Below are positions 1 through 64,000 of a stretch of DNA of 64,000 nucleotides, piece after piece. Source of the stretch: a virus; the IMG/VR virus record IMGVR_UViG_3300028558_000016, positions 406,014-470,013 of that record; one strand, given 5' to 3'. The translations under genes and the position numbers were made by a program. Positions within the stretch are counted from its first letter, which is position 1. The number at the start of each line of letters is the position of its first letter. Below the pieces are notes generated by a model that worked only from the letters and a program-made list of their open reading frames with translations, did no database searches and had not been told where the DNA came from.

Positions 1-59
1 AAAAAACTGTAGAAAGCAAAAAACCAGCGAAGTCGGAAAGTCACAGTACAATCGCTGAA

Positions 60-650
60 TTGGAAGTACCAAAAAAATTAAATCAGAATGCTGCTTCTGT
101 AATTGAATCCTTAAATGAGGCAACAAGAAAGAAGAACAAAGAATTTAAAGAAATGTCTAAAATGGAAAAAAGAGTTTCTATTGCCAAAGACGTTATTGCA
201 TCTTTAAAATCAAAAAAATACATTGCCGAAGCTGGCATATATGTAAATCTTGTTAATGGAAAAAACGAAGATGAAGATATAGCCATCACGCTTAGCAACA
301 TGATGAAAAAAGATGTGAAATGTGAAGTATGCGCTATAGGAAGTTTATTCTTGTCTAATTTAAAAAAATCAAAAACCAGGATAGGCGCTGATGATGATGA
401 CGACATGTGTGCATCTTTGAGTGATGTGTATACTGAAGAAGAATTGAGAATACTTGAATATTGTTTTGAAGGAGATGACATTTCATCTTCTTTTAATACT
501 GACTCTTACAGAAACATGAGACGTGATGCCTGTGATTTTTATTCGGAGAATTCGGGATTCGGTTCGGATGATGATGCGAGATTAAACGCAATTATGAAAA
601 ATATAATTAAACACGAAGGACGTTTTATACACAAAAGCATTAAAGTATAA
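60..650 (+). CDS. hypothetical protein (196 aa; may extend upstream of the window)
   Basis: Long ORF at the start of the + block; acidic D-run; no recognisable motif. Confidence 0.5.
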   Translation: MEVPKKLNQNAASVIESLNEATRKKNKEFKEMSKMEKRVSIAKDVIASLKSKKYIAEAGIYVNLVNGKNEDEDIAITLSNMMKKDVKCEVCAIGSLFLSNLKKSKTRIGADDDDDMCASLSDVYTEEELRILEYCFEGDDISSSFNTDSYRNMRRDACDFYSENSGFGSDDDARLNAIMKNIIKHEGRFIHKSIKV

Positions 651-653
651 CTT

Positions 654-968
654 ATGAAACAACTTGGAGAAACAACAAAACCAATTAAGCAAGCTGGATA
701 CCTGCTTCCATGGGATAAAGAAAATGAGCAACCGTGCATGATCATGATTGAGAATGTTCGTTTCATTCCTGTATTTTCTGATAAGGATAAGCTTGATGCT
801 CATATACAATTCACTAACTATGGATTTAAACCGACAATAAAGGAAATAACAGACACAGATGATTTTCTCGATTCTGTTCAACCTTTTAGAGTTGCATTGG
901 ATCCACGACCTACGGAAAGAAACACAACACGTTTCACCGAATTATTTTTACAAAGCAAAAGGAACTAA
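654..968 (+). CDS. hypothetical protein (104 aa)
   Basis: ORF tightly packed after the preceding gene. Confidence 0.45.
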   Translation: MKQLGETTKPIKQAGYLLPWDKENEQPCMIMIENVRFIPVFSDKDKLDAHIQFTNYGFKPTIKEITDTDDFLDSVQPFRVALDPRPTERNTTRFTELFLQSKRN

Positions 969-1495
969 TGAAAGAAAAGGAAGATAAAGAAGATTTCAGA
1001 ATTGAACCTATTGATGGAGCTCCAATTTCCTTGAAGAAGGTTTCTGACCATCTATCTAAAGAAAAGAAGAGCTTGATCAATACTTATGTTCTCATTGATG
1101 GAACAGGATCTGGATTTGTCAATGATCATCCAATGATGGCGAACATAACAATAGAGGAAAGAGAACGTCAAGCTGACTATTTCCTTGGATTAAATCTTCC
1201 AATGCCAGCATATCTTCGTCCATATTTGGAATTGATGTTCCCTGATGAAAACATCGATGGCTTGTATAAGTATGCAAAAACAAATGGTGAAATGAGACAC
1301 ATCATTGCTCTTGTTCAATTGTTTGGAGGAAGCTTAAATGTTGCTAAGAAGGAAAAGGTGGGAGTTAAGATTTACATAGAAGAACCTGAAACGAGAATGC
1401 ACCCTAAGAGAGAAGCAAAAATGATGATGCTGATTGAGAAAATAAAAAAGGATTACGGCTTTAAAGAAGAAGAAAATGGAACAGACGAAAAATAA
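968..1495 (+). CDS. hypothetical protein (175 aa)
   Basis: ORF with start/stop overlap to the upstream gene. Confidence 0.5.
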   Translation: MKEKEDKEDFRIEPIDGAPISLKKVSDHLSKEKKSLINTYVLIDGTGSGFVNDHPMMANITIEERERQADYFLGLNLPMPAYLRPYLELMFPDENIDGLYKYAKTNGEMRHIIALVQLFGGSLNVAKKEKVGVKIYIEEPETRMHPKREAKMMMLIEKIKKDYGFKEEENGTDEK

Positions 1496-2195
1496 AGAAG
1501 AGCATTTGGGTCAATTAAAAAATTTAAAGTTGAACATAGACAAACCTATGACTTTAAATTTTGACATGGAATACAACAAGCTAACTTTGCTTACCGGATT
1601 AAATGGAAGTGGAAAGTCTTTGATAATGAAACTCAATTGGGCTTTTGAAACCATCATGTCAATACTCATCCACAATCCTCCTTCAGCAGATGAGACAGTA
1701 CAATACATCATGGATTCAACATTTGAGCAACAAGATTTCAACGGAGAAATAGAAGCATTCTTTCCAAAGGGATCTTTAAAAGCACAATTTGACAATGGAA
1801 AAGTAAAACGAGTTGAGTACTTTGTAGATCCTGCTGTAAAAATCATAACTCCTTCTCTTTACATGTCTACCAATACAAGAACATTCACGCAGATCAATCA
1901 ATTCCTAAAGGTTGAAAAACTAATTAAAACAGAAGAAGAGATTCTTAGCATGTACAGATTGTATGATGTCGTCTTCGTTAATGTGCTAAAACAGAAATTG
2001 GGAAATGGATTAAAACCAACAAAAAATTTCAAGGATTCAATGGCAAATGAATTCAGCATGAAATATGATTTCGATACATTTGCCATTGAAAATGAATCTG
2101 TAGTGTTCATTGATAAAGATGGAAAAAGAACTGACCTGTCAACTTTATCGGCAGGAGAACAATCATTAATTAATATGAACTTAGCAGCGATGTAA
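1476..2195 (+). CDS. P-loop NTPase (Walker A LTGLNGSGKS; ABC-like LSAGEQ motif at the extreme C-terminus)
   Basis: Walker A GxxxxGKS near residue 40; LSAGEQ resembles the ABC signature, but the ORF ends 8 aa later with no Walker B. Confidence 0.55.
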   Translation: MEQTKNKEEHLGQLKNLKLNIDKPMTLNFDMEYNKLTLLTGLNGSGKSLIMKLNWAFETIMSILIHNPPSADETVQYIMDSTFEQQDFNGEIEAFFPKGSLKAQFDNGKVKRVEYFVDPAVKIITPSLYMSTNTRTFTQINQFLKVEKLIKTEEEILSMYRLYDVVFVNVLKQKLGNGLKPTKNFKDSMANEFSMKYDFDTFAIENESVVFIDKDGKRTDLSTLSAGEQSLINMNLAAM

Positions 2196-2196
2196 T

Positions 2197-3180
2197 ATGA
2201 TTTTAGAAATTGCAATAGGAGATGCGTACGGACGTCCATTTGAATTCAACACACCAGAATTCATAGCCAAACACAATGATGTTCTTGGTTATAAGCATCG
2301 TATTGGTGAAGAAGAAAATGGAATAGGAATTTATACAGATGACACTCAAATGTCTATTGGCGTTGCAGAACAAATGGGTTCAGACCTTCCTGGTACTCAA
2401 GTAAGATTTGCTGCACACTTTGTCACCTCTTATAAGAGAGACCCAAGAAAAGGATATAGCAAAAGAATAACGAAAGCTCTCGAGGAATCAAAACCAAATC
2501 TTCCATTTGAATTTATATTGAAAGCTAAACAGGCAGGAATGTCGAGCAACGGAAGCGTAATGCGTTCTGTTCCTCTTGGCATGATGTCTGATCCAAAGGA
2601 AATAATGCACAGGAGCATTGTTCAAACATCAACATCACATGGACACATTGATGCCGTTAATTCTGCGGTTGTTGTTGCATTGACCGCACATTTCTTTTAT
2701 CACTTATATCCTCGATTGGAAGATTACATTCAATCGGATAAATTGATAATGTATAAGGAATGGATGAATGGACAAGTTGGTTCAGCTGTGTTTAACGATG
2801 TATATGACTCTTACATCTTTAAAAGGAAAAACGATAAGTTGCAATGTGATTCAAAAACAACTGCTTCATTGTCTATCAAATTAGCATGGGGAGTTAAGAT
2901 TAGTGGTGGAAATTTAAAGACATCCGCTAAACAAATATTAAAGAGAGCTGTTGATATTGGAGGAGACGTTGATTCGTCAGCATCGATTGCAATGGGATTG
3001 TACAGCTTAAGGACTGATGCAATAATGGATCTCCCTGATGTGTTATATGAAAATCTCGAGAATGGACCTTTTGGTAGAGACTTCTTGGTTGACATGGATG
3101 TTCAAATGCAAAAGAAATTTCCAAGAAATGTAAGGGAAGAGAAAGCTGAGTCTGAAAAATTAACCGACATAATAATATAA
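2197..3180 (+). CDS. ADP-ribosylglycohydrolase family protein (ARH/DraG-like)
   Basis: N-terminal IAIGDAYGRPFEF matches the GDAxGxPxEF hallmark of the ADP-ribosylglycohydrolase family; 327 aa fits; start overlaps the ATPase stop (ATGTAATATG). Confidence 0.7.
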   Translation: MILEIAIGDAYGRPFEFNTPEFIAKHNDVLGYKHRIGEEENGIGIYTDDTQMSIGVAEQMGSDLPGTQVRFAAHFVTSYKRDPRKGYSKRITKALEESKPNLPFEFILKAKQAGMSSNGSVMRSVPLGMMSDPKEIMHRSIVQTSTSHGHIDAVNSAVVVALTAHFFYHLYPRLEDYIQSDKLIMYKEWMNGQVGSAVFNDVYDSYIFKRKNDKLQCDSKTTASLSIKLAWGVKISGGNLKTSAKQILKRAVDIGGDVDSSASIAMGLYSLRTDAIMDLPDVLYENLENGPFGRDFLVDMDVQMQKKFPRNVREEKAESEKLTDIII

Positions 3181-3183
3181 CAC

Positions 3184-3399
3184 ATGGGAAAAGAAAAAAT
3201 AATATACGTTGGTCAATTAAAAAAGAAAGACGTATCAGTAGAAGATGGAGGTCAGGCAATGGTATCAGATCCTTTCAGCACTAACGGCGATAATGGAATG
3301 TTTGTGAGAATCCAATCTTGGGACGAAAATAAAAAGCATGAGGATTTTAAAAAATTCCAAGGAAGAAAAATAAAAGTTACTATTGAAACTGTGGACTAA
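3184..3399 (+). CDS. hypothetical protein (71 aa)
   Basis: Small ORF between coupled genes. Confidence 0.4.
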   Translation: MGKEKIIYVGQLKKKDVSVEDGGQAMVSDPFSTNGDNGMFVRIQSWDENKKHEDFKKFQGRKIKVTIETVD

Positions 3400-4067
3400 T
3401 GAAATATAAATTACGTGAAATAAAAGATGGAATATTCCTTGCCGAGTTCGATAATCATTACGACTTGGCAATGACCTTTTTAAGGTATCAGGAATTTTAT
3501 GAATCTGCTAATCCCAAATTCAAGGGAAGAAGATTCATCATACTTGATTACATGGAATGGTACAGCAAAAATCATAAAGGATTATTCACATATCCTGCGG
3601 ATTGGGCAGGGTTTAATATTCCAATGAGCGTGGTATTTGAAGTTCAATCCTCTTATCCTGGAATGGGACCTATAAAAGACTTCAACAAGTATGATGAGTT
3701 GATGAAGCAGATCGTTCTCAAGATAGAAAAGAAGAAGGAAAGAAAAAGCAACGGTTACCGTTCTATGGGAAAGAAATACATCATAGGAGCTTTGGAAGGA
3801 AAAAAATCAGTTATGAAGCACGAAATAGCTCATGGCTTGTATCATGTGTATCCTTATTATAAGATTGACATGGATAAGCTTTATTCAAAACTATCCAAGG
3901 AGAGCAAGAAGAAATTGGAAGTTGAATTTGAGTCAATGGGTTATCATAAATCAGTTTGGAAGGACGAAGCTCAGGCATATCTTTCAACTGGAGATTATTT
4001 GACACCTGAAGAAAGAAAACCGTTTCAGGATTTATTAAAGAAGTTTTTAAAGGATGTCAAGCTCTGA
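3399..4067 (+). CDS. putative HExxH zinc metallopeptidase (SprT-like?)
   Basis: MKHEIAHGLYH contains HExxH followed by a second His 4 residues later; 222 aa. Confidence 0.4.
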   Translation: MKYKLREIKDGIFLAEFDNHYDLAMTFLRYQEFYESANPKFKGRRFIILDYMEWYSKNHKGLFTYPADWAGFNIPMSVVFEVQSSYPGMGPIKDFNKYDELMKQIVLKIEKKKERKSNGYRSMGKKYIIGALEGKKSVMKHEIAHGLYHVYPYYKIDMDKLYSKLSKESKKKLEVEFESMGYHKSVWKDEAQAYLSTGDYLTPEERKPFQDLLKKFLKDVKL

Positions 4068-4743
4068 AAAATATAATTTTTTTCCATTTAATATACGTGA
4101 CAAGAAGTATAAGAAAGTCACTTATAAAAATAGGTGCGTTCTTGTTCCGCTTGAAGGAAATAAAGATTATCTCAGACATTTATGTGGTTATGCAGTGTTT
4201 AAGAAAACTGACATTCCAAAAGATTGGTGGGGAAATTATAACGCACCTGGATTGCAAGAATTAAATGTGCATGGTGGAATAACATATTGCAGACAATTTA
4301 AAGTTCCAAACCAAGCTAAGATAGAAAAGAAATTTCATGATCAAATTGATGCGTTATATGACATCTCAAACAGAGAAACTTATGACCATGAAAAAGTTTC
4401 TAAAAGGATGAAAGAAGTGAAGAGGCTGGAAAAAGAATGCAACGATGAATTGTCAAAGAGCGATGAAGGATATATTGTGTTTGGTTTTGACTGTGGACAT
4501 TATAGGGATGCAGAGAATCCAAATCTAAAAGATCCTAACCATGTAATGATATTGACCGAGCAGATGGATACGCTGCTCAAAAAATTTAAGGAAAGTTACG
4601 AGGATTATAGAGATGCGGATGGAGTGACAAAACATGTAGTTAGAAAATCCATCATGGCAAACGTAAACAGAGAAGCAGAAATTCAATGTGAGTTAGGTTT
4701 TGGCGGACTTATTAATTTGCTTTCAGGAGAAACAGAAGATTAA
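4054..4743 (+). CDS. hypothetical protein (229 aa)
   Basis: ORF with no recognisable motif. Confidence 0.45.
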   Translation: MSSSEKYNFFPFNIRDKKYKKVTYKNRCVLVPLEGNKDYLRHLCGYAVFKKTDIPKDWWGNYNAPGLQELNVHGGITYCRQFKVPNQAKIEKKFHDQIDALYDISNRETYDHEKVSKRMKEVKRLEKECNDELSKSDEGYIVFGFDCGHYRDAENPNLKDPNHVMILTEQMDTLLKKFKESYEDYRDADGVTKHVVRKSIMANVNREAEIQCELGFGGLINLLSGETED

Positions 4744-4760
4744 CAAATAAAATAAATAAC

Positions 4761-6056
4761 ATGAAAAAAACAGTAATCATTATTGGAGGTGGAACAGTAT
4801 CTCACGTCAGATCACATCTCGCCTTAGCTGCAGTTGCGTATGGAACTACAGCAAGACATTTAAAAGCAATTTGCGAAAGCCATTCGGATAAATTGGACGT
4901 CAAATTACATCTAACCAAAATGGCCGAAGGTTGGGCAACAAAGGATGGAATGGAAACAGCCGAAGATGTTGCAGCCTTAGTTCAAAAATTAAAAGCTGAT
5001 GTGAATGTGAAGATCATATTCTTTAATCCCGCCTTGGTGGATTTTTCTGGAGAAGTTACCGGACATGCTGCTTATAATACTAATGACTCTTTCACTAAAA
5101 TTGAAAGCGGAAAGTATTCTAAACGTTTAAACAGCAGAACTGGAAAAACAAGCATTGAGTTGTCTCCAAAAGAAAAGATCATAAAAGAAATACGCAACGG
5201 AAGAAAAGACATCTTCCTTGTTGGGTTTAAAACAACATGTGGTGCAACACAAGATGAACAATACATAGCAGGATTAAATCTTTTGAAAGAATCGAGTTGC
5301 AATCTTGTTCTTGCCAATGATACCAAAACGAGATTGAACATGATCATAACTCCAGAAGAAGCGAGATACCATGTAACAAAAAACAGGGATGAAGTTTTGG
5401 AGATGCTTGTTGAAATGGCATACTTAAGAAGCCATTTGTCTTTCACTCATAGCACAGTGATTGCCGGTGAAGCTATTCCATGGAAATCAGAATTAGTTCC
5501 AGACTCATTAAGAAAAGCAGTTGATTATTGCATTGAGAAAGGTGCATACAAAGAATTCAGAGGTTCTACTGTTGGTCACTTTGCTTGCAAGATAGATGAG
5601 AAAACCTTCTTGACGTCTAAACGTAAAACAAACTTCAATGACCTTGAGAAGAATGGTCTTGTTAAAGTTGTCGTTAATGGCAAGGACACTGTTATTGCGT
5701 ATGGAGCAAAACCTTCCGTTGGTGGACAATCACAGAGAATAATATTCTCTGAACATAATGATTATGATTGCATCGTACATTTCCATTGTCCTAAAAAAAT
5801 AAATTCACCAGTTCCTTCTGTATCACAAAGAGAATATGAATGTGGAAGCCATGAGTGTGGCAAAAACACTTCTAATGGTTTGAAACGCTTTGGTAATCTT
5901 TCTGCTGTTATGTTAGACAATCACGGGCCAAACATTGTATTCAATCATACTATTGATCCGCAGGAAGTAATTGATTTCATTGAAGCCAATTTTGACCTTG
6001 CTGGAAAAACCGGTGGTCCAGTTAAACTTGAACAAACATTACAAACTTCGTTATGA
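4761..6056 (+). CDS. two-domain protein: CoaB-like (phosphopantothenate--cysteine ligase fold) N-domain fused to a class II aldolase/adducin-like C-domain
   Basis: The N-domain (IIIGGGT...VR...; LVGFKTTCGATQDEQYIAGLNLLKESSCNLVLANDT) parallels CoaB motifs (ITAGPT...VR; VGFAAET..EYA..KNLDLICANDV); the C-domain has DCIVHFHCP and MLDNHGPNIVFNHT, which resemble the metal-binding His motifs of class II aldolase/epimerase enzymes. Confidence 0.55.
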   Translation: MKKTVIIIGGGTVSHVRSHLALAAVAYGTTARHLKAICESHSDKLDVKLHLTKMAEGWATKDGMETAEDVAALVQKLKADVNVKIIFFNPALVDFSGEVTGHAAYNTNDSFTKIESGKYSKRLNSRTGKTSIELSPKEKIIKEIRNGRKDIFLVGFKTTCGATQDEQYIAGLNLLKESSCNLVLANDTKTRLNMIITPEEARYHVTKNRDEVLEMLVEMAYLRSHLSFTHSTVIAGEAIPWKSELVPDSLRKAVDYCIEKGAYKEFRGSTVGHFACKIDEKTFLTSKRKTNFNDLEKNGLVKVVVNGKDTVIAYGAKPSVGGQSQRIIFSEHNDYDCIVHFHCPKKINSPVPSVSQREYECGSHECGKNTSNGLKRFGNLSAVMLDNHGPNIVFNHTIDPQEVIDFIEANFDLAGKTGGPVKLEQTLQTSL

Positions 6057-6271
6057 AAAAAATAATAACATGCATCCTACTTGGAGCCGCATTGTTTTCA
6101 AGCTGTGGTCCATCTGCTGAAGAATTAGCAGTAGGCAGAAAGAAAAAACAAGACAGCTTGACATTAGAAATTCTTAAAGTACAATTACGTACTCTTGATT
6201 TGATTGGAAATCTAAACAAGAAAGTTGATGCAGTAGACAAGGATCTACAGGATCATTGTAAAAATAAATGA
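6053..6271 (+). CDS. small lipoprotein
   Basis: Signal peptide with lipobox LFSSC (MKKIITCILLGAALFSSCG). Confidence 0.5.
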   Translation: MKKIITCILLGAALFSSCGPSAEELAVGRKKKQDSLTLEILKVQLRTLDLIGNLNKKVDAVDKDLQDHCKNK

Positions 6272-6876
6272 CTCTCGAAGAAGCCATAAAATCTGCAGAC
6301 TCTCGTTCGAGGAACATGAACCTTCATTGGTTTGTGTGTGAGTGGAATGATGGTTACATCATCCATTCTTCCTCGCACATGATAAGATTTCCTGACACAA
6401 AGTATGTGTGGAGTACAGGAGAACTTCAATCGTGGAAGGTGATTTACGATGAGGAAGAAAGAAAATTTAAACATGTTGTAAAGAAATTAAAAATGGAAAA
6501 AGAAGAAGCTTTAGAAATAGCAAAACAATTCATCGACGGAGAAAAATTGTTCATGCAAATGTCAAACGCAGTTCCTGCTATAATAACCCACAGAGGAAAG
6601 CAATTGCTTGGATCTGTTTCAAGCATAATTCCAGCGGATCCTGAGATTGTGTTATGCGCACATACCAGCTTTCCAGTTGGACAGGAGATCATAGATGCCG
6701 TAAAAGAAATATCTCCAGACAGATTGTTGTTATCGATAGACGATGAACTCGATTTGGCGCCTCGTCAGGATGTTATGAGATTGGTTGGAACTAATCTAAC
6801 GAAGATGACTCCGTCCCAAACTAAAGTGGCGCAAGAGGAATTAAAAGGAAAAGACATCATTGAGATCAATGGCTGA
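6268..6876 (+). CDS. hypothetical protein (202 aa)
   Basis: ORF. Confidence 0.45.
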   Translation: MTLEEAIKSADSRSRNMNLHWFVCEWNDGYIIHSSSHMIRFPDTKYVWSTGELQSWKVIYDEEERKFKHVVKKLKMEKEEALEIAKQFIDGEKLFMQMSNAVPAIITHRGKQLLGSVSSIIPADPEIVLCAHTSFPVGQEIIDAVKEISPDRLLLSIDDELDLAPRQDVMRLVGTNLTKMTPSQTKVAQEELKGKDIIEING

Positions 6877-7108
6877 TTATTACTGTGATAATAAAAGACA
6901 TCTTGTTTGCATTCCATATTCAGTGGAGAATTTACATGAGATGGCAAAGGATCTTGAAATAAAAAAATGTTGGTATTCAATCAAGCCTTGGCCGCATTAC
7001 GATATTCCATTAAGACGAATTGATGAGATACAAAGTAAATGCAATGTTGTTAATTTCAGAGACATAGTCAACATTAAAAGAGGCACTTTTAAAAATGAGA
7101 ATAAATGA
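6860..7108 (+). CDS. hypothetical protein (82 aa)
   Basis: ORF. Confidence 0.4.
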   Translation: MRSMADYYCDNKRHLVCIPYSVENLHEMAKDLEIKKCWYSIKPWPHYDIPLRRIDEIQSKCNVVNFRDIVNIKRGTFKNENK

Positions 7109-7529
7109 AGGTGACATATTAGTATGCAAGCCTGGATATTGGGGACATGAAGATAATCCAGCAAAATCAGATAATGTAAGACCAAAAGAAAATCCAACTT
7201 ATGGTGGAGCAGGGTACATAGATGGATTAATGCAAAAAGCATCATCAAGCTATAATGGTGAAGATCCATTTGATCTTCACGTTTTTTGGAAATTTCACAA
7301 TGAAGCTGGAGTATTTTCAAGAGCTGTAAGACTTGCAAACGAAGAAGAAAAGAAAGCGTATAAAGAAGGAATAAGAAATGCTAAAGATATTCAACGAACA
7401 ACTTTCAAAATATCATACGTTTCCATTGATGGTGAAAACAAGAATGTTGAAGTAGAAGCTTTTTATGAAACTGCCGCAGTAAGCTCCATAAAAGATTTAA
7501 AACGAGTCAATTATGTCATTTCTGGTTAA
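7095..7529 (+). CDS. hypothetical protein (144 aa)
   Basis: ORF. Confidence 0.45.
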   Translation: MRINEGDILVCKPGYWGHEDNPAKSDNVRPKENPTYGGAGYIDGLMQKASSSYNGEDPFDLHVFWKFHNEAGVFSRAVRLANEEEKKAYKEGIRNAKDIQRTTFKISYVSIDGENKNVEVEAFYETAAVSSIKDLKRVNYVISG

Positions 7530-7536
7530 TAGAGAA

Positions 7537-7576
7537 AATAAATTTTTTAGTTTCAGAAATAGTTCCTATATTTGCA
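7537..7576 (+). promoter_or_regulatory. Bacteroidota-type promoter (TTTG ... TAnnTTTG); copy 1 of a conserved 40-bp module
   Basis: AATAAATTTTTTAGTTTCAGAAATAGTTCCTATATTTG, with a −7-like TATATTTG at 7567–7574; near-identical to 11101–11140. Confidence 0.6.
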
Positions 7577-7579
7577 GAT

Positions 7580-7893
7580 ATAAACATTGAAACAATTTTA
7601 AAAAGAAAAGGTATATAGTTTAGAAGATTGCTTACAGCAAAACAAAATGGTTAAAGAATCACCGAAAGGTGGTTTTTTCGGTTCGATCCCGAAGCTCTGA
7701 GATTACATCAATGAGTTTTAAGGCAATCTGAAAGACATTAGAATAACAATACAATGAAGAACAGGAATCACATACACAAGCATCAGATATGGCATAGAGA
7801 TATGTCGGGCTTGGGTGTTACCTGTACTTTGAAGTAAGTATTGGTTATTTACGAAAGTAAAACCTCAAGGCCTAAAACCTTGAGGTTTTTTTT
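7580..7893 (+). ncRNA. candidate about 300-nt non-coding RNA with a 6-codon mini-ORF (unclassified)
   Basis: Lies between a promoter and a strong terminator with no protein ORF; 7-bp hairpin ACCGAAA-GGTGGTTT-TTTCGGT; mini-ORF ATGAGTTTTAAGGCAATCTGA at 7711–7731; AAGGTATATAG block shared with the 11.1-kb module. Confidence 0.4.
7858..7893 (+). terminator. rho-independent terminator
   Basis: AAACCTCAAGG-CCTAAAA-CCTTGAGGTTT followed by TTTTTTT. Confidence 0.75.
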
Positions 7894-7901
7894 ATTTACA
7901 T

Positions 7902-7984
7902 ACGTCGGTGTCCGAGCGGTCAAAGGTAGCGGTCTCCAAAACCGCGGAGTTTCTCCATCGTGGGTTCGAATCCTACCCGGCGTG
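7902..7984 (+). tRNA. tRNA-?(CCA): class II (long variable arm) tRNA with anticodon CCA, decoding UGG; G73 discriminator; Ser/Tyr-like body
   Basis: Acceptor ACGTCGG/CCGGCGT (one G·U); D region TCCGAGCGGTCAAAGG typical of Ser/Tyr/Leu; anticodon arm GCGGT-CTCCAAA-ACCGC; variable-arm hairpin GGAG-TTT-CTCC; T arm GTGGG-TTCGAAT-CCTAC. Confidence 0.6.
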
Positions 7985-8005
7985 CAAAAATTAAAAGAAG
8001 AAAAC

Positions 8006-8350
8006 ATGAATGCAACAGATGTGAAGAAAGAGCTTTACAAAAGCAAAGTGACAGCAAAGTTAACAGACATTGTTAATGGAACAATGTTTTATTCTGTTCA
8101 ATTGGAAGATGGCTTATATCGTTTCCCAATAGTTCAGGTGAAAGAAGTTGGTGGACCATTATACAGGCTTGAGGCAAAAACACAAACAAGCCCAACAGTT
8201 TCTTTGACGTACACGAAACTCGAAGAGAAATGTTATTCACTTTCTTCTGATCTCGGAAGCACTCCTTTCTATCCTGAAATGAAAGCTTCTGAATTAAACA
8301 GGTGGATTGAAAAGGCAATAAAGGATGGAGAGTTTGTGAAGTTGTATTAA
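8006..8350 (+). CDS. hypothetical protein (114 aa)
   Basis: ORF beginning MNATDVKK, downstream of the tRNA; the annotated longer ORF overlaps the tRNA, so the start was trimmed. Confidence 0.45.
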   Translation: MNATDVKKELYKSKVTAKLTDIVNGTMFYSVQLEDGLYRFPIVQVKEVGGPLYRLEAKTQTSPTVSLTYTKLEEKCYSLSSDLGSTPFYPEMKASELNRWIEKAIKDGEFVKLY

Positions 8351-8360
8351 TGGAAATTAT

Positions 8361-8450
8361 GGTGCAGGTATCCAAGGGGTTGAAGGGACCAGGCTGTGGA
8401 CCTGGTTGAAGCGAAAGCTGAACACGCGAGTTCGAATCTCGTCTTGCACC
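8361..8450 (+). tRNA. tRNA-His(GTG): tRNA-His-like (anticodon GTG) with G-1 and C73 but an unusually long variable region (about 89 nt)
   Basis: G-1 plus acceptor GTGCAGG/CTTGCAC and C73; anticodon arm CCAGG-CTGTGGA-CCTGG; extra hairpin AGC-GAAA-GCT before T arm GCGAG-TTCGAAT-CTCGT. Confidence 0.5.
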
Positions 8451-8456
8451 CACATG

Positions 8457-8530
8457 TGGATTGTAGCTCAATGGTAGAGCGCTGGTTTGTGGAACCAGAT
8501 ATGCGGGTTCGATCCCCGTCTTTCCAACCA
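8457..8530 (+). tRNA. tRNA-His(GTG): tRNA-His (anticodon GTG), class I, encoded CCA; acceptor stem with two U·U mismatches
   Basis: D arm GCTC-AATGGTA-GAGC; anticodon arm CTGGT-TTGTGGA-ACCAG; T arm GCGGG-TTCGATC-CCCGT; 3' ACCA; acceptor TGGATTG/CTTTCCA. Confidence 0.6.
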
Positions 8531-8539
8531 AAAGAAGCA

Positions 8540-9172
8540 ATGATGAAAGAGTTAAAGTTAGATAGCACGTACAAAGGAACGAGAATTCTTGTAGGAAACG
8601 AGAAGCGTGGAATGATCAATGACATGGTCATGATTTTATTGAATCAAGGCTTCACTGAGATTTCCATTCCGATCATTCAGTTGCAAGAAACATTTGCAGG
8701 AAAGGTTGGAGAAGAAAATAACAATCTAATGTTCAATTTTAAAGATCGTGGAGAAAGGAATGTTTGCTTGGCTCCTGAATACACAGCAGTGATTCAACAA
8801 TTGGCAAAGACGAAATACAAACAAGAAAAGGACGTAAAGCTTTTCTATGTGCAAGAATGTTTTAGAGGAGAAAAGCCTCAAGCAGGAAGATACAGACAGT
8901 TTACTCAATTTGGAGTTGAAATTTTAAATCCAAAGAAAGAAACTATGGAAGGATTAAAAGAATTAGCCGTCAGCCTTTTGTCCGGTTATGATTTCAAATT
9001 CAACGTCAACAGTGATGTGACGAGAGGTTTGGATTATTACAAGGACGGAAAAGGATTTGAGATCACATGCGATGAGCTTGGATCAAGCAAACAGATTTGT
9101 GGTGGAGGTTCTTATGAAGGTGGAATGGGTTTTGCAATTGGAATTGATAGGATATTAAAAACACAGTCATGA
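8540..9172 (+). CDS. compact histidyl-tRNA synthetase-like protein (class II catalytic core, about 210 aa; no anticodon-binding domain)
   Basis: Motif 2 CFRGEKPQAGRYRQFTQFGVEIL (compare HisRS FRhERPQkGRYRQFhQ); motif 3 CGGGSYEGGMGFAIGIDRIL; N-terminal GTRILVGNE...EISIPIIQLQETF matches HisRS motif 1; about half the length of canonical HisRS. Confidence 0.75.
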   Translation: MMKELKLDSTYKGTRILVGNEKRGMINDMVMILLNQGFTEISIPIIQLQETFAGKVGEENNNLMFNFKDRGERNVCLAPEYTAVIQQLAKTKYKQEKDVKLFYVQECFRGEKPQAGRYRQFTQFGVEILNPKKETMEGLKELAVSLLSGYDFKFNVNSDVTRGLDYYKDGKGFEITCDELGSSKQICGGGSYEGGMGFAIGIDRILKTQS

Positions 9173-9900
9173 AATATTTAGTAGGAATACAGCCAACAGG
9201 AAAGATCCATATTGGAAACTATATGGGTTGCTTAGCAAAGGGGTTGAGATACCAGGAGCAGGGACACGAAGTAACGTTTCTCATTGCCAACTATCACAGC
9301 ATGACGACAGACTCATACTCTGATGTGACTGAGAAGGAATTGAGAATGCTTGGATGCAAGAACATTGTGCACCAGACTCCGGCTTACACTGAATTGTTCT
9401 TCAAGCTTTGTTGCAAGATGAACCTTGGAGTTTTGCAGAAGATGCCTCAGTACAAGGATAAAAAGGAAAGTGTTGATTTCGATATGGGGATTCTTTTATA
9501 TCCAGTTCTAATGGCAGCAGACATCATCATGAATGATCCTGATGTTGTGTTGGTTGGAAGAGACCAGGTTCCACACATGGAATTGACGAACGATATTGCA
9601 AAAAGAGTTGGAGTAACAAAGAGGTTTGAATACGAGCTTGGGGATGTTGAAAAGGTGATGTCGTTAATTGATCCAACAATGAAGATGTCAAAGTCATCTG
9701 GCGAAGCTCACGTGCTTTACCTATTTGACGAGGATTACAGTAACAAATTGAAAAGAGCAAACATGAACGGAGAAGGACTCATTAATATACAAAAGATAGG
9801 AGACTTCTTTGGAATAGAAAGAAACGATATGAATTCCATATACAAAGAAAATATAGCAATAAAACTGTCATCGGTGTTCGGCACCGTCCCGGTGACTTAA
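9169..9900 (+). CDS. compact tryptophanyl-tRNA synthetase-like protein (class Ic; 243 aa; C-terminal anticodon-binding region truncated)
   Basis: GIQPTGKIHIGNYMG matches the TrpRS N-terminus (SGxQPSGelTIGNYxG); YPVLMAADI; VGRDQVPHMELTNDIAKR; KMSKS at residues 172–176; ATGA overlap with the HisRS-like stop. Confidence 0.75.
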   Translation: MKYLVGIQPTGKIHIGNYMGCLAKGLRYQEQGHEVTFLIANYHSMTTDSYSDVTEKELRMLGCKNIVHQTPAYTELFFKLCCKMNLGVLQKMPQYKDKKESVDFDMGILLYPVLMAADIIMNDPDVVLVGRDQVPHMELTNDIAKRVGVTKRFEYELGDVEKVMSLIDPTMKMSKSSGEAHVLYLFDEDYSNKLKRANMNGEGLINIQKIGDFFGIERNDMNSIYKENIAIKLSSVFGTVPVT

Positions 9901-9922
9901 ATAAAACCGGTGCCGTCCAAAT

Positions 9923-10007
9923 GGGCGTGTACCGGTGGAATCTTATACATTCTATACCCGTAGTCTGGTCGTTGAAAACGGGGGTTCAAATCCCTCCACG
10001 CCTACCA
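9923..10007 (+). tRNA. atypical tRNA-like gene (no recognisable D arm; anticodon-like hairpin with TAT; encoded CCA)
   Basis: Acceptor GGGCGTG/CACGCCT; T arm GGGGG-TTCAAAT-CCCTC; 3' ACCA; the only 5+7+5 hairpin is GGAAT-CTTATAC-ATTCT; a 26-nt extra segment precedes the T arm; 85 nt in total. Confidence 0.4.
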
Positions 10008-10011
10008 AATT

Positions 10012-10050
10012 TAGCTTCATGAATTATGATATATAGTTCATGAAGCATTT
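10012..10050 (+). promoter_or_regulatory. 9-bp inverted repeat spanning the start codon of the downstream ORF
   Basis: CTTCATGAA-TTATGATATATAG-TTCATGAAG; the ATG of ORF 10040 lies in the 3' arm. Confidence 0.4.
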
Positions 10051-10576
10051 ACAGACATATCAGCAGCTTAACGAGAGCATGATAGATTCCAATTTGAAGA
10101 AGGAATTTGCATTTACCCTAAAACAAATGGATGAAATTTCCAATGCAATACTCAATGCAAAAGATTTCAAGAACAGGGTAAAGCTTATGAAGAAAGAAAA
10201 CCCAGATATTGGAAAAGCTATGGGAGATTACAAAGAATATCTTGATCTCGCCACCAAGGTGCAAAAAATAGTAAAACAAATTAGATCAAAAGGACTTTCT
10301 TCAGACAGAAGAAAAGCGACTAAACAATTGAGAGCCATCCAGGGGTTTTCTGGTACACTTAAAACAGTTTTCGATAATTTGAATAAGTTTGATAAAAAAA
10401 CCAAAAAGGGTTTTGAAAGCAACGAAGGAATAGCAACCATCATTGGAAATACATTAAGAAATATATTGACTGGTCAGTTCATAGTTAACATATTAAAAAC
10501 CATAAAAGGAAATTTAATGGATTCACAAGCAGAACTAACTACTGTGCAAGATGTATTTGATATAAAAGATTATTAA
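10040..10576 (+). CDS. hypothetical protein (178 aa); the N-terminus MKHLQTYQQLNE weakly resembles the MKHIKLFE leader family
   Basis: ORF with a loosely similar N-terminal motif. Confidence 0.45.
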   Translation: MKHLQTYQQLNESMIDSNLKKEFAFTLKQMDEISNAILNAKDFKNRVKLMKKENPDIGKAMGDYKEYLDLATKVQKIVKQIRSKGLSSDRRKATKQLRAIQGFSGTLKTVFDNLNKFDKKTKKGFESNEGIATIIGNTLRNILTGQFIVNILKTIKGNLMDSQAELTTVQDVFDIKDY

Positions 10577-10577
10577 T

Positions 10578-10817
10578 ATGCAAAAGATTAAGGACGCTTT
10601 AAAATGGATGGTTTGTACCAAGCTTGGATGGTTGATAATATCATTCTTATGGATTGGTGTGTTCATGATAATAAACGATAACATAGAATCTGGATGGGCC
10701 TTTTGGGTTGCAATTCCAGGATTCGCATACATCATAGGTTTATTCCTTGTCATGATGTTTTATGCGGTAAAGAATACGATAGGAGACATAAAAGAAAATA
10801 GAAATGAAAAATCTTAA
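10578..10817 (+). CDS. small membrane protein (2 predicted TM helices)
   Basis: Hydrophobic stretches WLIISFLWIGVFMII and FAYIIGLFLVMMFYAV. Confidence 0.45.
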   Translation: MQKIKDALKWMVCTKLGWLIISFLWIGVFMIINDNIESGWAFWVAIPGFAYIIGLFLVMMFYAVKNTIGDIKENRNEKS

Positions 10818-11100
10818 AAAGTTCGGTGAGTTAAACGAGGGTGGATTAGGTTATGAAAACAACAAAACGCTTCCTCCATCTGGGACACACATAAAATATG
10901 TTGCTGACACAACAGATCCAAAGACCAAAAAAATTCTCAAGATTATTTGGAATTCATGGGACGAGGCAAAAAGGAAACAGATGCTTAACAAAATGGGACA
11001 CAGCGAAAAGTATTTTGATGCTTCTTTTGAAGACCTGACAGGAGAGATCCAAGGAAAGATCGTAATGCTTGATGCCTCATTGCCAGAAAACAAGCGATAA
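10804..11100 (+). CDS. MKHIKLFE-leader family member on the + strand (N-terminus MKNLKKFGELNE)
   Basis: N-terminus matches the MKNIKxFxELNE sub-variant found in the 62–64 kb array. Confidence 0.5.
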   Translation: MKNLKKFGELNEGGLGYENNKTLPPSGTHIKYVADTTDPKTKKILKIIWNSWDEAKRKQMLNKMGHSEKYFDASFEDLTGEIQGKIVMLDASLPENKR

Positions 11101-11140
11101 AATAAATTTTTTAGTTTCAAATATAATACCTATATTTGTA
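11101..11140 (+). promoter_or_regulatory. Bacteroidota-type promoter; copy 2 of the conserved module
   Basis: AATAAATTTTTTAGTTTCAAATATAATACCTATATTTG, with a −7-like TATATTTG at 11131–11138. Confidence 0.6.
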
Positions 11141-11338
11141 AAAGATTAAGAAACAAAGAAAACCGCAAGGTATATAAGATACAAATGATGAATACAGTAA
11201 ATATTACCCGAATTATTAGGATTAGACGCAGATCAGCGACTCGCCTGGGTAGTATTATTTTATCATGAAAGTTTTAAGGATTTAGAAAACTATGAATGGA
11301 ATAAGCCCAGGACGAAAGTTCTGGGCTTTTTTCATTTT
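11141..11338 (+). ncRNA. candidate about 190-nt small RNA with a 6-codon mini-ORF; paralogous to the 7.6-kb element
   Basis: Promoter followed by AAGGTATATAAG, then a mini-ORF ATGAAAGTTTTAAGGATTTAG at 11265–11285, then terminator AGCCCAG-GACGAAAGTT-CTGGGCT followed by TTTTTT. Confidence 0.4.
11306..11338 (+). terminator. rho-independent terminator
   Basis: AGCCCAG...CTGGGCT stem followed by TTTTTT. Confidence 0.7.
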
Positions 11339-11382
11339 AAAAATATCGAAAATGAAATGGTTTAAGAAATTACAGGAAATAA

Positions 11383-11466
11383 CGGCACGTACTCAGACCA
11401 TCCTGATAAGATGGATAACTTGTAGCGGTGTTGCAAACGTGGGTTCAAATCCCTCCGTGCCGACCA
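11383..11466 (+). tRNA. atypical tRNA-like gene (anticodon-like hairpin GAT; no recognisable D arm; long extra segment; encoded CCA)
   Basis: Acceptor CGGCACG/CGTGCCG perfect; hairpin CCATC-CTGATAA-GATGG (canonical Ile-GAU loop); only 6 nt between position 9 and the hairpin; 24-nt extra segment; T arm GTGGG-TTCAAAT-CCCTC; ACCA end. Confidence 0.4.
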
Positions 11467-11737
11467 TGAAAAATATGTTGTATAAAACCGCAAGAAGGTC
11501 GTTGTCAAAAAAGACAAACAGACATTTGAGACAAACCACGTTTCTCTACGAGATGTGTGGAAATGATTTTCAAAAGCTGTTAAAGGTGGAAGAGAGATTG
11601 AAAAATTATTTTCTCTTTTATTGTCCAGGCGATCCTGAAGAAGTGGAAAAAGTTTTGGCATTGCCTGAAAAATTTTTATTGAACGATAAGAAGTGGCAAG
11701 ATGGATCAAAATATTTTTGCTTAGAAGAATTTTACGA

Positions 11738-11811
11738 CGGAATGTAGCTCAGTTGGTTAGAGCACCCGCCTGATACGCGGTAGGTCGGCAGTTCGAATCT
11801 GCCCATTCCGA
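11738..11811 (+). tRNA. tRNA-Ile(GAT): tRNA-Ile (anticodon GAT), canonical cloverleaf
   Basis: Acceptor CGGAATG/CATTCCG; D arm GCTC-AGTTGGTTA-GAGC; anticodon loop CTGATAC; T arm GGCAG-TTCGAAT-CTGCC. Confidence 0.75.
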
Positions 11812-11814
11812 CAG

Positions 11815-11960
11815 ATGTCCTTAGCTCAGTGGTTAGAGTATTATGCTGATAAAAGGTTTTAGATCTTGTAATGGAAAAATATCACGGCTCATAACCGTGG
11901 TACCAAAACAAAAATTTAAAATGCACATAAGGGTCGGTGGTTCGAATCCATCAGGACATG
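11815..11960 (+). tRNA. tRNA (Ile-GAT-like) interrupted by an about 72-nt insertion in the anticodon loop
   Basis: Acceptor ATGTCCT/AGGACAT perfect; D arm GCTC-AGTGGTTA-GAGT; anticodon-stem halves TTATG ... CATAA separated by 72 nt that begin CTGATAA and contain the hairpin CACGG-CTCATAA-CCGTG; T arm GGTGG-TTCGAAT-CCATC. Confidence 0.5.
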
Positions 11961-11969
11961 CATAAAAAT

Positions 11970-12043
11970 GCCCGCGTAGCTCAACTGGATAGAGCACCTG
12001 ACTACGGATCAGGAGGTTTAGAGTTCGAATCTCTACGTGGGTA
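11970..12043 (+). tRNA. tRNA-Arg(ACG): tRNA-Arg (anticodon ACG)
   Basis: D arm GCTC-AACTGGATA-GAGC; anticodon arm CCTGA-CTACGGA-TCAGG; T arm TAGAG-TTCGAAT-CTCTA. Confidence 0.75.
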
Positions 12044-12047
12044 CATT

Positions 12048-12121
12048 GGTTTTGTAGCTCAATTGGATAGAGCAATTCCGTCCTAAGGAAAAGGTTATAG
12101 GTTCGAGTCCTATCAAGATCA
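12048..12121 (+). tRNA. tRNA-Arg(CCT): tRNA-Arg (anticodon CCT)
   Basis: D arm GCTC-AATTGGATA-GAGC; anticodon loop GTCCTAA; T arm ATAGG-TTCGAGT-CCTAT; acceptor GGTTTTG/CAAGATC with two G·U pairs. Confidence 0.65.
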
Positions 12122-12126
12122 CAAAT

Positions 12127-12199
12127 GCCTGCGTAGCTCAGTGGACAGAGCGCCGGTCTTCGGAACCGGGCGTCGGGAGTTCGAATCTCTCCGTGGGTA
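12127..12199 (+). tRNA. tRNA-Arg(TCG): tRNA-Arg (anticodon TCG)
   Basis: D arm GCTC-AGTGGACA-GAGC; anticodon arm CCGGT-CTTCGGA-ACCGG; T arm GGGAG-TTCGAAT-CTCTC. Confidence 0.75.
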
Positions 12200-12223
12200 C
12201 TGAAGTAAAATGGAATTAAATAT

Positions 12224-12313
12224 GCCCGTGTAGCCGAGGAAGTTTTCTAAACTTTTATCCGTAATTGGAGCTGCGTCTCACGACTAATGGGGGTTCGAAT
12301 CCCTCCACGGGTA
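12224..12313 (+). tRNA. atypical tRNA-like gene (anticodon-like hairpin TCT; no recognisable D arm; 33-nt extra segment; 90 nt)
   Basis: Acceptor GCCCGTG/CACGGGT; hairpin GAAGT-TTTCTAA-ACTTT; T arm GGGGG-TTCGAAT-CCCTC; same architecture as the elements at 9923 and 11383. Confidence 0.4.
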
Positions 12314-12328
12314 CTTAAAATTAAAGTT

Positions 12329-13492
12329 ATGAAAATTGATATTGATAAAATAAAACAGATCCCCAAAGAGATTTCGGAAGAATTTGGGATGTGCGTCTAT
12401 GGACCAATCTCAGATGAGATTAAGGCATGGATGGAATTCCATGGTATGCAATCGCAAAACATGGGAAATTATACAAACATCTATACAGATAAAAACATTA
12501 TTGATCTGTTCAATAAACCAGAACCATTTGAATACATCGATGGGTTCAGTCCAAACCTAAACAAGAATCTTCACATTGGACACTTCTCAAATTTAGTTCT
12601 TGCAAAGGCTTTCGTCTCTCTTGGAATAGCAAAGAAGACTGTGGCAATATTGGGAGACACGTTAGAAGGGGATGTTTCAAAGGAAGATGCGTTGAACAAC
12701 TACAATGAGATATGTGAGAAATTCTCATACCCCGTAGATAAGATGTTCATGGCTTCTGAAATGGAATCTGATTACAACCTCGTGGATGGTGTTCATGAAT
12801 ATGAAGGAACCAAAGTGTTCTATCTTGATACGCCATTAGTTGGAATCAAAAGCGATGGGTCAACAACATATTTCTATCAGGACGTTGCATTGGCACAAAA
12901 ATTAAATGCTCCAACATTATATCTTACAGGAAGCGAACAGAACGGACATTTCAACAGCTTAAAGGAAATGTTTCCTAAAATAAAGCACATTGGACTTGGA
13001 CTTGTAAAAGCAAAAGGAGGAAAGATGTCAAGCAGACTCGGAAATGTTATTTGGATGCAAGATGTCATCGATGAAATGATGAGCAACTTTCAAGACGAAA
13101 AAGTGTGCTATAATGTTTTTGCAGGATTTATTTTGAAATCAACTCCTAAGTCTGAAAAGAACATAGACATATATCAATTGGACAATCCATTGAATTCACC
13201 TGGATTGTACTTAAGCTATACGTTAGCAAAACTAAAAAGCGCTGGAGTGAAATGTGAAGGAAAAACATTCACCTCTCAAGATCTTCAATTCAAATACATG
13301 AAGGCCTTGAACTCTCTTTCTCCAAATATTTTGCTTGAAGGTTTAATTGATCATGCAAAGAAGATAAGCGGTTTATACATCACTCACAAGATAAAAGATA
13401 ATGCGGTGAACCAGTCCATGTTTGAAATATTGGGTTCAGATTTATTATTAGGAATGAGCCTCCTGGGTTTATTTGATGTTGACAAGGTTTAA
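12329..13492 (+). CDS. compact arginyl-tRNA synthetase-like protein (class I; 388 aa versus about 570 aa canonical)
   Basis: HIGH motif SPNLNKNLHIGHFSN; ArgRS-specific KMSSRLGN in place of KMSKS (compare ArgRS kkMSTRkG) followed by ...QDVIDE; starts 16 nt after the last tRNA-like gene. Confidence 0.7.
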   Translation: MKIDIDKIKQIPKEISEEFGMCVYGPISDEIKAWMEFHGMQSQNMGNYTNIYTDKNIIDLFNKPEPFEYIDGFSPNLNKNLHIGHFSNLVLAKAFVSLGIAKKTVAILGDTLEGDVSKEDALNNYNEICEKFSYPVDKMFMASEMESDYNLVDGVHEYEGTKVFYLDTPLVGIKSDGSTTYFYQDVALAQKLNAPTLYLTGSEQNGHFNSLKEMFPKIKHIGLGLVKAKGGKMSSRLGNVIWMQDVIDEMMSNFQDEKVCYNVFAGFILKSTPKSEKNIDIYQLDNPLNSPGLYLSYTLAKLKSAGVKCEGKTFTSQDLQFKYMKALNSLSPNILLEGLIDHAKKISGLYITHKIKDNAVNQSMFEILGSDLLLGMSLLGLFDVDKV

Positions 13493-13549
13493 TTAATTTT
13501 TCGTAAATTAGTCTTGCGCATCTATTTATAAACTGATAATCTAAATCAA

Positions 13550-14506
13550 ATGGCAACCAAAACATCTAAAGCCGCAACAGGAACCGTGAAAGCACGAACA
13601 GCAGGAAGAAAAGCAACGACATCAACAAAGACACCAATGAAAGCAGAAACTACATTGGAACCAAAAAAGGCCTCGAAGATTAAAATAAGTGGAAAAGAAG
13701 TTACATTGAACGGGTATTTTAAAATTGAATTGGGAACCTTTTCGATTTTAAAGCACAACATCCGAAACAACATAAGCACTCTTTTAATAGGTCCAACAGG
13801 ACTTGGAAAAACAGATGTCGCAGTTAACATTGCGTCTGTGCTCGATGTTCCTATAACCATATTTGATATGGGAACGATGACTGACCCCATCATGGGACTT
13901 GTTGGAACTCACGTCATAGAGGTTAAAGATGGAAAAACATATTCTGAATTCAAGAAAAGCAGATTCTCTGACGTCATCCAAAAACCAGGAATAGTTTTAT
14001 TGGATGAGGTCAATCGTGCTGCATCAGCCGCTAACAACTTATTATTTCCTTGTTTAGATTTCAGAAGAGAGCTTCCAATGGAATATTCGTTTGGAGATAC
14101 TAAGCCAATTCCAATTCATCCTAAATGTGTTTTCTTTGCAACGGCAAATATAGGATCTCAGTATACCGGAACTCACAAGCTTGACAGAGCATTAATCGAT
14201 AGGTTCATGATTATTGCAGTTGATAGTCTCAACACTCAACAAATTATGTCCACGTTAGAAGTGACTCATTCTAAATTAAGTGAGACTGACAGAAAAAAGA
14301 TTGTTGACATTTACAACAAGATAAACAAAGAGCATGACGATTTCAAAATAGGTTTCAATTTGTCAATACGACATTTGAAAACTGTTGCGACACTTGTGCA
14401 AAACAAGTTCACGATATATGATGCGTATTATGCAATATGCAAAGGACTTGGTGGACCAGAAGGATTAAAAGCTATTGAATCGATCTTAAGCACCTCTAAA
14501 AAATGA
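13550..14506 (+). CDS. MoxR/CobS-like AAA+ ATPase
   Basis: Walker A LLIGPTGLGKTDVA; Walker B VLLDEVNRA (the DExNRA form typical of MoxR/CobS); K/T-rich N-terminal tail. Confidence 0.7.
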   Translation: MATKTSKAATGTVKARTAGRKATTSTKTPMKAETTLEPKKASKIKISGKEVTLNGYFKIELGTFSILKHNIRNNISTLLIGPTGLGKTDVAVNIASVLDVPITIFDMGTMTDPIMGLVGTHVIEVKDGKTYSEFKKSRFSDVIQKPGIVLLDEVNRAASAANNLLFPCLDFRRELPMEYSFGDTKPIPIHPKCVFFATANIGSQYTGTHKLDRALIDRFMIIAVDSLNTQQIMSTLEVTHSKLSETDRKKIVDIYNKINKEHDDFKIGFNLSIRHLKTVATLVQNKFTIYDAYYAICKGLGGPEGLKAIESILSTSKK

Positions 14507-16242
14507 TAGGATTTGATATTACAGGAAAGAAATCAAAAAGCGTAACTAAATGGGAAGACTCATTGTTTGGAGGCTATTACAGAACTGTAATGGATTACCC
14601 GGACGTGAAAGTTCACAGCAACGTTGATTTTGATTTTGGAACCATAGCGTATGGAAGTTACTTTTTAAAAGAGAAGATCTTGAAGATTTTCTTATCTAAG
14701 GTTAAAACACACGGTTACACTACAAAGCTTTTGGATAACTGTACTGTCGAAAGAAAACGAGATGCATGGGGTGATGAAATCACTGAGGCCACCGTAGATA
14801 ATAACAGCAAGCTCAGTACAATAAGAGCTGTGATTGCAAGAGAACCAGAGTTTGCTCCTATGTTTTCCCATTATATGAAGTTTATAATGGACACCAGAAT
14901 TTACTTTTACAAAAGCAATTCTAAAGCTCCAAGCAATGGGACTGGTTCTTCAGACGACGATTTTGAAGAATTTAAGGATGAAAACGAAAATGACGAATCA
15001 TCCGGAAAATCAGAAGAAGAAAAATCTAAAAACGGAAACTCCGGTAAAGGCAAAGAGAAAGAGAAAGAAGAAGAGAAACCAGAAGAAACCAAGGATGAAA
15101 GCTCTGGTGATGGAGAAGGAGAAGAAAAAGAGGAGCCAGAAAATTCCGAATCTGATGGTTCAAATTCTGAAGAAGAAAAGGAAGAAGAAAAAGGAGATGG
15201 AGAAGGAGAAGGAGAAGAAAAATCTCCAGAGGATAAGGCGTTGGAAGATAAATTAGAAAAAGAACTTGAGAAAAGGAAACAGGAAATAGAAGAACGAGAA
15301 CAGAAGGCAAAACAAAAACCTGTCAAAAAATTAACTCAGGCTGAAATAAATCAAATCCAAGAATCTTTCAAAAAGGCCATTCAAAGTATAGTTGAAGAGT
15401 CCATTGTTCATAGCTACATTTCAGGATTTAAAAAACCTGTTAAAGTAATTTTTGAACGACCAAATGTTAGAGACACTGAGTTTAATTACGAAGACAAAAG
15501 AATAGCCGAGAATCTCGTTAAGATGCTCGACATTTCATTTGACCCAGCGAAAGAAATAGTAAAGAACTTGCGTCTTGGCAAATTGGACATATCAAAGATT
15601 GCAGAGGTTCCAGCCGGAAATATTGCCATATACAAGCAGGATGTGGAAAATCAAACGACTAAACCATTTAGCATTGTAATATTATGTGATGAGTCAGGAA
15701 GCATGGGTTCTGGACATGAATACAAAGGACGTGGCGATAAATTGTATTCGCAATATAGAATAGTCAAACAATTGTACTTGGCATTTTCTGACATCATTCC
15801 ACAGAATAAACTCTATGTGTATGGACATTCGGGATCAGAAGAACCTGAGCTTTATGTTTATCAAGATTCTTATCGTCCAAATTTTACCAAGACGATTGAT
15901 CACATGATCCACAACCATAATCACCATTCCAATTATGATGGACCTGCAATAGAAGAAGTTTACAATCAGGTAAGAAATTCCACCGATGATAGAATAATTT
16001 TTATTTGTCTTTCTGATGGTCAACCTGCTGGAAATAATTATGGAGGTCACGATGATCAATTGAAAATGAAACAAATAATTGAAAAATGTAAGAGGGATGA
16101 ATTCGTGACTGTTGGTGTTGGAATTCAATATTTCACCGTAAAGAATCTTTATCAATACAGCACGGTGGTAACTGATCTGGATGAAATGGCTAAGAAAGTG
16201 AGTCACATAGTCAATCACGTGGTCAAAAGTGAGTTTCAATAA
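14503..16242 (+). CDS. CobT-like protein: acidic low-complexity centre plus a C-terminal VWA domain
   Basis: E/K/G-rich region EEEKEEEKGDGEGEGEEK; MIDAS motif ILCDESGSM (DxSxS); the partnership with the upstream AAA+ gene mirrors CobS/CobT and other MoxR–VWA pairs. Confidence 0.6.
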   Translation: MIGFDITGKKSKSVTKWEDSLFGGYYRTVMDYPDVKVHSNVDFDFGTIAYGSYFLKEKILKIFLSKVKTHGYTTKLLDNCTVERKRDAWGDEITEATVDNNSKLSTIRAVIAREPEFAPMFSHYMKFIMDTRIYFYKSNSKAPSNGTGSSDDDFEEFKDENENDESSGKSEEEKSKNGNSGKGKEKEKEEEKPEETKDESSGDGEGEEKEEPENSESDGSNSEEEKEEEKGDGEGEGEEKSPEDKALEDKLEKELEKRKQEIEEREQKAKQKPVKKLTQAEINQIQESFKKAIQSIVEESIVHSYISGFKKPVKVIFERPNVRDTEFNYEDKRIAENLVKMLDISFDPAKEIVKNLRLGKLDISKIAEVPAGNIAIYKQDVENQTTKPFSIVILCDESGSMGSGHEYKGRGDKLYSQYRIVKQLYLAFSDIIPQNKLYVYGHSGSEEPELYVYQDSYRPNFTKTIDHMIHNHNHHSNYDGPAIEEVYNQVRNSTDDRIIFICLSDGQPAGNNYGGHDDQLKMKQIIEKCKRDEFVTVGVGIQYFTVKNLYQYSTVVTDLDEMAKKVSHIVNHVVKSEFQ

Positions 16243-16259
16243 TTTTTTGTATATTAGCT

Positions 16260-16532
16260 ATGTTCTTTGACACGATACAAAATATTCTTCTCGCAAAGAG
16301 AAAGAGAAAAGAGTATGGATATACAGCAGTAGGAGAATTGCTTAGAAATGTTCATGGAACTGAAGCAAAAATAATAGATGTTATTTTTAATCCGGCTGGA
16401 TCCATTATAAAATTTGCTTACGATGATGACATGTTCTATTATACAACAATAGAGAAGCTCCAGACAAAATATTTTAAGATGATTGAATATTCTTCTGGTA
16501 GAATGTCAAATGAAGAATATGGAAATGAATAG
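16260..16532 (+). CDS. hypothetical protein (90 aa)
   Basis: ORF ending at the tRNA-Arg(TCT). Confidence 0.4.
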   Translation: MFFDTIQNILLAKRKRKEYGYTAVGELLRNVHGTEAKIIDVIFNPAGSIIKFAYDDDMFYYTTIEKLQTKYFKMIEYSSGRMSNEEYGNE

Positions 16533-16605
16533 GTCCCGTAGCTCAGCTGGATAGAGCACAGGTTTTCTAAACCTGCGGTCCTTGGTTCGAATCCAAGCGG
16601 GATCA
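16532..16605 (+). tRNA. tRNA-Arg(TCT): tRNA-Arg (anticodon TCT)
   Basis: Acceptor GGTCCCG/CGGGATC; D arm GCTC-AGCTGGATA-GAGC; anticodon arm CAGGT-TTTCTAA-ACCTG; T arm CTTGG-TTCGAAT-CCAAG. Confidence 0.75.
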
Positions 16606-16609
16606 CAAA

Positions 16610-16849
16610 ATGGAGAAATTTTTTAGCGACATACAGAAACACATCCTAATCGTCAGAAAAGGAAAGATGATGGGAAAGGAACTCAGCGATAAAATAAAAG
16701 ATTTATCCTCAGTTACTGACAAAATGAGAAAAAATTTGTTGAACGATCTTGAAACAAAATTTGGAATAAGGATTGAAGCAATGACAACAGTGACATTCGA
16801 TAAAAATGGAAAAGTTAAAACGGAAAGAATAATAGATTTTAAGGAATAA
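16610..16849 (+). CDS. hypothetical protein (79 aa)
   Basis: ORF. Confidence 0.4.
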   Translation: MEKFFSDIQKHILIVRKGKMMGKELSDKIKDLSSVTDKMRKNLLNDLETKFGIRIEAMTTVTFDKNGKVKTERIIDFKE

Positions 16850-17190
16850 TGGAAATAATAATGTTTATACTTGGAGCAGCCACGGTGCTGTTCATTCAGT
16901 TTTTAATGAAGAACAATTCTACAAAGAAGGTGATGAAAACTATTTATAACCCAATAGTTGAAGCCACTTATGAGAAAGGAATTATGACTGTGAAATATCA
17001 CAATGGACAAGTTTCTCGATACCAGGGAAGTTCCACAGTGTGGCATTCATATCCATTGATGCACAGGATAGGAACTTTGGGAGAAGGAAGATTGTGTGAT
17101 ATTTACCAATACATTAAAACTCATGGAAATCCTTATCCAACAGCACACAAGAAATTAGAAGAAGAAAAGAAAAACGCGTTTTACGAATAA
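16849..17190 (+). CDS. membrane-anchored hypothetical protein (113 aa)
   Basis: N-terminal TM helix IIMFILGAATVLFIQFLM. Confidence 0.45.
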   Translation: MEIIMFILGAATVLFIQFLMKNNSTKKVMKTIYNPIVEATYEKGIMTVKYHNGQVSRYQGSSTVWHSYPLMHRIGTLGEGRLCDIYQYIKTHGNPYPTAHKKLEEEKKNAFYE

Positions 17191-17561
17191 TGTTCATGTA
17201 CGGATTATATGCAAATGATGAAACCATGCGACAGTATGTGGAATTCATCTGTGCTCAAATAAGCACACGCTGTGGAGCATCCGTTAATGCGACCAGCGGT
17301 TTTCCTATGAAAGGCTATTACGTTCCCGTTAAGTTGGAAATAAAAGAAAAGCTTTCAAGATCTGCTGAAATGAAAATGACCGTGTTTGGATATGAAAAAG
17401 AATTCATATTCTTCATGAGCAGACACAAGAGTCCTGATTCATTGTTGCATGAGCTCCAAAGAAAGATCGATGAATTGACTTTGGAAGTAATAAAAGAAAA
17501 TAACATGGACCAAGACAAAATATACAATGACCATCATCCTTTAAAAAATTTAAAATTATAA
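17190..17561 (+). CDS. hypothetical protein (123 aa)
   Basis: ORF. Confidence 0.45.
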   Translation: MFMYGLYANDETMRQYVEFICAQISTRCGASVNATSGFPMKGYYVPVKLEIKEKLSRSAEMKMTVFGYEKEFIFFMSRHKSPDSLLHELQRKIDELTLEVIKENNMDQDKIYNDHHPLKNLKL

Positions 17562-17562
17562 T

Positions 17563-18255
17563 ATGTCAGCATTTAATTTAGCAGTTCCACCACATCCACT
17601 ATCCTCGTTATTACTAAGAGCAATTAACTGGGCACAGCCTGATGATCCTGAAAAGAAATATCCTATTCTTGGAAGAATGAGATATGTTTGGATCGATGAA
17701 GAGAAAAATATTAAGATTCTGGTTAGAGATGCTCCTGACTCATGGTCAGAGGAAAAGGACGAAGTGATGAAACAAATCAAAGGTCATGAAACTTTTGTGA
17801 GTGTTGAAGTTTCTGAAAAAGATTCTACACATCTAATTGCCACATTCAAGCCTGTAATGGAAACTTCTTATGACAGAAGCATTCCAATGGATGAATTCCT
17901 CGATAACATCCACATATTTGATGAGGGTGCTCAATCTAAAGGTTGGCCGTCTCTTCTTGTTGGACCATGGGAATTATTTGATATTGCTATGGAGAAAATG
18001 AAAAATGGAGAGATGAGTCCCAAGATGGAGAGATTTGGTGAGCAATTAAAAGAAATGCTAAATGAGTCGGAAGCGGAAGACAAGCTTGAAGAGATGACAA
18101 AGGAAGCTGGTATTGATGGATTTGAAACTAAGAAAATAAAAGTGATGACAGTCGACAGAGTAGGAAATTTGAGTGATGAGACTGAAAGATTCATGAAAGA
18201 AAATGACAATGGAAAAACTCCTGGACAAGATACAAGCCAAGATACTCGTTCTTAA
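17563..18255 (+). CDS. hypothetical protein (230 aa)
   Basis: ORF. Confidence 0.45.
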   Translation: MSAFNLAVPPHPLSSLLLRAINWAQPDDPEKKYPILGRMRYVWIDEEKNIKILVRDAPDSWSEEKDEVMKQIKGHETFVSVEVSEKDSTHLIATFKPVMETSYDRSIPMDEFLDNIHIFDEGAQSKGWPSLLVGPWELFDIAMEKMKNGEMSPKMERFGEQLKEMLNESEAEDKLEEMTKEAGIDGFETKKIKVMTVDRVGNLSDETERFMKENDNGKTPGQDTSQDTRS

Positions 18256-18360
18256 GCGAAAGAAACTGGCTAACATTGCAGTTTATTCAAAAGCTGTAAA
18301 TGAAAGGTTTTATGGAAACATTACGGTGAAAACATTCACAATTGAATTAAAAATAAAGGA

Positions 18361-18690
18361 ATGAAAATAATTGAAAAGGAAAATAAAGAGGTAAACGTAT
18401 TAAAGGATGTCATCTGCGACTGCTGTGGGAAAAGCTGTAACATATTCTTGGAAAAAGATCACCTTGTATCAAATTTCGAGTGCATGACACTCAAAGCCAA
18501 TTGGGGATATGGCACTAAGAAGGATATGGAAAGATGGACTGCTCAAATATGCGAAAAATGCGTGGATGAAAAATTAGTTCCATTAATTAAGTTTAAAAAG
18601 GAAGATCTCGATTTCAATACCGTTATAGGAACTCAATCAGATTATGGAAATAGATTAGAAGAAGGTCCATATCCAGGAATAGAAGACTAA
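18361..18690 (+). CDS. Cys-rich (zinc-ribbon-like) protein
   Basis: CDCCGKSC ... CEKC cysteine pairs. Confidence 0.4.
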   Translation: MKIIEKENKEVNVLKDVICDCCGKSCNIFLEKDHLVSNFECMTLKANWGYGTKKDMERWTAQICEKCVDEKLVPLIKFKKEDLDFNTVIGTQSDYGNRLEEGPYPGIED

Positions 18691-18983
18691 TGGAAAAATT
18701 TGCAAATAAAATAACCGAATTGCTCGTTTTAAAGAGAAAAAATAACAAAATCTTTAAAAACGTTTCAGGAATGGAATTTATTTGGGAAATGGCAGCAAAT
18801 TTTGGAATCCATAATATACAAACTGTTTCTATAATAGCAGAAAAAGATTTTATGACGCCGATGGTAGTTATAAATGGATTGGTTGTCGGAAACATATCGC
18901 GTGAAATGCTTCAGGATATTAAATCTAAAGGTTCACCGCCGGCATGTTGGAATGAGGAAATAATGGAAATAATGGTCCCTTAG
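18690..18983 (+). CDS. hypothetical protein (97 aa)
   Basis: ORF; the stop abuts the tRNA-Met. Confidence 0.4.
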   Translation: MEKFANKITELLVLKRKNNKIFKNVSGMEFIWEMAANFGIHNIQTVSIIAEKDFMTPMVVINGLVVGNISREMLQDIKSKGSPPACWNEEIMEIMVP

Positions 18984-19047
18984 CTCAGTTGGTTAGAGCG
19001 CCTGACTCATAATCAGAGGGTCGCAGGTTCAAATCCTGCAGGGACCA
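18974..19047 (+). tRNA. tRNA-Met(CAT): tRNA-Met (anticodon CAT; could also be an Ile2/lysidine type)
   Basis: Acceptor GGTCCCT/AGGGACC perfect; D arm GCTC-AGTTGGTTA-GAGC; anticodon loop CTCATAA; T arm GCAGG-TTCAAAT-CCTGC. Confidence 0.75.
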
Positions 19048-19048
19048 C

Positions 19049-19636
19049 ATGATAACAATTGGTATAGCTGGTGGAATGGGTTCTGGTAAGAGCCACATAA
19101 GCAAAGCATTTGCAAAGAATGGAATTCCTGTTTATGACTGTGATAGCCAAACTAAGGATTTGTTAAACAGGAATGAAAGATTAAAATCCAACATGATTTC
19201 CGCGTTTGGAGAAGGATGTTATGTTAACGGAAAATACAGCAGAGATTACATAGTCGAATTGGCATCTAAAAATCCTAATGTGGTAGATGATACTGGAAAA
19301 ATAATAGGTCCGTATCTTATTGAAGACTTCAAAACATTTAAAGAAATTAATGAGTCTTTCCATACTCCATTCATTGCTATAGAATCTGCGATACTTACTA
19401 AATCAAAAAAGCTTATGAATGAAATCAATAAGCTTCTTGTGGTGACTGCCCCATTTGAAATAAGAATGGATAGAATTAAAAAGAGAGATCCATTTAGAAC
19501 TGACGATGAAATCAAATTGTTATTAAGCAAACAGCCTGAGATCAAATTGTGTGAAATAGATTTTCTTATAGATAATGATGGAACTAAAAATGTGGATGAT
19601 GCCGTTGTGACAATTATTAATGGACTTATTCCTTAA
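19049..19636 (+). CDS. dephospho-CoA kinase (CoaE)-like P-loop kinase
   Basis: N-terminal ITIGIAGGMGSGKSHISKAF...IPVYDCD matches the CoaE signature (IGLTGGIGSGKS...VIDAD); 195 aa. Confidence 0.6.
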   Translation: MITIGIAGGMGSGKSHISKAFAKNGIPVYDCDSQTKDLLNRNERLKSNMISAFGEGCYVNGKYSRDYIVELASKNPNVVDDTGKIIGPYLIEDFKTFKEINESFHTPFIAIESAILTKSKKLMNEINKLLVVTAPFEIRMDRIKKRDPFRTDDEIKLLLSKQPEIKLCEIDFLIDNDGTKNVDDAVVTIINGLIP

Positions 19637-20165
19637 CTATCTGAATGCACTTAGGATTGAAAACGATATAGCTATAAATGTCATCTCCTTTTAAAACTGT
19701 TGCTCCATCATATTTTATGTGAACCATGTTCTTGGCAAATAAATCAGGTTTCCCTTCGTAAAATTCATCAGCTAAAATCTTATAACAGTTGTGAGCACTT
19801 CCACCATTCATGATGTGATCAATGGCTTTGAAATATGCTTCCCTTGCATTGTGATCAAACTTCTTTAATGTCTCATCCTTGTCTGGCGCATAAGACAACA
19901 TGTAAACGACGTCATCTCTTTTTGGAGGTCCTTGGTCAGAAACCATTCTTCCTAATTTAAGTTGTGCTTTGGTAACATAGGCTCCATGTTTTCTTGCATC
20001 ATTTTCCTTGGACAAAAATAATATTCCAGACACCTCATCTTTGTGTTCAAACATGTTATCAAACGTGAATCCTTTTTTCACTTCAATTCCACCATGATAG
20101 CCCACGATCATTTCAGGTCCTACCTTGTCAGGAAATCTTTCTTTGAAACGTTGAATGTATCCCAT
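19626..20165 (-). CDS. hypothetical protein (179 aa); inverted relative to the surrounding + genes
   Basis: ORF on the opposite strand, converging on the CoaE-like gene. Confidence 0.45.
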   Translation of the reverse strand: MGYIQRFKERFPDKVGPEMIVGYHGGIEVKKGFTFDNMFEHKDEVSGILFLSKENDARKHGAYVTKAQLKLGRMVSDQGPPKRDDVVYMLSYAPDKDETLKKFDHNAREAYFKAIDHIMNGGSAHNCYKILADEFYEGKPDLFAKNMVHIKYDGATVLKGDDIYSYIVFNPKCIQIVKE

Positions 20166-20482
20166 TACTTTTTAAATAATTTCTTTAAATCATTGATGCA
20201 AATCCTCTTCCATACCATGGCGTGCAATTTCAATTTTTTGAAAAAAGACTTCTCGCCAACTTTCTTAATTCTCATCCTTCTTACAAGCATTCGCTTCTCA
20301 TTCAAAAGAGCATTCGACATTTCATATTCTTCAAACTGTGTGCAGCTTTTAATCCATCTGTTCAGTAATAAAATCTTTTGATTGTCGTTTAGCTTTTTTC
20401 TTTCAGCAGAGTACCAGGCAAGAATGAATTTAACTTTGTTGCGGCTATTATTTCTATCGTTATTGTTGCTCACGTTATCCAT
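20165..20482 (-). CDS. basic hypothetical protein (105 aa)
   Basis: ORF coupled to the upstream − gene. Confidence 0.4.
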   Translation of the reverse strand: MDNVSNNNDRNNSRNKVKFILAWYSAERKKLNDNQKILLLNRWIKSCTQFEEYEMSNALLNEKRMLVRRMRIKKVGEKSFFKKLKLHAMVWKRICINDLKKLFKK

Positions 20483-20661
20483 CTATTCTATATATTCGTG
20501 ATTTTACGAAGTATTTTTCTATTATGAATATCATTTATTGAATGGAAATTTGCATGGAAATGTCATTTTGTAACTATTTGATAATCAATAAGTTACGCAA
20601 TCATTTTTATATATGGAAAATAGTTAGTATATTTACATTGTAAATCAAAACCAACCAAAAA

Positions 20662-20922
20662 ATGAGTGCAACCAAAGCGTACTATGAACAGTTCTTCCAG
20701 GAAGAACATCATGATTTTGTAGATGAATCCTCTTATGAAGATTTTCTTCGTATGGAAAGAGAACATCAACAACAAGAATTAAATCTTCTTGAAATGAGCG
20801 TCGAAGAACATGATGAAGAAATCATCGTTCAAAGAAGTCCAAAAACCCAAATAAATTGGGAAGAAAAAGCCAATGAGTTTTTGGCAGGAAGCAAAACTCC
20901 AATTCGTGACTTACCATTTTAA
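20662..20922 (+). CDS. acidic hypothetical protein (86 aa)
   Basis: ORF. Confidence 0.4.
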   Translation: MSATKAYYEQFFQEEHHDFVDESSYEDFLRMEREHQQQELNLLEMSVEEHDEEIIVQRSPKTQINWEEKANEFLAGSKTPIRDLPF

Positions 20923-20932
20923 AATTTAAAAC

Positions 20933-21397
20933 ATGAAATCATTATTGACATTAAAAGATACGGATGTTATGCAAGGATATAACACCATCATGGAAAGAAT
21001 CGAAAACGGTTTTTATGACCAATACATAGGAACCAAAACTTTCGGAAGAAAAAGCCATTATAAAAAACTAATCGATAGAACTGGAATTTCTCTTACTCAA
21101 ATGGATTCGCTCCTTTCTGTAAAAGATTACACTACTATTCAATTTCATTTTGAACAAAATTATAAACCAAAAGCTGTTAGCTTGGCTCAAGATGAATTGA
21201 AAGGAAAAAATGCAGAAATTCTAATGCAAAATAACATTGAAAATTCTGAATTGGCCGATAAAGAAGAAAGAGAAAGAATCAATGGAATTCTTTCATCTAT
21301 TCCAAGCGAAGATCTTAATGGATATGGTTATTCAGAAGGAGCAGAGATTGCAATAGCTCATATTCTGAAGAACTATAATTTAACTTTTAAAAATTAA
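20933..21397 (+). CDS. hypothetical protein (154 aa)
   Basis: ORF. Confidence 0.45.
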   Translation: MKSLLTLKDTDVMQGYNTIMERIENGFYDQYIGTKTFGRKSHYKKLIDRTGISLTQMDSLLSVKDYTTIQFHFEQNYKPKAVSLAQDELKGKNAEILMQNNIENSELADKEERERINGILSSIPSEDLNGYGYSEGAEIAIAHILKNYNLTFKN

Positions 21398-22027
21398 ATG
21401 AAAAACATAAAACCATTTTCGAAAGTTTCACTTAATGTGGAACTTTCGTACGTTTCGCCGGGTGCCTTCAAAGAAGGAAGCAATTGTTGCGATTGGAATA
21501 ATCCAACTGAAGTTGCACTCGTAAAAGCAGCTCACATGAACGATGAAGCAAAAAAGGTTTTGAACTCAACAATCAGAGCTAATTTCCATGTTGAAATCAA
21601 AACAAAGGATAAAACAATGTTTGAAGTTGTTTCAGAAATGAATAGATTAAACACAGATGAAAAAATTCAAAGGGTCATTCAGTTATCTAAAGAATTACAA
21701 GAATATATTCTGTCTGTGACAAAATCTGTTTTTCCAGACCATCCTGCAACATATCCAGAAATAGTTGAGAAAGATTGGATGGATAAAATGAAGTTCAACA
21801 AAAAGACTGTTGATTATAATACCAACATTTACAGATGGAGCACCGACCATTCAATAGAAATAAAAATTCTTGATATTCTCCAAAAGTTCGTTGATGAAGG
21901 TTTAGAAAAACATATCAATCTTACAATGCACTATAATTGTTGGGCATATTTTTATAACAACAAACAAGTGTATGAGTCTCCGTTACAGGAAATAATTAAC
22001 CACAGAAGAAAACAAATAACACTATGA
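21398..22027 (+). CDS. hypothetical protein (209 aa)
   Basis: ORF. Confidence 0.45.
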   Translation: MKNIKPFSKVSLNVELSYVSPGAFKEGSNCCDWNNPTEVALVKAAHMNDEAKKVLNSTIRANFHVEIKTKDKTMFEVVSEMNRLNTDEKIQRVIQLSKELQEYILSVTKSVFPDHPATYPEIVEKDWMDKMKFNKKTVDYNTNIYRWSTDHSIEIKILDILQKFVDEGLEKHINLTMHYNCWAYFYNNKQVYESPLQEIINHRRKQITL

Positions 22028-22218
22028 AAAAAACATCATTACACCTTTCCGGATTTTGGTTTCACATCACTTGGGAAAACGATTGCGTTGGCCATGATCA
22101 GCATGGAACAAAGTGGAACAACATTAAAAATCCACAATGCAGCAATCCAGTCATCGCTCCTATATGCGAAATAATGCATGATACAATTATAAAATTAACT
22201 AAACTGCAATTACAATAA
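22024..22218 (+). CDS. hypothetical protein (64 aa)
   Basis: ORF. Confidence 0.35.
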   Translation: MKKTSLHLSGFWFHITWENDCVGHDQHGTKWNNIKNPQCSNPVIAPICEIMHDTIIKLTKLQLQ

Positions 22219-22661
22219 TGGAAATTATATTAGATTTCGACGGAACAGTCGTAGAACACAATTACCCTAAAATGGGAAGATGCAACTTCGGTTGTTTTGA
22301 AGTTTTAAAGAAGCTGCAAGATGCAGGACATAAAATCATTCTGAATACATACAGGGCTGATTGTAACAATGGAACTCTCGAACAAGCTTTGAAATTGCTC
22401 AACGAACAATATTGGATGATGCTAAAAGACAGAAGCATGAGAGAAGATTTCGAAATGAAACCGATAACGGAATTTTATAAAAGCAAAGTTGATCCACACC
22501 CATTTGATTGGGAAGCCATCAAACGCGACAACAGAATATTCATAGATGACATCGCATATAATATTCCATTGAAGAAAGCTTGCATGGTACAAAGCGATAT
22601 GGTTGATTGGGATGAGCTTGATAAGCAGTTTGAAGAAAACGGAATGTATGAAAAATTGTAG
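22218..22661 (+). CDS. HAD-superfamily phosphatase-like protein
   Basis: Motif I ILDFDGTVV (DxDGT). Confidence 0.5.
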   Translation: MEIILDFDGTVVEHNYPKMGRCNFGCFEVLKKLQDAGHKIILNTYRADCNNGTLEQALKLLNEQYWMMLKDRSMREDFEMKPITEFYKSKVDPHPFDWEAIKRDNRIFIDDIAYNIPLKKACMVQSDMVDWDELDKQFEENGMYEKL

Positions 22662-23016
22662 AGGAGAATCAATAGGACAACCCATCGTCGGTTGTGATTG
22701 CGAATATTGCTATCCTCGTTTGAGGAAATGGTATAAGGAGAAAAGAGAAAAGGAAGCTCCACACAAAGCAAACAGATTCAAATTTGTGAAAGCTGTTGTT
22801 GAGTCTGGTATTCCTGTCGATGACAATAATTGTGAGATGATAGCTAAATGGAATCAAATCATTGGAGACGAATCAAGCTTAATGACCACAACTAATATCA
22901 TGAAAGTTCCTGCGTTGCTGTCTCGATTGAAACTTTACATCCCATTTGATGGAAGAAATTTAAAACAAGAAACCAAAGATAGAGTACGCGAAATATGGAA
23001 CAGTCTAAAAAAATGA
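22648..23016 (+). CDS. Cys-rich hypothetical protein (start uncertain)
   Basis: ORF; the annotated TTG start overlaps the previous gene, so an internal ATG (MKNCRG) was chosen. Confidence 0.35.
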   Translation: MKNCRGESIGQPIVGCDCEYCYPRLRKWYKEKREKEAPHKANRFKFVKAVVESGIPVDDNNCEMIAKWNQIIGDESSLMTTTNIMKVPALLSRLKLYIPFDGRNLKQETKDRVREIWNSLKK

Positions 23017-23279
23017 AAAACAAGCAACTGGTAATAAACTTCTTTAATCATCTGGTTGAAGGAGGAATGCGCCAGGACGTTGCGGCAAGAAAGACTGCTA
23101 AAACATATTCTATTCCCGTAAAGAAGATCAGAGCGTTACTCCTGATTAAACCCAACAAAGTCACTGACCAAAGAAATGCCCTAATTAAATACCTTCATAA
23201 AGAACACAAAATGGGTGCCGACGAGATAGGAATTATCATAGGAATGGCACCAGTTTACATTAAGAGATTTCTAAAGTAA
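22995..23279 (+). CDS. hypothetical protein (94 aa), possibly DNA-binding
   Basis: ORF. Confidence 0.4.
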   Translation: MEQSKKMKNKQLVINFFNHLVEGGMRQDVAARKTAKTYSIPVKKIRALLLIKPNKVTDQRNALIKYLHKEHKMGADEIGIIIGMAPVYIKRFLK

Positions 23280-23284
23280 TAATT

Positions 23285-23335
23285 TTTTATTTGTCATAAA
23301 AATGTTATATTTGTGACAACTTATCTATTATTAAC
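23285..23335 (+). promoter_or_regulatory. promoter-like region with a TTGTCA-N17-TGACAA palindrome overlapping a TAnnTTTG box
   Basis: TTTATTTGTCATAAAAATGTTATATTTGTGACAAC. Confidence 0.4.
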
Positions 23336-23350
23336 TAAAACAAACACAAC

Positions 23351-23911
23351 ATGATCGGAATCTTATTATTTGGAACACTGTGGTTTTGGGTATTGGTTGC
23401 AGTGGCATCAATCCTCATTATCTTCTTCTTGGAAAGAGCACTTGACGATGAATATCACGACACTGGTGGAGGATTTCCATCAACAATCACCATCCTGATT
23501 TTTATTGCACTCTACTACTTCTTGGGATCAAAACAAGACGTATATGATTTCTTCGCATACATGCGAGATTACCCTTGGTTCACTATTGGCAGAGTGGCAG
23601 CTTACATTGGAATTGGAGTTATTTGGTCCATATTCAAATGGTATTTCTTCTTGCAAAATAAGAAGTATCAATTGACGAAAAAAATGGAAGACAGAGAGAT
23701 CGATGAAATAAACGAAAGCGATATTCCTCAAGCAAAGAAAAACAAAGCAAGAATTATTTCTTGGATGTCATATTGGCCATTCTCCATGTTATGGACGTTG
23801 ATCAACGAACCTGTAAAGAAAACATTCAGATTCATCTACTCGAAAATCGAAGGCATCTTCCAAAAGATGTCCGATCGTATTTTCAAGGATTTCAAAGTAA
23901 AAAAGAAATAA
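23351..23911 (+). CDS. integral membrane protein (186 aa)
   Basis: Several hydrophobic helices. Confidence 0.45.
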   Translation: MIGILLFGTLWFWVLVAVASILIIFFLERALDDEYHDTGGGFPSTITILIFIALYYFLGSKQDVYDFFAYMRDYPWFTIGRVAAYIGIGVIWSIFKWYFFLQNKKYQLTKKMEDREIDEINESDIPQAKKNKARIISWMSYWPFSMLWTLINEPVKKTFRFIYSKIEGIFQKMSDRIFKDFKVKKK

Positions 23912-23938
23912 ACCCCATCAATTAAAATCATCATTAAT

Positions 23939-25657
23939 ATGAGCACTACCAGAAGCGAACGCAATGAGAGTTTCAAGAAGGCTTTTGTAATAAAAGCCAT
24001 TCCATTTCTCAAATCAATTTTTGCAAAAACTCAACTCGGTTACAATAGCATTGACGTCAAAAGCACTTGTGACAAACATGAAATCCCGACAAATGCCGTT
24101 CCAACGATGGTTGACCTCGGCATTTTAAAGATGCAAGGAGAAAAACGATCCGCAATGTACCATTGGAAAGGTGGTCTTATTAGTGATGATATGGCGGCAA
24201 GAATTTACGAAAGAATTCAGATGAACAAGCAACACGCCAAGATTAAAAAGAAAATGGAAGAACAACACGATAATAAGCTATCGAGCAAAAAGCTTGTTAA
24301 AGTGATTGGTTCTAAAAGACCGGTTGAATTTAAAAACGATCACGAAGCTGCCGCCATATTAAGATCAATGGTTGAAGTGTATGCTGGAACCAAGAACAAA
24401 GGAATGAAAACGGCAGGAATGATCCTCGAGATTATTAGAAAGGAAGTTAATAATGATACGTTGGCCGATAGAATTTTGAAAGGGCTTGTTGATGGAAATT
24501 ACATTACGGTCAATAAGAATTTAAACACGATCGACTTATACACCTGGAACGAAGATGAACCAAACGAGGAACATGCTCTATTTATGAAGGACATGATCAA
24601 GGAAACAGTAGGAGACGACAGACCAAACAGAATATTTAATTTCCTGATGTACCTCTATAAGTTTAAGACCTTCACACACGCTAAATTACGTTCAGAGGTT
24701 GTCAAGTTTAATTTGACTTATAATGACCAATCAGTCATCACGGCAGATGTTCTTGAATTCAGAGGTTCAAAAATCGATAGAGAGTATAAATGGAAATTGA
24801 GCGAAGCTCCATCAATACAGCTCGCAGAAGTGCTTGACCGAAAAGTAAAAGCATACGGAGCCAAATACAAAAAGGATTACACTCCTAAAAAGGAATCTCC
24901 TAAAATGGATAAACACGTCAAGGAAGAAAAGCCTAAAACAGTTGGTACAACCAACTATGGAGCTTCAACATTAACCGTGTTAGAATATCTTAAAACACAC
25001 GATCAGATGACAACTGATGAAGCGTGTGAGCTTCTTAAGCAAGACAAGCATACAATTTCCAATATATTCTGGAGATTGTGTAAGGATAAATTGACATACC
25101 GAGTTAAAATGAAAACCTATGCAATGGTTGGAAATTCAGCTCCTGTTAAAAAAGAAGAACCGGTTGTTGTAGTTCAACACGTAAACAAAGAAGTAATGAC
25201 ACATGATAATGATTTCTTAAGCAGTTTAAAATCTGCTTTGGACACCATGAGAGAGAAAGAGATTAAGCTTACAAGAGAATTGAATGATGTTAAGGAAAAG
25301 ATTAAAGAAGGTGAGGATCTTCTCGCCCTTAAGGAAAGAGAACATTCTTACATGGCTTCAATAGGAAAGTTTATAGGAAAGAAGAAAAATCCTGTCATTG
25401 ACCAAATATCGACAGCTCTTATAAAGAGCCAAGATAATGGAAGAAAGAGACACGCGCATGACAAACAAACGATACTTGATACTCTTAACAGAAAAGAACA
25501 AGTAACGCTTGATGAATTCATTGAAATATTTTATCCTGGAAAAGGTTTAAACTGGAACAGCGATGAAGTTAAATCACTATCTGCAATGATATATTCTTTG
25601 AAAAAGGATGGAAAAATTGAATCTCCGGAAAAAGCAATATACAAGTTGAAAAAGTAA
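23939..25657 (+). CDS. hypothetical protein (572 aa)
   Basis: Long ORF with no clear motif. Confidence 0.5.
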   Translation: MSTTRSERNESFKKAFVIKAIPFLKSIFAKTQLGYNSIDVKSTCDKHEIPTNAVPTMVDLGILKMQGEKRSAMYHWKGGLISDDMAARIYERIQMNKQHAKIKKKMEEQHDNKLSSKKLVKVIGSKRPVEFKNDHEAAAILRSMVEVYAGTKNKGMKTAGMILEIIRKEVNNDTLADRILKGLVDGNYITVNKNLNTIDLYTWNEDEPNEEHALFMKDMIKETVGDDRPNRIFNFLMYLYKFKTFTHAKLRSEVVKFNLTYNDQSVITADVLEFRGSKIDREYKWKLSEAPSIQLAEVLDRKVKAYGAKYKKDYTPKKESPKMDKHVKEEKPKTVGTTNYGASTLTVLEYLKTHDQMTTDEACELLKQDKHTISNIFWRLCKDKLTYRVKMKTYAMVGNSAPVKKEEPVVVVQHVNKEVMTHDNDFLSSLKSALDTMREKEIKLTRELNDVKEKIKEGEDLLALKEREHSYMASIGKFIGKKKNPVIDQISTALIKSQDNGRKRHAHDKQTILDTLNRKEQVTLDEFIEIFYPGKGLNWNSDEVKSLSAMIYSLKKDGKIESPEKAIYKLKK

Positions 25658-26154
25658 TGTCCTATGACGTCATATTAAAGGAAGTAGGTCGTGCTAAATT
25701 AGGAGTGGTTAAGACGATCATGGATCTAACTGGTCTTGGATTAAAAGACTCAAAGGACTTGGCAGATGATGTGGACCCTCGTGTTGGAAAAGGAAGAGTG
25801 ATAAGAAGAACAGATTCGCTCGAAGAAGCAGAGTCAGTAAAAATACCGCTTGAAAATGCTGGAGCAACAGTTGAAATCATGAATAATACTACATTGGAAA
25901 CAATACAATCAACATTAACGAGTTTCAAAGTTGTCACCAGCGGTTCAATATTGCAATACACATCTTCCACGCCAAGTTTAACTGGAATATTTGAACCTAT
26001 CGCTGGTACTGGGATTGGCGGGAAATCATTTCGCATTAATTACAGATCTAAAGATGGCGAAGATAAAACAGAAACAATAGAAGCTCCTACTTTAGAAATT
26101 GCTAAAACAAAGATACTTGATTTAGATTATGTTAACTACCACATGGGAGGTTGA
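25657..26154 (+). CDS. protein with an N-terminal ribosomal bL12 (L7/L12) C-terminal-domain homologue plus an about 90-aa extension
   Basis: YDVILKEVGRAKLGVVKTIMDLTGLGLKDSKDLADDV...LEEAESVKIPLENAGATVEIMN aligns closely with the E. coli L7/L12 CTD ([38 protein letters not shown]...LEEAGAEVEVK); the L10-binding N-terminal domain is absent. Confidence 0.7.
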   Translation: MSYDVILKEVGRAKLGVVKTIMDLTGLGLKDSKDLADDVDPRVGKGRVIRRTDSLEEAESVKIPLENAGATVEIMNNTTLETIQSTLTSFKVVTSGSILQYTSSTPSLTGIFEPIAGTGIGGKSFRINYRSKDGEDKTETIEAPTLEIAKTKILDLDYVNYHMGG

Positions 26155-26185
26155 AACAAGTTAACATCTGTGCCATAAAATTGAT

Positions 26186-26896
26186 ATGGCATTATTACCA
26201 CATTACAGACCTGTTATGGTCTCCTCCGAACTTGTAAAAGTTCAACCGATGTCTCCTCCCGATGGAACGGCCCTGTTAGCATATATGGATGTTAAATACG
26301 AATCAAAAATGGAAAAGAAAAGCAGAAGGAAAAGCACGATGAGACGTTTTAAAATAAAATATACAAATACAAAAGGTGTTGTAAAAACTCGTAACATCAA
26401 AGCCACAAGCGAAGAGAGGGCAATGTCTGAAATTAAAGACATGGGTCAACATCATTATACTATCGTGGAATCTCTTGATGAGCCTGATCCTGTCAATCCA
26501 TGCAAAGAAGTAAAACTTGATTTATCCAAGTTCACACGTCCCGGAATTTATTCAAGAGAAAATGATCAAAATCTTGGACGGTTGGAAAGATTAGAAAAAT
26601 GGTCAACCGTTATCACTGGTTTAGCTGGTTCTGGGAAAAGTAATCTTAGTGCTGAAAAAATAGGATGGCTTAGCGAATATGCAGCAAACCATGCACAATG
26701 GGAATCATCTTCAAATTCCATTTACACTCCATATTTAGATACTTGGGATGACAGTAGCCATGCTGCGATGAAAATAGCTGACAATTCATCGTATGGAATT
26801 TTTACTGAGTTACCTATTGCGAGACGAGTATTTTCATCACTTACGCCGCAATCGGCAATTGATGTCTCTCCTTTGAACGCGGAGAAAAAGAACTAA
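26186..26896 (+). CDS. hypothetical protein with a weak P-loop-like motif
   Basis: ITGLAGSGKSNL. Confidence 0.4.
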   Translation: MALLPHYRPVMVSSELVKVQPMSPPDGTALLAYMDVKYESKMEKKSRRKSTMRRFKIKYTNTKGVVKTRNIKATSEERAMSEIKDMGQHHYTIVESLDEPDPVNPCKEVKLDLSKFTRPGIYSRENDQNLGRLERLEKWSTVITGLAGSGKSNLSAEKIGWLSEYAANHAQWESSSNSIYTPYLDTWDDSSHAAMKIADNSSYGIFTELPIARRVFSSLTPQSAIDVSPLNAEKKN

Positions 26897-27368
26897 CGAT
26901 CCTGAATTCAATGTTTGGATTTTGTTCTTCCATTTTAGTTAATCTACTTTCAAAATTTTCATCTTTTGGATTTCTTACGATCTCTATCGATGATATAAAT
27001 CTTTTTATTCCTTTGATTTCTTTCTTAGTAATTCTTTCTTCTCTTTCATCTCCATATAATTCTCTTCTCTCCTTATAATCCATGTGTTCTGGATCATAAA
27101 ACATTGGATCTTTTTCTGGGTCATAAAGGAATGGTTCAAAATGGAATTTATCACTCATGGCATCTCCGTCAAAAGTTATTCTACAATTTCTTCTATGGAA
27201 TTTGAATAATGGATTTCGTGTGAATGAAATATAATCGAACATGGCAGATGATTCCATTCTATCTTCCTCGAGTATTCCCTCAAGCGAATCAAACAAAGTA
27301 AAATGGTAAATTGAACCTACTTGTTTTTTCTCACATACAAATGACTCGAATGTTCTCAAATGCCTCAT
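26841..27368 (-). CDS. MKHIKLFE-leader family member (N-terminus MRHLRTFESFV); inverted inside the + block
   Basis: N-terminal motif; opposite strand. Confidence 0.45.
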   Translation of the reverse strand: MRHLRTFESFVCEKKQVGSIYHFTLFDSLEGILEEDRMESSAMFDYISFTRNPLFKFHRRNCRITFDGDAMSDKFHFEPFLYDPEKDPMFYDPEHMDYKERRELYGDEREERITKKEIKGIKRFISSIEIVRNPKDENFESRLTKMEEQNPNIEFRIVSSFSPRSKERHQLPIAA

Positions 27369-27548
27369 GGTCTATATATTCAAAATCATTTATCTATTCT
27401 CTATTATACAACAGCTTAATAGCCAGTTAGTTATGTACTTCTAACTGCTTGATAATCAATAGATTAGATTTCCATTTATTAATGGAAATATTTTTTTATA
27501 TGATAAAAATTTAGTAATTTTACTATGTAAATCATTATAAACCAACTT

Positions 27549-28556
27549 ATGAAAAAGCAAACTAAAAAAACAAGCAAACCTGCTGCAAAAAAACCTGCTG
27601 CAAAAAAATCAACAAAACCTGCAAAGAAAGTTACGGCTAAAAAACCGGCAAAACCTTCTGCAAAGAAACCATCTGCTAAAAAACCAGCAAAAAAAGTTGT
27701 TGCTGCGAAACCAGCGAAACCGGTTTCTAAAAAACCATTTAAGCTGGATCCCAAAGTAGGTACAATCATTGTTTTAAGCAAACCTGTAACTGCACCAGTT
27801 AGCAAAAGCAAAAAACCACACATTTCTGGTTTTATTCCAACTGTGGCTGTTGACAAAAAACAAAAGTTTAAAAAACCTGCAATCGTTCAAACTGAACATG
27901 GTCTTGGTTTAGTTTATGAACATGAACCAAAAGTTTCTGTAAAACAAGGTCCATTTAATTCAATTGAAAAAACCATTGTTCACTTGGTGAAAGATAACAT
28001 GGAGCCAAGGACAATGAATGGTCAACCTAAAAAAATTCTGACCAATAATTTCTCAGTTATTAAACCTGCTGAAGAAATTAAAGTTGAAAGAACAAAACGT
28101 GTTAAAGGTGAACCTTCAAACAAGGATTTCAGCAAGTATAAATTCCAAGGAAAACTTTTAAGCAAAGGAAGATTGATCCTTGCAGTTATCGCAAAATTCG
28201 CTGAAGACAACAATCCTTCAATGATTGAATTGAATACCGCATTCCCTCATGAATTAATTCGTCCTTACGGTAAAGGTTTATTCGTTTCTCTTGAAGAAGC
28301 TGAGAGAATTAACACTGAGTCAAAACGTACAAGGTTCTTCACAAACAAAGAAGATGTTGTGAAAATCAAAGGTGCTAAAGTTGCGGTGTCAAACCAAATC
28401 GATGGTGAACTTGTAAAACGTTTCTTACCTATCGCGGAAAAACATGGTTGCAAAATAACCATGGAGAATTCAACAGAAGTTAAACCTGTTGTCATCGGTG
28501 GCCCAAAGGTTACCAATAACATGGAAATCGGAAGCGAAGCTTATATGAGTAACTAA
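27549..28556 (+). CDS. lysine/alanine/proline-repeat (histone H1-like) protein with a C-terminal globular domain
   Basis: N-terminal 80 aa made of KKPAAKK / AKKPAKP repeats. Confidence 0.55.
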   Translation: MKKQTKKTSKPAAKKPAAKKSTKPAKKVTAKKPAKPSAKKPSAKKPAKKVVAAKPAKPVSKKPFKLDPKVGTIIVLSKPVTAPVSKSKKPHISGFIPTVAVDKKQKFKKPAIVQTEHGLGLVYEHEPKVSVKQGPFNSIEKTIVHLVKDNMEPRTMNGQPKKILTNNFSVIKPAEEIKVERTKRVKGEPSNKDFSKYKFQGKLLSKGRLILAVIAKFAEDNNPSMIELNTAFPHELIRPYGKGLFVSLEEAERINTESKRTRFFTNKEDVVKIKGAKVAVSNQIDGELVKRFLPIAEKHGCKITMENSTEVKPVVIGGPKVTNNMEIGSEAYMSN

Positions 28557-28882
28557 TGAAAGAATTATTAACTATATTGGAAACTGCTGCCAAATCGGTA
28601 GCATTTCCGCCGACGATAAAATACATTTGTGTTTGCCGTGCGAGTTTATGCGGTGCAGAAAGAGAACGCCAATTGCCATCGTTCATTCAATCTAAAAGTG
28701 CATTAACCATAAATTTGTGGTTGATGCCAGAAGTTGCCGCTGGATTCAAATACAGAGAAGCGTGCAAAATCGCGTGTGAGGAACTCCAATCCCAATTGGG
28801 AGAAGGATATAACGTTGGAACATGTCCAACGAAAAGTGATCTAATTATGTCAAATGACAATTTTATAACAATAAACAAATGA
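28556..28882 (+). CDS. Cys-rich hypothetical protein (108 aa)
   Basis: ORF. Confidence 0.4.
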   Translation: MKELLTILETAAKSVAFPPTIKYICVCRASLCGAERERQLPSFIQSKSALTINLWLMPEVAAGFKYREACKIACEELQSQLGEGYNVGTCPTKSDLIMSNDNFITINK

Positions 28883-29022
28883 AAAAGTTTTGGAAAGAAT
28901 ACTCAGAAACATTTTGGGTAGTAACAATGATGCTGGGATGCCTTTGTGGATTATTTTTTGTTCAAGCGAGCAGAAATGAAAAAGCTGAAAAAAAGCCTTC
29001 TACATTAACCATTCCAAAATAA
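28879..29022 (+). CDS. small membrane protein (47 aa; not in the ORF track)
   Basis: ATGA overlap with the upstream stop; hydrophobic core VVTMMLGCLCGLFFV. Confidence 0.3.
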   Translation: MKKFWKEYSETFWVVTMMLGCLCGLFFVQASRNEKAEKKPSTLTIPK

Positions 29023-29079
29023 TTCTCTTTGAGTAACATGGTTGGTTAACCTTGATTTACATACTCAAAGTTGAAGAGG

Positions 29080-29107
29080 AAGCCCCGAAAGGGGCTTTTT
29101 CTTTTTT
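29080..29107 (+). terminator. rho-independent terminator
   Basis: AAGCCCC-GAAA-GGGGCTT followed by TTTTCTTTTTT. Confidence 0.75.
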
Positions 29108-29153
29108 AGAAACTTTTTGTTCTGACGGTGATATTATTTATGATATTATTTAT

Positions 29154-29573
29154 ATGATCACTGCTTGCGGCATAATTGTTTTATACGAAAACAAAGTTCT
29201 TCTTTGTCACCCAACTAATTCTCGTTGGGAAGGAACTTATGGTGTTCCTAAAGGCAGAATAGAAGAAGGCGAAGAAACAATAGATTGTGCTGTAAGAGAA
29301 TTTTTCGAAGAAACAGGCATCATAATAGATAAAGATAAATTGAATGCCAAGACCATTATTGGTTATAAGAATTATCAGTCGGGCGAAGTCTACAAAGAAC
29401 TTTGCTTATTCATACACAAAATCAATCACCTATCAGAGATAGGACTCGATAATGAGGTTATCCCACAATCTCAATTACAGATAACAGAAATAGATTGGTG
29501 CGGATTCTTAACAAAAGATGAAGCAACACCAAAAATGTTTATCAAACAAATCCCAGTATTAAATTTTCTATAA
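29154..29573 (+). CDS. NUDIX hydrolase
   Basis: Nudix box GRIEEGEETIDCAVREFFEETG; start trimmed to the ATG downstream of the terminator. Confidence 0.7.
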   Translation: MITACGIIVLYENKVLLCHPTNSRWEGTYGVPKGRIEEGEETIDCAVREFFEETGIIIDKDKLNAKTIIGYKNYQSGEVYKELCLFIHKINHLSEIGLDNEVIPQSQLQITEIDWCGFLTKDEATPKMFIKQIPVLNFL

Positions 29574-29625
29574 TTTCTTTTTTACTATATTAGCTTCAAC
29601 CATCAATCACTGATAACTGAGGCGT

Positions 29626-30075
29626 ATGAAATTGTTCCTGATAAAAGAGATTAAAAGCAAAGAAGGTGAATTACACTTTCGCAGATGGAGATTGCTTTCA
29701 ACTCCTTGGTTCAATATCTACGTTCATGGAATTTATAAAGAGGATGAAGATGCACATCTGCACGATCATCCGTGGAATTATCTCTCGATCGTGTTGAGAG
29801 GTTATTTCTCCGAGAAGACTTTGAACTATGATGTAATTACGGACGAGAAAGCAAAGGAATGGAAAAGCAGAAGAATAGAAGAAATAGTTGTTGGACCAAG
29901 CTCTTTTATTTATAGAAAAGCCGAGTCATTTCACAAGATACAAAAATTGCATTCTAAATCAGTATACACTTTGTTCTTCACTGGAAAAAGAAAAAGAGAA
30001 TGGGGATATGATGTTAATGGTCGTTGGATCGATAATGTCACATATAGGAAGATGAAGAACGAAAACAAGTTGTAA
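29626..30075 (+). CDS. hypothetical protein (149 aa)
   Basis: ORF with a His-rich patch HLHDHPWN. Confidence 0.45.
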   Translation: MKLFLIKEIKSKEGELHFRRWRLLSTPWFNIYVHGIYKEDEDAHLHDHPWNYLSIVLRGYFSEKTLNYDVITDEKAKEWKSRRIEEIVVGPSSFIYRKAESFHKIQKLHSKSVYTLFFTGKRKREWGYDVNGRWIDNVTYRKMKNENKL

Positions 30076-30090
30076 CCAAAATAAACAAAT

Positions 30091-30351
30091 ATGGCAAATC
30101 TAAGAAAAAACATCGCGCGAAAAAGACAACTCGCAAAAAGAAATCACATCATTCGCAGAAATGCAGGTGAAGCGACAGAACTACAGGTTAAAAAGAACTA
30201 CACCGTTAGAGCCGGTTCAAAGGTAGGTCTTATGGAAACTATCGAGAAAGTTAAGGTTGTTAGAAAGGATAACAATATCCCACCAACAAAACCTTCTTTT
30301 GTTTTCCACAAGTATGGGAAAAATAGCGTACGTAAATTTAAAGTTGCGTAA
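30091..30351 (+). CDS. small, very basic protein (86 aa)
   Basis: R/K-rich; composition resembles ribosomal or nucleic-acid-binding proteins. Confidence 0.4.
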   Translation: MANLRKNIARKRQLAKRNHIIRRNAGEATELQVKKNYTVRAGSKVGLMETIEKVKVVRKDNNIPPTKPSFVFHKYGKNSVRKFKVA

Positions 30352-30352
30352 C

Positions 30353-30508
30353 ATGAAGAAATTTATGGATCTCCTTGACAAGGACAAAAAGAACATTGTA
30401 CCAATCATCATGGTGACTATAATGTTCGCATGCGCGATAATCATCTCATTGAAGAATGATCGTGAAGCAAAAACAAAAATGGAAAGTAAAATAAATATAA
30501 ACAAATAA
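30353..30508 (+). CDS. small membrane protein (51 aa)
   Basis: TM helix IVPIIMVTIMFACAIIISL. Confidence 0.3.
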   Translation: MKKFMDLLDKDKKNIVPIIMVTIMFACAIIISLKNDREAKTKMESKININK

Positions 30509-30520
30509 AAACAAAAACAA

Positions 30521-30712
30521 ATGAAAACAGCAGAAAGTTTAAAAGCTCTTGTTGAGACCTTAGCGTCAGACGAGCAAAAATTCAGTGATGGAAACAATTC
30601 AGCAGGTTCTCGCATGAGAAAAACCTTGCAGGAGATTAAGAAACTCGCACAAGCCGGCCGTGTGGATGTTCTTGCTAAACAAAAAGCAAACAAGCCTGCA
30701 AAAGCGAAGTAA
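30521..30712 (+). CDS. small basic (histone-like?) protein, 63 aa
   Basis: Lys-rich C-terminus KQKANKPAKAK. Confidence 0.4.
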   Translation: MKTAESLKALVETLASDEQKFSDGNNSAGSRMRKTLQEIKKLAQAGRVDVLAKQKANKPAKAK

Positions 30713-30743
30713 TTAATTAACCGTTCGTAATCACAACAATTAA

Positions 30744-33260
30744 ATGATGACTCCAACTGAAAGAATCGGCGACCTCGTGTTGCCACAGGGAACTTACGTT
30801 CTCATTCAGGATGGATCAAACGGTCAGGTCGATGTCATTGTTGGTCCAAACAAGACTGCAATGCAGGAAACAGACAAACCTGTGATCTATAAACCTGAAA
30901 CTGGTCGGTTTGAAAAAATCTCGAATGCGCTTGATGCGGTTCAGAGTTTTTCCACCGCAAACGAAGGACAGTACATCGTCCTTCATAATCCTTCCAAAGG
31001 AAACAAAGAACACCCTAACAAGGGAAGAAACACCGAGTCCACAGAATTAAGCATTGGAAATAAGATCAACATCACCGGTCCACAATCTTTCGCTTTATTT
31101 CCTGGACAACACGCGCAAATAATCGACGGACACCAACTCAAATCAAACGAATACTTGGTTGTGAGAGTGTACAACGAGGAATCTGCAAAAGAAAACATCG
31201 CAAAAGCGATAGTTAAAGCGGCAGAAGGCGCTGAGAAAAAGAAAAGCGAAATCAAAAAGGAAGATCTTGTTAATGGAAAATTGTTCATTATCAAAGGTAC
31301 TGAGATTTCGTTCTACATTCCTCCAACCGGTATTGAAGTAGTGAAAGAGCCAACAAGCAATTCTTACGTAAGGAAAGCTGTTACTCTTGAAAGACTTGAG
31401 TATTGCATTCTTCTTGAGCAAAATGGAAACAAACGTTACGTAAAAGGTCCTGATGTTGTGTTTCCTGAACCAACAGAAGAATTCATAGGACAAAACGGAA
31501 ACAACAAGTTCAGAGCTCTTGAATTAAACGATAACATGGGTATTTATATCAAGGTTATTGCGGACTACAAAGATGGAGACAATGAACACAAAGCAGGTGA
31601 TGAAATGTTCATCACCGGAAAAGAACAAAAAATTTATTACCCACAGCCTGAACATGCCATCATTAAATATGGCGATCAAATAATCCATTATGCAATTGCA
31701 ATTCCTTCCGGAGAAGGTCGTTACATTCTTAACAAGAATAACGGAGCAGTTGAAATGGTTAAAGGTCCAAAAATGTTCTTGCCAGATCCACGTAAGGAAG
31801 TTGTTGTTAAGAGAATTCTTGATGACAAGACTGTGGAATTGTTCTATCCTGGAAATTCCGAAGCGGTGGAATACAACCGCGAACTTCAAGGAGTAATGGA
31901 CACTCTTGAAGAAGATGAAAACTCACGCTCATTCTCAAATTCCGGAAGATACTTCTCTGCTGGAAATATGGGAGGAAGCAACAGAAGCCACGCACAATTA
32001 AATGAGTTCCTCGATCTTTCTGCACAAGGAAGCTTAGGATTAGAAGGTCCTTTAGGAAACTCAACACTTTCGAGATCTAAATCTGCTTCTTCGTCCACTA
32101 TGAAGCGTTCAACCAAACACACCAAACCAAGAACCATCACCCTTGATACTAAATATGAGGGAGTTGTTTCCATGAACGTTTGGCCTGGTTACGCTATACA
32201 AGTGATTAAGAAGAATGGAGAACGCGAAGTAGTGTATGGCCCTAAGGTCGTATTGCTTGAATACGATGAGACGTTAGAAGTTCTTGAGCTTTCTACTGGA
32301 AAACCTAAGAGTGATGGAAACCTCATCAAAACAGTTTACCTGCAAACAAACAACAACATTGTTTCAGACATCATCGAGGTTGAGACCAAGGATTCTGTCA
32401 CAGTGTCTATAAGATTGTCTTACAGAGTTAACTTCAAAGAAGACGATGCGAAAAAATGGTTTACCGTATCCAACTACGTGAAGCTTCTAACACAACACCT
32501 GCGTTCAGTTGTAAGAAACAGCGTGAAGAAGAACACCATCGAAGAATTCAACAACGCGGCAACAGACATCATACGTAACATAATTCTCGGAGAACCAAAA
32601 GATGGTAAGCGCGAAGGAAAATACTTCGAGGAAAATGGAATGAATGTGTATGACGTTGAAGTATTAAACATCAAAATCGGTGACGATAGAATCGCATCGA
32701 TGTTAAAAGATGCTCAGTACAACACCGTTGAAAAGAATCTTCTCATCGCAAAAGAAAAGAAGAACCTGGAGTACGTTAAGGAAACAGAGGGATTCAAAAG
32801 AGAGAGGATCAAAGAGGAAGCAAGTACGGAAGAACAACGTATGGTAAGCTTACTCGAAAAAATACAGTCCGATGCAAAAGCTGAACTTGAGAAATTAAAG
32901 AACGAAGAAGCTGCACAAGCTTCTAAGAGCAAAATCGCCGATGATGTTCTCGAAAGAGAAAGAAAATCGAAAGAAATGATCTTGAATTTCTTAAGCAAAG
33001 AAGCTGACATCGAGATTAAGAAAGTGAAAGAGAAGATGGAAGCAGTAACTCCAGGACTTATTGAAGCGATCACATCGCTTGGTACAGTTTCGTTATCAGA
33101 AATTCTTGCTAAGAACCTCAGAGCTCAAACGAGCGGATTGCATGGAATATTCCCTGAAGGCGGAATGGATGGATTAATGCACACCATCAAAGGAACAGCT
33201 CTTGAAAAACAATTTACTGACTTGCTTAACAAGCATGCAAAAACTCCAATAACCAACTAA
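30744..33260 (+). CDS. major vault protein (MVP) homologue, 838 aa
   Basis: N-terminus PQGTYVLIQDGSNGQVDVIVGPNKTAMQETDKPV matches MVP [33 protein letters not shown]; MVP-repeat-like GDEMFITGKEQKIYYP (compare GDEWLFEGPGTYIP); shoulder-domain block DIIEVETKDSVTVSIRLSYRVNF...FTVSNYVKLLTQHLRSVVRNSV matches MVP [23 protein letters not shown]...; Glu/Lys-rich coiled coil near the C-terminus. Confidence 0.75.
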   Translation: MMTPTERIGDLVLPQGTYVLIQDGSNGQVDVIVGPNKTAMQETDKPVIYKPETGRFEKISNALDAVQSFSTANEGQYIVLHNPSKGNKEHPNKGRNTESTELSIGNKINITGPQSFALFPGQHAQIIDGHQLKSNEYLVVRVYNEESAKENIAKAIVKAAEGAEKKKSEIKKEDLVNGKLFIIKGTEISFYIPPTGIEVVKEPTSNSYVRKAVTLERLEYCILLEQNGNKRYVKGPDVVFPEPTEEFIGQNGNNKFRALELNDNMGIYIKVIADYKDGDNEHKAGDEMFITGKEQKIYYPQPEHAIIKYGDQIIHYAIAIPSGEGRYILNKNNGAVEMVKGPKMFLPDPRKEVVVKRILDDKTVELFYPGNSEAVEYNRELQGVMDTLEEDENSRSFSNSGRYFSAGNMGGSNRSHAQLNEFLDLSAQGSLGLEGPLGNSTLSRSKSASSSTMKRSTKHTKPRTITLDTKYEGVVSMNVWPGYAIQVIKKNGEREVVYGPKVVLLEYDETLEVLELSTGKPKSDGNLIKTVYLQTNNNIVSDIIEVETKDSVTVSIRLSYRVNFKEDDAKKWFTVSNYVKLLTQHLRSVVRNSVKKNTIEEFNNAATDIIRNIILGEPKDGKREGKYFEENGMNVYDVEVLNIKIGDDRIASMLKDAQYNTVEKNLLIAKEKKNLEYVKETEGFKRERIKEEASTEEQRMVSLLEKIQSDAKAELEKLKNEEAAQASKSKIADDVLERERKSKEMILNFLSKEADIEIKKVKEKMEAVTPGLIEAITSLGTVSLSEILAKNLRAQTSGLHGIFPEGGMDGLMHTIKGTALEKQFTDLLNKHAKTPITN

Positions 33261-33390
33261 ATTGGAAAGATAGTAGAGTAGTGTAGTAGTTCATGTGTTA
33301 ATGTTTATTTGGTTAGCTTGAAGGCCATTCGCGAGAATGGCTTTCTCGTTTAACAACCCTGAGTCTTGAGGGGTAAATGCACCAGCAGAG

Positions 33391-33447
33391 AGATTACGGA
33401 GTCCAACCTCTGAGTGATACTGCTGGTTTTTTTGTGATATATACTTC
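33391..33447 (+). terminator. terminator within a structured intergenic region
   Basis: ACCAGCAG ... CTGCTGGT (8-bp stem) followed by TTTTTTT; two further hairpins lie upstream (GCCATTC-GCGAGA-GAATGGC and CCCT...AGGG). Confidence 0.55.
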
Positions 33448-33462
33448 ATAATAACAAACACC

Positions 33463-33759
33463 ATGAAAGTATACCTCCTAATAAACGAAGAAGGAAAATA
33501 TAAGATCGGTTTCACAGAACGAGAAACAAAGAAGCGAATAAAAGAATTACAGACAGGATCACCATCAGAAATGAGAGTCGTCCAAGAATATGAAAGCGAC
33601 AATGCAAGGAAGATAGAAACAATCCTACACAGGTTCCTAAGGTCTAAACGAATAAGTGGAGAGTGGTTTGAATTGACGAATGAAGAGGTTGCAGACTTTA
33701 AGAACAGATGCGCCAAGATCGATTACAATATAAAATTTCTCGAAGAAAATAAAATATAA
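33463..33759 (+). CDS. T5orf172 / GIY-YIG-like domain protein
   Basis: YKIGFTER...RIKELQTGSP...HRFL...GEWFELT matches the T5orf172 (GIY-YIG-related) pattern. Confidence 0.55.
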   Translation: MKVYLLINEEGKYKIGFTERETKKRIKELQTGSPSEMRVVQEYESDNARKIETILHRFLRSKRISGEWFELTNEEVADFKNRCAKIDYNIKFLEENKI

Positions 33760-33760
33760 T

Positions 33761-34036
33761 ATGGAAAACCTAAAGACATTTGAAAGCTTCAATGATCCAA
33801 ACCAGAAAACGGTTGAGAAGATCCAGCTTTCTTCCTACATCACAAAAAGTGATTTCTTTTCTATGAAGAAGAAAAATGAAAAGGATGCTATTAAGAAATT
33901 GATTGCTGTTGGCGAAGTGCTACCAGACAAATACAAGAAAGACAGTGAAGGAAACTATGTTATAGAAACTGGAAATCCTGATGTCAAAGAATTGACAATC
34001 CCAAAGAAATTCATTTACGAAATTTTTAAGAAATAA
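33761..34036 (+). CDS. MKHIKLFE-leader family member (N-terminus MENLKTFESFND)
   Basis: N-terminal motif. Confidence 0.45.
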   Translation: MENLKTFESFNDPNQKTVEKIQLSSYITKSDFFSMKKKNEKDAIKKLIAVGEVLPDKYKKDSEGNYVIETGNPDVKELTIPKKFIYEIFKK

Positions 34037-34654
34037 TTAGAATTTATTTGGAAACTCTTTTTCGAGAGTTTTTCCAATTGATTTTTGCCCAGGAGATGTT
34101 TCTACAAAAGTTTTTAGTTCTTCTGGAAACCATTCCTTGACGGCTCTATATGCAAAATCTTCCCACGAATCACCTACTTCATAAACTTTTCTAACAACCA
34201 AGATTTTCTTGACAAGCTTATTCCAATCAGGAATAGCTTTAATACGAATTTCTGCCTCGCTGTTATCCGTTAAATTGAGAACATCAAATTTTTCTAATAA
34301 ATCTTTCATAGAAAAGACTAAACAAATGTTTGACTCTCCAGTGACTCCAGCCGAAACGTAACTTGGATCTATTGTCAGACAAACTCCAGCTGCGGTAGAA
34401 ATTCCAGAAGAAATTTCATTTGTTTCTGATCCAAGAATAAATTTTGGTTTAGGTAAAGCAGGCATCTCTACTTTTTTTCCTGTGTTTGGATTCTTTCTTA
34501 AAACGTAAGGACCTGTGTTAATGTCTGGTAATTCATATATTTGACTAAAAAGATTTCCTTCATTTACCCAATGATAGGCATAATCAATAGTAGACAAGTC
34601 TTCTATCTTGCGTTGCTCATCTCTGAATTTTTCAAAAAGTTTTAAATATTTCAT
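34037..34654 (-). CDS. MKHIKLFE-leader family member (MKYLKLFEKF), 205 aa
   Basis: N-terminal motif. Confidence 0.5.
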   Translation of the reverse strand: MKYLKLFEKFRDEQRKIEDLSTIDYAYHWVNEGNLFSQIYELPDINTGPYVLRKNPNTGKKVEMPALPKPKFILGSETNEISSGISTAAGVCLTIDPSYVSAGVTGESNICLVFSMKDLLEKFDVLNLTDNSEAEIRIKAIPDWNKLVKKILVVRKVYEVGDSWEDFAYRAVKEWFPEELKTFVETSPGQKSIGKTLEKEFPNKF

Positions 34655-34878
34655 TACAGGTTTGAAATAAGAGCCCTGAACAATACGTCTTTAGCATCTT
34701 CTACAGAAAGATTTCCGTATTCTGGTTTGTTGGCAATATCGTTAGCCAATATGTTCATGTTAATATCCTGATTGTCGGAATCATTAGCATAATCTGTAAT
34801 TCTCCTTTTTACTTCAGGAGTTAATTTAGTTAAGTCGACAGATTCAAATATTTGTGTATAAGTTCTAATATGTTTCAT
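34654..34878 (-). CDS. small protein (MKHIRTYTQIFESV), family-like
   Basis: N-terminal similarity. Confidence 0.4.
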   Translation of the reverse strand: MKHIRTYTQIFESVDLTKLTPEVKRRITDYANDSDNQDINMNILANDIANKPEYGNLSVEDAKDVLFRALISNL

Positions 34879-34879
34879 G

Positions 34880-35143
34880 TTATCTGCTTCTTCCGTTTTT
34901 TAAATCATTCCAAAACTGCATAGTTTTGTATGCCACTATAGAAGCGACAGTTGGAGCTAATCCATATCCAAGAATATCCATAACAAAATCAACTCCTGTG
35001 TCCGACTTAAAATGTCCTATCACAGAACCTATTGTTATTAGTTCATAAATCGTTATTCCGAATGCTACCAAAAATATTTGGATGAATGTGTTCTGCCACA
35101 TTATCTTGAAGAAATTCTTAAAGCTGTTGTCAAATTGTTCCAT
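34880..35143 (-). CDS. small membrane protein (87 aa)
   Basis: Two hydrophobic helices. Confidence 0.4.
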   Translation of the reverse strand: MEQFDNSFKNFFKIMWQNTFIQIFLVAFGITIYELITIGSVIGHFKSDTGVDFVMDILGYGLAPTVASIVAYKTMQFWNDLKNGRSR

Positions 35144-35427
35144 TAGTCGTTCTTAATTATTTGTGACACAGTGTGTTTTTTGTTAGCTTCTGCATCCTTT
35201 TTGATTTTAGGCCAAAGTGTTTCGCAGATGTATTGTAATTGTTCGAGAGACATTACTGCTGTTCCGCTTGTTGCAATGTCAATTCTCCAATCTGATGTAG
35301 CCATTTTCTGCAAACTGTTTCTTAATGTAACAGTACAATATCCAACATCTTTTGGTTTGATGTCGTAAGATTTTCTGATTGAATCTTGCCCCTTTAAAGC
35401 TTCATTTATGTCTTTAATGTGTTTCAT
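35143..35427 (-). CDS. family-like small protein (MKHIKDINEAL)
   Basis: N-terminal motif. Confidence 0.4.
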   Translation of the reverse strand: MKHIKDINEALKGQDSIRKSYDIKPKDVGYCTVTLRNSLQKMATSDWRIDIATSGTAVMSLEQLQYICETLWPKIKKDAEANKKHTVSQIIKND

Positions 35428-35888
35428 TAGAAATCGCTAAATTTTTTTATGTTCTTCAAACCATTTGATTTTTCAAATGTTGCGGGTTCTCCAGAAGTGT
35501 AATCCATGAGTCCAGTATCTACAGGTTCTCCTTTAACTCCAGACTGATTTCCTTTATCACCGCCTTCAGCGAATTTAACGCTGCTTGGAGCCAATTCAAT
35601 AACCTCACCGTCTTCTTCTATCTCAATGGATATGTTCTCTCCTTTTTCATCCTTCTGAACTCTAACAACACTACCTGTGTGTTCTTTAGAATCTTCAACA
35701 CCTTTTCCAGTTATGAAATCTCCTTCTTCAATTCCATCGATAACGTCATTGACAGGTTTATCAATAGAGTCTGGGGCTTTCTTGTTAGAAAGAGTATCCA
35801 ATGAACGATAACGAATCTTAAAGATGTCATTAGCGTATGTTGGATCCCACATGGATGGAAGATCTTCAAAAAGTTTTATGTGCTTCAT
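35427..35888 (-). CDS. MKHIKLFE-leader family member (MKHIKLFEDL), 153 aa
   Basis: N-terminal motif. Confidence 0.5.
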   Translation of the reverse strand: MKHIKLFEDLPSMWDPTYANDIFKIRYRSLDTLSNKKAPDSIDKPVNDVIDGIEEGDFITGKGVEDSKEHTGSVVRVQKDEKGENISIEIEEDGEVIELAPSSVKFAEGGDKGNQSGVKGEPVDTGLMDYTSGEPATFEKSNGLKNIKKFSDF

Positions 35889-36467
35889 TTAGTATATACC
35901 ATTCTTCTTGTTATCCTTAATGGCCTTGTCAAGCTTTTTTAATCTTGAATGGATCACGGCTGAGAGTTCATAGTTTTCTTCCTTCACAGATTTCACGAGC
36001 ATCTCTTTAAGAACATCTCTTTCAATCTCATCGGAATTTCCTACTGGATCTTCTTCTTCTGGTGAATTATCATTCTCACACATAACAGCACGCGTCGGAG
36101 TGAATACGATTTCAAGTCTGTATCCACTTTCTTTGTTGGACCAAAAAATAATCCAATTGTTATGCTGCAATTCATTAAAATTGCTGTCAATAACAAACTT
36201 AACAAGGTCTCTTAATTCCTTCTTAATTGCAAAGACGCTCTTCGTGGTTACGCGTACTTTTTTACCCTTTTTACTCGTAGTGTCCTCGTAAGCATCTCCA
36301 TGCTGCGTTTCAAAATACCTCATGATGTGGTCCCAATCTAAACGTTTGAACACCTCATCTATCAACTTTGAATAGTTTTCCATTTTAAATTTTTCGTTCA
36401 TTTCTAATAAACGGAAAGCGCTTTCTATTCTTACTTTATATATTTGATTTTGTATGGAAATCACCAC
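35889..36467 (-). CDS. hypothetical protein (192 aa)
   Basis: ORF. Confidence 0.45.
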   Translation of the reverse strand: MVISIQNQIYKVRIESAFRLLEMNEKFKMENYSKLIDEVFKRLDWDHIMRYFETQHGDAYEDTTSKKGKKVRVTTKSVFAIKKELRDLVKFVIDSNFNELQHNNWIIFWSNKESGYRLEIVFTPTRAVMCENDNSPEEEDPVGNSDEIERDVLKEMLVKSVKEENYELSAVIHSRLKKLDKAIKDNKKNGIY

Positions 36468-36477
36468 ATTTTCCTAA

Positions 36478-36510
36478 ATAAAAACGCCTTACAAAGTAAG
36501 GCGTTAAGTA
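36478..36510 (-). terminator. rho-independent terminator (− strand)
   Basis: AACGCCTTAC-AAAG-TAAGGCGTT with a T-run on the − strand. Confidence 0.65.
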
Positions 36511-36512
36511 TT

Positions 36513-36704
36513 TTAATCAAGTCTATTTGTGTGATGATGAGGGCTTTCCTTTCTCTCATCTTCAAGAACTTTTTTGTATGATTCAAAACAATCTTCCAAA
36601 AATTGCTTGTACTCACTTTCAGTAAATTTCGTCGAACGATCTTTACAAAAACCTTTGCTGTAGAAATAAGACGCAACATAATTTGTAAATTTATCCTGAT
36701 CCAT
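36513..36704 (-). CDS. hypothetical protein (63 aa)
   Basis: ORF. Confidence 0.35.
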   Translation of the reverse strand: MDQDKFTNYVASYFYSKGFCKDRSTKFTESEYKQFLEDCFESYKKVLEDERKESPHHHTNRLD

Positions 36705-36720
36705 TTTACATTAAATTATT

Positions 36721-37065
36721 TTACAGAACAAAAGGATACTGTTGGTATCTAAATCCAATAAAGGAAGCTCCACCATCTGCAACAAGCTTTTTCAAGTACA
36801 TGTAATAAACAACTCCTTGCTTGAAAGATCCAGCTGGATAAGATACTGCGGCAGCATCACCAAGCAATTGAACTTGTGTAGTTCCTGTTGAAGTAACTGT
36901 ACAGAACAATGCAAACACAGGAGAATTTAATCCTGCTGCTACAGTTGGACCTGGAGGAGATGTTGGTCCTAAATTTGGATCAACGTGTGTTGTTGTTTGC
37001 TGTGTTGGAGTGTAATCTGTTCCCACTGCAATTGCGATTTGCGAATAAGCTGAATTTGGATTCAT
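36721..37065 (-). CDS. hypothetical protein (114 aa), possibly structural
   Basis: T/G/P-rich ORF. Confidence 0.4.
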   Translation of the reverse strand: MNPNSAYSQIAIAVGTDYTPTQQTTTHVDPNLGPTSPPGPTVAAGLNSPVFALFCTVTSTGTTQVQLLGDAAAVSYPAGSFKQGVVYYMYLKKLVADGGASFIGFRYQQYPFVL

Positions 37066-37088
37066 TATATTTTTATTATTATTTTGTT

Positions 37089-37598
37089 TTAGTTGAATGC
37101 AAGTACTTTAACTCTCACATCAAAATTTAAGTGTGGATTAAAAATCGTAATTCCACCTGGAGATTCATCGAGTCCCCAACCTGAACCTATCTTAGTTGTT
37201 CCTGACAACATCATTATCTTTCCAATGTTTAAGTAACCGCTACCCATTGTTGGATATAAGAACTTAATGTATTTTTCTGTAGTCTCAACTATGATTTGAT
37301 TTACGTCTGCCTGAGGATATTTTACTACCAATGCGATAAATTGTACTTCTCCAGCATCATTTAAAATGCTATCAATGTCTAACAACACAGAAGCATTTGC
37401 TTTCACAACATACTCTTGGCTCATCCATTGATCAGCAGGCATGAACACGTCCTTCAAAGAGAATTCAAGAAGCGTGTCAGCTCCTTTAACAATCGACATG
37501 CTTGGATTGTTATTGGTTCCATCAAATATAAATCCCTGAAACGATGAACCATCGTCGCATTTAAGATTGTTATTTGGATTTTGATTAGGAAGTCCCAT
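37089..37598 (-). CDS. hypothetical protein (169 aa)
   Basis: ORF. Confidence 0.45.
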   Translation of the reverse strand: MGLPNQNPNNNLKCDDGSSFQGFIFDGTNNNPSMSIVKGADTLLEFSLKDVFMPADQWMSQEYVVKANASVLLDIDSILNDAGEVQFIALVVKYPQADVNQIIVETTEKYIKFLYPTMGSGYLNIGKIMMLSGTTKIGSGWGLDESPGGITIFNPHLNFDVRVKVLAFN

Positions 37599-37617
37599 TA
37601 TTCTCTTTTAATTATTT

Positions 37618-38193
37618 TTACTGGTCGTGATTTGTATAAGGAGCAATGTCATCCTCATCTGTCTTATTTATCTTTTCAGACTCAACAATTTTAGGTTCTT
37701 CCACTTTTTCATTGGAGGATTCCTTCTGTCTAAGCTTATCACCAAATTTGATGTAGTAGTTTAATGCTATCAAAGACATCATAGGAATTGAACCTCCTTG
37801 TACTATAGCCAATAATCTCCTGTGATCTACAGGAGTCCAATCTTCAAAGAACGGTTGGACGAGTTCCATCCATGATTTAAACAACGAACCATTTTGGTCT
37901 ATGTCGTTAAATTCAAAGAAGACGTTACCTATGATTTGAATGGAAGTTACAAGCGCAAATAGAAACCAAACTGACGCACGATTAATGTTTATGCTTGCTG
38001 CAGAAACAGAAGCCAATGCAAATATCTCAATTGCTATTGAAAGATAAACTGCCCAGGCAAATGGGTTTCCTAAATCATACCAGCTCACAACGTGTGAAAT
38101 GGACATTGCAACAACCAATAAAATTGGCAAAAGGAAAGAATTCTTTATAAGAACGTCTCTCCTCATGCCTTTCAACCAATTTAAAATTTTCAT
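37618..38193 (-). CDS. integral membrane protein (191 aa)
   Basis: Multiple TM helices. Confidence 0.45.
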   Translation of the reverse strand: MKILNWLKGMRRDVLIKNSFLLPILLVVAMSISHVVSWYDLGNPFAWAVYLSIAIEIFALASVSAASININRASVWFLFALVTSIQIIGNVFFEFNDIDQNGSLFKSWMELVQPFFEDWTPVDHRRLLAIVQGGSIPMMSLIALNYYIKFGDKLRQKESSNEKVEEPKIVESEKINKTDEDDIAPYTNHDQ

Positions 38194-38534
38194 TTACCAG
38201 AGCTTAATTTTTCTTGAAGCTCTTTGATCTTTTGATCGTATTCATTCATCCTGTCGTCGGGTCTCACTGTGGTCCTGACGATTGCATTCTGGTCATAGAG
38301 CATTCTCTTCGAGATTTCATATCCCTCAATGGTCATTCTTGTGTCAAGCTCTTGCTTTCCATAAGTATTGTCCTTGAGAGCCTTAACTGTCGTACTCAAG
38401 CTGTCAACCTCCTTACGCAACTTAATGTTCTCTTTTTGGTGGCTGCAACTCTGACAGCTGTTTATGCCGGTCAAAATAAGCAATAAATATATTGCTATGA
38501 CCACAAATCTGTTGAGTTTATCTAAGATGTTCAT
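38190..38534 (-). CDS. lipoprotein with a coiled-coil region (spanin-like?)
   Basis: Signal peptide plus lipobox LTGINSC; heptad-like C-terminus. Confidence 0.4.
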   Translation of the reverse strand: MNILDKLNRFVVIAIYLLLILTGINSCQSCSHQKENIKLRKEVDSLSTTVKALKDNTYGKQELDTRMTIEGYEISKRMLYDQNAIVRTTVRPDDRMNEYDQKIKELQEKLSSGK

Positions 38535-38535
38535 T

Positions 38536-39066
38536 TTACTTTTCCGGAGTTTTTTCTATTTCAATTCCATTTTCAGCAGCTGCCAATTTGCTTTCAAGTG
38601 AATTAACTTTATCCGTATCCTGCTTGATTAATTTCAAAGCTTCATCCAAAGGCTTCACAAACTTAATGTGTCTTTCTGCTCTTTGAAGTCCTTTGTCCTC
38701 AACCTTTGAAAGGAAGAAGCTTAATGCTTGGATTGGAAGAGACTGTAGAAAAATGTTTCCAGATTTTAATCCTTTTGCTTTTTCTACGTGTAATGCTTTA
38801 GAAACTTCTATTATTCCAAGAGCTTCCATGTTCTTCCATGTTGCACCATTGTCGATGAAATCGATCAAAGCTATTAGAGAAATTTCGTCTTCCAATTTTA
38901 TTGGATAAACCTTATTCTTCATGTCAGCATTTAATGCGTCAAGCTCCTTTGTGATGTCATCCACAAGCTTTTGGTCTATTGCAACCGGTTTTGATTCTGT
39001 TGGATTAGCTTCCACTGTATTTTCTGTTGATACGGCGGTTAAATCTTTGTTGTCTTCTGTGCTCAT
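38536..39066 (-). CDS. hypothetical protein (176 aa)
   Basis: ORF. Confidence 0.45.
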   Translation of the reverse strand: MSTEDNKDLTAVSTENTVEANPTESKPVAIDQKLVDDITKELDALNADMKNKVYPIKLEDEISLIALIDFIDNGATWKNMEALGIIEVSKALHVEKAKGLKSGNIFLQSLPIQALSFFLSKVEDKGLQRAERHIKFVKPLDEALKLIKQDTDKVNSLESKLAAAENGIEIEKTPEK

Positions 39067-39132
39067 TTTTATATGTTTTAAACGTTATACGGTTAATAAA
39101 TTACATTGTTTCAGCTACTTTTCTATATATTC

Positions 39133-40077
39133 TTAAAATAGGAGAGGATCACCGAAATTAAGCAGATCTCCCATCTGGGTGGCCTTCTCTAATTGGTACT
39201 CTGGAATAGAAGGTCTCACATAAGGACGCACCTTAAACATGTCTGGGTTCTTCTCTTTGAACTCAAGCATCTTAAGAACTTCATTTGTCATATCTCTGCA
39301 TTCTATTATCTGTGGGTCATCGTTATGCTCATTAAACCATACGATGTACATTTTCTCATGAAGCTTAATGTTGGTGTTCTTTTCCAACAAATACTTGTAA
39401 GTGTAAAGCTGCAAAGAATAAGTGTTAAGCTCGCACGAGTCAAGATGACTTAAGCATTCCTTCATTTGGTACTTATTGGTCCATGCCAGTTTCCTGTTGG
39501 TCTTCCAATCGTAGAGTTGTAAGGCATTAAGCTGAGTGTTATAGAACAATTGATCAATCTGACCAGCAAGCTTCAGCTCCTTTGCTCCTACGACCAATTC
39601 TGATTTAACTGGAATTAGTATTCCAGTTTCAATGTATTTCTTGTAAAAGTTATTAGCAAGCTTCTTCATCATGAAGAAGGTTTTTTCGATGTCGTCGAAA
39701 GTAACAACGTCTTGGCCGGATTTATCTTCCATTACATCCTTGTTGGCCATTAGATTTTCGAGGTAGCTGTGGATCAATCTTCCTTCGTAAATTCCATGTC
39801 TGTTCTTGTAGGTCCACTCGGCTTTTAAATCTTTCTTGTGGCGTTCGAGAGCTTGATCATAAGTTTCCAATGAAAATTCGGTAATGCCTCCAGCTGCGTT
39901 TATTCTTTCGTCAGCTTTTATCTTGAGCCATTTCTCTTCATCAAATTCCTCTGTGAATCTGTGAATTAATCCTGTGACTGAAATGACTTGCTCGTCGTCT
40001 ATGAAATAAACGTGAGGCTCATCGTAGAATTTAATGTTATTAAACTTTGAAAATTCCTTAAAGATTTCGTAATTCAT
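39133..40077 (-). CDS. PD-(D/E)xK-family nuclease (YqaJ/RecB-like exonuclease)
   Basis: Motif progression HVYFID ... IDQLF ... LYDWKT (D ... D/E-x-K). Confidence 0.5.
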   Translation of the reverse strand: MNYEIFKEFSKFNNIKFYDEPHVYFIDDEQVISVTGLIHRFTEEFDEEKWLKIKADERINAAGGITEFSLETYDQALERHKKDLKAEWTYKNRHGIYEGRLIHSYLENLMANKDVMEDKSGQDVVTFDDIEKTFFMMKKLANNFYKKYIETGILIPVKSELVVGAKELKLAGQIDQLFYNTQLNALQLYDWKTNRKLAWTNKYQMKECLSHLDSCELNTYSLQLYTYKYLLEKNTNIKLHEKMYIVWFNEHNDDPQIIECRDMTNEVLKMLEFKEKNPDMFKVRPYVRPSIPEYQLEKATQMGDLLNFGDPLLF

Positions 40078-40116
40078 CGTTGGTTTTCTTTGTTATACCA
40101 ACGACAATATTAAAAG

Positions 40117-40578
40117 TTACGGATGTATGAAATTGTATAACCAAGAGAAACCCATTCCGATTTTGTGTATTAAATCGAATTTAGATTCTGCCCACCACAA
40201 TAACAATAATATTGCAGTCCACTTGATAATCCAATAGAGAGAAAGTTCTCTGAACAAAGGAATGTATTTAACACCAAACGCATAAACGCCAGCATCAGGA
40301 TTGCATTGATCGTCGATCTTAACTGTGACAACTTCTTGCAAATTCAAAGCAGCGAGATATTCGTTGATGGGTTTTAATTGCTCTATGACATAGAGCTGGT
40401 AGTATTGTTTTTCTGATTCATAAACTTCTGGTGGAAGATTTATGACGGTGTACATTATTCCGAAATAACCAACTCTCAGATTTTTGGTTTTCCAATCTTC
40501 TGTGTTCTTGTTTTTCTTTATGGTCTTCCTAATGAAGAAGTAGTTACTGATTTCCTTTAGTATTCTGAATAATTTCAT
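40117..40578 (-). CDS. hypothetical protein with a C-terminal TM segment
   Basis: ORF. Confidence 0.4.
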   Translation of the reverse strand: MKLFRILKEISNYFFIRKTIKKNKNTEDWKTKNLRVGYFGIMYTVINLPPEVYESEKQYYQLYVIEQLKPINEYLAALNLQEVVTVKIDDQCNPDAGVYAFGVKYIPLFRELSLYWIIKWTAILLLLWWAESKFDLIHKIGMGFSWLYNFIHP

Positions 40579-41374
40579 TTTGCATTACGTAATTTACGTA
40601 CCCTTTAACGGACTCTGGTACTCGACCAAGTGCTCTCGGAAGTGAATCTCCCATTGCATAACATGCCAAAGCCATTTGCCATGCTTCTCCTTGATCCTTT
40701 TTTCTTTTATACCAATACTCATACTTTTGTTTCAGCAACAAAGAACCACAGATGAGATTGTTTAGAGATGTGTTTCCTCCTTTCAGAGAAAGGACATCGT
40801 AGAAATGTTTAAATGTGATAGGCATCATTTGCATGTAACCCATTGCGCCAGAAGATGAATTGACTGCTGATGAATCAAATCTCGATTCGTGGTGAATAAC
40901 CCTCACATAAATGGAGATAGGAATGTTCATCTTCTCAGCATTATCTTTTATGGCCAACAAGTGATTGTCAGGAACTTTGCTTGGAACTAAAATTCCGCTC
41001 TTACTGTAAATCACAAATCTTATGTATGACTCGGTGTTCATCAGAGAATCCATGCATTCATCATACACGGTTTCCTTTGCGTTTGAATAGAGATTGGAAA
41101 TTTCCTTATATGTTCCTTTGAGCTCTTGATCTTTGTTGTCTATTGTATCCATCAAGACAAAGTTGTTTAAAAGGACAGCTCCCATAAAATAAATGACTGC
41201 CATGAAGGCAGTCACTTTAAAAAATCTTTTAATTGGAAATGTTTTAGTCCTGAATTCTGGATACAAAATGTACTCACAAAAAGAGATAGCGATCCTGTTG
41301 AACCGTGTATCCTTCTCATAACCCATTCTTAATCTTCTATAGAAATTTCTGATATTATTTTTCATCTTCTCCAT
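40544..41374 (-). CDS. membrane-anchored lytic transglycosylase (SLT domain)
   Basis: IHHESRFDSSAVNSSSGAMGYMQMMPIT matches the SLT catalytic motif (ES ... GLMQ); N-terminal TM helix. Confidence 0.6.
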   Translation of the reverse strand: MEKMKNNIRNFYRRLRMGYEKDTRFNRIAISFCEYILYPEFRTKTFPIKRFFKVTAFMAVIYFMGAVLLNNFVLMDTIDNKDQELKGTYKEISNLYSNAKETVYDECMDSLMNTESYIRFVIYSKSGILVPSKVPDNHLLAIKDNAEKMNIPISIYVRVIHHESRFDSSAVNSSSGAMGYMQMMPITFKHFYDVLSLKGGNTSLNNLICGSLLLKQKYEYWYKRKKDQGEAWQMALACYAMGDSLPRALGRVPESVKGYVNYVMQNEIIQNTKGNQ

Positions 41375-41569
41375 TTTAGTATCAATTGATTATCTAATAC
41401 AAATATACTAAAAAAATGTCAAAAAAGGAAATAAATTAGTTACTTTTTTCTATAGACTTTATCTTATCCTCGATTTCCACGAGTTCTTCTGTAAGAACCT
41501 CTATTAGGTCATCCGATAGCTTTTTTAACAGCTCGTCGTTCAAGGATTCATTCATTGTAGGCATTGTGC

Positions 41570-42040
41570 TCATATTTCTTGGTTGTTGTATAATATAGTG
41601 CTTGAATGTAAGTTCAATGTTATCTCTTTAGTTCTTGCAGCCTGCAGAAAATTATTTTCTTCCAGGTGTGTGAAAAAAAGAAGATCATCAAAGTCCACGC
41701 TCATGTTGCACTCCTTATATATCAAGGTGCCTATGATTTTACCCTTCTTACCATAATCATTATCCAAAATGGAAATTATGACGTCAGACTTCTTTTGGCT
41801 GTTTTTAAGCTTCAAAAGAGAATCGACAGGAACTATCTTCCTTGTGTCATTTTGGTAATAGAGTCCAAATGTTATCTCACGAGATGAAACAGACTTCACA
41901 CAATCGTGCAAGATCTGTTTATCCTCGTCAGTTAAATCTACTGAAGTGAATTCAACATCAAAGTATGTCGAATAAATCGGTTCCAGCTTCTTCACATTTT
42001 CCTCTTGCTTCAATAATTGATTGCTCGAATTCGTCTTCAT
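41570..42040 (-). CDS. hypothetical protein (start uncertain; overlaps the end of the sigma-factor gene)
   Basis: ORF. Confidence 0.35.
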   Translation of the reverse strand: MKTNSSNQLLKQEENVKKLEPIYSTYFDVEFTSVDLTDEDKQILHDCVKSVSSREITFGLYYQNDTRKIVPVDSLLKLKNSQKKSDVIISILDNDYGKKGKIIGTLIYKECNMSVDFDDLLFFTHLEENNFLQAARTKEITLNLHSSTILYNNQEI

Positions 42041-42986
42041 CGTTATGTTGGGTTTGTTTGTTTTTATTTCGTGACTGAACGAGCTTGAAGTATTCTGGAT
42101 TGTTCTCAATGATCTGAGTTCTCGCCCTCTTTATTCTCGTCTTAACGCTGTTAATGTTTATGTTGTGCTTCTCAGCAATTGCTTTATACTTCATTCCATT
42201 TAATTCTCTGTCGATCATGATCTCCTTGTAAAATCTTGAAAGGCCATTTATCTCCTTTAAAACTTTTTCATAGACAACCTGATGAACATCTTCAGACTCA
42301 TTGAGATCCCAATCAGGATCCACTTGCACCAATTCTTCGTCAGCACCACATCTTATCAAGTTGTGCTCGCTGTATTGCATTGCTTCCGAATGATTGCTTC
42401 CAGCATTTAATGAAACCAGCATCTTATTTTTTCTGATGTGTTGCATCGCCTCGTTGTGTACTATTCTATAAGCCCAAGTCGAAAAGTTCCAGTACTTGTT
42501 GTATTGATCTATCTTGCTCCAGATCTTTGTGAATGCAATAGACACAACATCTTCTGCAGAAGCTTCGTCTTTCAATATGTTCATTGCATGGAAAATCATT
42601 CCAGGTTTTAATCTTGCGTAAAGATTATTGAAATCTCTTTCTGATCTGCTCTTGTAAAATTCAAGTGCTATCTTCTGTAATCCTTTTGCCTTGATGATGT
42701 CATCCTCGGTTACTATTAATTCCTTTGGAATTTCTACTTCTATGTCTGCAACTTTTTCTGGTAAAGCAACAACTGCAGGAAGCTTTTGACAGTCGATGTA
42801 ATTATCGAACTTCAATTCACCTTTCTTAAGTTTACCTTTGTACCATGAAATATTTCCAGGTCCAGTCCTCGATCCCATTATTCTCATCACCTCATCCGCG
42901 ATCTGCTTGTTCGTCCACTCCTTGTTGTAGAAGATCAAGTGCATTGCACAATGTGCTATGCTTGGAAATTTTTGTTCTGTTGACAT
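41958..42986 (-). CDS. sigma-70/ECF-family RNA polymerase sigma factor with an about 130-aa N-terminal extension
   Basis: Region 2-like FSTWAYRIVHNEAMQHIRKNK; region 4 HTH YKEIMIDRELNGMKYKAIAEKHNININSVKTRIKRART. Confidence 0.65.
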   Translation of the reverse strand: MSTEQKFPSIAHCAMHLIFYNKEWTNKQIADEVMRIMGSRTGPGNISWYKGKLKKGELKFDNYIDCQKLPAVVALPEKVADIEVEIPKELIVTEDDIIKAKGLQKIALEFYKSRSERDFNNLYARLKPGMIFHAMNILKDEASAEDVVSIAFTKIWSKIDQYNKYWNFSTWAYRIVHNEAMQHIRKNKMLVSLNAGSNHSEAMQYSEHNLIRCGADEELVQVDPDWDLNESEDVHQVVYEKVLKEINGLSRFYKEIMIDRELNGMKYKAIAEKHNININSVKTRIKRARTQIIENNPEYFKLVQSRNKNKQTQHNDEDEFEQSIIEARGKCEEAGTDLFDIL

Positions 42987-43022
42987 TGTTGTTACTTTTA
43001 TTTTTACGTTCCGTTTATAATT

Positions 43023-43316
43023 TTACTTTAAATCTGACATCTTCGTTGTTGATCTTAACATCAATCTTATCATGATGACCAACAAATAAGTTTTGATATA
43101 AGACAGCGGATGTTCAGTGACTACGTAATTCCAAATCCACCAAATTGCAATTGATTCTGCTGCGACAATTCCTGCCGCCCAAAATATGCTTGTCACCATT
43201 GACCTGACAGAATTTTTAACCTTATCTACTGGTGATATTTTTTCTTTTTTCTCTTCTCCAATCGGACCATCTTTTTCTATTCCTCTTCCTTGTTGGTAGT
43301 GTCTCATGTTATTCAT
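43023..43316 (-). CDS. small membrane protein (97 aa)
   Basis: TM helix. Confidence 0.4.
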   Translation of the reverse strand: MNNMRHYQQGRGIEKDGPIGEEKKEKISPVDKVKNSVRSMVTSIFWAAGIVAAESIAIWWIWNYVVTEHPLSYIKTYLLVIMIRLMLRSTTKMSDLK

Positions 43317-43704
43317 TTTTAAATTGTTTTATCATTTCCACAAAAGCTGGATTCATCCAACCTCCAAAATCATCTCTCGCTTCTAACTTTAGAATTAAAT
43401 CATAAGATTCTTTTTGTCCTATTTGAACTTGCATCTCTCTTGGTTCCATTCCAACTTGACTGTCCTCGAGTTCTCCCCAAGAATCTTGTCTTGCTTTTAT
43501 GAAAGCATTTAATGGATCTGTTGGTCCGTTGCCGTTCATTCCATAAGTCATGTTCATCATGAATGCTCTCATTCTTTCGTTTGAAGCCCTGCTGACATAA
43601 GCTTGTTTTTCTTCCTCGCTCATGTGTTTAATCATGTTGATCTTGTAATGCAAAGTTCCTATTGCACCTGGTTCAAGATCGTAAAATCCTGGTTCGGTAT
43701 ACAT
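43309..43704 (-). CDS. hypothetical protein (131 aa)
   Basis: ORF. Confidence 0.45.
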   Translation of the reverse strand: MYTEPGFYDLEPGAIGTLHYKINMIKHMSEEEKQAYVSRASNERMRAFMMNMTYGMNGNGPTDPLNAFIKARQDSWGELEDSQVGMEPREMQVQIGQKESYDLILKLEARDDFGGWMNPAFVEMIKQFKNE

Positions 43705-44114
43705 TAATCAATGTTTATTTTTTCTACTAATAATCCCTGAGACTTTAAGAAATCTATTCCAGTCGTGTCTCTGTATTCTTCACAATAAACAATTCGAGTT
43801 ATCCCGGATTGGAGAATAAGCTTGCTGCACTCCTTGCACGGTGAAAGAGTGACGTATAACGTAGAACCTATAGATGATACTGGATTTTTTGCAAGCTTCG
43901 CAAGAGCGTTTGACTCAGCGTGTAGAACTTGCCAATTAGTATTATTGTTTTCATCCTCACAACAGTTGTCCATTCCTGTTGGCATTCCATTGAAGCCATC
44001 AGAGATGATCACATTGTCTTTTACGACCAATGCGCCTACTTTATTTCTATTGCAGTGAGAATTTTGGCCCCAAATGGAAGCCATTTTCATGTATGAAACA
44101 TCAAACCTATTCAT
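43704..44114 (-). CDS. dCMP deaminase (cytidine/deoxycytidylate deaminase zinc-binding family)
   Basis: VLHAESNAL (HAE) and SPCKECSKL (PCxxC) zinc ligands. Confidence 0.75.
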   Translation of the reverse strand: MNRFDVSYMKMASIWGQNSHCNRNKVGALVVKDNVIISDGFNGMPTGMDNCCEDENNNTNWQVLHAESNALAKLAKNPVSSIGSTLYVTLSPCKECSKLILQSGITRIVYCEEYRDTTGIDFLKSQGLLVEKINID

Positions 44115-44298
44115 CAGATATTCAGGGTCTGGTTATATGCAAAGATGACAGCAATGTTTCGCGGCATTTATGCAGACAACAATGTTTGGGCAATAGGGGA
44201 TTTGATATGGATTGGAGGGCTTTTGACCCATCTGAACGAGAGTTCAGAATTTCCTGACGAGACAAATATAGATTAATTACTTGAAACAAAAAAATTAA

Positions 44299-47200
44299 TT
44301 ATGCAACAGTTTGCACTTTTAACGTTCCTTGTAAAATCATTTTTATGTCCTTCAATGCGCCAGCCATACTCGCCATGTTTGTAGTTAAATCAGTCATCAT
44401 CTGAGTTAACTGAGCATTATTTTGCTGAGCACCTGGTTTTGTTTGTGTAGCAACCTCAGCTGGTTTAACAGCAGTTTTTCCTGGTTCAGAATTTATTGCA
44501 GTTGTAGGAGTTGGCTCTGTAACAGGCGTTGCAGGTTTAGCATTACCTTTTTCATAAATGAAATTGATGAGTGCTGCACCCTTATCCGTCAATGTACTGA
44601 ACGCATTTGGATCAACCTTAGCAAAAGTAACTAATGATTGAATCAACAAGTCAGAAGTCTTAACGGTCTTTCCGTCCATCTTCTTAAATGTTCCTGCAAA
44701 CTTGTCCATGCTCTTAGCAATTCTCTCAAAAGAGTCTGCGAGCTTAGTTAATGGATCAGCAGTTGCAGCCATTCTCTCGAGATAACCAACGGCTTTATCA
44801 AGAGACGTCATGTCCATGTTAGGTTTTATTCCTGCGATGGTTGCCATTATTTTGGAAAGGCTTGATGACAATCCGCTTCCAGTTTTTTCTGTTATCTTCT
44901 TCTCTTCAACCTTAGCAAGAAGGTCAATGAAGTTTTTCAAAGGATCCACGAGGGTTCCGAATATGTTTGTTACAGCCTCAAGTTTTTCTTTATTAGGCTC
45001 AATTATTTTCGCAGCATCCAAGAATGCTTGCGGAATGACCATCAACGTTAATTTAATTCTGTTTGCTACCTGAGAGAAATCTTTAACTGCAGCGACAGAT
45101 GTAACCATCGCAGCAATTCCATTTAAGTCTGCAGAAATTCCTTGTATTGCAGCTTTACCTTTTTCAATGTCGCTGTCTCTGAACCAACCTGAATTTGCTG
45201 CTTCACCAGAACCAACATCAGCTAAAGCTCCAGTAACAGCCTTGATCATGTTGATGATGTTAGTTCTAACAGAACCACCTTCAGCCAACATGGAAGGATC
45301 AATTACAGTTACTCCGGTCTGTTTACCGTTTTTGTCGTAAATAGGGAAAGTTAAGTTTGCAGCCTTCTGAACGAAATCAGCAAGACCAACAAGATCACCA
45401 CCAATTCCTCTAATTACTTCTGCACCTTTTTCTCCGTCAGATTTACTGAACCATCCTGTCTCACCTTGAGATTTTCCAACCTCAGTTAAAGTTCCTGCAA
45501 TGGCAGTGATCAACATCTTCATGTTGGTCGTAACCTGCTGGAATTGCTTGTCGCCTATTCCGAAATATCCTGTGATCTTTCCGTTCTTATCGTAAATAGG
45601 GAATTTCAAGTCTGCCATCTTGGCAACACCTTCAGCCATTCCCTTAATAATATTTCCTACACCTGAGACTGCATCAATACCATCCTCAACATCATCCCAA
45701 TCAACTGCAGTTCCTTTTCCTCTGCTAACATCAACAAACGCATTCAACACGCTCGTCAATACTGAATTGACAGATTTGCTTACGCCTTCTATTCCTCCAG
45801 GAATTCCTCTTTGGATTATGTTTGCAAATCCTGCTAAACCACCTGCGATGCTCATCAATGCAAAACCTGCCATCAACCAAGCTGGAACTGAAGCGTAGAA
45901 TCCTAATAATTTTATTGGACCCATCACCATGCCATCGACTACTGAAGAAAGAGCTGCGTCTATATTTGTTCTTCCTTTATAAGCACTCATCGTTGATTCT
46001 TCAAACAACATAGCAGATTTCTTGTAAGCAAAATTGAATGCAAGAAGTCCACCAGTCAATGTGATCAACGCAACAGATGCTACTATCAATCCAGCGGCAC
46101 CCAATAACATGAATGCACTCTTGATTGGATTTATTGTGAATGCGCTCACGATTCCTGTAATTACAGAATTCATCATGAGCTCCTCAGGATCGTTTGGATC
46201 TTGTTTTAAAATTCCGTCCTTAGCTTTATTGAACGCAAAATTTATTGCGAGCAAACCGACAGACAACGTGATCATTGCTATTGAAGCAACGAGCAACGCA
46301 GCGGCTCCGGCAAGCATGAATACCGATTTGATTGGATTTATTGCAAACGCATCTGCAATTCCTCCGATCATTACTTCCATGTTAGATTCATCTGGATATT
46401 GCGTGCTTGGTGCGAGAAGTCCTGTCATCGCTTTTTGATAAACCGCGTTCAACGTCAAAATTCCTAATGACAACGTGATCATTGCTATTGAAGCAACGAG
46501 CAACGCAGCGGCACCCAACAATATTGGAATTGCCATCAATCCTGCAAGGAACATGGCTCCACCAACCGCAACAACTGCTGCGCCAGCCATGAGAAAATCT
46601 TCTGAAGTAATCTTAAATAATTTGAATGAACCAATTCCAAGAGCAAGCGCAATCAATGCTAATCCTCCAAATGCGAGAGCCAATGCACCTTCTTCTATTT
46701 CGCTTGCAAACATTCCTACAAGACCCATTGCCAATCCTGTTACTGCAACAGCGGCTCCGGCAATCAGGACAGATTTTATATCGATCTTTAATAATTGGAA
46801 TGAAGCAATACCGAACGCAAGGGATATTAAAGCAAGTCCCATCCAAGCGGCTGCCTTTGCACCTTGCTCAATTGGATCTGCGAATTGTCCAAGGAAATAA
46901 AACGCGAGACTGAACACAGTCAATCCAGCAATAACTATCAAAGCTCCTTCGGCGTAGGCCTTCCAGGAACCTCCAGCTAATTCTTTTGTTGCGAATAAAG
47001 CGATGGAAAATCCTACGATTCCCAACGACATCCATCCTATGGATTTTGCACCTTCTGTTATGTTCTCAGCCACCTCACCTATCTTTGAGAAGGTGTAAGC
47101 GTAAAGAGCCAACATTGGAATGATTATAAGAGATCCTATCGCGCCAATGACATAAAGAGGAGTTGCTAAAAATAAAACCAATCCAAGCTGTGCGATTCCT

Positions 47201-47658
47201 AAAGCCATCACGCTTAATCCTTCGCCACCTTCTTTTATTTTCTTCGTGTCAATGCTTTGAAATTGATCTGAGATTTTCTTTAAAAATTGTATTAAATTAT
47301 CGACGGCATCCTCTGGGATTTTTGAATAAAATTTCAAAGCAACGTTTAAAGATTTTAAACCTTCCGTCAATGCCTTGAATCCTTCTTTTAGTTTTGGACC
47401 TGCCTCAGCCAAATCAGAAAGACTGCTTGTTAAATTCTTAAATTTATTTGCTATTCCTCCCAATGCGGCTTCCTCAGCTTTTCCACCAGATTTACCGCTT
47501 CCGCCTTTACCAATAGAGTCGAGCCTGTCAGCAAGTCTGTCCAACGTGGCAGCTTGTTGTTCTGCAAGGGACTCCAACTTGTTAACTACGTGGTCCATCG
47601 ATCTTGCCGAATCGACCAACATAGATGCGGCCATTAATAATGCTTTTTCTGATGCCAT
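44299..47658 (-). CDS. large (1119 aa) multi-TM protein with an N-terminal coiled coil and internal tandem repeats; possible tape-measure or ejection protein
   Basis: More than 10 hydrophobic helices; repeated about 70-aa units (…GAAALLVASIAMITLS…); C-terminal duplicated FPIYDKNGK(I/Q)TG; 41-nt exact DNA repeat at 46270 and 46470. Confidence 0.45.
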   Translation of the reverse strand: MASEKALLMAASMLVDSARSMDHVVNKLESLAEQQAATLDRLADRLDSIGKGGSGKSGGKAEEAALGGIANKFKNLTSSLSDLAEAGPKLKEGFKALTEGLKSLNVALKFYSKIPEDAVDNLIQFLKKISDQFQSIDTKKIKEGGEGLSVMALGIAQLGLVLFLATPLYVIGAIGSLIIIPMLALYAYTFSKIGEVAENITEGAKSIGWMSLGIVGFSIALFATKELAGGSWKAYAEGALIVIAGLTVFSLAFYFLGQFADPIEQGAKAAAWMGLALISLAFGIASFQLLKIDIKSVLIAGAAVAVTGLAMGLVGMFASEIEEGALALAFGGLALIALALGIGSFKLFKITSEDFLMAGAAVVAVGGAMFLAGLMAIPILLGAAALLVASIAMITLSLGILTLNAVYQKAMTGLLAPSTQYPDESNMEVMIGGIADAFAINPIKSVFMLAGAAALLVASIAMITLSVGLLAINFAFNKAKDGILKQDPNDPEELMMNSVITGIVSAFTINPIKSAFMLLGAAGLIVASVALITLTGGLLAFNFAYKKSAMLFEESTMSAYKGRTNIDAALSSVVDGMVMGPIKLLGFYASVPAWLMAGFALMSIAGGLAGFANIIQRGIPGGIEGVSKSVNSVLTSVLNAFVDVSRGKGTAVDWDDVEDGIDAVSGVGNIIKGMAEGVAKMADLKFPIYDKNGKITGYFGIGDKQFQQVTTNMKMLITAIAGTLTEVGKSQGETGWFSKSDGEKGAEVIRGIGGDLVGLADFVQKAANLTFPIYDKNGKQTGVTVIDPSMLAEGGSVRTNIINMIKAVTGALADVGSGEAANSGWFRDSDIEKGKAAIQGISADLNGIAAMVTSVAAVKDFSQVANRIKLTLMVIPQAFLDAAKIIEPNKEKLEAVTNIFGTLVDPLKNFIDLLAKVEEKKITEKTGSGLSSSLSKIMATIAGIKPNMDMTSLDKAVGYLERMAATADPLTKLADSFERIAKSMDKFAGTFKKMDGKTVKTSDLLIQSLVTFAKVDPNAFSTLTDKGAALINFIYEKGNAKPATPVTEPTPTTAINSEPGKTAVKPAEVATQTKPGAQQNNAQLTQMMTDLTTNMASMAGALKDIKMILQGTLKVQTVA

Positions 47659-47659
47659 T

Positions 47660-47692
47660 TAATAAGAGAATTCTATTCATCCTATATATTTG
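47660..47692 (+). promoter_or_regulatory. third copy of the TAnnTTTG promoter box (+ orientation), between two − genes
   Basis: GAATTCTATTCATCCTATATATTTGG resembles GAAATAGTTCCTATATTTG at 7552. Confidence 0.4.
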
Positions 47693-47693
47693 G

Positions 47694-47725
47694 AAAAAAA
47701 GAAGCCCCGAATCTCTTCGGGGCTT
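47694..47725 (-). terminator. rho-independent terminator (− strand)
   Basis: AAGCCCCGA-ATCTCT-TCGGGGCTT with AAAAAAA on the + side (a T-run on the − strand). Confidence 0.7.
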
Positions 47726-47857
47726 AAAAGTAAGAATGCAGAGTTATTCTATTGTTTCCAATTCTTTATTAACCTTACGGTCGCAGTTTTGAGCTTTTAT
47801 AAGCGGACTAATTCCTGTTATTCCAGCACCTCCATCAGATTTTCCCTGATTGCATTC

Positions 47858-48616
47858 TTATTTATTGTCTGTATCTTTTTTCAAGTCCTTGTTCAATTCT
47901 TCCTCTTTTTCTGCACCGTTGTCAGCTATCAAAGAATCCAATGAAGCAGAATACATCCTTGAATTTGAATTAGAAGATCTCAGTTTAGAAACTGAAGCGC
48001 TCATGTTCATATATGCGGTGTTGACACCTTTTCCTGTATTGGAATAAGATAGAGTGTTTCCTGCAGAAACTCCCATGCTTCCACCTGCCTGCATAGTATC
48101 AATGTTTGCTCCAATGAATACGAAAGCCCATTTGTCTTCGTCCTGTCTTTTCTTGATGGACTCAAACACGGCTTTTTGGGTGTATTCCCTGCTGGAATTT
48201 TCCTCACCGTCTGTCATGATTAATACCACAACCTTATCCGATTTGTCTGCTGCGTCCTTCCATTGATTATAGACTGTATCGATTGTAGAACCGATTGCAT
48301 CATACATCGCTGTCATTCCTTTAGGAACGTAAGTTTCTTTGGTCAATTGAGGAATGCTTTGAATGTCAGCACGATCGTGGATTATCTCGTAAGTTTTTCC
48401 ACCACCAGCAGCATCACCGTATCCGCCGTCAAATAAGCAAAGAGTCAAAGTCGCTTTGCCGACGGCTTTCTTTTGTTCTCCAAGAAATGCGTTAAATCCT
48501 TCAATTGTTTTTTCTACCAATCCAGACGTTTGGATAGAAGTAGACCTGTCGAGAATACAGATGATGTCTGTAGTTTCGTCTTCGGCATTTTTGATTGTTT
48601 TGTGTTCCGTTGTCAT
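47858..48616 (-). CDS. VWA-domain protein
   Basis: MIDAS ILDRSTS (DxSxS) and MTDGEEN. Confidence 0.65.
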   Translation of the reverse strand: MTTEHKTIKNAEDETTDIICILDRSTSIQTSGLVEKTIEGFNAFLGEQKKAVGKATLTLCLFDGGYGDAAGGGKTYEIIHDRADIQSIPQLTKETYVPKGMTAMYDAIGSTIDTVYNQWKDAADKSDKVVVLIMTDGEENSSREYTQKAVFESIKKRQDEDKWAFVFIGANIDTMQAGGSMGVSAGNTLSYSNTGKGVNTAYMNMSASVSKLRSSNSNSRMYSASLDSLIADNGAEKEEELNKDLKKDTDNK

Positions 48617-48623
48617 TTTTATT

Positions 48624-48884
48624 TTAGTTAAAGTTTTTTGCAGATTCTAATAATTTTTTTGCTATTTCCTTGTGCTCTTCCGGCGTATGTTCGATGGTTA
48701 ACAAATGCTTGTTTTCCGTCAAAAATTCCAAACATTTATCATATTCTCCGGAATGAAAATTCTGGTAATAATCAATATGTTCTGGATTCAGATAAATATT
48801 TGTATTTATCAATGCAATTTCTGACGGTTTAAATGTTGCCATTATTTTTTCCGTCAATTCTTCCTTCGTTTTTAAAATTTCCAT
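48624..48884 (-). CDS. hypothetical protein (86 aa)
   Basis: ORF. Confidence 0.4.
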   Translation of the reverse strand: MEILKTKEELTEKIMATFKPSEIALINTNIYLNPEHIDYYQNFHSGEYDKCLEFLTENKHLLTIEHTPEEHKEIAKKLLESAKNFN

Positions 48885-48966
48885 TTGGTTTGGTTTTAAT
48901 TGTTATTAGATAATTATAGCAATATACTAAAAGAATATCCCACCTTTTTTATCAGTGGGATATTTA

Positions 48967-49323
48967 TTATTTAAACTTAGATGGCATGTTTGGCATTTTA
49001 GCTGATGGCATCTTCACGCCTTTCATAAATTTGCCTGCCTCTTGACTCGGATTCATCGAACCTGATTGAGAGCTTGTGTCTTTTTCTGCTGCCTGTTTCT
49101 TTTTAAGAACGTCAGTTAAAAGTTCCACATATTCCTCGTATTCCCAATAGGGCCAATTGTCTATTTGTTCCGGAGAGATCTGCATGTGGTACATGAAGGC
49201 AAATTTAACCTTGATGTAGTTCTCGAGATTTACTTGGAATAATCCAAACAATCCCTGCACTTCAGATTCTTCCATCAAACCTTCATCACTCTCCTCCAAG
49301 TATGTCTGCGAGAGGGTCGCCAT
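48967..49323 (-). CDS. hypothetical protein (118 aa)
   Basis: ORF. Confidence 0.4.
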   Translation of the reverse strand: MATLSQTYLEESDEGLMEESEVQGLFGLFQVNLENYIKVKFAFMYHMQISPEQIDNWPYWEYEEYVELLTDVLKKKQAAEKDTSSQSGSMNPSQEAGKFMKGVKMPSAKMPNMPSKFK

Positions 49324-50323
49324 AAAGGAAGAGGGATCGAACTCCTCCGGGAAAGCTCAGAGGTGCAGAGACCTCAGCTCCGCATTTGTTACATTGTCTC
49401 GTCAATTTCGTCTTAACTCCGAATCTTATTAATTCTACAAGCTTCAACATTGCTGAAAGCTTTTTGGTGTTCCAACCAAAAGAATCCTGTTCAGCTTTCT
49501 TGTAAGAAGCATCTGTCATTGTTCTCCAATCGGCGAACGCAAACGAAGCAACCTTTGCAAAAGTTCTGTCAAAGAATTCTTGTTTTCTTCCCTTGTCTCT
49601 CAGGTAATTCTTAATGAAAGTCGTCACTCCAAGAGATGGAATATAGAGCTTTAAAGTTCCAACTTCTTTTGAGGGAATCACGAAGCATCTTTCAGAAGGA
49701 GAATAGAATCTCATCAGCTTAGGATCTATCGTGTAGTATTCAAAATTGTCGTTGTTCAATTCGATCTTCTCGTTGTAAGAACCGTCTCCAAGGCAGGTCT
49801 GTCCGCATTTTAAATTCACGAAAAGCTTGTTCTCTCCATTCTTAAATGTCAAGGCTCTTATCGCGAAAATCAAACAGAATCTGTCCTCTTCTTTTAGGTC
49901 CTTCCAGTTTGCGTGTCTGTCTGGAAATTTAACCTGAAGACATTTGTCAACAACCATGTTAAGCTTGTCGTCCAAATCCAACGGGTCATTCTCGTCAATC
50001 GTAGAGAAGTGTCTCACCTCTGCAACGGATGCCGCTCTGATGTTGAACGTTGTTCCGTCTGGGTAGAACATGCCTCTTGATGGAAGGTTCTCTGATGGGA
50101 AAGGCTTCCATCCTATCTCAACTCCTGCAGCTTCTTCCTGAATGGTTTGCTGCTGTTTCCAACCTTCTGATTTTCCGAGTGGAGCAACCGTTTCGGCAAC
50201 TTCTTCCTTGGTCAAATCTTCTGGCTGTCCTTGCGGTTCATCGTATACTATACCTGAAGCCGCTTCCTTTTGCTTGAGAAGCTTTGCAGCATCCTCGTCG
50301 CTTATTTTCTTATTGTTATCCAT
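49286..50323 (-). CDS. hypothetical protein (345 aa)
   Basis: ORF. Confidence 0.5.
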   Translation of the reverse strand: MDNNKKISDEDAAKLLKQKEAASGIVYDEPQGQPEDLTKEEVAETVAPLGKSEGWKQQQTIQEEAAGVEIGWKPFPSENLPSRGMFYPDGTTFNIRAASVAEVRHFSTIDENDPLDLDDKLNMVVDKCLQVKFPDRHANWKDLKEEDRFCLIFAIRALTFKNGENKLFVNLKCGQTCLGDGSYNEKIELNNDNFEYYTIDPKLMRFYSPSERCFVIPSKEVGTLKLYIPSLGVTTFIKNYLRDKGRKQEFFDRTFAKVASFAFADWRTMTDASYKKAEQDSFGWNTKKLSAMLKLVELIRFGVKTKLTRQCNKCGAEVSAPLSFPGGVRSLFLYGDPLADILGGE

Positions 50324-50346
50324 TTGAATCTATTATCGTTTTGTAG

Positions 50347-51144
50347 TTATACATCTGAATCATCAGATTGTTCCTCTTGGTCATTTTCGAGGATCCTTCT
50401 TATCTTGTCTCGTACCCTTGCCGCTTCCTCATAGTCTTCATTCTCAATCAGATTCTGAAGCTCTTTCTTTAGCTTTTCTATGTCATCTCTGTCTTTGAGT
50501 TTAAATGCTTCTATCTTTTCCACGCCAAGCGATTCAAGAACCTCATCAAGGACTTTCTTCCTTGCTTCAGGATCTCCGTAATAGCTCATCTCAAAAAGAA
50601 TGGAATGGATCACCTCGAATAGCGTGAAGGCCTTCGTGCAGGAGAGAACAATCGACTCTTTTTCTGCGGAGTTTACCTTTCGTACTATGTAATTTTCGTT
50701 CAACCTAACTTCCATTTTCCTGTATGATGATACCGGAGAGAATTCGACGCTAAACAGTTCTCTGTCCTTACCAACACCTCTCATTCTTGCGACGCTGTAC
50801 AATGTCATGTCGTCATCCGTAACCGGATCTATCTCATGCGCAATCTCCATCCAGGAGAGCGTTTGATCTTGTGGGGATTCTATGTTCATTTCGTTCCAGA
50901 ACTTGATGAAGCTTTGCCCTGCAAGAGACGAATCGAAAATATAATCGGTCGTCTCGGGATTCAACGCAAGTAAAAACATGATGTCTTCCACTAAGACTCC
51001 CTCGTCAACCGTCACCGGAAAGGTGAGGTATGACACTATTCCGAGGCTTGTGCCAAGTACATCCAATGATTGTCTCGTCTCGTTTCCCTCTTCATCAATC
51101 TCAACGAATTCGAAAAAGACTCCTTCCTTTGAAATTCTTATCAT
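50347..51144 (-). CDS. hypothetical protein with a UVR-like motif (265 aa)
   Basis: ENEDYEEAARVRDKI resembles the UvrB/UvrC UVR motif. Confidence 0.45.
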   Translation of the reverse strand: MIRISKEGVFFEFVEIDEEGNETRQSLDVLGTSLGIVSYLTFPVTVDEGVLVEDIMFLLALNPETTDYIFDSSLAGQSFIKFWNEMNIESPQDQTLSWMEIAHEIDPVTDDDMTLYSVARMRGVGKDRELFSVEFSPVSSYRKMEVRLNENYIVRKVNSAEKESIVLSCTKAFTLFEVIHSILFEMSYYGDPEARKKVLDEVLESLGVEKIEAFKLKDRDDIEKLKKELQNLIENEDYEEAARVRDKIRRILENDQEEQSDDSDV

Positions 51145-51224
51145 GAGGTTCGTATTATTTGAGGCGGTAACAGAATATCTGTGGCCGTCAAATTATATAT
51201 TTTCTGGAAAATTTAGGCAAAATC

Positions 51225-51758
51225 CTACTTGTCCATCAAGGACAGATTGTGCAACTCTATCTTAGCGATGAGCTTTTTAGAATAACCTGGATCTGTTGCA
51301 TATCCAGCTTTAAGCAATCCCTCGGCCCAACCCTTATAGTCGCATGGGTCCAGTTTGAAAAGGAAAGCGTATCGTTTTGCGCCTGCAAGGAAAACTGAAT
51401 GGTCTCTGTAAGAATCGAGAACCGTCGGATATTTTCTAAAGCATTCGTCTTTTAAATCGTCAGTGTATTTGTAGGTTTCTCCCCACCAATCTCCCTTGCA
51501 TTTTATTCCAAAGTGGTTGTTGGCCTTTGTGGCAAGGTCGCTCTTTCCAGCAGCACTTTCTAACAATGCCTGAGCGAGAGTTATGCTTGCCGGAATTTTG
51601 AAGATCTTCATCTCAAGTATGGCAGCATCTCTGTATTTAGAAATGTATTCGCTCTCGGTTTTAAATTCTATCTCAGCCGAAACGGCAGGTGAAAATTCTC
51701 TATAAATGAAGAAAATAACTATGAAAGAGAAGAATAATCCTATTAATAAATTTTTCAT
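51225..51758 (-). CDS. endolysin: N-acetylglucosaminidase (GH73/FlgJ-like) with an N-terminal signal-anchor
   Basis: LAQALLESAAGKSDLATKANNHFGIK ... YPTVLDSYRDHSVFL matches the glucosaminidase family (AQAxLESGWG ... NNLFGIK); N-terminal TM helix. Confidence 0.7.
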   Translation of the reverse strand: MKNLLIGLFFSFIVIFFIYREFSPAVSAEIEFKTESEYISKYRDAAILEMKIFKIPASITLAQALLESAAGKSDLATKANNHFGIKCKGDWWGETYKYTDDLKDECFRKYPTVLDSYRDHSVFLAGAKRYAFLFKLDPCDYKGWAEGLLKAGYATDPGYSKKLIAKIELHNLSLMDK

Positions 51759-52030
51759 TTTTTCTTGTAGAAATCAAATAAATCCTGCCACATGTGCTGG
51801 TTGGTTCCAGTCTTAATGTCTTCCAAATAGGCATCAAACATTCCTCTGTCCTGTCTGTATAAGTAATCACCGGCTAAACTCTTTCTTGCTCCTGTCGCTC
51901 TGCTGCTTGCGGTCTTGTTGTCTTTTCCATAAACCTCGTTCATGAGTTTTCTCAATAAAGGAGCCGTGATAATCTTTTTAAAATTCTCAAGTTCTTGGTC
52001 AAATCCCTCGAATATTTTTAGGTATTTCAT
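51755..52030 (-). CDS. MKHIKLFE-leader family member (MKYLKIFEGF)
   Basis: Conserved N-terminal motif. Confidence 0.5.
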   Translation of the reverse strand: MKYLKIFEGFDQELENFKKIITAPLLRKLMNEVYGKDNKTASSRATGARKSLAGDYLYRQDRGMFDAYLEDIKTGTNQHMWQDLFDFYKKK

Positions 52031-52380
52031 TTGATGTTATTCTTCTTGAGAACCGCTCTGTACATCTTGGCGATGTCATTGAGCTGAGGAATTCCGTCAA
52101 ATTCCATTCTCGCCTGAGTCACTCGGTCTTTCTTAAGTTTATCCTTTCCAGAACCATCATATTCAGTGTATTCTATGAAAAGATTCTTGTTCTTGTAAAC
52201 TACCGGCTTATATTTCATTGGAGCTTCCCATGTGCTCGATTTGTCGATTACTTCCAAAGGATCTCCATCAATATCAATCGCTTTAGCAATCAAAGCATTT
52301 ACCTCTGCAACCTTCTTTTGAATTGCTGCGTCTGACATCCCCTCATTTAGGAAGTTCTCATATAGTTTTATGTGTTTCAT
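52027..52380 (-). CDS. MKHIKLFE-leader family member (MKHIKLYENFLNE)
   Basis: Conserved N-terminal motif. Confidence 0.55.
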   Translation of the reverse strand: MKHIKLYENFLNEGMSDAAIQKKVAEVNALIAKAIDIDGDPLEVIDKSSTWEAPMKYKPVVYKNKNLFIEYTEYDGSGKDKLKKDRVTQARMEFDGIPQLNDIAKMYRAVLKKNNIK

Positions 52381-52985
52381 GTAATGGAAGCTTCTACGGT
52401 AGCTTTAATTATTTTTGGCATTTCGTCTTCAAAATTCTTTGCGAGATTAACGGTATCTATATTAGACAATTCGGCAATGACATCATGCGTTGACAAGAAA
52501 GAATCCAATAATTCATCAGAAAGCTTTCCAGCAACAATGCAAATCATTACTGTTAGAGCAACGTTACCGAATGTTTTCTTTTGTTCTCCGTTCAACGAAT
52601 CTATGAAATTCTTCAAAAGAGGAATCTTATTAGAAATTCTTAAAATCAATTTGAAAATTCCTGCCGTGTATATGTCTCCTTTGTGCTTCAACCATTCAGC
52701 CATTTTAAATGTGACTCTGCCAACCTTCTCGCTTGATTCCATTCCAATATATGTCAATGCAGCACTCGCGAGATGTGCTACTTTTCCAAGACTCAATGCT
52801 GCACCTATTGCTAATGTGGCCAAAACGGCTTCATTATTTCCGTCAAGCTTTGCTACAAGCACTCCGTCTTTTTTAATCTCTTTCTCGGTATCGGAAGCGA
52901 TCTTATCGTCATCAACGATTTTTAATATCTCGTCGAAGATGTTTACGTCGATCTCAAATTCCTCAAACAGTTTTATGTGTCGCAT
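52377..52985 (-). CDS. MKHIKLFE-leader family member (MRHIKLFEEFE), 202 aa
   Basis: Conserved N-terminal motif. Confidence 0.55.
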   Translation of the reverse strand: MRHIKLFEEFEIDVNIFDEILKIVDDDKIASDTEKEIKKDGVLVAKLDGNNEAVLATLAIGAALSLGKVAHLASAALTYIGMESSEKVGRVTFKMAEWLKHKGDIYTAGIFKLILRISNKIPLLKNFIDSLNGEQKKTFGNVALTVMICIVAGKLSDELLDSFLSTHDVIAELSNIDTVNLAKNFEDEMPKIIKATVEASIT

Positions 52986-53242
52986 TACTTTTCTTCTTTA
53001 TCTGTTTCTTCCCATTCTCTTATGGTGCCTTCAGCATCCCATAGAGCACAACACATTCTCTCAGAAACCTTCTGGTCAACCTGAGGATGCTTGCACATCT
53101 TTTCTTTTAGATCTATGAATTTACAATTAGCACAGTTTGTGCCTTCAACATTTTCTGGAAGCGTGACAAGATCTGCCGCTTTTGCTCTATCGAGACGGCT
53201 TGGTTTGTCCTCTTCATTCTCGTAAATCTTTAAGTGTTTCAT
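52985..53242 (-). CDS. family member (MKHLKIYENEED)
   Basis: Conserved N-terminal motif. Confidence 0.5.
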   Translation of the reverse strand: MKHLKIYENEEDKPSRLDRAKAADLVTLPENVEGTNCANCKFIDLKEKMCKHPQVDQKVSERMCCALWDAEGTIREWEETDKEEK

Positions 53243-53244
53243 TG

Positions 53245-53574
53245 TTATCCGAGTAATTTTTCAAGCTTTTTAACGAGCGTTTCTACGGTAGTTGAATATC
53301 CGTATAAACCATTAATGTCTGTTCCAAGACTTACTCCTCTGTTTGACATTGTAATTTTGAAATTGGTTCCAAGATAGGAACATTCAAAATAATCATTGGT
53401 AAAAAAGTCTATGTCATCATTTTTAATGACAGTCTTCTTTATTCTTATTCCAGCGGCCTTCAATTGAGTAGCAACAGCGCTCATGTATTCTTTCTTTGCT
53501 TCGCTGTAGATTCCACGTTTGACGTCCATAAGATTTCCAGCAGATGCAGCCTCAAATAATTGTAAGTGTTTCAT
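53245..53574 (-). CDS. family member (MKHLQLFEAA)
   Basis: Conserved N-terminal motif. Confidence 0.5.
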   Translation of the reverse strand: MKHLQLFEAASAGNLMDVKRGIYSEAKKEYMSAVATQLKAAGIRIKKTVIKNDDIDFFTNDYFECSYLGTNFKITMSNRGVSLGTDINGLYGYSTTVETLVKKLEKLLG

Positions 53575-53575
53575 A

Positions 53576-53884
53576 TTATGCTTTAGCTCTTTTTATGTGC
53601 AAGTAAACAAACTCATCCACGTCTTCCAAGCTTCCCTTTACTTTCTTTGGAAATTTGTCAGTCACCAACTTATAAATACGTCTTGCTTCTGTCTTATCTT
53701 TATCACCTGGAGTTTCATCTCCTGTGTTACCATTTTCTCTTGTAGTCAATAGGATCTCATCATCGTCTTCCTCTTCAATGTCAAACCAACTATGTTCTTT
53801 CTTTACGAAATCACATATTTCTTTCCATTCAGTCGAGGTTGTTTCTTCGTTCAAGAATCCCTCAAATAGTTTAATGTGTTTCAT
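53576..53884 (-). CDS. family member (MKHIKLFEGFLNE)
   Basis: Conserved N-terminal motif. Confidence 0.55.
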   Translation of the reverse strand: MKHIKLFEGFLNEETTSTEWKEICDFVKKEHSWFDIEEEDDDEILLTTRENGNTGDETPGDKDKTEARRIYKLVTDKFPKKVKGSLEDVDEFVYLHIKRAKA

Positions 53885-53886
53885 AT

Positions 53887-54282
53887 TTAAGATTTTTTAG
53901 TTTGGTCGCTGATGTCTCCAGGTTCTACGTCTGCTGGAATTTCTTCCACGATGTCAACCATAGTTCTGTTATACAAAGCTGCTTCCTTTTCTGAAAAAGA
54001 ATCAGATAAAGCTTTGATGAAAGCCTTTGGAGTTTTTGGATTTAAGTTGATGCTTCTCTTATGTGAGTGTCCAATCTCAAGAGTGTAACCGAAATATCCG
54101 ATCATGTCCTCAACTGTTCCCTTCACATATTTAATTCTTGTTCTTCCTTGACCCTTGTCGTAGGTTACTTTAACGATGAAAGCTTTTCCAGGTTTTGCTG
54201 GCTTTGCAGCTGATTCAGGATTAGGTGCATCAGTGAATTTATTCTCGTTGATAAATCCTTCAAACAATTTAATGTGTTTCAT
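53887..54282 (-). CDS. family member (MKHIKLFEGFINE)
   Basis: Conserved N-terminal motif. Confidence 0.55.
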   Translation of the reverse strand: MKHIKLFEGFINENKFTDAPNPESAAKPAKPGKAFIVKVTYDKGQGRTRIKYVKGTVEDMIGYFGYTLEIGHSHKRSINLNPKTPKAFIKALSDSFSEKEAALYNRTMVDIVEEIPADVEPGDISDQTKKS

Positions 54283-55267
54283 TCTTCTTGATTATTATTT
54301 CTCTGTTACCAGGTATAACGTTGTATTCTTTTCCTAAAACATCCTGTATCATTTTGATCTTGCTCGTCATGTCACCGGTTTGTTTAACCGTAAATCTTCC
54401 AGTAGCATCGAAGGTCTTGCTGTATGTTATAGGTTTCCATGTGCTGTCTGTTCCGAAATTATGTCCAAAGCTATCTCCAAGTTTTGCTCTTAATAATTTT
54501 AATACCTCTTTATATGGATGTGTTTCTGCCGTTTTTACTATTTTTACTGGAACTTTTAATCTCGATTTTATCTTCAGCATGTTAGTGTTCTCGCTCTCGT
54601 CTGGAGTGCTTAATGCTTCCAAATAAATTTTTTCTGTAAATTTCTTAGCATCTTCTATTTGGTCCTTTTCAAATCTTTTATTCATAACCATGTTTGGACC
54701 GCTGGTAGTTTGAAATGAAATCTTCCATTGGTCAAGACCGTCTCCTCCAAGATTTGAAGCTAAAAAACCAGAATTGTATAATGATGCAACAGTCTCTCCG
54801 TGAATGGTCAAATGCCAAGCTCTTAATTCATTGTCATGGCCTATTGAAGATTTTCCATATTCTTTGGCATTCTGCTTCCAAGAAAATTTAACGGATTCTT
54901 CAGCTTCATCCAATTCCTCGTTGGATTTTCTGTCTCCCATTATGGTGTAATAAGTTCCTTCACCGTTCATGCCTTCGCCAATAATGTCAAGCTTGTAATC
55001 GCTTTTTTGTAATGCTTCTATGGCATCCCATGCGTGACCTTCTGAATCGAAGTAGTCATCGGTTCCATCAAATCCTTCATAATCGTCATCAACGGTCAAC
55101 TCGTGGATGTAAAGAGTCTCACCTGCTTTCAACCTCTCTTTTACTTCTTTAACCTCTTCCTTATCGAAATATTCTTCATAATCAGAAAAACTCTGTGAAG
55201 TTAATTTTTCAAAATCTGGGCCGAGATCATTAGGATCGAAATTTTCAAATAGCTTAATGTGTTTCAT
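54269..55267 (-). CDS. family member (MKHIKLFENFDPND), 332 aa; start trimmed to the MKHIK Met
   Basis: Conserved motif at an internal Met of the annotated ORF. Confidence 0.5.
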   Translation of the reverse strand: MKHIKLFENFDPNDLGPDFEKLTSQSFSDYEEYFDKEEVKEVKERLKAGETLYIHELTVDDDYEGFDGTDDYFDSEGHAWDAIEALQKSDYKLDIIGEGMNGEGTYYTIMGDRKSNEELDEAEESVKFSWKQNAKEYGKSSIGHDNELRAWHLTIHGETVASLYNSGFLASNLGGDGLDQWKISFQTTSGPNMVMNKRFEKDQIEDAKKFTEKIYLEALSTPDESENTNMLKIKSRLKVPVKIVKTAETHPYKEVLKLLRAKLGDSFGHNFGTDSTWKPITYSKTFDATGRFTVKQTGDMTSKIKMIQDVLGKEYNVIPGNREIIIKKNETH

Positions 55268-55269
55268 TA

Positions 55270-55530
55270 TTATGCTTTGCTTGCTTTTACCCATTCATCC
55301 CAAAAGTCTTCACCGTCCATTAAATAATAACCTATGAAGTCGGCTATCTTTTCTGGAAAATCTTCGATGCCTTTTATTTTTTTAGGATCAATTCCAAATC
55401 TTTTAGCGTTATCAAACACGAATTTACCCAAAGGCTCTTTCATGTGTCCTCTGTTTCCAAGCTCTTTTGTAACTTTTTCTACAGTGTTTAATTCTGTATG
55501 GAAGTTCTCGAATAATTTAATGTGCTTCAT
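55270..55530 (-). CDS. family member (MKHIKLFENFHTE)
   Basis: Conserved N-terminal motif. Confidence 0.55.
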   Translation of the reverse strand: MKHIKLFENFHTELNTVEKVTKELGNRGHMKEPLGKFVFDNAKRFGIDPKKIKGIEDFPEKIADFIGYYLMDGEDFWDEWVKASKA

Positions 55531-55540
55531 AATTATAAAT

Positions 55541-55837
55541 TTATTTTACCCAATCCTTAGATCTTCCGGCGTTGTCATCTCCTAAATTATTCTTGTATTG
55601 CTCGTGTTCTTTCTTGTCTTCAGGTTTAAGCAAAGGTTCAACCTCTTTATAAGTTGCATCCTGACAATCGTCAAGACTCTTTCCAATCTTATACTTGATC
55701 ATGTAATTGGTTTCTCCAGCCATGTCACCAAACGGTTCTTCCCAAAAGAACACTTTCTTTCCGTTAGTTAAGTCGTAATAGTCTGGACCCATGTTTGAAT
55801 CCTGATCGAAATCCTCAAATAATTTAATGTGATTCAT
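55541..55837 (-). CDS. family member (MNHIKLFEDFDQD)
   Basis: Conserved N-terminal motif. Confidence 0.55.
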   Translation of the reverse strand: MNHIKLFEDFDQDSNMGPDYYDLTNGKKVFFWEEPFGDMAGETNYMIKYKIGKSLDDCQDATYKEVEPLLKPEDKKEHEQYKNNLGDDNAGRSKDWVK

Positions 55838-56247
55838 TATTTAAAACTTTTAGTTAAAAAATTCCATGCAGCGTTTGCTTCAGACTCTTTCTTAATATCT
55901 ACTGATGCTATAGTTCCAGCCATTGGATCGTCGTATAGAATAGAAAATTTTCCTTCTTCATTAAAGAAGAATAGTTGTCTTTCTGACTTATCTTCGTTCT
56001 CAAGGAAATATCCATCAATAGAATTACCCTGTTTAATTTCCATATCAGATGCTTCAGAGACAGTCCATTTTCCTTTTTTTGATTTTACATCATTAGAAAA
56101 ATCTTCTAAAAATTTCTTGAAGCTCTCATACTCTTCATCATAAGTAAGAACGTCCAATGCGAACTTTCCAACTTTTTCTATAGCGTTAGCAACGTCAACG
56201 AGGATCCCCTCGTTTGTAAATTGCTCAAATAGTTTAATGTGCTTCAT
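55837..56247 (-). CDS. family member (MKHIKLFEQFTNE)
   Basis: Conserved N-terminal motif. Confidence 0.55.
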   Translation of the reverse strand: MKHIKLFEQFTNEGILVDVANAIEKVGKFALDVLTYDEEYESFKKFLEDFSNDVKSKKGKWTVSEASDMEIKQGNSIDGYFLENEDKSERQLFFFNEEGKFSILYDDPMAGTIASVDIKKESEANAAWNFLTKSFK

Positions 56248-56429
56248 TATTTCTTATTAAGGATTTCTTCTATTTTTGTCCTCTGTTCAACAGACAAAGC
56301 AATTGGTTTGCCCATGTGAATGAACGAATAAACGGTTTCGCCTGAATTTTTACCTTCAGCTCTTTCTATTCTTATTTGTTCTGGGTTAAGATAGTTTGTA
56401 TCTTTTTCGAAAATTTTAATGTGTTTCAT
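56247..56429 (-). CDS. family member (MKHIKIFEKDTN), 60 aa
   Basis: Conserved N-terminal motif. Confidence 0.45.
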   Translation of the reverse strand: MKHIKIFEKDTNYLNPEQIRIERAEGKNSGETVYSFIHMGKPIALSVEQRTKIEEILNKK

Positions 56430-56430
56430 G

Positions 56431-56916
56431 TTACTTGTTCTTTAAATATGTATCAAGCAATTTCTTGCCGCTTTTCGTCCACTTCTGTTTGTATAGGTCT
56501 ATGTCCTTCCAACGTTTCAGAGCTTCCTTAAATAATTCCATACCAGTTCCCTTTGATTGTTCTTTTGGATCGACCATGACATTTATGTTTCCCTTGTCCT
56601 CGTATGGTGGAAAATCGAACGGGTAATGATTTAAAACACCTATGAGCTTTCCTGATTTATTTCTATATAAAAGACAGTCAACCCATTTGTCTCCAACCTC
56701 ACCTTTGAAATAACTTATTCCAGGTTCTCCTTTTTTATCATATTGTCCAATCTGGTGATCCCAGAATTCCTTGAAGTTTTCAATGTCTGGAATCTCAATG
56801 ACCTTCTTCTTTGAATTCGCTTTTTCCACGTTTGCTCTAACGTGAGCCAAATCATGAGACTTTGCGTATTGGTCGTCCTTGTTTTCAAATAACTTAAAAG
56901 ACGTTAGGTGTTTCAT
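56431..56916 (-). CDS. family member (MKHLTSFKLFENKDD), 161 aa
   Basis: Conserved N-terminal motif. Confidence 0.5.
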   Translation of the reverse strand: MKHLTSFKLFENKDDQYAKSHDLAHVRANVEKANSKKKVIEIPDIENFKEFWDHQIGQYDKKGEPGISYFKGEVGDKWVDCLLYRNKSGKLIGVLNHYPFDFPPYEDKGNINVMVDPKEQSKGTGMELFKEALKRWKDIDLYKQKWTKSGKKLLDTYLKNK

Positions 56917-57140
56917 AAAGATGCAATACTTTTTTTAAATGAATCAACATCAGATTGAGACTCAGATATAAAATACTTTACGCCTGAATGTGAAGCTAAT
57001 AAAAACATTTTGTGTTCTTTTGCCAGCTTGGTGATTTTCTTGTTAGTTTCTGAATCTTTCGACCATATCTTAACACCTAAAAAATCCTTTAAAAATTCAA
57101 TATTTGAGTTTTCACCCTCAAAAAGCTTTATGTGTTTCAT
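56913..57140 (-). CDS. family member (MKHIKLFEGENSN); start trimmed to the MKHIK Met
   Basis: Conserved motif at an internal Met. Confidence 0.45.
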   Translation of the reverse strand: MKHIKLFEGENSNIEFLKDFLGVKIWSKDSETNKKITKLAKEHKMFLLASHSGVKYFISESQSDVDSFKKSIASL

Positions 57141-57160
57141 TATCGTATATATTTGGTTAT

Positions 57161-57190
57161 AAAACAAAAACAGCAGGTTTCCCTGCTGTT
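57161..57190 (-). terminator. rho-independent terminator (− strand) after the tail-tube gene
   Basis: ACAGCAGG-TTTCC-CTGCTGT with AAAACAAAAA on the + side. Confidence 0.65.
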
Positions 57191-57219
57191 CCGTTAATTT
57201 TATTGAAGTAAACCGAATA

Positions 57220-57789
57220 TTAGACGAAAGTGTCCTCCCAGTAGTCAGCTGCAAATGTCAGCGACAGAATCCAAACGTCAGTAGATTGGTAATCTAATTC
57301 CATTGGATTGATAGGAGTGATAGGCCACATTACCGGTAGTCTCACTTTTCTGTGAATGTCTCCAGCTTTGTTGAATATTGTTATTAAACCTGAACCAACG
57401 TAATCCTTCTTTAATCCCATACCACCGGTATTTGGATTGTAGATAAGGTCGCTCCATTGTCTCAAAGTCTTGAAGGTGTACATGCTGTTTGCATCGTTTA
57501 AGTTAACCTCGAAATCGATTGCTACATCGATCGTGGTTGTCTCTGGACGAGCACCTGCATACCTTCTCTTAGCGAACTTGTAGTATTGTTCCACAGTTCC
57601 AGGGTTCTTGTCTATCTCTAAACCAGATACCTTCTTAACGTGTTCCAACAATAGGTTCTGCCCGTTGTTTCCTGTTCCAGCATCAATTCCAGAGGGTGGA
57701 ATCAATGTGACTTCGAACTGATTCAAAAATACAGGTTCGAAATTTTTCATCGAAGCCTTACTATTCTTATAATGCGATAAACCTGCCAT
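57220..57789 (-). CDS. tail tube protein (T4 gp19-like)
   Basis: N-terminus EPVFLNQFEVTL matches gp19 RPNLFQVEIS; C-terminus PVMWPITPINPMELDYQSTDVWILSLTFAADYWE matches gp19 GLWPTNVGELQLDWDSNNEIQTFEVTLALDYWE; has its own terminator and a 170-bp upstream region. Confidence 0.6.
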   Translation of the reverse strand: MAGLSHYKNSKASMKNFEPVFLNQFEVTLIPPSGIDAGTGNNGQNLLLEHVKKVSGLEIDKNPGTVEQYYKFAKRRYAGARPETTTIDVAIDFEVNLNDANSMYTFKTLRQWSDLIYNPNTGGMGLKKDYVGSGLITIFNKAGDIHRKVRLPVMWPITPINPMELDYQSTDVWILSLTFAADYWEDTFV

Positions 57790-57958
57790 TATTATAAAGT
57801 GTTATTTTTCTCTTTTATTATATATCTAAACAGTTTCGAATTTCCACTTAAACCCATGAGCTGTCTTTCTTTTTGTTCCAGCACAACATTCACGTATGTT
57901 TCTGTGATTATAACCTGTTTCTCTATATATCTCGTATCTTGTATATGACAGACTTCAT

Positions 57959-58210
57959 TTACTTTATATTCCCGTCTTTATCCCAAGTTTTTTCTCCAGC
58001 CAAATTATTATCAGGTTTTATTGTCTTTAGAATGTCTTGGTATTTGATCTTGTATTGTTTAGCTATTTCTTTCGCTGCCTTTATAGTTCTTGTATTGGAA
58101 CCTAAAACCTTTTTGTATAATTCCTTTTTCAAGGAATAAAAATCTCTAAGGACTTCATCCATAACAACCTCTTCGTTCAGAAAATTTTCGTATAATTTAA
58201 TATGTTTCAT
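57959..58210 (-). CDS. family member (MKHIKLYENFLNEE); start trimmed
   Basis: Conserved motif; TAATG overlap with the upstream stop. Confidence 0.5.
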   Translation of the reverse strand: MKHIKLYENFLNEEVVMDEVLRDFYSLKKELYKKVLGSNTRTIKAAKEIAKQYKIKYQDILKTIKPDNNLAGEKTWDKDGNIK

Positions 58211-58548
58211 TATTCTGTTCTTAAAGGCCAATTCTTCTTTATTCCTTCTATGTTAGCATTAAGCCATTCCTTTGCAGCCTCTAACGTCTCAGACTCATGT
58301 TTCAATGTAATCCACTTCCACTTGCAATTAGGATTGTCATCCGTTATGGTTGTCCCGTTCTTCATGACCATGAACCTAATCTTAAATGGCTTCTCTGGGT
58401 TAATACTTCCAACTTCAAAACCTTTAAGCTTAATATGATGACTTGAACTATAGAATGATCTGTAACGTCCGGTAGGTTTTTCAGTTTTGAACGTGAACTT
58501 TTCAACTGCTTCATTCAAGAAGTTTTCATATAGTTTTACGTGTTTCAT
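58210..58548 (-). CDS. family member (MKHVKLYENFLNE)
   Basis: Conserved N-terminal motif. Confidence 0.55.
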   Translation of the reverse strand: MKHVKLYENFLNEAVEKFTFKTEKPTGRYRSFYSSSHHIKLKGFEVGSINPEKPFKIRFMVMKNGTTITDDNPNCKWKWITLKHESETLEAAKEWLNANIEGIKKNWPLRTE

Positions 58549-58838
58549 TATTTAAAGTCTTTCAGCCAGCCTTTTTGCTCTGCATATTTTGCATGTTCTG
58601 TGTCAAGCTGTGTTGTATCTCCTTCAACATCGTTCACCATCAATTGAAGCGCATCATCTATGGTTGCAGGAGTTATTTCTCCTCTTAACATTCCGAAGAA
58701 GAAATATTCTGTTCCAGCTTGCATGTCATCTAAAACTTTCTTTTGTTCTGGAGTTGCAACTGACATAACCTTCTTTGCCTTTTCTGTATTATCGGTTTTC
58801 TCGTTTAAGAAACCTTCAAACAATTTAATGTGCTTCAT
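58548..58838 (-). CDS. family member (MKHIKLFEGFLNE)
   Basis: Conserved N-terminal motif. Confidence 0.55.
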   Translation of the reverse strand: MKHIKLFEGFLNEKTDNTEKAKKVMSVATPEQKKVLDDMQAGTEYFFFGMLRGEITPATIDDALQLMVNDVEGDTTQLDTEHAKYAEQKGWLKDFK

Positions 58839-58845
58839 ATATTTA

Positions 58846-59142
58846 TTAATCTATTCTTAATGCACCTTGCATGTGGCCAAACAGGTAAACCCCGTAAGCT
58901 GATGTGAACTCAATCGTATAACCAACAAGATCTCCTCCTTTGGTGTTTCTAAATTGCTTGAATTCAGATACGTGTTTCTGGTCCTTCATTTTTGTAAGAA
59001 TGTTCTCTACGTTGGAAACCTGATCCTGACCAAATGAAACATCCAGTGTTACTGGAACTTTTTCTTTTGGAAATCCATCTCTGAATTTTGTCGTATCATT
59101 TTCTGAAGCACCAAAATTTTCAAATAATTTTATGTTTTTCAT
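58846..59142 (-). CDS. family member (MKNIKLFENFG)
   Basis: Conserved N-terminal motif. Confidence 0.55.
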   Translation of the reverse strand: MKNIKLFENFGASENDTTKFRDGFPKEKVPVTLDVSFGQDQVSNVENILTKMKDQKHVSEFKQFRNTKGGDLVGYTIEFTSAYGVYLFGHMQGALRID

Positions 59143-59423
59143 TATTTAATTTTTTCTATTTGTGAAATAATATCCTTCTTCAAAGCGGCTTTTATTCCAG
59201 GAGACAAAGCATCTCCAGCTTCATCCAATGCAGCCTTTGCTTTCTTGGTGAATTCATCAAGAGCTTTAATAAGATCTTCCACGGCTTTCTTTGGTTTACC
59301 GTATTTGTAATCATCGTACGTCAACCAATGGCTCAATTCAGCTTCATTGATTCCGCTAATTTGTGCTAATCTTGCTTTTAATTCGCTGGTATCGAATTTT
59401 TCAAATTGTTTGATGTTCTTCAT
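59142..59423 (-). CDS. family member (MKNIKQFEKFD)
   Basis: Conserved N-terminal motif. Confidence 0.55.
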   Translation of the reverse strand: MKNIKQFEKFDTSELKARLAQISGINEAELSHWLTYDDYKYGKPKKAVEDLIKALDEFTKKAKAALDEAGDALSPGIKAALKKDIISQIEKIK

Positions 59424-59716
59424 TACAATTTCTTTATTTCTTGTGCTAAGTCATCGAAGTTTGAATCTTCCAATGCGTATGAAGCAACATCTATAATCTT
59501 GTCGCCATCCCACTCACAAAACTTAGATACGATTATTCCAAGAACCTGTTCGTCAGTTATCTTTCCAGACTTCTGTGCTTCAGGCGTGAATATCACACTC
59601 TTGCAATAAGCTATAATCGGAGTTAAATGTTCCTTGATATAAGCTTCTGTGTTCTCAGGAACCTTTGTGAAAGGAGCTGAAACCTCATTTAAGAATTCGT
59701 CGAATTTCTTTATCAT
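59423..59716 (-). CDS. family member (MIKKFDEFLNE)
   Basis: Conserved N-terminal motif (shortened). Confidence 0.5.
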   Translation of the reverse strand: MIKKFDEFLNEVSAPFTKVPENTEAYIKEHLTPIIAYCKSVIFTPEAQKSGKITDEQVLGIIVSKFCEWDGDKIIDVASYALEDSNFDDLAQEIKKL

Positions 59717-60240
59717 TATGCTGCTTGTTTAAATTTACCTGCTTTCATCTGTTCTTTCCATTCCTTCCATAAATCGAAATAAGATCTCTTGAAGTAATCC
59801 TTGCCATAATCCTTAAGGAGGTCAAGGTCCTTCAACATCTGCAATTTCTCATTAGCAATCTTTGCCGTTGCAGCAAACATTACTCCTGAGCTTTGTCCTA
59901 TCATCCATTCCCAATTTGCAATTCCTTTTGTGTAACCATACTTGTCAACACAAACGTAAGAAGCTTCATCTTGTAAATACAAATCAAAATACTTTGAACC
60001 TTCTGATGCCATCATGCCAACCGGTTTTGGAGCCGGAGCCATTCTTGGTCTTACCTCATCTACGTCTTTTATTTTGTCTGCATATCTTTTCTTTTCTGAA
60101 TCATCTTCATTGACAGGTGCCTTTTCCGATTTTGCATCGAATAAATCTCCAAATGCATCATCATCCCAAGTTGTGTCAGGTTTAGTTTCTCCTGGATCTT
60201 GCTCGTTGAGGAAAGCCTCATATAGTTTTACGTGTTTCAT
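59716..60240 (-). CDS. family member (MKHVKLYEAFLNE), 174 aa
   Basis: Conserved N-terminal motif. Confidence 0.55.
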   Translation of the reverse strand: MKHVKLYEAFLNEQDPGETKPDTTWDDDAFGDLFDAKSEKAPVNEDDSEKKRYADKIKDVDEVRPRMAPAPKPVGMMASEGSKYFDLYLQDEASYVCVDKYGYTKGIANWEWMIGQSSGVMFAATAKIANEKLQMLKDLDLLKDYGKDYFKRSYFDLWKEWKEQMKAGKFKQAA

Positions 60241-60241
60241 A

Positions 60242-60577
60242 TTATTCGTCTTTTTTCATTAATTGAGCTACCTGAGATCTTTCTACTTTCACTGTGTCTC
60301 CAATTTTCACATTGTGCACGACAGCAGGATCGTTATCAAGCTTTCCTTCAAAATGATCTGCGTCAACAACCTTCTCAATGTTAACCCACATCCATTCGAC
60401 TTCCTCATCTTCTATGAAAGCAATCTTAACCCAATCTCCAATTTCTACAGGAGTCTTTGCGTTATCGTCTTGCCATTTTTTAAGTCTTGCATATCCTGCA
60501 TCCTTATGAAGAATTCCAAGATTTTCAATTGGTTCTCTTTCTTCGTTAAATTCTCCGAATTGTTTAATGCGGTTCAT
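60242..60577 (-). CDS. family member (MNRIKQFGEFNEE)
   Basis: Conserved N-terminal motif. Confidence 0.5.
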   Translation of the reverse strand: MNRIKQFGEFNEEREPIENLGILHKDAGYARLKKWQDDNAKTPVEIGDWVKIAFIEDEEVEWMWVNIEKVVDADHFEGKLDNDPAVVHNVKIGDTVKVERSQVAQLMKKDE

Positions 60578-60578
60578 A

Positions 60579-60950
60579 TTATTTTCTTTGGTTTTTGAAA
60601 TGATTATTAAACTTCATCTGTTGAATAAAATCTTGTCTCTTCAATGATTTGAGAACCGCACCATACGCTTCCCACGCATCTCCAAGGTTAATGTGTTGTA
60701 AAGTGATATTATCTCCACCATTATCTTTGGTAACTCTGTATTGTGCACGTCCGTCACCCATAGGCATCTCCCAAATAAAACCAACGAGATTTTGTTCTGT
60801 TGCTTTATCAGAAGCTTCTTCCAATTCCTTTTCTACTTTGTTATATTCAGCTTCATCTTTATCCCAACCTATGAGAGTTTCTTTAGGATACGATTCCTTT
60901 TCAAGCTTTGCTTCTCCCAAGAAGCTTTCAAATAATTTTAATCTTTTCAT
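60579..60950 (-). CDS. family member (MKRLKLFESFLGE)
   Basis: Conserved N-terminal motif. Confidence 0.55.
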   Translation of the reverse strand: MKRLKLFESFLGEAKLEKESYPKETLIGWDKDEAEYNKVEKELEEASDKATEQNLVGFIWEMPMGDGRAQYRVTKDNGGDNITLQHINLGDAWEAYGAVLKSLKRQDFIQQMKFNNHFKNQRK

Positions 60951-61558
60951 TTCTTAATTTCTTTTACTTTTGGAAGAGCTAATACTTTCTTTAAATCGTC
61001 TTCGGTGATATAGAATTTTCCTCTTGCTTCTATTCCTCCACCAAGTACAATATTCCCATCAGCATCGATCTTTGACCATGAATACATTGGAAAATGCATG
61101 TTCATTGCTTCAGTTTCTTCTTCAGTTAAATCTCTCTTTATAGGTTCTTTAGGAAGTGTTGGCTTGTCAAATTGCTTTACCAACTTCATTGCTTCAGTTG
61201 ATTCGTTTACAAACGAAACCTCAGACTCATTTATTCTTACAGTCTTTTCAAAATCGTCAAAGCTTTTCATGTTGTATATATTTTGATTATTCTCGAACAA
61301 TCCAGGATATAAATGAACCATGTCAGGCATTGGAAGGGGATCAACCTCTTGCAATAAATTCAAGATGTCATCACCTATTTCCTTTGTAGGAAAACTAACT
61401 TCGTATGTGACATCCTTGCCACTTCTGCTTTCTTCCTTAACTGAAGCTCCAAGAACTTCAAGTCTCATTATGATATTGTCATCAAGATTATACATCGTGA
61501 TTATTCCTGAATTAGCAACATTGTACTCGTTAAGGAAATCTTCAAATAGCTTTATCAT
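60947..61558 (-). CDS. family member (MIKLFEDFLNE), 203 aa
   Basis: Conserved N-terminal motif. Confidence 0.5.
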   Translation of the reverse strand: MIKLFEDFLNEYNVANSGIITMYNLDDNIIMRLEVLGASVKEESRSGKDVTYEVSFPTKEIGDDILNLLQEVDPLPMPDMVHLYPGLFENNQNIYNMKSFDDFEKTVRINESEVSFVNESTEAMKLVKQFDKPTLPKEPIKRDLTEEETEAMNMHFPMYSWSKIDADGNIVLGGGIEARGKFYITEDDLKKVLALPKVKEIKK

Positions 61559-61603
61559 TTTTTAGGTTTGGTTTTAGGTTTTTTAGGAAAGCAACACATG
61601 TTA

Positions 61604-61906
61604 TTATTTGTTTATGTCTAATAGTTCTTTGATGATGTACTTCTTATTCTTCTCATACATTTTCTTTTCATCTTCGGTGAACGATGGAGCACACATTCTT
61701 TTGTACACATCTTCAATGACTTGTATCTTTGTCTTCTCTTCAAGAAACTTAAACAGCTTATTACCCTTCATTAACCCTGAAATATCATCGTTAATGTCTT
61801 TGATTAGTTTTTCTTTAGAATCTTCCACATCATTTTTTCCAATCGCATATTTACTGTGCGTTGCATAATGAGCATCCAATCCCTCGAAAGTTTTTAGGTT
61901 TTTCAT
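61604..61906 (-). CDS. family member (MKNLKTFEGLD)
   Basis: Conserved N-terminal motif. Confidence 0.5.
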   Translation of the reverse strand: MKNLKTFEGLDAHYATHSKYAIGKNDVEDSKEKLIKDINDDISGLMKGNKLFKFLEEKTKIQVIEDVYKRMCAPSFTEDEKKMYEKNKKYIIKELLDINK

Positions 61907-62313
61907 TTGTTTTTCTTTTTTAGTTCATCTTTTATCTCGATCACAAGTCTCTCTACGTTATTCAATTGCTTCTTTATTTGTCTTATCTCTTTCTCAGCCT
62001 TCATGTCAATATCCAAATCCTGCATGGATCTCTTTCTGTCTCGCTCCTCAACTCTTCTTTGGCTCATCATAATTATGGGAGCCTGTAATGCTGCCACTGT
62101 TGATAATATCAAATTCAGTAATATGAATGGATATGGATCAAACGGCTTCCAAAGAAATTGAACAGAATTTATTATCATCCACAAGAACAAAAATCCAAGG
62201 AACGATAATATGAATGCCCAGCTTCCACCAAACTTCGATATTTTGTCAGAGACTCTATCTGCAAATGAAAGAATTTCTTCTTCGTTTCCTATTGTAGAAT
62301 TTTGGTCTTTCAT
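61903..62313 (-). CDS. membrane protein (136 aa), not a family member
   Basis: Two TM helices; C-terminal coiled coil. Confidence 0.45.
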   Translation of the reverse strand: MKDQNSTIGNEEEILSFADRVSDKISKFGGSWAFILSFLGFLFLWMIINSVQFLWKPFDPYPFILLNLILSTVAALQAPIIMMSQRRVEERDRKRSMQDLDIDMKAEKEIRQIKKQLNNVERLVIEIKDELKKKNK

Positions 62314-62537
62314 TAAATACCTTCTTTTATTGATTTAGCATCTTTTTTCGTGAGATATTGATTTATGTAAACAACCAATAAATCCGCCTTAGGATTAACA
62401 CCATCAACTTCTTCTGCGTTTGATGTTAATTGTTCCAACAAATTGTCTAATTCTTTTGTATGAAAATAAGCATCATCACCATGTGGACCTGCTTCATTTA
62501 ATTCGTTAAATCCTTTTATGTTTTTCATGTTAGTCAA
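62313..62537 (-). CDS. family member (MTNMKNIKGFNELNE)
   Basis: Conserved N-terminal motif. Confidence 0.5.
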   Translation of the reverse strand: MTNMKNIKGFNELNEAGPHGDDAYFHTKELDNLLEQLTSNAEEVDGVNPKADLLVVYINQYLTKKDAKSIKEGI

Positions 62538-63018
62538 GTCTTATATCTATTATAGATGGAATTTGTTTGTGCAATGCACCTAAAGTTCCATTGTGTCCAT
62601 ACATCATACTGCTCGTGTTTCTGAACGGTTTAGGTAGATCTTCATACGCATCTGACGGATTTAATTCATCATCCAATTTAATGAAAACAGTATTAACACC
62701 ACCAGTTGATTCTCCGTCTTCGAATATATCGTATCCTTCAACAAAAATATCCAATTCTGGAATGTATCCTAAATAAGACTCTTGTCCATCAACTTCTCCT
62801 GAATCTCCTTTTAATTGGTTATCGGCAAATTCCATTAAAACTTTCATATAGATCTTATCAAAGAATTCATTTCCTCTGTATGTCAACTTATCATGGTAGT
62901 GATCGTTGATCACCTTTGTTGCTTCTGCGTGATTCATGCCTTTAGTTGCAGTAATCTCAAACTTTTCTTTTCCAACTTTTTCACCAAGGAACGACTCAAA
63001 TAATTTAATATGTTTCAT
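62530..63018 (-). CDS. family member (MKHIKLFESFLGE), 162 aa
   Basis: Conserved N-terminal motif. Confidence 0.55.
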   Translation of the reverse strand: MKHIKLFESFLGEKVGKEKFEITATKGMNHAEATKVINDHYHDKLTYRGNEFFDKIYMKVLMEFADNQLKGDSGEVDGQESYLGYIPELDIFVEGYDIFEDGESTGGVNTVFIKLDDELNPSDAYEDLPKPFRNTSSMMYGHNGTLGALHKQIPSIIDIRLD

Positions 63019-63024
63019 AAGATA

Positions 63025-63336
63025 TTAGTTTTTTGGAATTCCATAATCATTTTGAGCTGCCTCAATGTCAGATATAATAAGATCTTTTAATTGAGAAGCA
63101 ATCTTCTGGTATTCTTCATGAAGCTTGATCATCTTATCAAACGCAGATCCATTATGTTTTCTTGCTTCGATGTATTCATCGAAGTCACCGCCAAATAATC
63201 CTTCTTCTTGTGCTATTTCAAATGCACCATAGAAATTATATTTCTCGCAAGCAGCATCAAAAAGTTTTAAACCTTCTAAGTTGATTTCGTTTTCGTCATT
63301 CTCATTGAGCTCATCAAATCTTTTTATATTCTTCAT
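63025..63336 (-). CDS. family member (MKNIKRFDELNE)
   Basis: Conserved N-terminal motif. Confidence 0.55.
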   Translation of the reverse strand: MKNIKRFDELNENDENEINLEGLKLFDAACEKYNFYGAFEIAQEEGLFGGDFDEYIEARKHNGSAFDKMIKLHEEYQKIASQLKDLIISDIEAAQNDYGIPKN

Positions 63337-63348
63337 GTTAGTTATTGT

Positions 63349-63633
63349 TTATTTCAATTCAAATAATTTTACGAACTTTTTAAGTTCTCCTGAATCTCCT
63401 TCAGAATTTTTGCTTATTACAAGTACCATATTATCCGTAACGAATTGTGCATCACAGTTTGCTTGTTCAGCAACGGATCTAATCCATTTTACTTTATTTG
63501 GAATGTTCTTATTGTTAGACAAGTAAAGAACTATAGCATTATCGTATCCTGAAATCTCTTCAGATGTTTGATAACTGTTTTGTGAACCTTCATTTAGTTC
63601 ATTTAGTTCATTGAAGTTCTTAATGTTTTTCAT
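63349..63633 (-). CDS. family member (MKNIKNFNELNE)
   Basis: Conserved N-terminal motif. Confidence 0.55.
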   Translation of the reverse strand: MKNIKNFNELNELNEGSQNSYQTSEEISGYDNAIVLYLSNNKNIPNKVKWIRSVAEQANCDAQFVTDNMVLVISKNSEGDSGELKKFVKLFELK

Positions 63634-63892
63634 AGTTCTTCATTTTATTTTCGTAATCATTGATTTGCTCCATTGACAACCATTCAGGCTTTTCTTTTAA
63701 AGCATTCCATATCTTTTTCATTTCAGCGATCTGTTTTTCAACAGACCCTTGATGTAAAACTCTTTCAGAACCTTTTCCATAATTCAAGAAATATTCACAA
63801 TCTGATTGTAATCTATTAAGCATCATGTAATCAAATTCTGTACCTTCGTTTAAAAATGCTTCGTATAATTTTATATTCTTCATGGATGTCAA
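63620..63892 (-). CDS. family member (MTSMKNIKLYEAFLNE)
   Basis: Conserved N-terminal motif. Confidence 0.5.
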   Translation of the reverse strand: MTSMKNIKLYEAFLNEGTEFDYMMLNRLQSDCEYFLNYGKGSERVLHQGSVEKQIAEMKKIWNALKEKPEWLSMEQINDYENKMKNYEKH

Positions 63893-63904
63893 TTTATTTC
63901 TATC

Positions 63905-63939
63905 AAAAAAGGCGAAGAGAATTCTCCCCTCGCCTTTTT
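63905..63939. terminator. bidirectional hairpin terminator-like element upstream of the array
   Basis: AAAAAA-GGCGAAGAGAATTCTCCCCTCGCC-TTTTT. Confidence 0.5.
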
Positions 63940-64000
63940 AGCTTTTTTGTTAGTTATGTGATTACGCGATTGTAAATCCACCAGATGCAATTGCACCTGT

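Follow-up and report, generated by a model that had tools for sequence, protein, structure and literature searches.

Tandem tRNA-His genes of unusual architecture beside a catalytic-core histidyl-tRNA synthetase gene in a huge bacteriophage

The gene cluster and its phage

The window analysed here, i.e., the whole stretch of 64,000 nucleotides of IMG/VR record IMGVR_UViG_3300028558_000016, carries on its + strand a cluster of tRNA and truncated aminoacyl-tRNA synthetase genes, which includes two tandem tRNA-His(GUG) genes, His1 and His2, that are probably co-transcribed. A long-armed, class-II-like tRNA-Trp(CCA) gene of 84 nt (7902..7985; ARAGORN; Rfam 44.8 bits), with the variable-arm hairpin GGAG-UUU-CUCC, an A1:U72 pair and G73, is followed by a conserved 114-aa open reading frame (8006..8350, from the ORF list) that has same-size counterparts at the equivalent position in the related contigs L012, L009, and L010 and no match in Pfam or PHROG. 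Then come tRNA-His1 (8361..8450), tRNA-His2 (8456..8530), the gene of a 210-aa histidyl-tRNA synthetase (HisRS) core, here called mini-HisRS (8540..9172), and that of a 243-aa mini-TrpRS (9169..9900; Pfam tRNA-synt_1b, 1.1e-36), the start of which overlaps the stop codon of the HisRS gene and the product of which scores 131 bits with NCBIfam trpS, covering model positions 6-224 of 328. A conserved tRNA-like gene that lacks a regular D arm and has the 3′ end ACCA (9923..10007; Rfam tRNA 33.8 bits) is also a member of this His/Trp cluster; covariation across five homologs supports its acceptor stem, its T arm and an anticodon-like stem of 7 bp. One terminator-like hairpin (7859-7889) lies just 5′ of tRNA-Trp; the terminator scan was otherwise uninformative, as was the promoter scan, in which promoter-like sites were rarer than in shuffled sequence. 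A Pfam search of 25 ORFs of the window found no tRNA-processing, repair or defence genes.

The source appears to be a huge bacteriophage related to the published “Mahaphage” genomes of 634-735 kb. Its synthetase genes share 67-73% nucleotide identity with those of LR745206 and LR756501-3, which belong to the same phage clade. The huge-phage GenBank records that were opened are without any annotation, and ARAGORN and the Rfam tRNA model each miss some of the odd tRNA genes of the clade; such bare records, combined with tools that overlook unusual tRNAs, call for caution in annotation. In the passages of Al-Shayeb et al. (2020; PMC7162821) on these repertoires, huge phages are credited with many tRNAs and up to 15 synthetases, the latter are suggested to charge the phage's own tRNA variants, and long-armed His, Trp, and Lys tRNAs and truncated synthetases go unmentioned.

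Two dissimilar tRNA-His genes

Both tRNA-His genes were called by ARAGORN as tRNA-His(gtg), and both exceed the 29-bit gathering score of the Rfam tRNA model RF00005 in searches of the 64 kb. His1 (called at 8362-8451, 90 nt; 45.8 bits, E 1.4e-6) has a G at −1 (G8361) that pairs with C8450 at position 73, an acceptor stem GUGCAGG/CUUGCAC with a G6·U67 wobble, the anticodon at 8396-8398 in a 7-nt loop (CUGUGGA, with U33) and a normal 5-bp T arm; C73 is followed by CA, the CCA not being fully encoded. Its architecture is that of class II. The variable region spans 20 nt (8406..8425) and forms the hairpin AGC-GAAA-GCU at 8410-8419, and the D stem is reduced to 3 bp (UCC/GGG) with an 11-nt loop and an unpaired A13·A22, a geometry that matches the D arm of bacterial Ser and Tyr tRNAs. 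From G-1 to C73 the molecule measures 90 nt; an earlier note on this DNA had put it at about 89 nt and had described the tandem genes, the G-1:C73 pair and the extra hairpin, all of which were borne out. The minimum-free-energy fold and two homologs retain the hairpin, and refolding thus does not turn His1 into a 76-nt tRNA.

Three copies of His1 were found, in the window and in the related metagenomic contigs L012 and L023. The acceptor stem, including G-1:C73, is invariant in all three, and compensatory changes occur at five pairs, namely 28:42, 29:41, 51:63, 52:62, and the one that closes the variable arm, A-U in the window and G-C in the other two. When the three copies are aligned, all cells (100%) are paired; shifting the 3′ partners by 1-3 columns lowers this to 30-54%. 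The variable-arm loops read GAAA, GAAA, and AAAC, and with three sequences in all the covariation of this arm may represent a single evolutionary event. The canonical tertiary positions U8, A14, G15/C48, G18-G19, U54-U55-C56, and A58 are all in place.

Class-II architecture is otherwise reserved for the tRNAs of Leu, Ser, bacterial Tyr, and Sec; His1 joins them by its variable arm and D arm and departs from them in specificity. The bacterial histidine identity set consists of G-1, C73, and GUG, that of serine of G73, G2-C71, and R4-Y69, and Leu and Tyr tRNAs rely on A73 (PMC9976931). His1 holds the whole histidine set and has none of these serine elements, nor the A73 of Leu and Tyr. It resembles canonical bacterial tRNA-His in its encoded G-1:C73 pair, its GUG, its 7/5 acceptor/T arrangement with the extra pair and its tertiary positions; it differs from that class-I tRNA in the variable region and the D arm, and a tRNA-His of exactly the ordinary kind occupies the corresponding place in L016 and L022. 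Allo-tRNAs also join a long variable arm to non-Ser anticodons but retain serine identity (PMC5389517), unlike His1 with its histidine set. No single class-II tRNA stands out as the parent of His1, since the tRNAs for Ser, Tyr, and Leu and the long ones for Trp, Lys, and Cys are all about equally close to it (59-70% identity). Searches by nucleotide sequence added no further copies: blastn against GenBank phages gave short T-arm matches only and no homolog of the long arm, an IMG/VR scan with the D-arm 18-mer gave two chance matches, neither a tRNA, and the 5′ 16-mer gave 31 matches in IMG/VR and >120 in GTDB genomes, numbers in line with chance. None of these 151 matches was tRNA-like, and the recurring ones lie in a common non-tRNA, apparently coding, context.

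His2, in turn, is a class-I tRNA (called at 8457-8530, 74 nt; RF00005 64.3 bits, E 1.1e-11) that extends from G-1 to an encoded CCA (8528-8530), with the anticodon at 8489-8491 in a 7-nt loop (UUGUGGA, with U33) and a variable loop of 4 nt. Its acceptor stem, UGGAUUG/CUUUCCA, contains the tandem mismatches U5·U68 (8461/8522) and U6·U67 (8462/8521), and the discriminator at 8527 is A73. The earlier note had read the TTGTGGA loop, the discriminator A and the two U·U mismatches correctly; missing from its account was the genomic G8456, which stands at −1 opposite A73. His2 has no C73:G-1 pair, and the bacterial-type C73 feature is therefore found in His1 only.

Among His2-type copies, G is present at −1 in all six complete ones (6/6) and A73 in every copy, and the cut copies of L020 and L021 also show the 3′ strand CUUUCCA with A73. 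The acceptor helix, both U·U mismatches included, is invariant in four of four distinct sequences, against seven compensatory pairs spread over the D, anticodon and T stems. This constancy in relatives whose three other stems covary suggests that the mismatches are under selection and not a sign of decay. The tandem U·U also occurs, combined with C73, in the sole nearby tRNA-His of LR756502, and a single U·U in LR745206. The T loops of two His2 homologs are off consensus (AGCAUAA in L013, GUCGGUA in L016), which could mean relaxed or non-translational use. When blastn was run against GenBank phages, His2 retrieved ordinary tRNA-His genes, e.g., that of Bacillus phage G (81% identity), and an IMG/VR pattern scan with its 5′ half gave no matches.

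Opposite A73, the G at −1 of His2 may be trimmed off by bacterial RNase P, in keeping with what is established for E. coli tRNA-His, and His2 would then be a tRNA without G-1. The combination of G at −1, A73, and GUG is the eukaryal identity set (PMC9976931). The likeness to eukaryotic cytosolic tRNA-His has its limits: there G-1 is added post-transcriptionally by Thg1, whereas the G of His2 is encoded, and the tandem U·U is not eukaryotic. The (8/4) tRNA-His of bacteriophages and an alpha-proteobacterium is likewise phage-encoded, irregular and endowed with A73, but it is without G-1 and has an 8-bp acceptor and a 4-bp T stem, whereas His1 and His2 have covarying 5-bp T stems and G at −1 (Mukai et al., 2017; PMC5389517). 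In this group, allo-tRNAs included, the acceptor stem has 8 or 9 bp and the T stem is reduced to 4 or 3 bp, and the tRNA-His discriminator is A73 or U73. An 8/4 fold of His2 is ruled out by its covarying T stem and by the lack of an eighth acceptor pair, U8 with position 65 being impossible (U·U or U·C).

The core-only synthetase and its neighbouring tRNAs

The gene next downstream of His2 encodes a protein that matches Pfam tRNA-synt_His (PF13393, 3.7e-17) and aligns to the E. coli and S. aureus HisRS sequences of the PDB over residues ~23-140 and ~241-320 only. It follows that mini-HisRS is without an anticodon-binding domain, as the earlier note had noticed, and also without the insertion domain: the stretch from E. 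coli residue ~134 to ~242 is bridged by about 15 residues of its own, and the C-terminus lies 4-10 residues past motif 3. In comparison with full-length HisRS (E. coli 1KMM, T. thermophilus 4RDX), it shares the class II core, motifs 1-3, RGLDYY, GG.Y, and the motif-2 arginines, but is half the size, T. thermophilus residues 172-228 (insertion) and 331-421 (anticodon-binding) being absent. The family comprises at least 1,728 proteins, and an exact-sequence look-up of the window's member gave no match. In an alignment of 37 members, motifs 1-3, RGLDYY, and CGGGxYxGG are invariant or nearly so, and the motif-2 loop KPQAGR, of ordinary bacterial type, does not vary. Mini-HisRS also retains, one of them as lysine, the arginines of motif 2 by which G-1 is held in the tRNA complex of the T. 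thermophilus enzyme (PMC4357726). An AF2 model (pLDDT 88) has E. coli HisRS as its best fold match (TM 0.78, query-normalised), and by sequence, too, the best PDB hits are HisRS. The protein scores 142 bits with NCBIfam hisS (full-length cut-off 287) vs. 80 bits with hisZ; a HisZ identity is ruled out by this order of scores and by the catalytic arginines and histidine-binding motifs, which mini-HisRS keeps. By its motifs it thus appears to be a catalytically intact HisRS core.

Class II synthetases confined to the catalytic domain are known elsewhere. PylRS without the N-terminal domain (e.g., that of Methanomethylophilus alvus) has a similar size and leaves the anticodon unread, but it belongs to a different amino-acid family and has a known dedicated tRNA. 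HisRS urzymes are also catalytic-domain-only, of similar size and able at least to activate the amino acid; they are laboratory fragments, whereas mini-HisRS is a natural, abundant and conserved family (PMC3060492). Because the anticodon-binding domain is lacking, any recognition of the tRNA by mini-HisRS must come from the acceptor end. HisRS is able to charge minihelices and microhelices that carry G-1:C73 (PMC4357726, PMC9976931), and odd G-1 tRNAs are charged by E. coli HisRS whatever their anticodon (PMC5389517). The insertion domain helps to clamp the acceptor stem in the T. thermophilus complex (PMC4357726), and a core devoid of it might have little or no affinity for tRNA.

A His2-type tRNA lies upstream of the HisRS gene in eight distinct contigs (window, L012, L013, L016/17, L020, L021, L023, and L009), its 3′ end being 10-20 nt from the HisRS start in most of them and about 155 nt in L009. 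It is His2 that keeps its place beside the enzyme. The distribution of the long arm is not tied to that of the enzyme. The L016 enzyme, 88% identical to that of the window, is accompanied by an ordinary 74-nt tRNA-His with G-1:C73, the L022 enzyme (75% identical) likewise adjoins a class-I tRNA-His with G-1:C73, and the arm is present in both enzyme sub-lineages. Since closely related enzymes adjoin tRNA-His of ordinary length, the arm does not look like an enzyme handle, and the proposal that it serves as one for the mini-synthetases was rejected on these gene distributions. Among the distant family members examined (59-71% identical; L001-L008, i.e., eight IMG/VR loci found via the enzyme, and L024-L048), no tRNA-His occurs in the fetched flanks, and the linkage could for that reason reflect simple co-expression rather than specificity; a metagenome scan with the enzyme added one further informative contig, L023. 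A 42%-identical mini-HisRS is encoded by the cultured Sinorhizobium phage Phosso, where it is paired with a standard tRNA-His with G-1:C73. G at −1, a standard feature, is common to all these tRNA-His, including those of L016, L022, and Phosso.

Long-armed tRNAs are not confined to histidine in this clade and also serve Trp, Lys, Arg, and Cys anticodons, so that the arm of His1 would be one case of clade-wide class-II scaffolds on non-Leu/Ser/Tyr tRNAs. Their discriminators are those expected from the anticodons (His C73 with G-1, Trp G73, Lys A73, Cys U73, Arg A73), with A73 in the tRNA-Trp of L013 as the sole exception. Homologs of the tRNA-Trp in L012, L013, L016, L022, and L023 keep the variable-arm hairpin with different sequences (GAC-GUAA-GUC, CUC-GAAA-GAG), in a variable region of about 12 nt in the window and about 30 nt in L016. 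Between close relatives long-armed forms are replaced by ordinary versions, and in LR756501 the mini-TrpRS gene is flanked by class-I tRNA-Trp genes. The literature search, which left many subscription journals outside, found no described long-armed tRNA-His, in agreement with the earlier note's view of the arm as unprecedented for this amino acid; the same search returned no paper on long-armed tRNA-Trp or tRNA-Lys, on truncated phage synthetases or on the mini-HisRS family.

Charging and the role of the long arm

On balance, it seems probable, if far from assured, that His1 and His2 are both functional histidine tRNAs, that the core enzyme reads the acceptor end and charges both, and that the long arm is no handle. 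His1 would then be a histidine acceptor on a class-II scaffold and, with its complete bacterial identity set, should accept histidine from any canonical HisRS, the host's and probably the phage's. His2 would be the enzyme-linked tRNA, with the eukaryote-like G-1/A73 combination, provided that G-1 is retained, and a conserved tandem-U·U acceptor helix. Mini-HisRS would contact the acceptor end only; G-1 with its 5′ phosphate would most likely be what it selects, much as in the recognition of microhelices by HisRS, and it would most likely charge His1 as well as His2. The earlier note had suggested that tRNAs and enzyme recognise each other through non-standard features, and this survives in part: the reduction of the contacts to the acceptor end, the linkage of His2 and its frozen U·U helix speak for it, while the long arm is independent of the enzyme and G-1 is a standard feature.

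A different reading makes the locus an orthogonal pair, in which mini-HisRS would read the arm of His1 and the A73 and U·U helix of His2, and host HisRS would charge neither, giving the phage its own histidine channel. The freezing of the His2 acceptor helix and A73 while the remainder of the tRNA covaries agrees with it, as do the tight linkage of His2 to the enzyme in eight contigs and the proposal, in the passages of Al-Shayeb et al. on these repertoires, that phage synthetases charge phage tRNA variants (PMC7162821); moreover, two tRNAs with one anticodon bring no extra decoding capacity, which hints at different partners. However, His1, which has the whole canonical set, should be a substrate of the host enzyme. 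As to the arm, class-I tRNA-His with G-1:C73 adjoin the L016 and L022 enzymes, which are 88% and 75% identical to that of the window. Nor do the class-I tRNA-Trp genes around the LR756501 mini-TrpRS, the standard tRNA-His of Phosso, the invariant, ordinary KPQAGR loop or the co-occurrence of the U·U helix with C73 in LR756502 fit a dedicated channel, which is thus unlikely.

Long-armed tRNAs could also be evolutionary leftovers, remodelled at the anticodon and acceptor end from a class-II, Ser- or Tyr-like gene, with the shortened arm tolerated rather than used. Such an origin is suggested by the class-II-type D loop (AAGGGGUUGAA; AAGUGGCUGAA in L023), which resembles tRNA-Ser loops of E. coli, by the annotated tRNA-Ser genes that head the GenBank-phage matches to the long tRNA-Trp, by arms that are short (3-4 bp) and variable in length, and by their presence or absence irrespective of the lineage of the neighbouring enzyme. 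Mere tolerance is nevertheless hard to reconcile with pairing kept by compensatory change in His1 and by wholly different stems in tRNA-Trp, with retention of the long-armed tRNA-Trp across six diverged contigs and with the recurrence of GNRA-type loops (GAAA, GUAA) in the arms, and the leftover origin is doubtful.

Counter-defence deserves somewhat less credence still. Odd phage tRNAs would evade host nucleases or toxins, and mini-synthetases would keep them charged when translation is under attack. The alternation of long-armed His, Trp, Lys, Arg, and Cys tRNAs with ordinary forms in close relatives recalls arms-race turnover, and L013 has a T4-type RNA ligase gene close to its gene cluster. 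Huge phages carry genes that repair tRNAs cut by host defences, according to Al-Shayeb et al. (PMC7162821). Toxins such as FaRel2 and MenT reportedly inspect acceptor stems. This idea is purely inferential, however: the gene cluster of the window yielded no defence or anti-defence gene, and the part of a tRNA that most known anticodon nucleases read, the anticodon loop, is ordinary in His1 and His2.

There is, lastly, the prospect that His1 is charged by SerRS, LeuRS, or TyrRS on account of its class-II shape, or that the two genes are processing signals, donors of aminoacyl groups outside translation or decaying pseudogenes. In nematodes, class-II tRNAs that have non-cognate anticodons are still of Ser or Leu identity. 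Class-II tRNAs that take Ser or Leu under non-cognate anticodons are also on record (PMC5389517), human SerRS retained about one third of its activity on tRNA-Ser given G-1:C73 (PMC4357726), tRNA-dependent DNA modification exists in phages (PMC13219725), and, as His2 ends 10 nt 5′ of the HisRS start codon, tRNA processing would also cut the mRNA. All of this is very improbable given that C73 excludes Leu and Tyr identity, that three of four acceptor-stem Ser elements are absent, that nearly all long-armed tRNAs have discriminators fitting their anticodons and that covariation in every stem argues against decay.

Beyond histidine, it is conceivable, if improbable, that the clade runs a partly private aminoacylation layer made of core-only synthetases (His, Trp, Arg, and perhaps more) and re-engineered tRNAs, the departures of which would be functional. 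Its tRNA set would comprise class-II scaffolds with cognate His, Trp, Lys, Arg, or Cys identity, mismatched acceptor helices and D-armless forms. Were this so, the departures would be handles, anti-determinants separating phage from host tRNAs or shields against tRNA attack, and phages would possess natural, minimal-size orthogonal pairs of tRNA and synthetase.

The split between class I and class II is among the most stable features of tRNAs, and the known exceptions, allo-tRNAs and those of nematodes, retain Ser or Leu identity. A long-armed tRNA with the full histidine set, together with its Trp, Lys, Arg, and Cys sister genes, indicates that scaffold and identity can be recombined in nature. 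If active, mini-HisRS would offer a natural test of the “operational code,” in which the acceptor stem alone specifies the amino acid, and a compact start for engineered tRNA/synthetase pairs. The question is open to experiment, since Phosso, a cultured phage, carries a homologous pair of tRNA-His and mini-HisRS.

The tRNA and synthetase cluster

The window belongs to a huge phage akin to published 634-735 kb 'Mahaphage' records, its nucleotide identity to them (67-73%) being confined to synthetase genes. The predicted hosts of phages in that size class are Bacteroidetes (PMC7162821). In the order listed, the cluster comprises a long-armed tRNA-Trp(CCA) (7902-7985), a conserved 114-aa ORF, two tandem tRNA-His(GUG) genes in the same orientation, His1 and His2 (8362-8451 and 8457-8530 by ARAGORN), a 210-aa mini-HisRS (8540-9172), a 243-aa mini-TrpRS (9169-9900) covering positions 6-224 of the 328 of the trpS model, and a D-armless tRNA-like gene (9923-10007). 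Farther on lie genes for tRNA-Ile and for an Ile-like tRNA bearing a 74-nt insert, three tRNA-Arg genes, an Arg-like tRNA of odd form, and the gene of a truncated ArgRS-like protein of 387 aa (12329-13492), which weakly matches the catalytic domain alone. The truncated TrpRS and ArgRS-like genes each adjoin tRNAs for their own amino acid.

Both tRNA-His genes exceed the Rfam tRNA threshold of 29 bits (His1, 45.8; His2, 64.3). The earlier note's description of the pair is correct: an extra hairpin with G-1:C73 in His1 and A73 with two U·U mismatches in His2; absent from that description were a genomic G-1 on His2 and the loss of a second domain from the enzyme.

A tRNA-His with a long variable arm

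In His1, G8361 at position -1 is paired to C8450 at position 73, next to the acceptor stem GUGCAGG/CUUGCAC. The 3-bp D stem (UCC/GGG) carries an 11-nt loop, CUGUGGA forms the anticodon loop, the T arm is of the standard kind, the CCA is incompletely encoded, and the 20-nt variable region (8406-8425) contains the hairpin AGC-GAAA-GCU. On two metagenomic contigs, L012 (from NCBI assembly GCA_040384205.1) and L023, a long tRNA-Trp and a long tRNA-His likewise accompany His2. The acceptor stem with G-1:C73 is unchanged in all three copies, and five pairs show compensatory changes: the anticodon and T stems have two each, and the fifth, A-U in one version and G-C in the other, closes the extra hairpin. 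All cells of this alignment are paired, a share that drops to 30-54% if the 3' partners are shifted by one to three columns, and the tertiary positions usual for tRNA are present. Since pairing is kept, with compensatory changes and tertiary positions, His1 is not a mis-folded standard 76-nt tRNA, a question that the earlier note had raised, and bears no sign of being a pseudogene. Against a published identity table (PMC9976931), it matches the bacterial histidine set but not those of Ser, Leu or Tyr. By these comparisons, His1 is a real, evolving tRNA.

This phage clade shows repeated instances of long-armed, class-II-like tRNAs for amino acids besides Leu, Ser and Tyr, namely tRNA-Trp (six contigs), tRNA-Lys (L013, LR745206 and LR756502), tRNA-Arg(CCU) (L012 and L021, that of the window being class I) and tRNA-Cys (L025). 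Hairpins of 3-4 bp form their arms, and GAAA or GUAA loops are frequent. The long arm of His1 may help it to escape host attack on tRNAs; alternatively, it may be a relic, tolerated rather than used, left when a Ser/Tyr-like gene was remodelled. The discriminators fit the anticodon nearly always (His C73 with G-1, Trp G73 in 5/6, Lys A73 in 7/7, Cys U73, Arg A73), which argues for cognate charging, unlike the case of allo-tRNAs; alternatively, the long-armed tRNAs with A73 may be charged by LeuRS.

The long tRNA-Trp of the window (arm GGAG-UUU-CUCC, A1:U72, G73) is kept in five other contigs with unrelated arm hairpin sequences, and in L016 a long-armed tRNA-Trp of 100 nt adjoins a class-I one. 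LR745206 and LR756502 each have three long-armed tRNA-Lys (82-89 nt). The unannotated published genomes at L049 (LR745206 342555-344024), L050 (LR756502) and L051 (LR756501) contain tRNA arrays in which His and Phe genes are paired; some of these genes have unusual T loops, e.g., AUCGUUA.

The long arm crosses enzyme groups and so does not follow the enzyme: enzyme identities place the window together with L020, L016 and L009, and L012 with L023 (86%), whereas the long-armed His1 occurs in the window, L012 and L023. L016 (enzyme 88% identical to that of the window) and L022 instead have a class-I G-1:C73 tRNA-His of the ordinary type. Class-I tRNA-Trp genes flank the mini-TrpRS of LR756501. 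No tRNA-His was present within the flanking sequence examined for enzyme relatives 59-71% identical (L001-L008, L024-L048). The cultured Sinorhizobium phage Phosso (469 kb) encodes a 196-aa mini-HisRS homolog (42% identity) with a standard G-1:C73 tRNA-His, CCA encoded, 280 nt upstream (L052, PV764938 3746-4686). Its host is presumably one of those alpha-proteobacteria with a tRNA-His devoid of G-1, in which case the host enzyme could not serve the phage pair. From their sequences, the common denominator of these tRNA-His is G at -1, the standard feature.

His2 and the mini-HisRS

In His2, G at -1 (8456) faces A73 (8527), and the acceptor stem UGGAUUG/CUUUCCA has mismatches U5·U68 and U6·U67. 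This tRNA has a 4-nt variable loop and an encoded CCA; the ATG of the 210-aa ORF starts 10 nt past its 3' end. Across four distinct complete sequences, seven compensatory pairs occur in the D, anticodon and T stems, and the acceptor helix is constant, both U·U pairs included. The 3' strand CUUUCCA with A73 recurs in two more contigs, each cut at the His2-type tRNA. The tRNA-His of LR756502 also has tandem U·U, but with C73, and that of LR745206 has one U·U, with A73. In L013, G18 to A in the D loop accompanies U55 to G in the T loop, changes that may preserve the elbow contact. On this comparative evidence, the 'defects' of His2 are conserved features. With a covariance model built from His2, such tRNAs proved confined to the enzyme sub-clade at least 74% identical to that of the window, where they lie directly upstream of the enzyme (~155 nt upstream in L009).

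The mini-HisRS aligns to only two stretches of HisRS, residues ~23-140 and ~241-320; it lacks the anticodon-binding domain, as the earlier note states, and the insertion domain as well. Motif 1, motif 2 (ECFRGE.PQAGRYRQF), RGLDYY, CGGG.Y.GG and motif 3 are retained in 37 homologs. The protein scores higher with hisS than with hisZ and matched no PHROG family, and its AF2 model (pLDDT 88) has E. coli HisRS as top fold match, followed by the catalytic-domain-only PylRS. At least 1,728 proteins belong to the family; its 120 best hits measure 204-279 aa, nearly all 204-220 aa. In the Thermus thermophilus complex, the G-1 phosphate is held by two arginines of motif 2, and the insertion domain acts as a clamp on the 3' end (PMC4357726). 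The mini-HisRS keeps one of these arginines, has lysine for the other, and is without the clamp.

We lean, by a modest margin over even odds, toward both tRNAs being histidine acceptors, with an enzyme that would read the acceptor end only, mainly G-1. Host HisRS could presumably use His1; His2, given its A73, would probably be a poorer host substrate and more reliant on the phage enzyme. Of the proposal that tRNAs and enzyme recognize each other through non-standard features, the part concerning the long arm falls with its decoupling from enzyme lineage, and what survives is the close, conserved association between His2 and the enzyme. A literature search found no description of a class-II tRNA-His or of mini-synthetases of this kind, which should interest tRNA specialists; the nearest precedent is the (8/4) tRNA-His in phages, plus allo-tRNAs, of Mukai et al. 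2017 (PMC5389517).

Irregular tRNA-like genes and other observations

The D-armless gene (9923-10007; homologs L012 2354-2438, L009 6671-6755, L020 1423-1507 and L021 1001-1086) ends in ACCA. Its acceptor stem is 7 bp long and is followed by a linker of 5 nt and another 7-bp stem, whose loop CUUAUAC presents an anticodon-like UAU; next come 25 nt that include a small hairpin, then a T arm of normal form. Covariation backs the acceptor stem, anticodon-like stem and T arm. Immediately 5' of the truncated ArgRS, 12224-12313 (34.7 bits to Rfam tRNA; homolog L012 5219-5308) has just 5 nt in place of the D arm and UUUCUAA (UCU, Arg) as anticodon loop; its variable region of 30 nt holds a D-loop-like UUGG. 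Another conserved, irregular tRNA-like gene (~11380-11475; L012 3774-3858, L009 7511-7595, L021 2728-2812) has a GAU (Ile) anticodon loop, its anticodon arm enclosed by the stem GCCC/GGGU, 3' of which is a 17-nt region with UUGGUA. The 74-nt insertion of the tRNA-Ile(GAU)-like gene at 11815-11960 (48.7 bits to Rfam tRNA; homolog L012 4461-4607) is in the anticodon loop and could be an intron or other insert.

In L013, a contig from a related phage, an IS605 OrfB/Cas12f-like (TnpB) gene (2827-4143, minus strand) lies within the tRNA/synthetase cluster, and a T4-type RNA ligase gene is found at 11450-12538. Elsewhere in the window, an 838-aa ORF (30744-33257) matches the Major Vault Protein shoulder (1.1e-27), vault repeat domains and SPFH/Band 7, an unusual ORF for a phage.

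What the first reader, a model, noticed from the sequence alone, without database searches (positions are those of the whole stretch)
8540..9900. Translationally coupled minimal HisRS-like and TrpRS-like genes (anticodon-binding regions missing)
The HisRS-like protein (about 210 aa) keeps motifs 1–3 almost perfectly (FRGEKPQAGRYRQFTQFG; GGGSYEGGMGFAIGIDRI) but stops where the C-terminal anticodon-binding domain should begin. The TrpRS-like protein (243 aa) keeps the TIGN-type HIGH region, GxDQxxHxEL and KMSKS but has only about 65 aa after KMSKS, against about 130 in canonical TrpRS. The two genes overlap by ATGA and are flanked by their cognate, atypical tRNAs. A phage-borne pair of stripped-down synthetases with co-encoded non-canonical tRNAs looks like a semi-orthogonal charging module. 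It could keep His/Trp decoding going when host tRNAs or synthetases are attacked (anticodon nucleases, tRNA-targeting toxins), or it could reprogramme decoding.
Basis: partly seen in the sequence, partly recalled or inferred. Interest (0 to 1): 0.85.

Follow-up and report, generated by a model that had tools for sequence, protein, structure and literature searches.

The report
Miniature phage His/Trp tRNA synthetases
A huge bacteriophage encodes back-to-back, much shortened but apparently working copies of the enzymes that load histidine and tryptophan onto tRNA, next to its own oddly shaped His and Trp tRNAs; these natural "minimal" synthetases are widespread in huge phages, and I found no paper describing them.

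Summary
Window 8540-9172 encodes a 210-aa HisRS and 9169-9900 a 243-aa TrpRS, overlapping by ATGA. Both belong to large, length-constant families from huge-phage contigs (median 208 and 241 aa). They evolve under strong purifying selection (dN/dS 0.04-0.12), and every catalytic and amino-acid-binding residue is invariant. AlphaFold models match the HisRS and TrpRS catalytic cores.

- The HisRS lacks the ~95-aa insertion domain as well as the anticodon-binding domain.
- The TrpRS is trimmed rather than decapitated. It keeps CP1, the residue that reads discriminator G73, and the scaffold of the anticodon-reading loop and lysine. It loses loops and the last ~43 aa.
- Only the upstream tRNAs are cognate. 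The element downstream of TrpRS is a D-arm-less tRNA-Ile(UAU)-like RNA.

The cognate tRNAs carry standard identity marks (G-1:C73; A1-U72/G73) and standard anticodons, so orthogonality or recoding is not supported.

Best reading: active, compacted synthetases that rely mainly on acceptor-end recognition, within a phage translation and tRNA-repair island. An ArgRS-like gene of 388 aa follows four Arg-type tRNA genes; relatives carry a 287-aa AlaRS-like gene and RNA ligases.

Phage synthetases are known. This degree of natural minimisation appears undescribed.

The parts
7859..7889 (+). Terminator-like hairpin followed by a T-run. It probably ends the upstream transcription unit, so the tRNA-aaRS block starts after it.
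7902..7985 (+). tRNA-Trp(CCA), 84 nt, with a long variable arm (type-II-like body). It has A1-U72 and discriminator G73; no CCA is encoded.
   Evidence: The cloverleaf including the V-arm is supported by compensatory changes in 13 of 23 pairs. It is 96% identical to L094.
8006..8350 (+). 114-aa ORF of unknown function between the tRNA-Trp and tRNA-His genes.
   Evidence: No Pfam hit. Also called in L094.
8361..8451 (+). tRNA-His(GUG), 90 nt, with a long variable arm. G-1 is encoded at 8361 and pairs with C73.
   Evidence: The G-1:C73 pair is present in all 4 aligned long tRNA-His genes.
8456..8530 (+). tRNA-His(GUG), 74 nt, ordinary size. G-1 (8456) lies opposite A73, the acceptor stem has two U.U mismatches, and CCA is encoded. 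It ends 9 nt before the HisRS start codon.
   Evidence: (64 bits). The same unusual acceptor stem, with a different anticodon stem, occurs in L096. It is 100% identical to L094.
8540..9172 (+). Mini-HisRS, 210 aa: a class II catalytic core only. Motif 1 lies around 8651-8680, motif 2 at 8861-8914, HisA at 9023-9040, HisB plus motif 3 at 9101-9154. It has no insertion domain and no anticodon-binding domain.
9169..9172 (+). ATGA start/stop overlap between HisRS and TrpRS; translational coupling is inferred from it.
   Evidence: The same overlap occurs in L094, and a 1-nt gap occurs in L095-L097.
9169..9900 (+). Compact TrpRS, 243 aa. HIGN is at 9208-9219, GRDQVPHMEL at 9556-9585, KMSKS at 9682-9696. 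The remnant of the anticodon-reading loop lies at 9745-9777 and K226 at 9844-9846. The C-terminal ~43 aa and several loops are missing.
9907..9935 (+). 13-bp hairpin just after the TrpRS stop codon. It overlaps the 5' acceptor strand of the next element, so the two folds exclude each other.
   Evidence: (fold of 9875-10010) and the sequence
9923..10007 (+). Non-canonical tRNA-like RNA, not cognate to Trp or His. It has a 7-bp acceptor stem, no D arm, an anticodon loop CUUAUAC (UAU, Ile), a D-like hairpin in the variable-arm position, a T arm, A73 and an encoded CCA.
   Evidence: The same architecture with different stems occurs at L049:5646-5736. It is 97.6% identical to L094, while the flanking genes are 80-90% identical.
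11970..12313 (+). Same island, outside the finding: tRNA-Arg ACG, CCU and UCG, plus a D-arm-less tRNA-Arg(UCU)-like element at 12224-12313.
12326..13492 (+). Same island, outside the finding: ArgRS-like protein of 388 aa (canonical model 569 positions). Only part of the catalytic core is recognisable.
   Evidence: dN/dS 0.064

Best explanation
These are genuine, active, evolutionarily compacted histidyl- and tryptophanyl-tRNA synthetases of a huge (Mahaphage-type, ~480 kb) bacteriophage.

Shown:
- Each keeps the complete adenylate-forming site and the residues that select His or Trp.
- Each keeps the residues that read the acceptor end of the tRNA.
- The parts that canonical enzymes use to grip the rest of the tRNA are deleted or trimmed. 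In HisRS these are the insertion domain and the whole anticodon-binding domain. In TrpRS they are loops of the helical domain and the C-terminal helix.

Inferred:
- The tRNA genes and the two mRNAs are made from one transcript, and RNase P/Z cut the tRNAs out.
- TrpRS translation is coupled to HisRS translation through the ATGA overlap.
- The enzymes charge the phage's own tRNA-His and tRNA-Trp, and probably host ones too.
- HisRS would recognise chiefly G-1 and N73. TrpRS would recognise G73 plus a weakened anticodon contact.
- This would keep His and Trp decoding supplied during infection, when host tRNAs or synthetases are limiting or attacked.
- Losing anticodon-side contacts would also make charging insensitive to the unusual bodies and anticodon-arm changes of phage tRNAs.
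For: Family membership and fold:
- HMM and PDB matches to HisRS and TrpRS.
- AlphaFold models with pLDDT 88 match the E. coli and T. thermophilus HisRS catalytic domain (TMq ~0.8, TMt ~0.45) and bacterial TrpRS (TMq 0.7-0.8).

Invariant residues across 52-54 family members:
- HisRS: E80/T82, R109/E111/R117/R119/F121/Q123/E127, R162/Y166/Y167, Y192 and R204. These align with the Klebsiella HisRS motifs in A3; I take them to be the E. coli His- and ATP-binding residues E83/T85, R113/E115/R121/R123/F125/Q127/E131, R259/Y263/Y264, Y288 and R311 (numbering from my own knowledge).
- TrpRS: G16/N17, H43, Y111/M115/D118 (the Asp that reads the indole N), D132/Q133 and KMSKS 172-176 (role of the Asp from PMC12135181).

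Acceptor-end readers kept:
- HisRS motif-2 loop P113, Q114, G116, R117, R119.
- TrpRS E138, equivalent to E. coli E155, which bonds G73.

Selection and spread:
- dN/dS 0.04-0.12.
- Length-constant families of more than 120 clusters each, on contigs up to 676 kb.
- Essentially absent from 185,579 cellular species genomes: three MAG contigs only.

Cognate tRNAs:
- They lie directly upstream, and the same arrangement recurs in relatives L094, L096, L007/L037, L002/L078 and L082.
- The cultured Sinorhizobium phage Phosso has a 196-aa HisRS 275 nt after tRNA-His.
- A third synthetase (ArgRS-like) follows four Arg-type tRNA genes.

Precedent and context:
- Co-located phage TrpRS:tRNA pairs have been shown to be active (PMC12636597).
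- RNA-repair genes (Rnl1, RtcB, RNA ligase) lie in related neighbourhoods.
Against: - No activity data exist for these proteins.
- Both score below NCBIfam's equivalog cut-offs (142 against 286.75; 131 against 176.75).
- From memory, an engineered E. coli HisRS fragment lacking the anticodon-binding domain (Augustine and Francklyn 1997) charges tRNA far less efficiently and less specifically. A still smaller natural enzyme might therefore be poor.
- The three E. coli TrpRS residues that bond C35 and A36 (T225, D226, S227) are M/T, N and G/E here.
- Most family loci have no tRNA within 3 kb, so tRNA linkage is not universal.
- Many truncated synthetase paralogues in cells (HisZ, EpmA/GenX, GluQRS) have left tRNA charging.
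Confidence: 0.6

Rival explanations
1. Private charging circuit. The mini-enzymes have co-evolved with the phage's reshaped tRNAs: long-variable-arm tRNA-His and tRNA-Trp, and the A73/U.U tRNA-His. They charge these preferentially, while full-size host enzymes handle them poorly. This would give the phage a tRNA pool insulated from the host.
For: - In this lineage the only tRNA-Trp near the TrpRS is the long-arm form (window, L094, L095-L097).
- Long-arm His and Trp tRNAs recur beside the mini-enzymes (L008, L033, L035, L049, L057, L062).
- E. coli TrpRS approaches the acceptor stem from the major groove (PMC12135181). From established knowledge, class II enzymes such as HisRS do likewise, so the variable arm would face the protein. 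The deleted insertion domain, anticodon-binding domain and trimmed helical domain could then make room for a long arm (inference).
- The short tRNA-His with A73 and U.U mismatches is conserved and sits 9-18 nt before HisRS.
- One phage TrpRS:tRNA pair is orthogonal in E. coli.
Against: - Identity elements are the ordinary bacterial ones, and the enzyme residues that read them are unchanged.
- Phosso and many loci pair the mini-HisRS with an ordinary 74-77-nt tRNA-His.
- The motif-2 loop does not covary with N73.
- Long-arm versions also exist for Lys, Asn, Met, Gln and Ile. The one neighbouring LysRS examined keeps most of its anticodon-binding domain.
Confidence: 0.2
2. Repurposed paralogues. 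The proteins activate His or Trp but pass it to something other than the tRNA 3' end, such as a protein, a nucleotide or DNA modification, or a small molecule. Alternatively they act as regulators, as HisZ, EpmA/GenX, GluQRS and AsnA do in cells.
For: - Loss of anticodon-binding parts is the hallmark of such paralogues. The HisZ and genX models do hit related proteins.
- Most family loci lack nearby tRNAs.
- Scores fall below the equivalog cut-offs.
Against: - Residues that contact the tRNA acceptor end and discriminator are invariant.
- Cognate tRNAs are repeatedly adjacent.
- The hisS score far exceeds the hisZ score, and no hisG or other pathway partner lies nearby.
- No ORF family of 80 aa or more co-occurs with the mini-HisRS in more than 8 of 73 loci.
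- Three different synthetase types sit beside their own tRNAs in one window.
Confidence: 0.12
3. Subunit hijack. HisRS and TrpRS are both obligate dimers. The mini-subunits would heterodimerise with host subunits, either poisoning the host enzyme or borrowing its anticodon-binding domain in trans.
For: - Dimer-forming regions are retained: motif 1 in HisRS, and CP1 in TrpRS with only a 2-aa deletion.
- In TrpRS the tRNA spans both subunits.
Against: - Identity to bacterial enzymes is only about 30%, so a host-specific interface is unlikely across phages of different hosts.
- Invariant catalytic residues and low dN/dS would not be needed by a mere inhibitor.
Confidence: 0.04
4. Decaying gene fragments or assembly artefacts.
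For: The proteins are truncated relative to every cellular homologue.
Against: - Hundreds of independent contigs carry the same lengths.
- dN/dS is 0.04-0.12.
- The models are confident and compact.
Confidence: 0.01

Closest known systems
Canonical bacterial/archaeal HisRS (class IIa; TIGR00442; PDB 1KMM, 1QE0, 4RDX)
   Same: Motifs 1-3, HisA and HisB, all His- and ATP-binding residues, and the motif-2 loop that reads G-1:C73. The fold of the catalytic core matches.
   Different: Half the size (about 208 against about 420 aa). It has no insertion domain and no C-terminal anticodon-binding domain, and the HisB-to-motif-3 link is 11 aa shorter.
HisZ (regulatory subunit of ATP phosphoribosyltransferase)
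   Same: A HisRS paralogue without the anticodon-binding domain.
   Different: From established knowledge, HisZ has degenerate catalytic residues, keeps the insertion region (about 310-390 aa) and works with HisG. Here the catalytic residues are invariant, the hisS score is 142 bits against 80 for hisZ, and no hisG lies nearby.
Engineered HisRS and TrpRS fragments: HisRS urzymes (PMC3060492), TrpRS urzyme, N-terminal catalytic HisRS fragment (Augustine and Francklyn 1997, from memory)
   Same: Catalytic cores stripped of anticodon-binding and insertion modules that still activate the amino acid. The G73-reading residues of TrpRS lie within the urzyme (PMC12135181).
   Different: Those are laboratory constructs of 119-145 aa (or 1-320) with weak activity. 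These are natural, larger (208 and 241 aa), complete cores under purifying selection.
Bacterial TrpRS (TIGR00233; E. coli TrpRS-tRNA complex, PDB 9LPC)
   Same: HIGH-type and KMSKS signatures, the CP1 dimer and Trp pocket including the indole-reading Asp, and E155-type recognition of G73. The scaffold of the anticodon loop (K-x-K-x-A) and K274 are kept.
   Different: About 90 aa shorter. The C-terminal helix is absent (the last ~43 aa; the paper assigns E. coli residues 299-334 to the aminoacylation domain). Loops of the helical domain are trimmed, and T225/D226/S227 are replaced.
Synthetases of huge phages (Al-Shayeb et al. 2020, PMC7162821) and the phage AP1/HF2 TrpRS:tRNA(UCA) pairs (PMC12636597)
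   Same: Phage-encoded synthetases co-located with phage tRNAs. The 2020 paper already proposed that they charge the phage's own tRNA variants. The closest relatives of these genes lie in those same 634-735-kb genomes.
   Different: I found no mention of truncation in those texts. AP1 TrpRS appears to be of normal size, judging from residue numbering parallel to E. coli, and it serves UGA recoding. Here the anticodon is CCA.
N-terminal-domain-less PylRS of Methanomethylophilus alvus (PDB 6JP2, 6EZD)
   Same: A natural class II synthetase of about 275 aa consisting of the catalytic domain only, which ignores the anticodon. It is the next-best structural match after HisRS.
   Different: Different amino acid and tRNA, about 17% identity, archaeal rather than viral.
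Nematode nev-tRNAs (PMC3333845): class II tRNAs with anticodons other than Leu/Ser
   Same: A long variable arm on tRNAs whose anticodon belongs to a normally short-armed family.
   Different: According to that work, nev-tRNAs are charged with Leu against their anticodon. The phage tRNAs keep His and Trp acceptor identity marks, so cognate charging is expected.

Membership tests
Histidyl-tRNA synthetase (HisRS) | Class II motifs 1, 2 and 3 with the ATP-binding arginines | tested here: met
   R109, E111, R117, F121 and R204 are invariant in 54 sequences and align with Klebsiella HisRS.
Histidyl-tRNA synthetase (HisRS) | HisA (RGLDYY) and HisB (GGGxY) histidine-binding motifs | tested here: met
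   R162-Y167 and G188-Y192 are invariant. The residue after GGG varies (S/E/Q/A/R).
Histidyl-tRNA synthetase (HisRS) | Helical insertion domain between motif 2 and HisA | tested here: not met
   S. aureus HisRS residues 141-240 correspond to 8 residues here. The A3 alignment shows a gap of about 95 aa.
Histidyl-tRNA synthetase (HisRS) | C-terminal anticodon-binding domain | tested here: not met
   The protein ends 5 aa after motif 3. No conserved neighbouring ORF could supply the domain in trans.
Histidyl-tRNA synthetase (HisRS) | Curated equivalog score (TIGR00442, 286.75 bits) | tested here: not met
   142.2 bits.
Histidyl-tRNA synthetase (HisRS) | Charges tRNA-His | not testable with these tools
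   Needs an aminoacylation assay.
HisZ | Degenerate catalytic site and partnership with HisG | tested here: not met
   Catalytic residues are invariant. hisZ scores 80 bits against 142 for hisS. No HisG family appeared among the 51 window ORFs scanned.
Tryptophanyl-tRNA synthetase (TrpRS) | HIGH-type (TIGN/HIGN) and KMSKS signatures | tested here: met
   G16 and N17 and K172-S176 are invariant.
Tryptophanyl-tRNA synthetase (TrpRS) | Trp pocket with the indole-reading Asp in the MAAD helix; CP1 dimer module | tested here: met
   H43, Y111, M115 and D118 are invariant, and CP1 has only a 2-aa deletion. The role of the Asp comes from PMC12135181.
Tryptophanyl-tRNA synthetase (TrpRS) | Recognition of discriminator G73 (E. 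coli Q152/E155) | tested here: inconclusive
   The E155 equivalent (E138) is kept in most members. Q152 is replaced by P or A.
Tryptophanyl-tRNA synthetase (TrpRS) | Helical domain that reads C34-C35-A36 (E. coli T225, D226, S227, K274) | tested here: inconclusive
   The loop scaffold K193/K195/A197 and K226 are conserved, but T/D/S become M(T)/N/G(E), and loops of 3, 13 and 9 aa are deleted.
Tryptophanyl-tRNA synthetase (TrpRS) | C-terminal helix; curated equivalog score (176.75 bits) | tested here: not met
   The last ~43 aa are absent. The score is 131 bits.
Urzyme-type minimal synthetase | About 120-145-aa excerpt lacking CP1 or motif 3 and all accessory modules | tested here: not met
   At 208 and 241 aa, these retain CP1 and the full class II core. 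The definition comes from PMC3060492 and PMC9026127.
Phage-encoded synthetase/tRNA island of huge phages | Synthetase genes in a huge-phage genome beside phage tRNA arrays | tested here: met
   described in PMC7162821.

The most novel reading that the evidence does not exclude
Huge phages run a partly private translation sub-system. It would be built from near-minimal synthetases (HisRS about 208 aa, TrpRS about 241 aa, AlaRS-like 287 aa, ArgRS-like 388 aa) that read little more than the acceptor end, together with re-engineered tRNAs: long-variable-arm 'twins' of His, Trp, Lys, Asn and Met tRNAs, and D-arm-less Ile and Arg tRNAs. The deleted protein modules and the altered tRNA bodies would be co-adaptations that keep charging going while escaping host tRNA nucleases and host synthetases. 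These enzymes would then be natural, working examples of the 'operational RNA code' mode of tRNA recognition proposed for primordial synthetases.
Probability: 0.2. Interest if true: 0.85.

Novelty: new variant of a known kind. Interest (0 to 1): 0.66.

Why it matters
If active, these would be by far the smallest natural HisRS and TrpRS, about half and about three-quarters of normal size.

- They would show that a class II core without either tRNA-gripping module, and a class I core with a stub of its anticodon domain, suffice in a living system. Until now this question has been addressed only with weakly active engineered urzymes and fragments.
- They offer compact scaffolds and candidate new synthetase/tRNA pairs for genetic-code engineering.
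- Together with the reshaped tRNAs and RNA-repair genes, they suggest how huge phages protect translation against tRNA-targeting defences.
- A cultured phage (Sinorhizobium phage Phosso) carries a family member, so the idea can be tested by experiment.

Tried and rejected
- **DNA similarity.** Megablast of 7800-10100 against 50,697 phage records found no DNA-level relative. Relatives appear only at the protein level.
- **PHROGs.** There is no family for the mini-HisRS. The TrpRS hits only an unannotated full-length-type family.
- **ArgRS-like protein.** A sequence search of the PDB found nothing, so its missing domains could be mapped only roughly.
- **Downstream element read as tRNA-Trp.** Rejected. 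ARAGORN does not call it, and Rfam gives only a weak tmRNA-type match to its tRNA-like ends. The 7-nt loop with U33 reads UAU. The CCA seen at 9917-9919 straddles the stem-loop junction of the 9907-9935 hairpin rather than sitting in an anticodon loop.
- **Homologues of that element.** Short-query blastn found only T-arm matches. The L049 homologue was recognised by architecture.
- **Anticodon-binding domain supplied in trans by a linked gene.** Rejected. No ORF family of 80 aa or more accompanies the mini-HisRS in more than 8 of 73 loci. ORFs 8006-8350 and 10040-10576 have no Pfam hit.
- **Obligate His-Trp two-gene module.** Rejected.
- **HisZ-like regulator and pseudogene readings.** Rejected.
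- **More synthetases in the window.** None among 39 further ORFs of 150 aa or more.
- **Literature.** Nine full-text searches found no description of truncated phage synthetases or of long-arm phage tRNA-His, tRNA-Trp or tRNA-Lys. Subscription-only papers are not covered.
- **Failed script.** One script call returned nothing and was rerun.
Full report
**1. The observation**

8540..9172 (+) encodes 210 aa, with a second in-frame ATG at 8543. 9169..9900 (+) encodes 243 aa. The TrpRS ATG (9169-9171) overlaps the HisRS TGA (9170-9172) as ATGA.

The first protein matches Pfam tRNA-synt_His and scores 142 bits against NCBIfam hisS, against 80 bits for hisZ. The second matches tRNA-synt_1b and scores 131 bits against trpS, covering model positions 6-224 of 328. 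Both fall below the curated full-length cut-offs, as expected for shortened proteins.

The quoted motifs are present. HisRS motif 2 is at 8861-8914, HisA at 9023-9040, and HisB plus motif 3 at 9101-9154. TrpRS HIGN is at 9208-9219, GRDQVPHMEL at 9556-9585 and KMSKS at 9682-9696, with 67 residues after KMSKS.

**2. What is missing**

*HisRS.* Against solved HisRS structures, residues 26-137 align with S. aureus 23-140 and residues 146-196 with 241-293. Alignment with Klebsiella HisRS (424 aa) shows three losses:
- 11 aa between HisB and motif 3;
- the whole C-terminal anticodon-binding domain of about 100 aa.

*TrpRS.* Against Salmonella TrpRS (334 aa), CP1 is intact apart from a 2-aa deletion. 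Loops of 5, 8 and 12 aa are removed from the Rossmann domain. The C-terminal helical domain loses loops of 3, 13 and 9 aa, and the final ~43 aa are absent.

The E. coli TrpRS-tRNA structure paper (PMC12135181) shows how the tRNA is read. Loop R222-S227 and K274 read the anticodon. Y270 and G271 also contact it. E155 reads G73.

In the phage family the loop scaffold (K193, K195, A197, N198) and the K274 equivalent (K226) are invariant or nearly so, and the E155 equivalent (E138) is mostly kept. T225, D226 and S227, however, have become M/T, N and G/E.

So "anticodon-binding region missing" is correct for HisRS. For TrpRS it is only half correct: a stub that may still touch the anticodon remains.

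**3. Real, functional gene families**

Each protein has at least 120 sequence clusters at 62-95% identity with nearly constant length. HisRS ranges 204-279 aa with median 208; TrpRS ranges 215-304 aa with median 241. They lie on contigs up to several hundred kb.

Across 52-54 members the catalytic and substrate-binding residues are invariant:
- HisRS: E80, T82, R109, E111, R117, R119, F121, Q123, E127, R162, Y166, Y167, Y192, R204.
- TrpRS: G16, N17, H43, Y111, M115, D118, D132, Q133, K172-S176.

Against the closest contigs (L094, L096), dN/dS is 0.12 and 0.065 for HisRS, 0.043 for TrpRS (L094; the L096 TrpRS comparison was saturated) and 0.064 for the neighbouring ArgRS-like gene (L094).

AlphaFold models are confident (pLDDT 88.3 and 87.6). 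Their best PDB matches are the catalytic domain of E. coli and T. thermophilus HisRS (TMq ~0.8 but TMt ~0.45, i.e. about half of the target) and bacterial TrpRS.

Pseudogene and HisZ-like readings are therefore excluded.

**4. Origin**

The nearest annotated relatives lie in the 634-735-kb uncultured huge-phage genomes LR745206 and LR756501-3, at 62-72% identity. These sizes match the largest genomes of Al-Shayeb et al. 2020, which that paper places in its Mahaphage clade with predicted Bacteroidetes hosts.

IMG/VR holds 71 loci with the mini-HisRS and 18 with the mini-TrpRS. The exact TrpRS sequence occurs on a 482,156-bp contig.

Among 185,579 cellular species genomes, only three MAG contigs carry the mini-HisRS. 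All other matches are full-length, mostly archaeal HisRS.

The cultured Sinorhizobium phage Phosso (469 kb) has an annotated 196-aa HisRS at 42% identity, 275 nt downstream of a tRNA-His.

**5. The tRNAs**

Upstream of the genes, after a terminator-like hairpin (7859-7889), lie three cognate tRNAs:
- tRNA-Trp(CCA), 84 nt (7902-7985);
- tRNA-His(GUG), 90 nt (8361-8451);
- tRNA-His(GUG), 74 nt (8456-8530), ending 9 nt before the HisRS ATG.

The two long ones have a true long variable arm on a type-II-like body. In five long tRNA-Trp genes, 13 of 23 pairs show compensatory changes, including pairs in the variable arm.

Their identity marks are orthodox. Every phage tRNA-His examined has an encoded G-1, always preceded by AT, and nearly all have C73. 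Most tRNA-Trp genes have A1-U72 (a few begin G1-C72 or G1.U72), and nearly all have G73.

The short tRNA-His is odd in another way: A73 and two U.U mismatches in the acceptor stem. This is conserved in L096, although the anticodon stem there differs.

The element after TrpRS (9923-10007) is not a tRNA-Trp. It has an acceptor stem, a T arm, A73 and CCA, but no D arm. Its 7-nt loop CUUAUAC gives anticodon UAU, and a D-like hairpin sits where the variable arm should be. The same architecture with different stems occurs at L049:5646-5736. It is 97.6% identical to L094, while the flanking genes are 80-90% identical, so it is a selected RNA.

**6. Context**

Downstream, tRNA-Arg ACG, CCU and UCG and a D-arm-less Arg(UCU)-like element precede an ArgRS-like gene of 388 aa.

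In relatives the neighbourhoods contain:
- a 287-aa AlaRS-like gene, lying between TrpRS and HisRS in L013;
- a 387-aa LysRS that keeps most of its anticodon-binding domain;
- a full-size SerRS;
- T4-type RNA ligase 1, RtcB and other RNA ligase and repair domains.

HisRS and TrpRS are adjacent or near each other in several lineages, but in varying order, and 68 HisRS loci have no TrpRS within 3 kb. No other ORF family accompanies the mini-HisRS consistently.

Many normally short tRNAs in these phages (Lys, His, Trp, Asn, Met, Gln, Ile-UAU, Arg-CCU) have 84-92-nt long-arm versions, and in several families (Lys, His, Trp, Asn, Met) these sit beside ordinary copies.

**7. Mechanism**

*Shown.* The adenylation sites and amino-acid pockets are intact, the acceptor-end readers are retained, the tRNA-body-binding modules are lost, selection is strong, and the genes are repeatedly linked to cognate tRNAs.

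*Inferred.*
- The tRNAs and mRNAs are co-transcribed and the tRNAs are processed out.
- Translation of the two genes is coupled through ATGA.
- Both enzymes act as homodimers.
- HisRS charges chiefly through G-1 and N73, which from established knowledge is the dominant HisRS identity element.
- TrpRS charges through G73 plus a weakened anticodon contact.
- The role is to keep His and Trp decoding supplied in an infected cell, in line with the proposal of Al-Shayeb et al. and with demonstrated activity of other co-located phage TrpRS:tRNA pairs.

Because the identity elements and the residues that read them are the bacterial ones, I expect cross-reaction with host tRNAs and enzymes. I therefore do not endorse "semi-orthogonal" or "reprogramming". 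The private-circuit variant remains possible (about 0.2) and is the most interesting reading.

**8. Novelty**

Phage synthetases, truncated synthetase paralogues and engineered minimal synthetases are all known. Nine full-text searches found no description of naturally minimised HisRS or TrpRS in phages, and PHROGs has no family for the mini-HisRS. I rate this a new variant of a known kind, with interest 0.66.

Noticed in passing
window 7902-7985 and 8361-8451; L003:2700-2986, L008:2902-2987, L049:693-778, L057:1672-1760 and many others: Long-variable-arm versions (84-92 nt) of tRNAs that are normally short (Lys UUU/CUU, His, Trp, Asn, Met, Gln, Ile-UAU, Arg-CCU, Pro-AGG). For Lys, His, Trp, Asn and Met they sit beside ordinary 72-78-nt copies with the same anticodon. 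Length distributions are bimodal. The arms covary and acceptor identity marks are kept. I found no description of this in the literature.
   Followed up: partly
window 9923-10007, 11383-11466, 12224-12313; L049:5646-5736: A class of D-arm-less tRNA-like RNAs. The layout is acceptor stem, 7-8-nt connector, anticodon arm (UAU, GAU, UCU), a D-like hairpin in the variable-arm position, T arm, A73, with CCA encoded in two of the three window copies. ARAGORN mostly misses them. They are more conserved than the flanking genes.
   Followed up: partly
window 11815-11960: A 146-nt match to the Rfam tRNA model (48.7 bits). It has a normal acceptor stem, D arm and T arm, but about 70 extra nt around the anticodon region. 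Both a GAU-type and a CAU-type anticodon loop can be drawn. It is 96.6% identical to L094.
   Followed up: no
window 12326-13492 (ORF as listed starts at 12287 but overlaps the tRNA-like element): An ArgRS-like protein of 388 aa, directly after four Arg-type tRNA genes. Only part of the catalytic core is recognisable (argS model positions 299-393 of 569). There is no PDB sequence hit. dN/dS is 0.064.
   Followed up: partly
L013:3843-4706; L085:1303-2466; L010:4626-5897: Other synthetases next to the mini-HisRS or mini-TrpRS in relatives: an AlaRS-like protein of only 287 aa (alaS model positions 2-165 of 847), a 387-aa LysRS, and a full-size 423-aa SerRS. Minimisation therefore affects several synthetases but not all.
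   Followed up: partly
L095/L096:10819-11913; L095:2196-3512; ORF set: RNA-repair genes lie in the same neighbourhoods: T4 RNA ligase 1, RtcB, RNA_ligase, and the HAD domain of 'Swiss Army Knife' RNA repair proteins. A TnpB/IS605-type gene and several GIY-YIG, LAGLIDADG and HNH homing endonucleases lie among the tRNA arrays.
   Followed up: no
window 8456-8530; L096:5280-5351: The short tRNA-His just before HisRS has G-1 opposite A73 and two U.U mismatches in the acceptor stem. These are conserved between lineages, while the anticodon stem covaries. The L096 copy also has a non-standard T loop (AGCAUAA).
   Followed up: partly
all tRNA-His genes listed: Every tRNA-His gene, long or short and in all lineages including Phosso, is preceded by A-T and then the encoded G-1 (ATG|GTG...). 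This may be a conserved 5'-processing context.
   Followed up: no
window 9907-9935: A strong 13-bp hairpin immediately after the TrpRS stop codon shares its 3' arm with the 5' acceptor strand of the following tRNA-like RNA. The two folds exclude each other. No T-run follows.
   Followed up: no
window, ORFs (e.g. sigma factor 41958-42986; dephospho-CoA kinase 19049-19636; MoxR-type AAA plus VWA pair 13550-16242): Other unusual cargo: an ORF with a ribosomal protein L7/L12 C-terminal domain, and an ORF with major-vault-protein shoulder and repeat domains. ADP-ribosylglycohydrolase, NUDIX, a sigma-70 factor and a class II aldolase-like domain (4761-6056) are also present.
   Followed up: no
L094 against window: In the closest relative, HisRS is much more diverged (82% aa identity) than the overlapping TrpRS (95%) and the ArgRS-like gene (92%), although all three are syntenic.
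   Followed up: no
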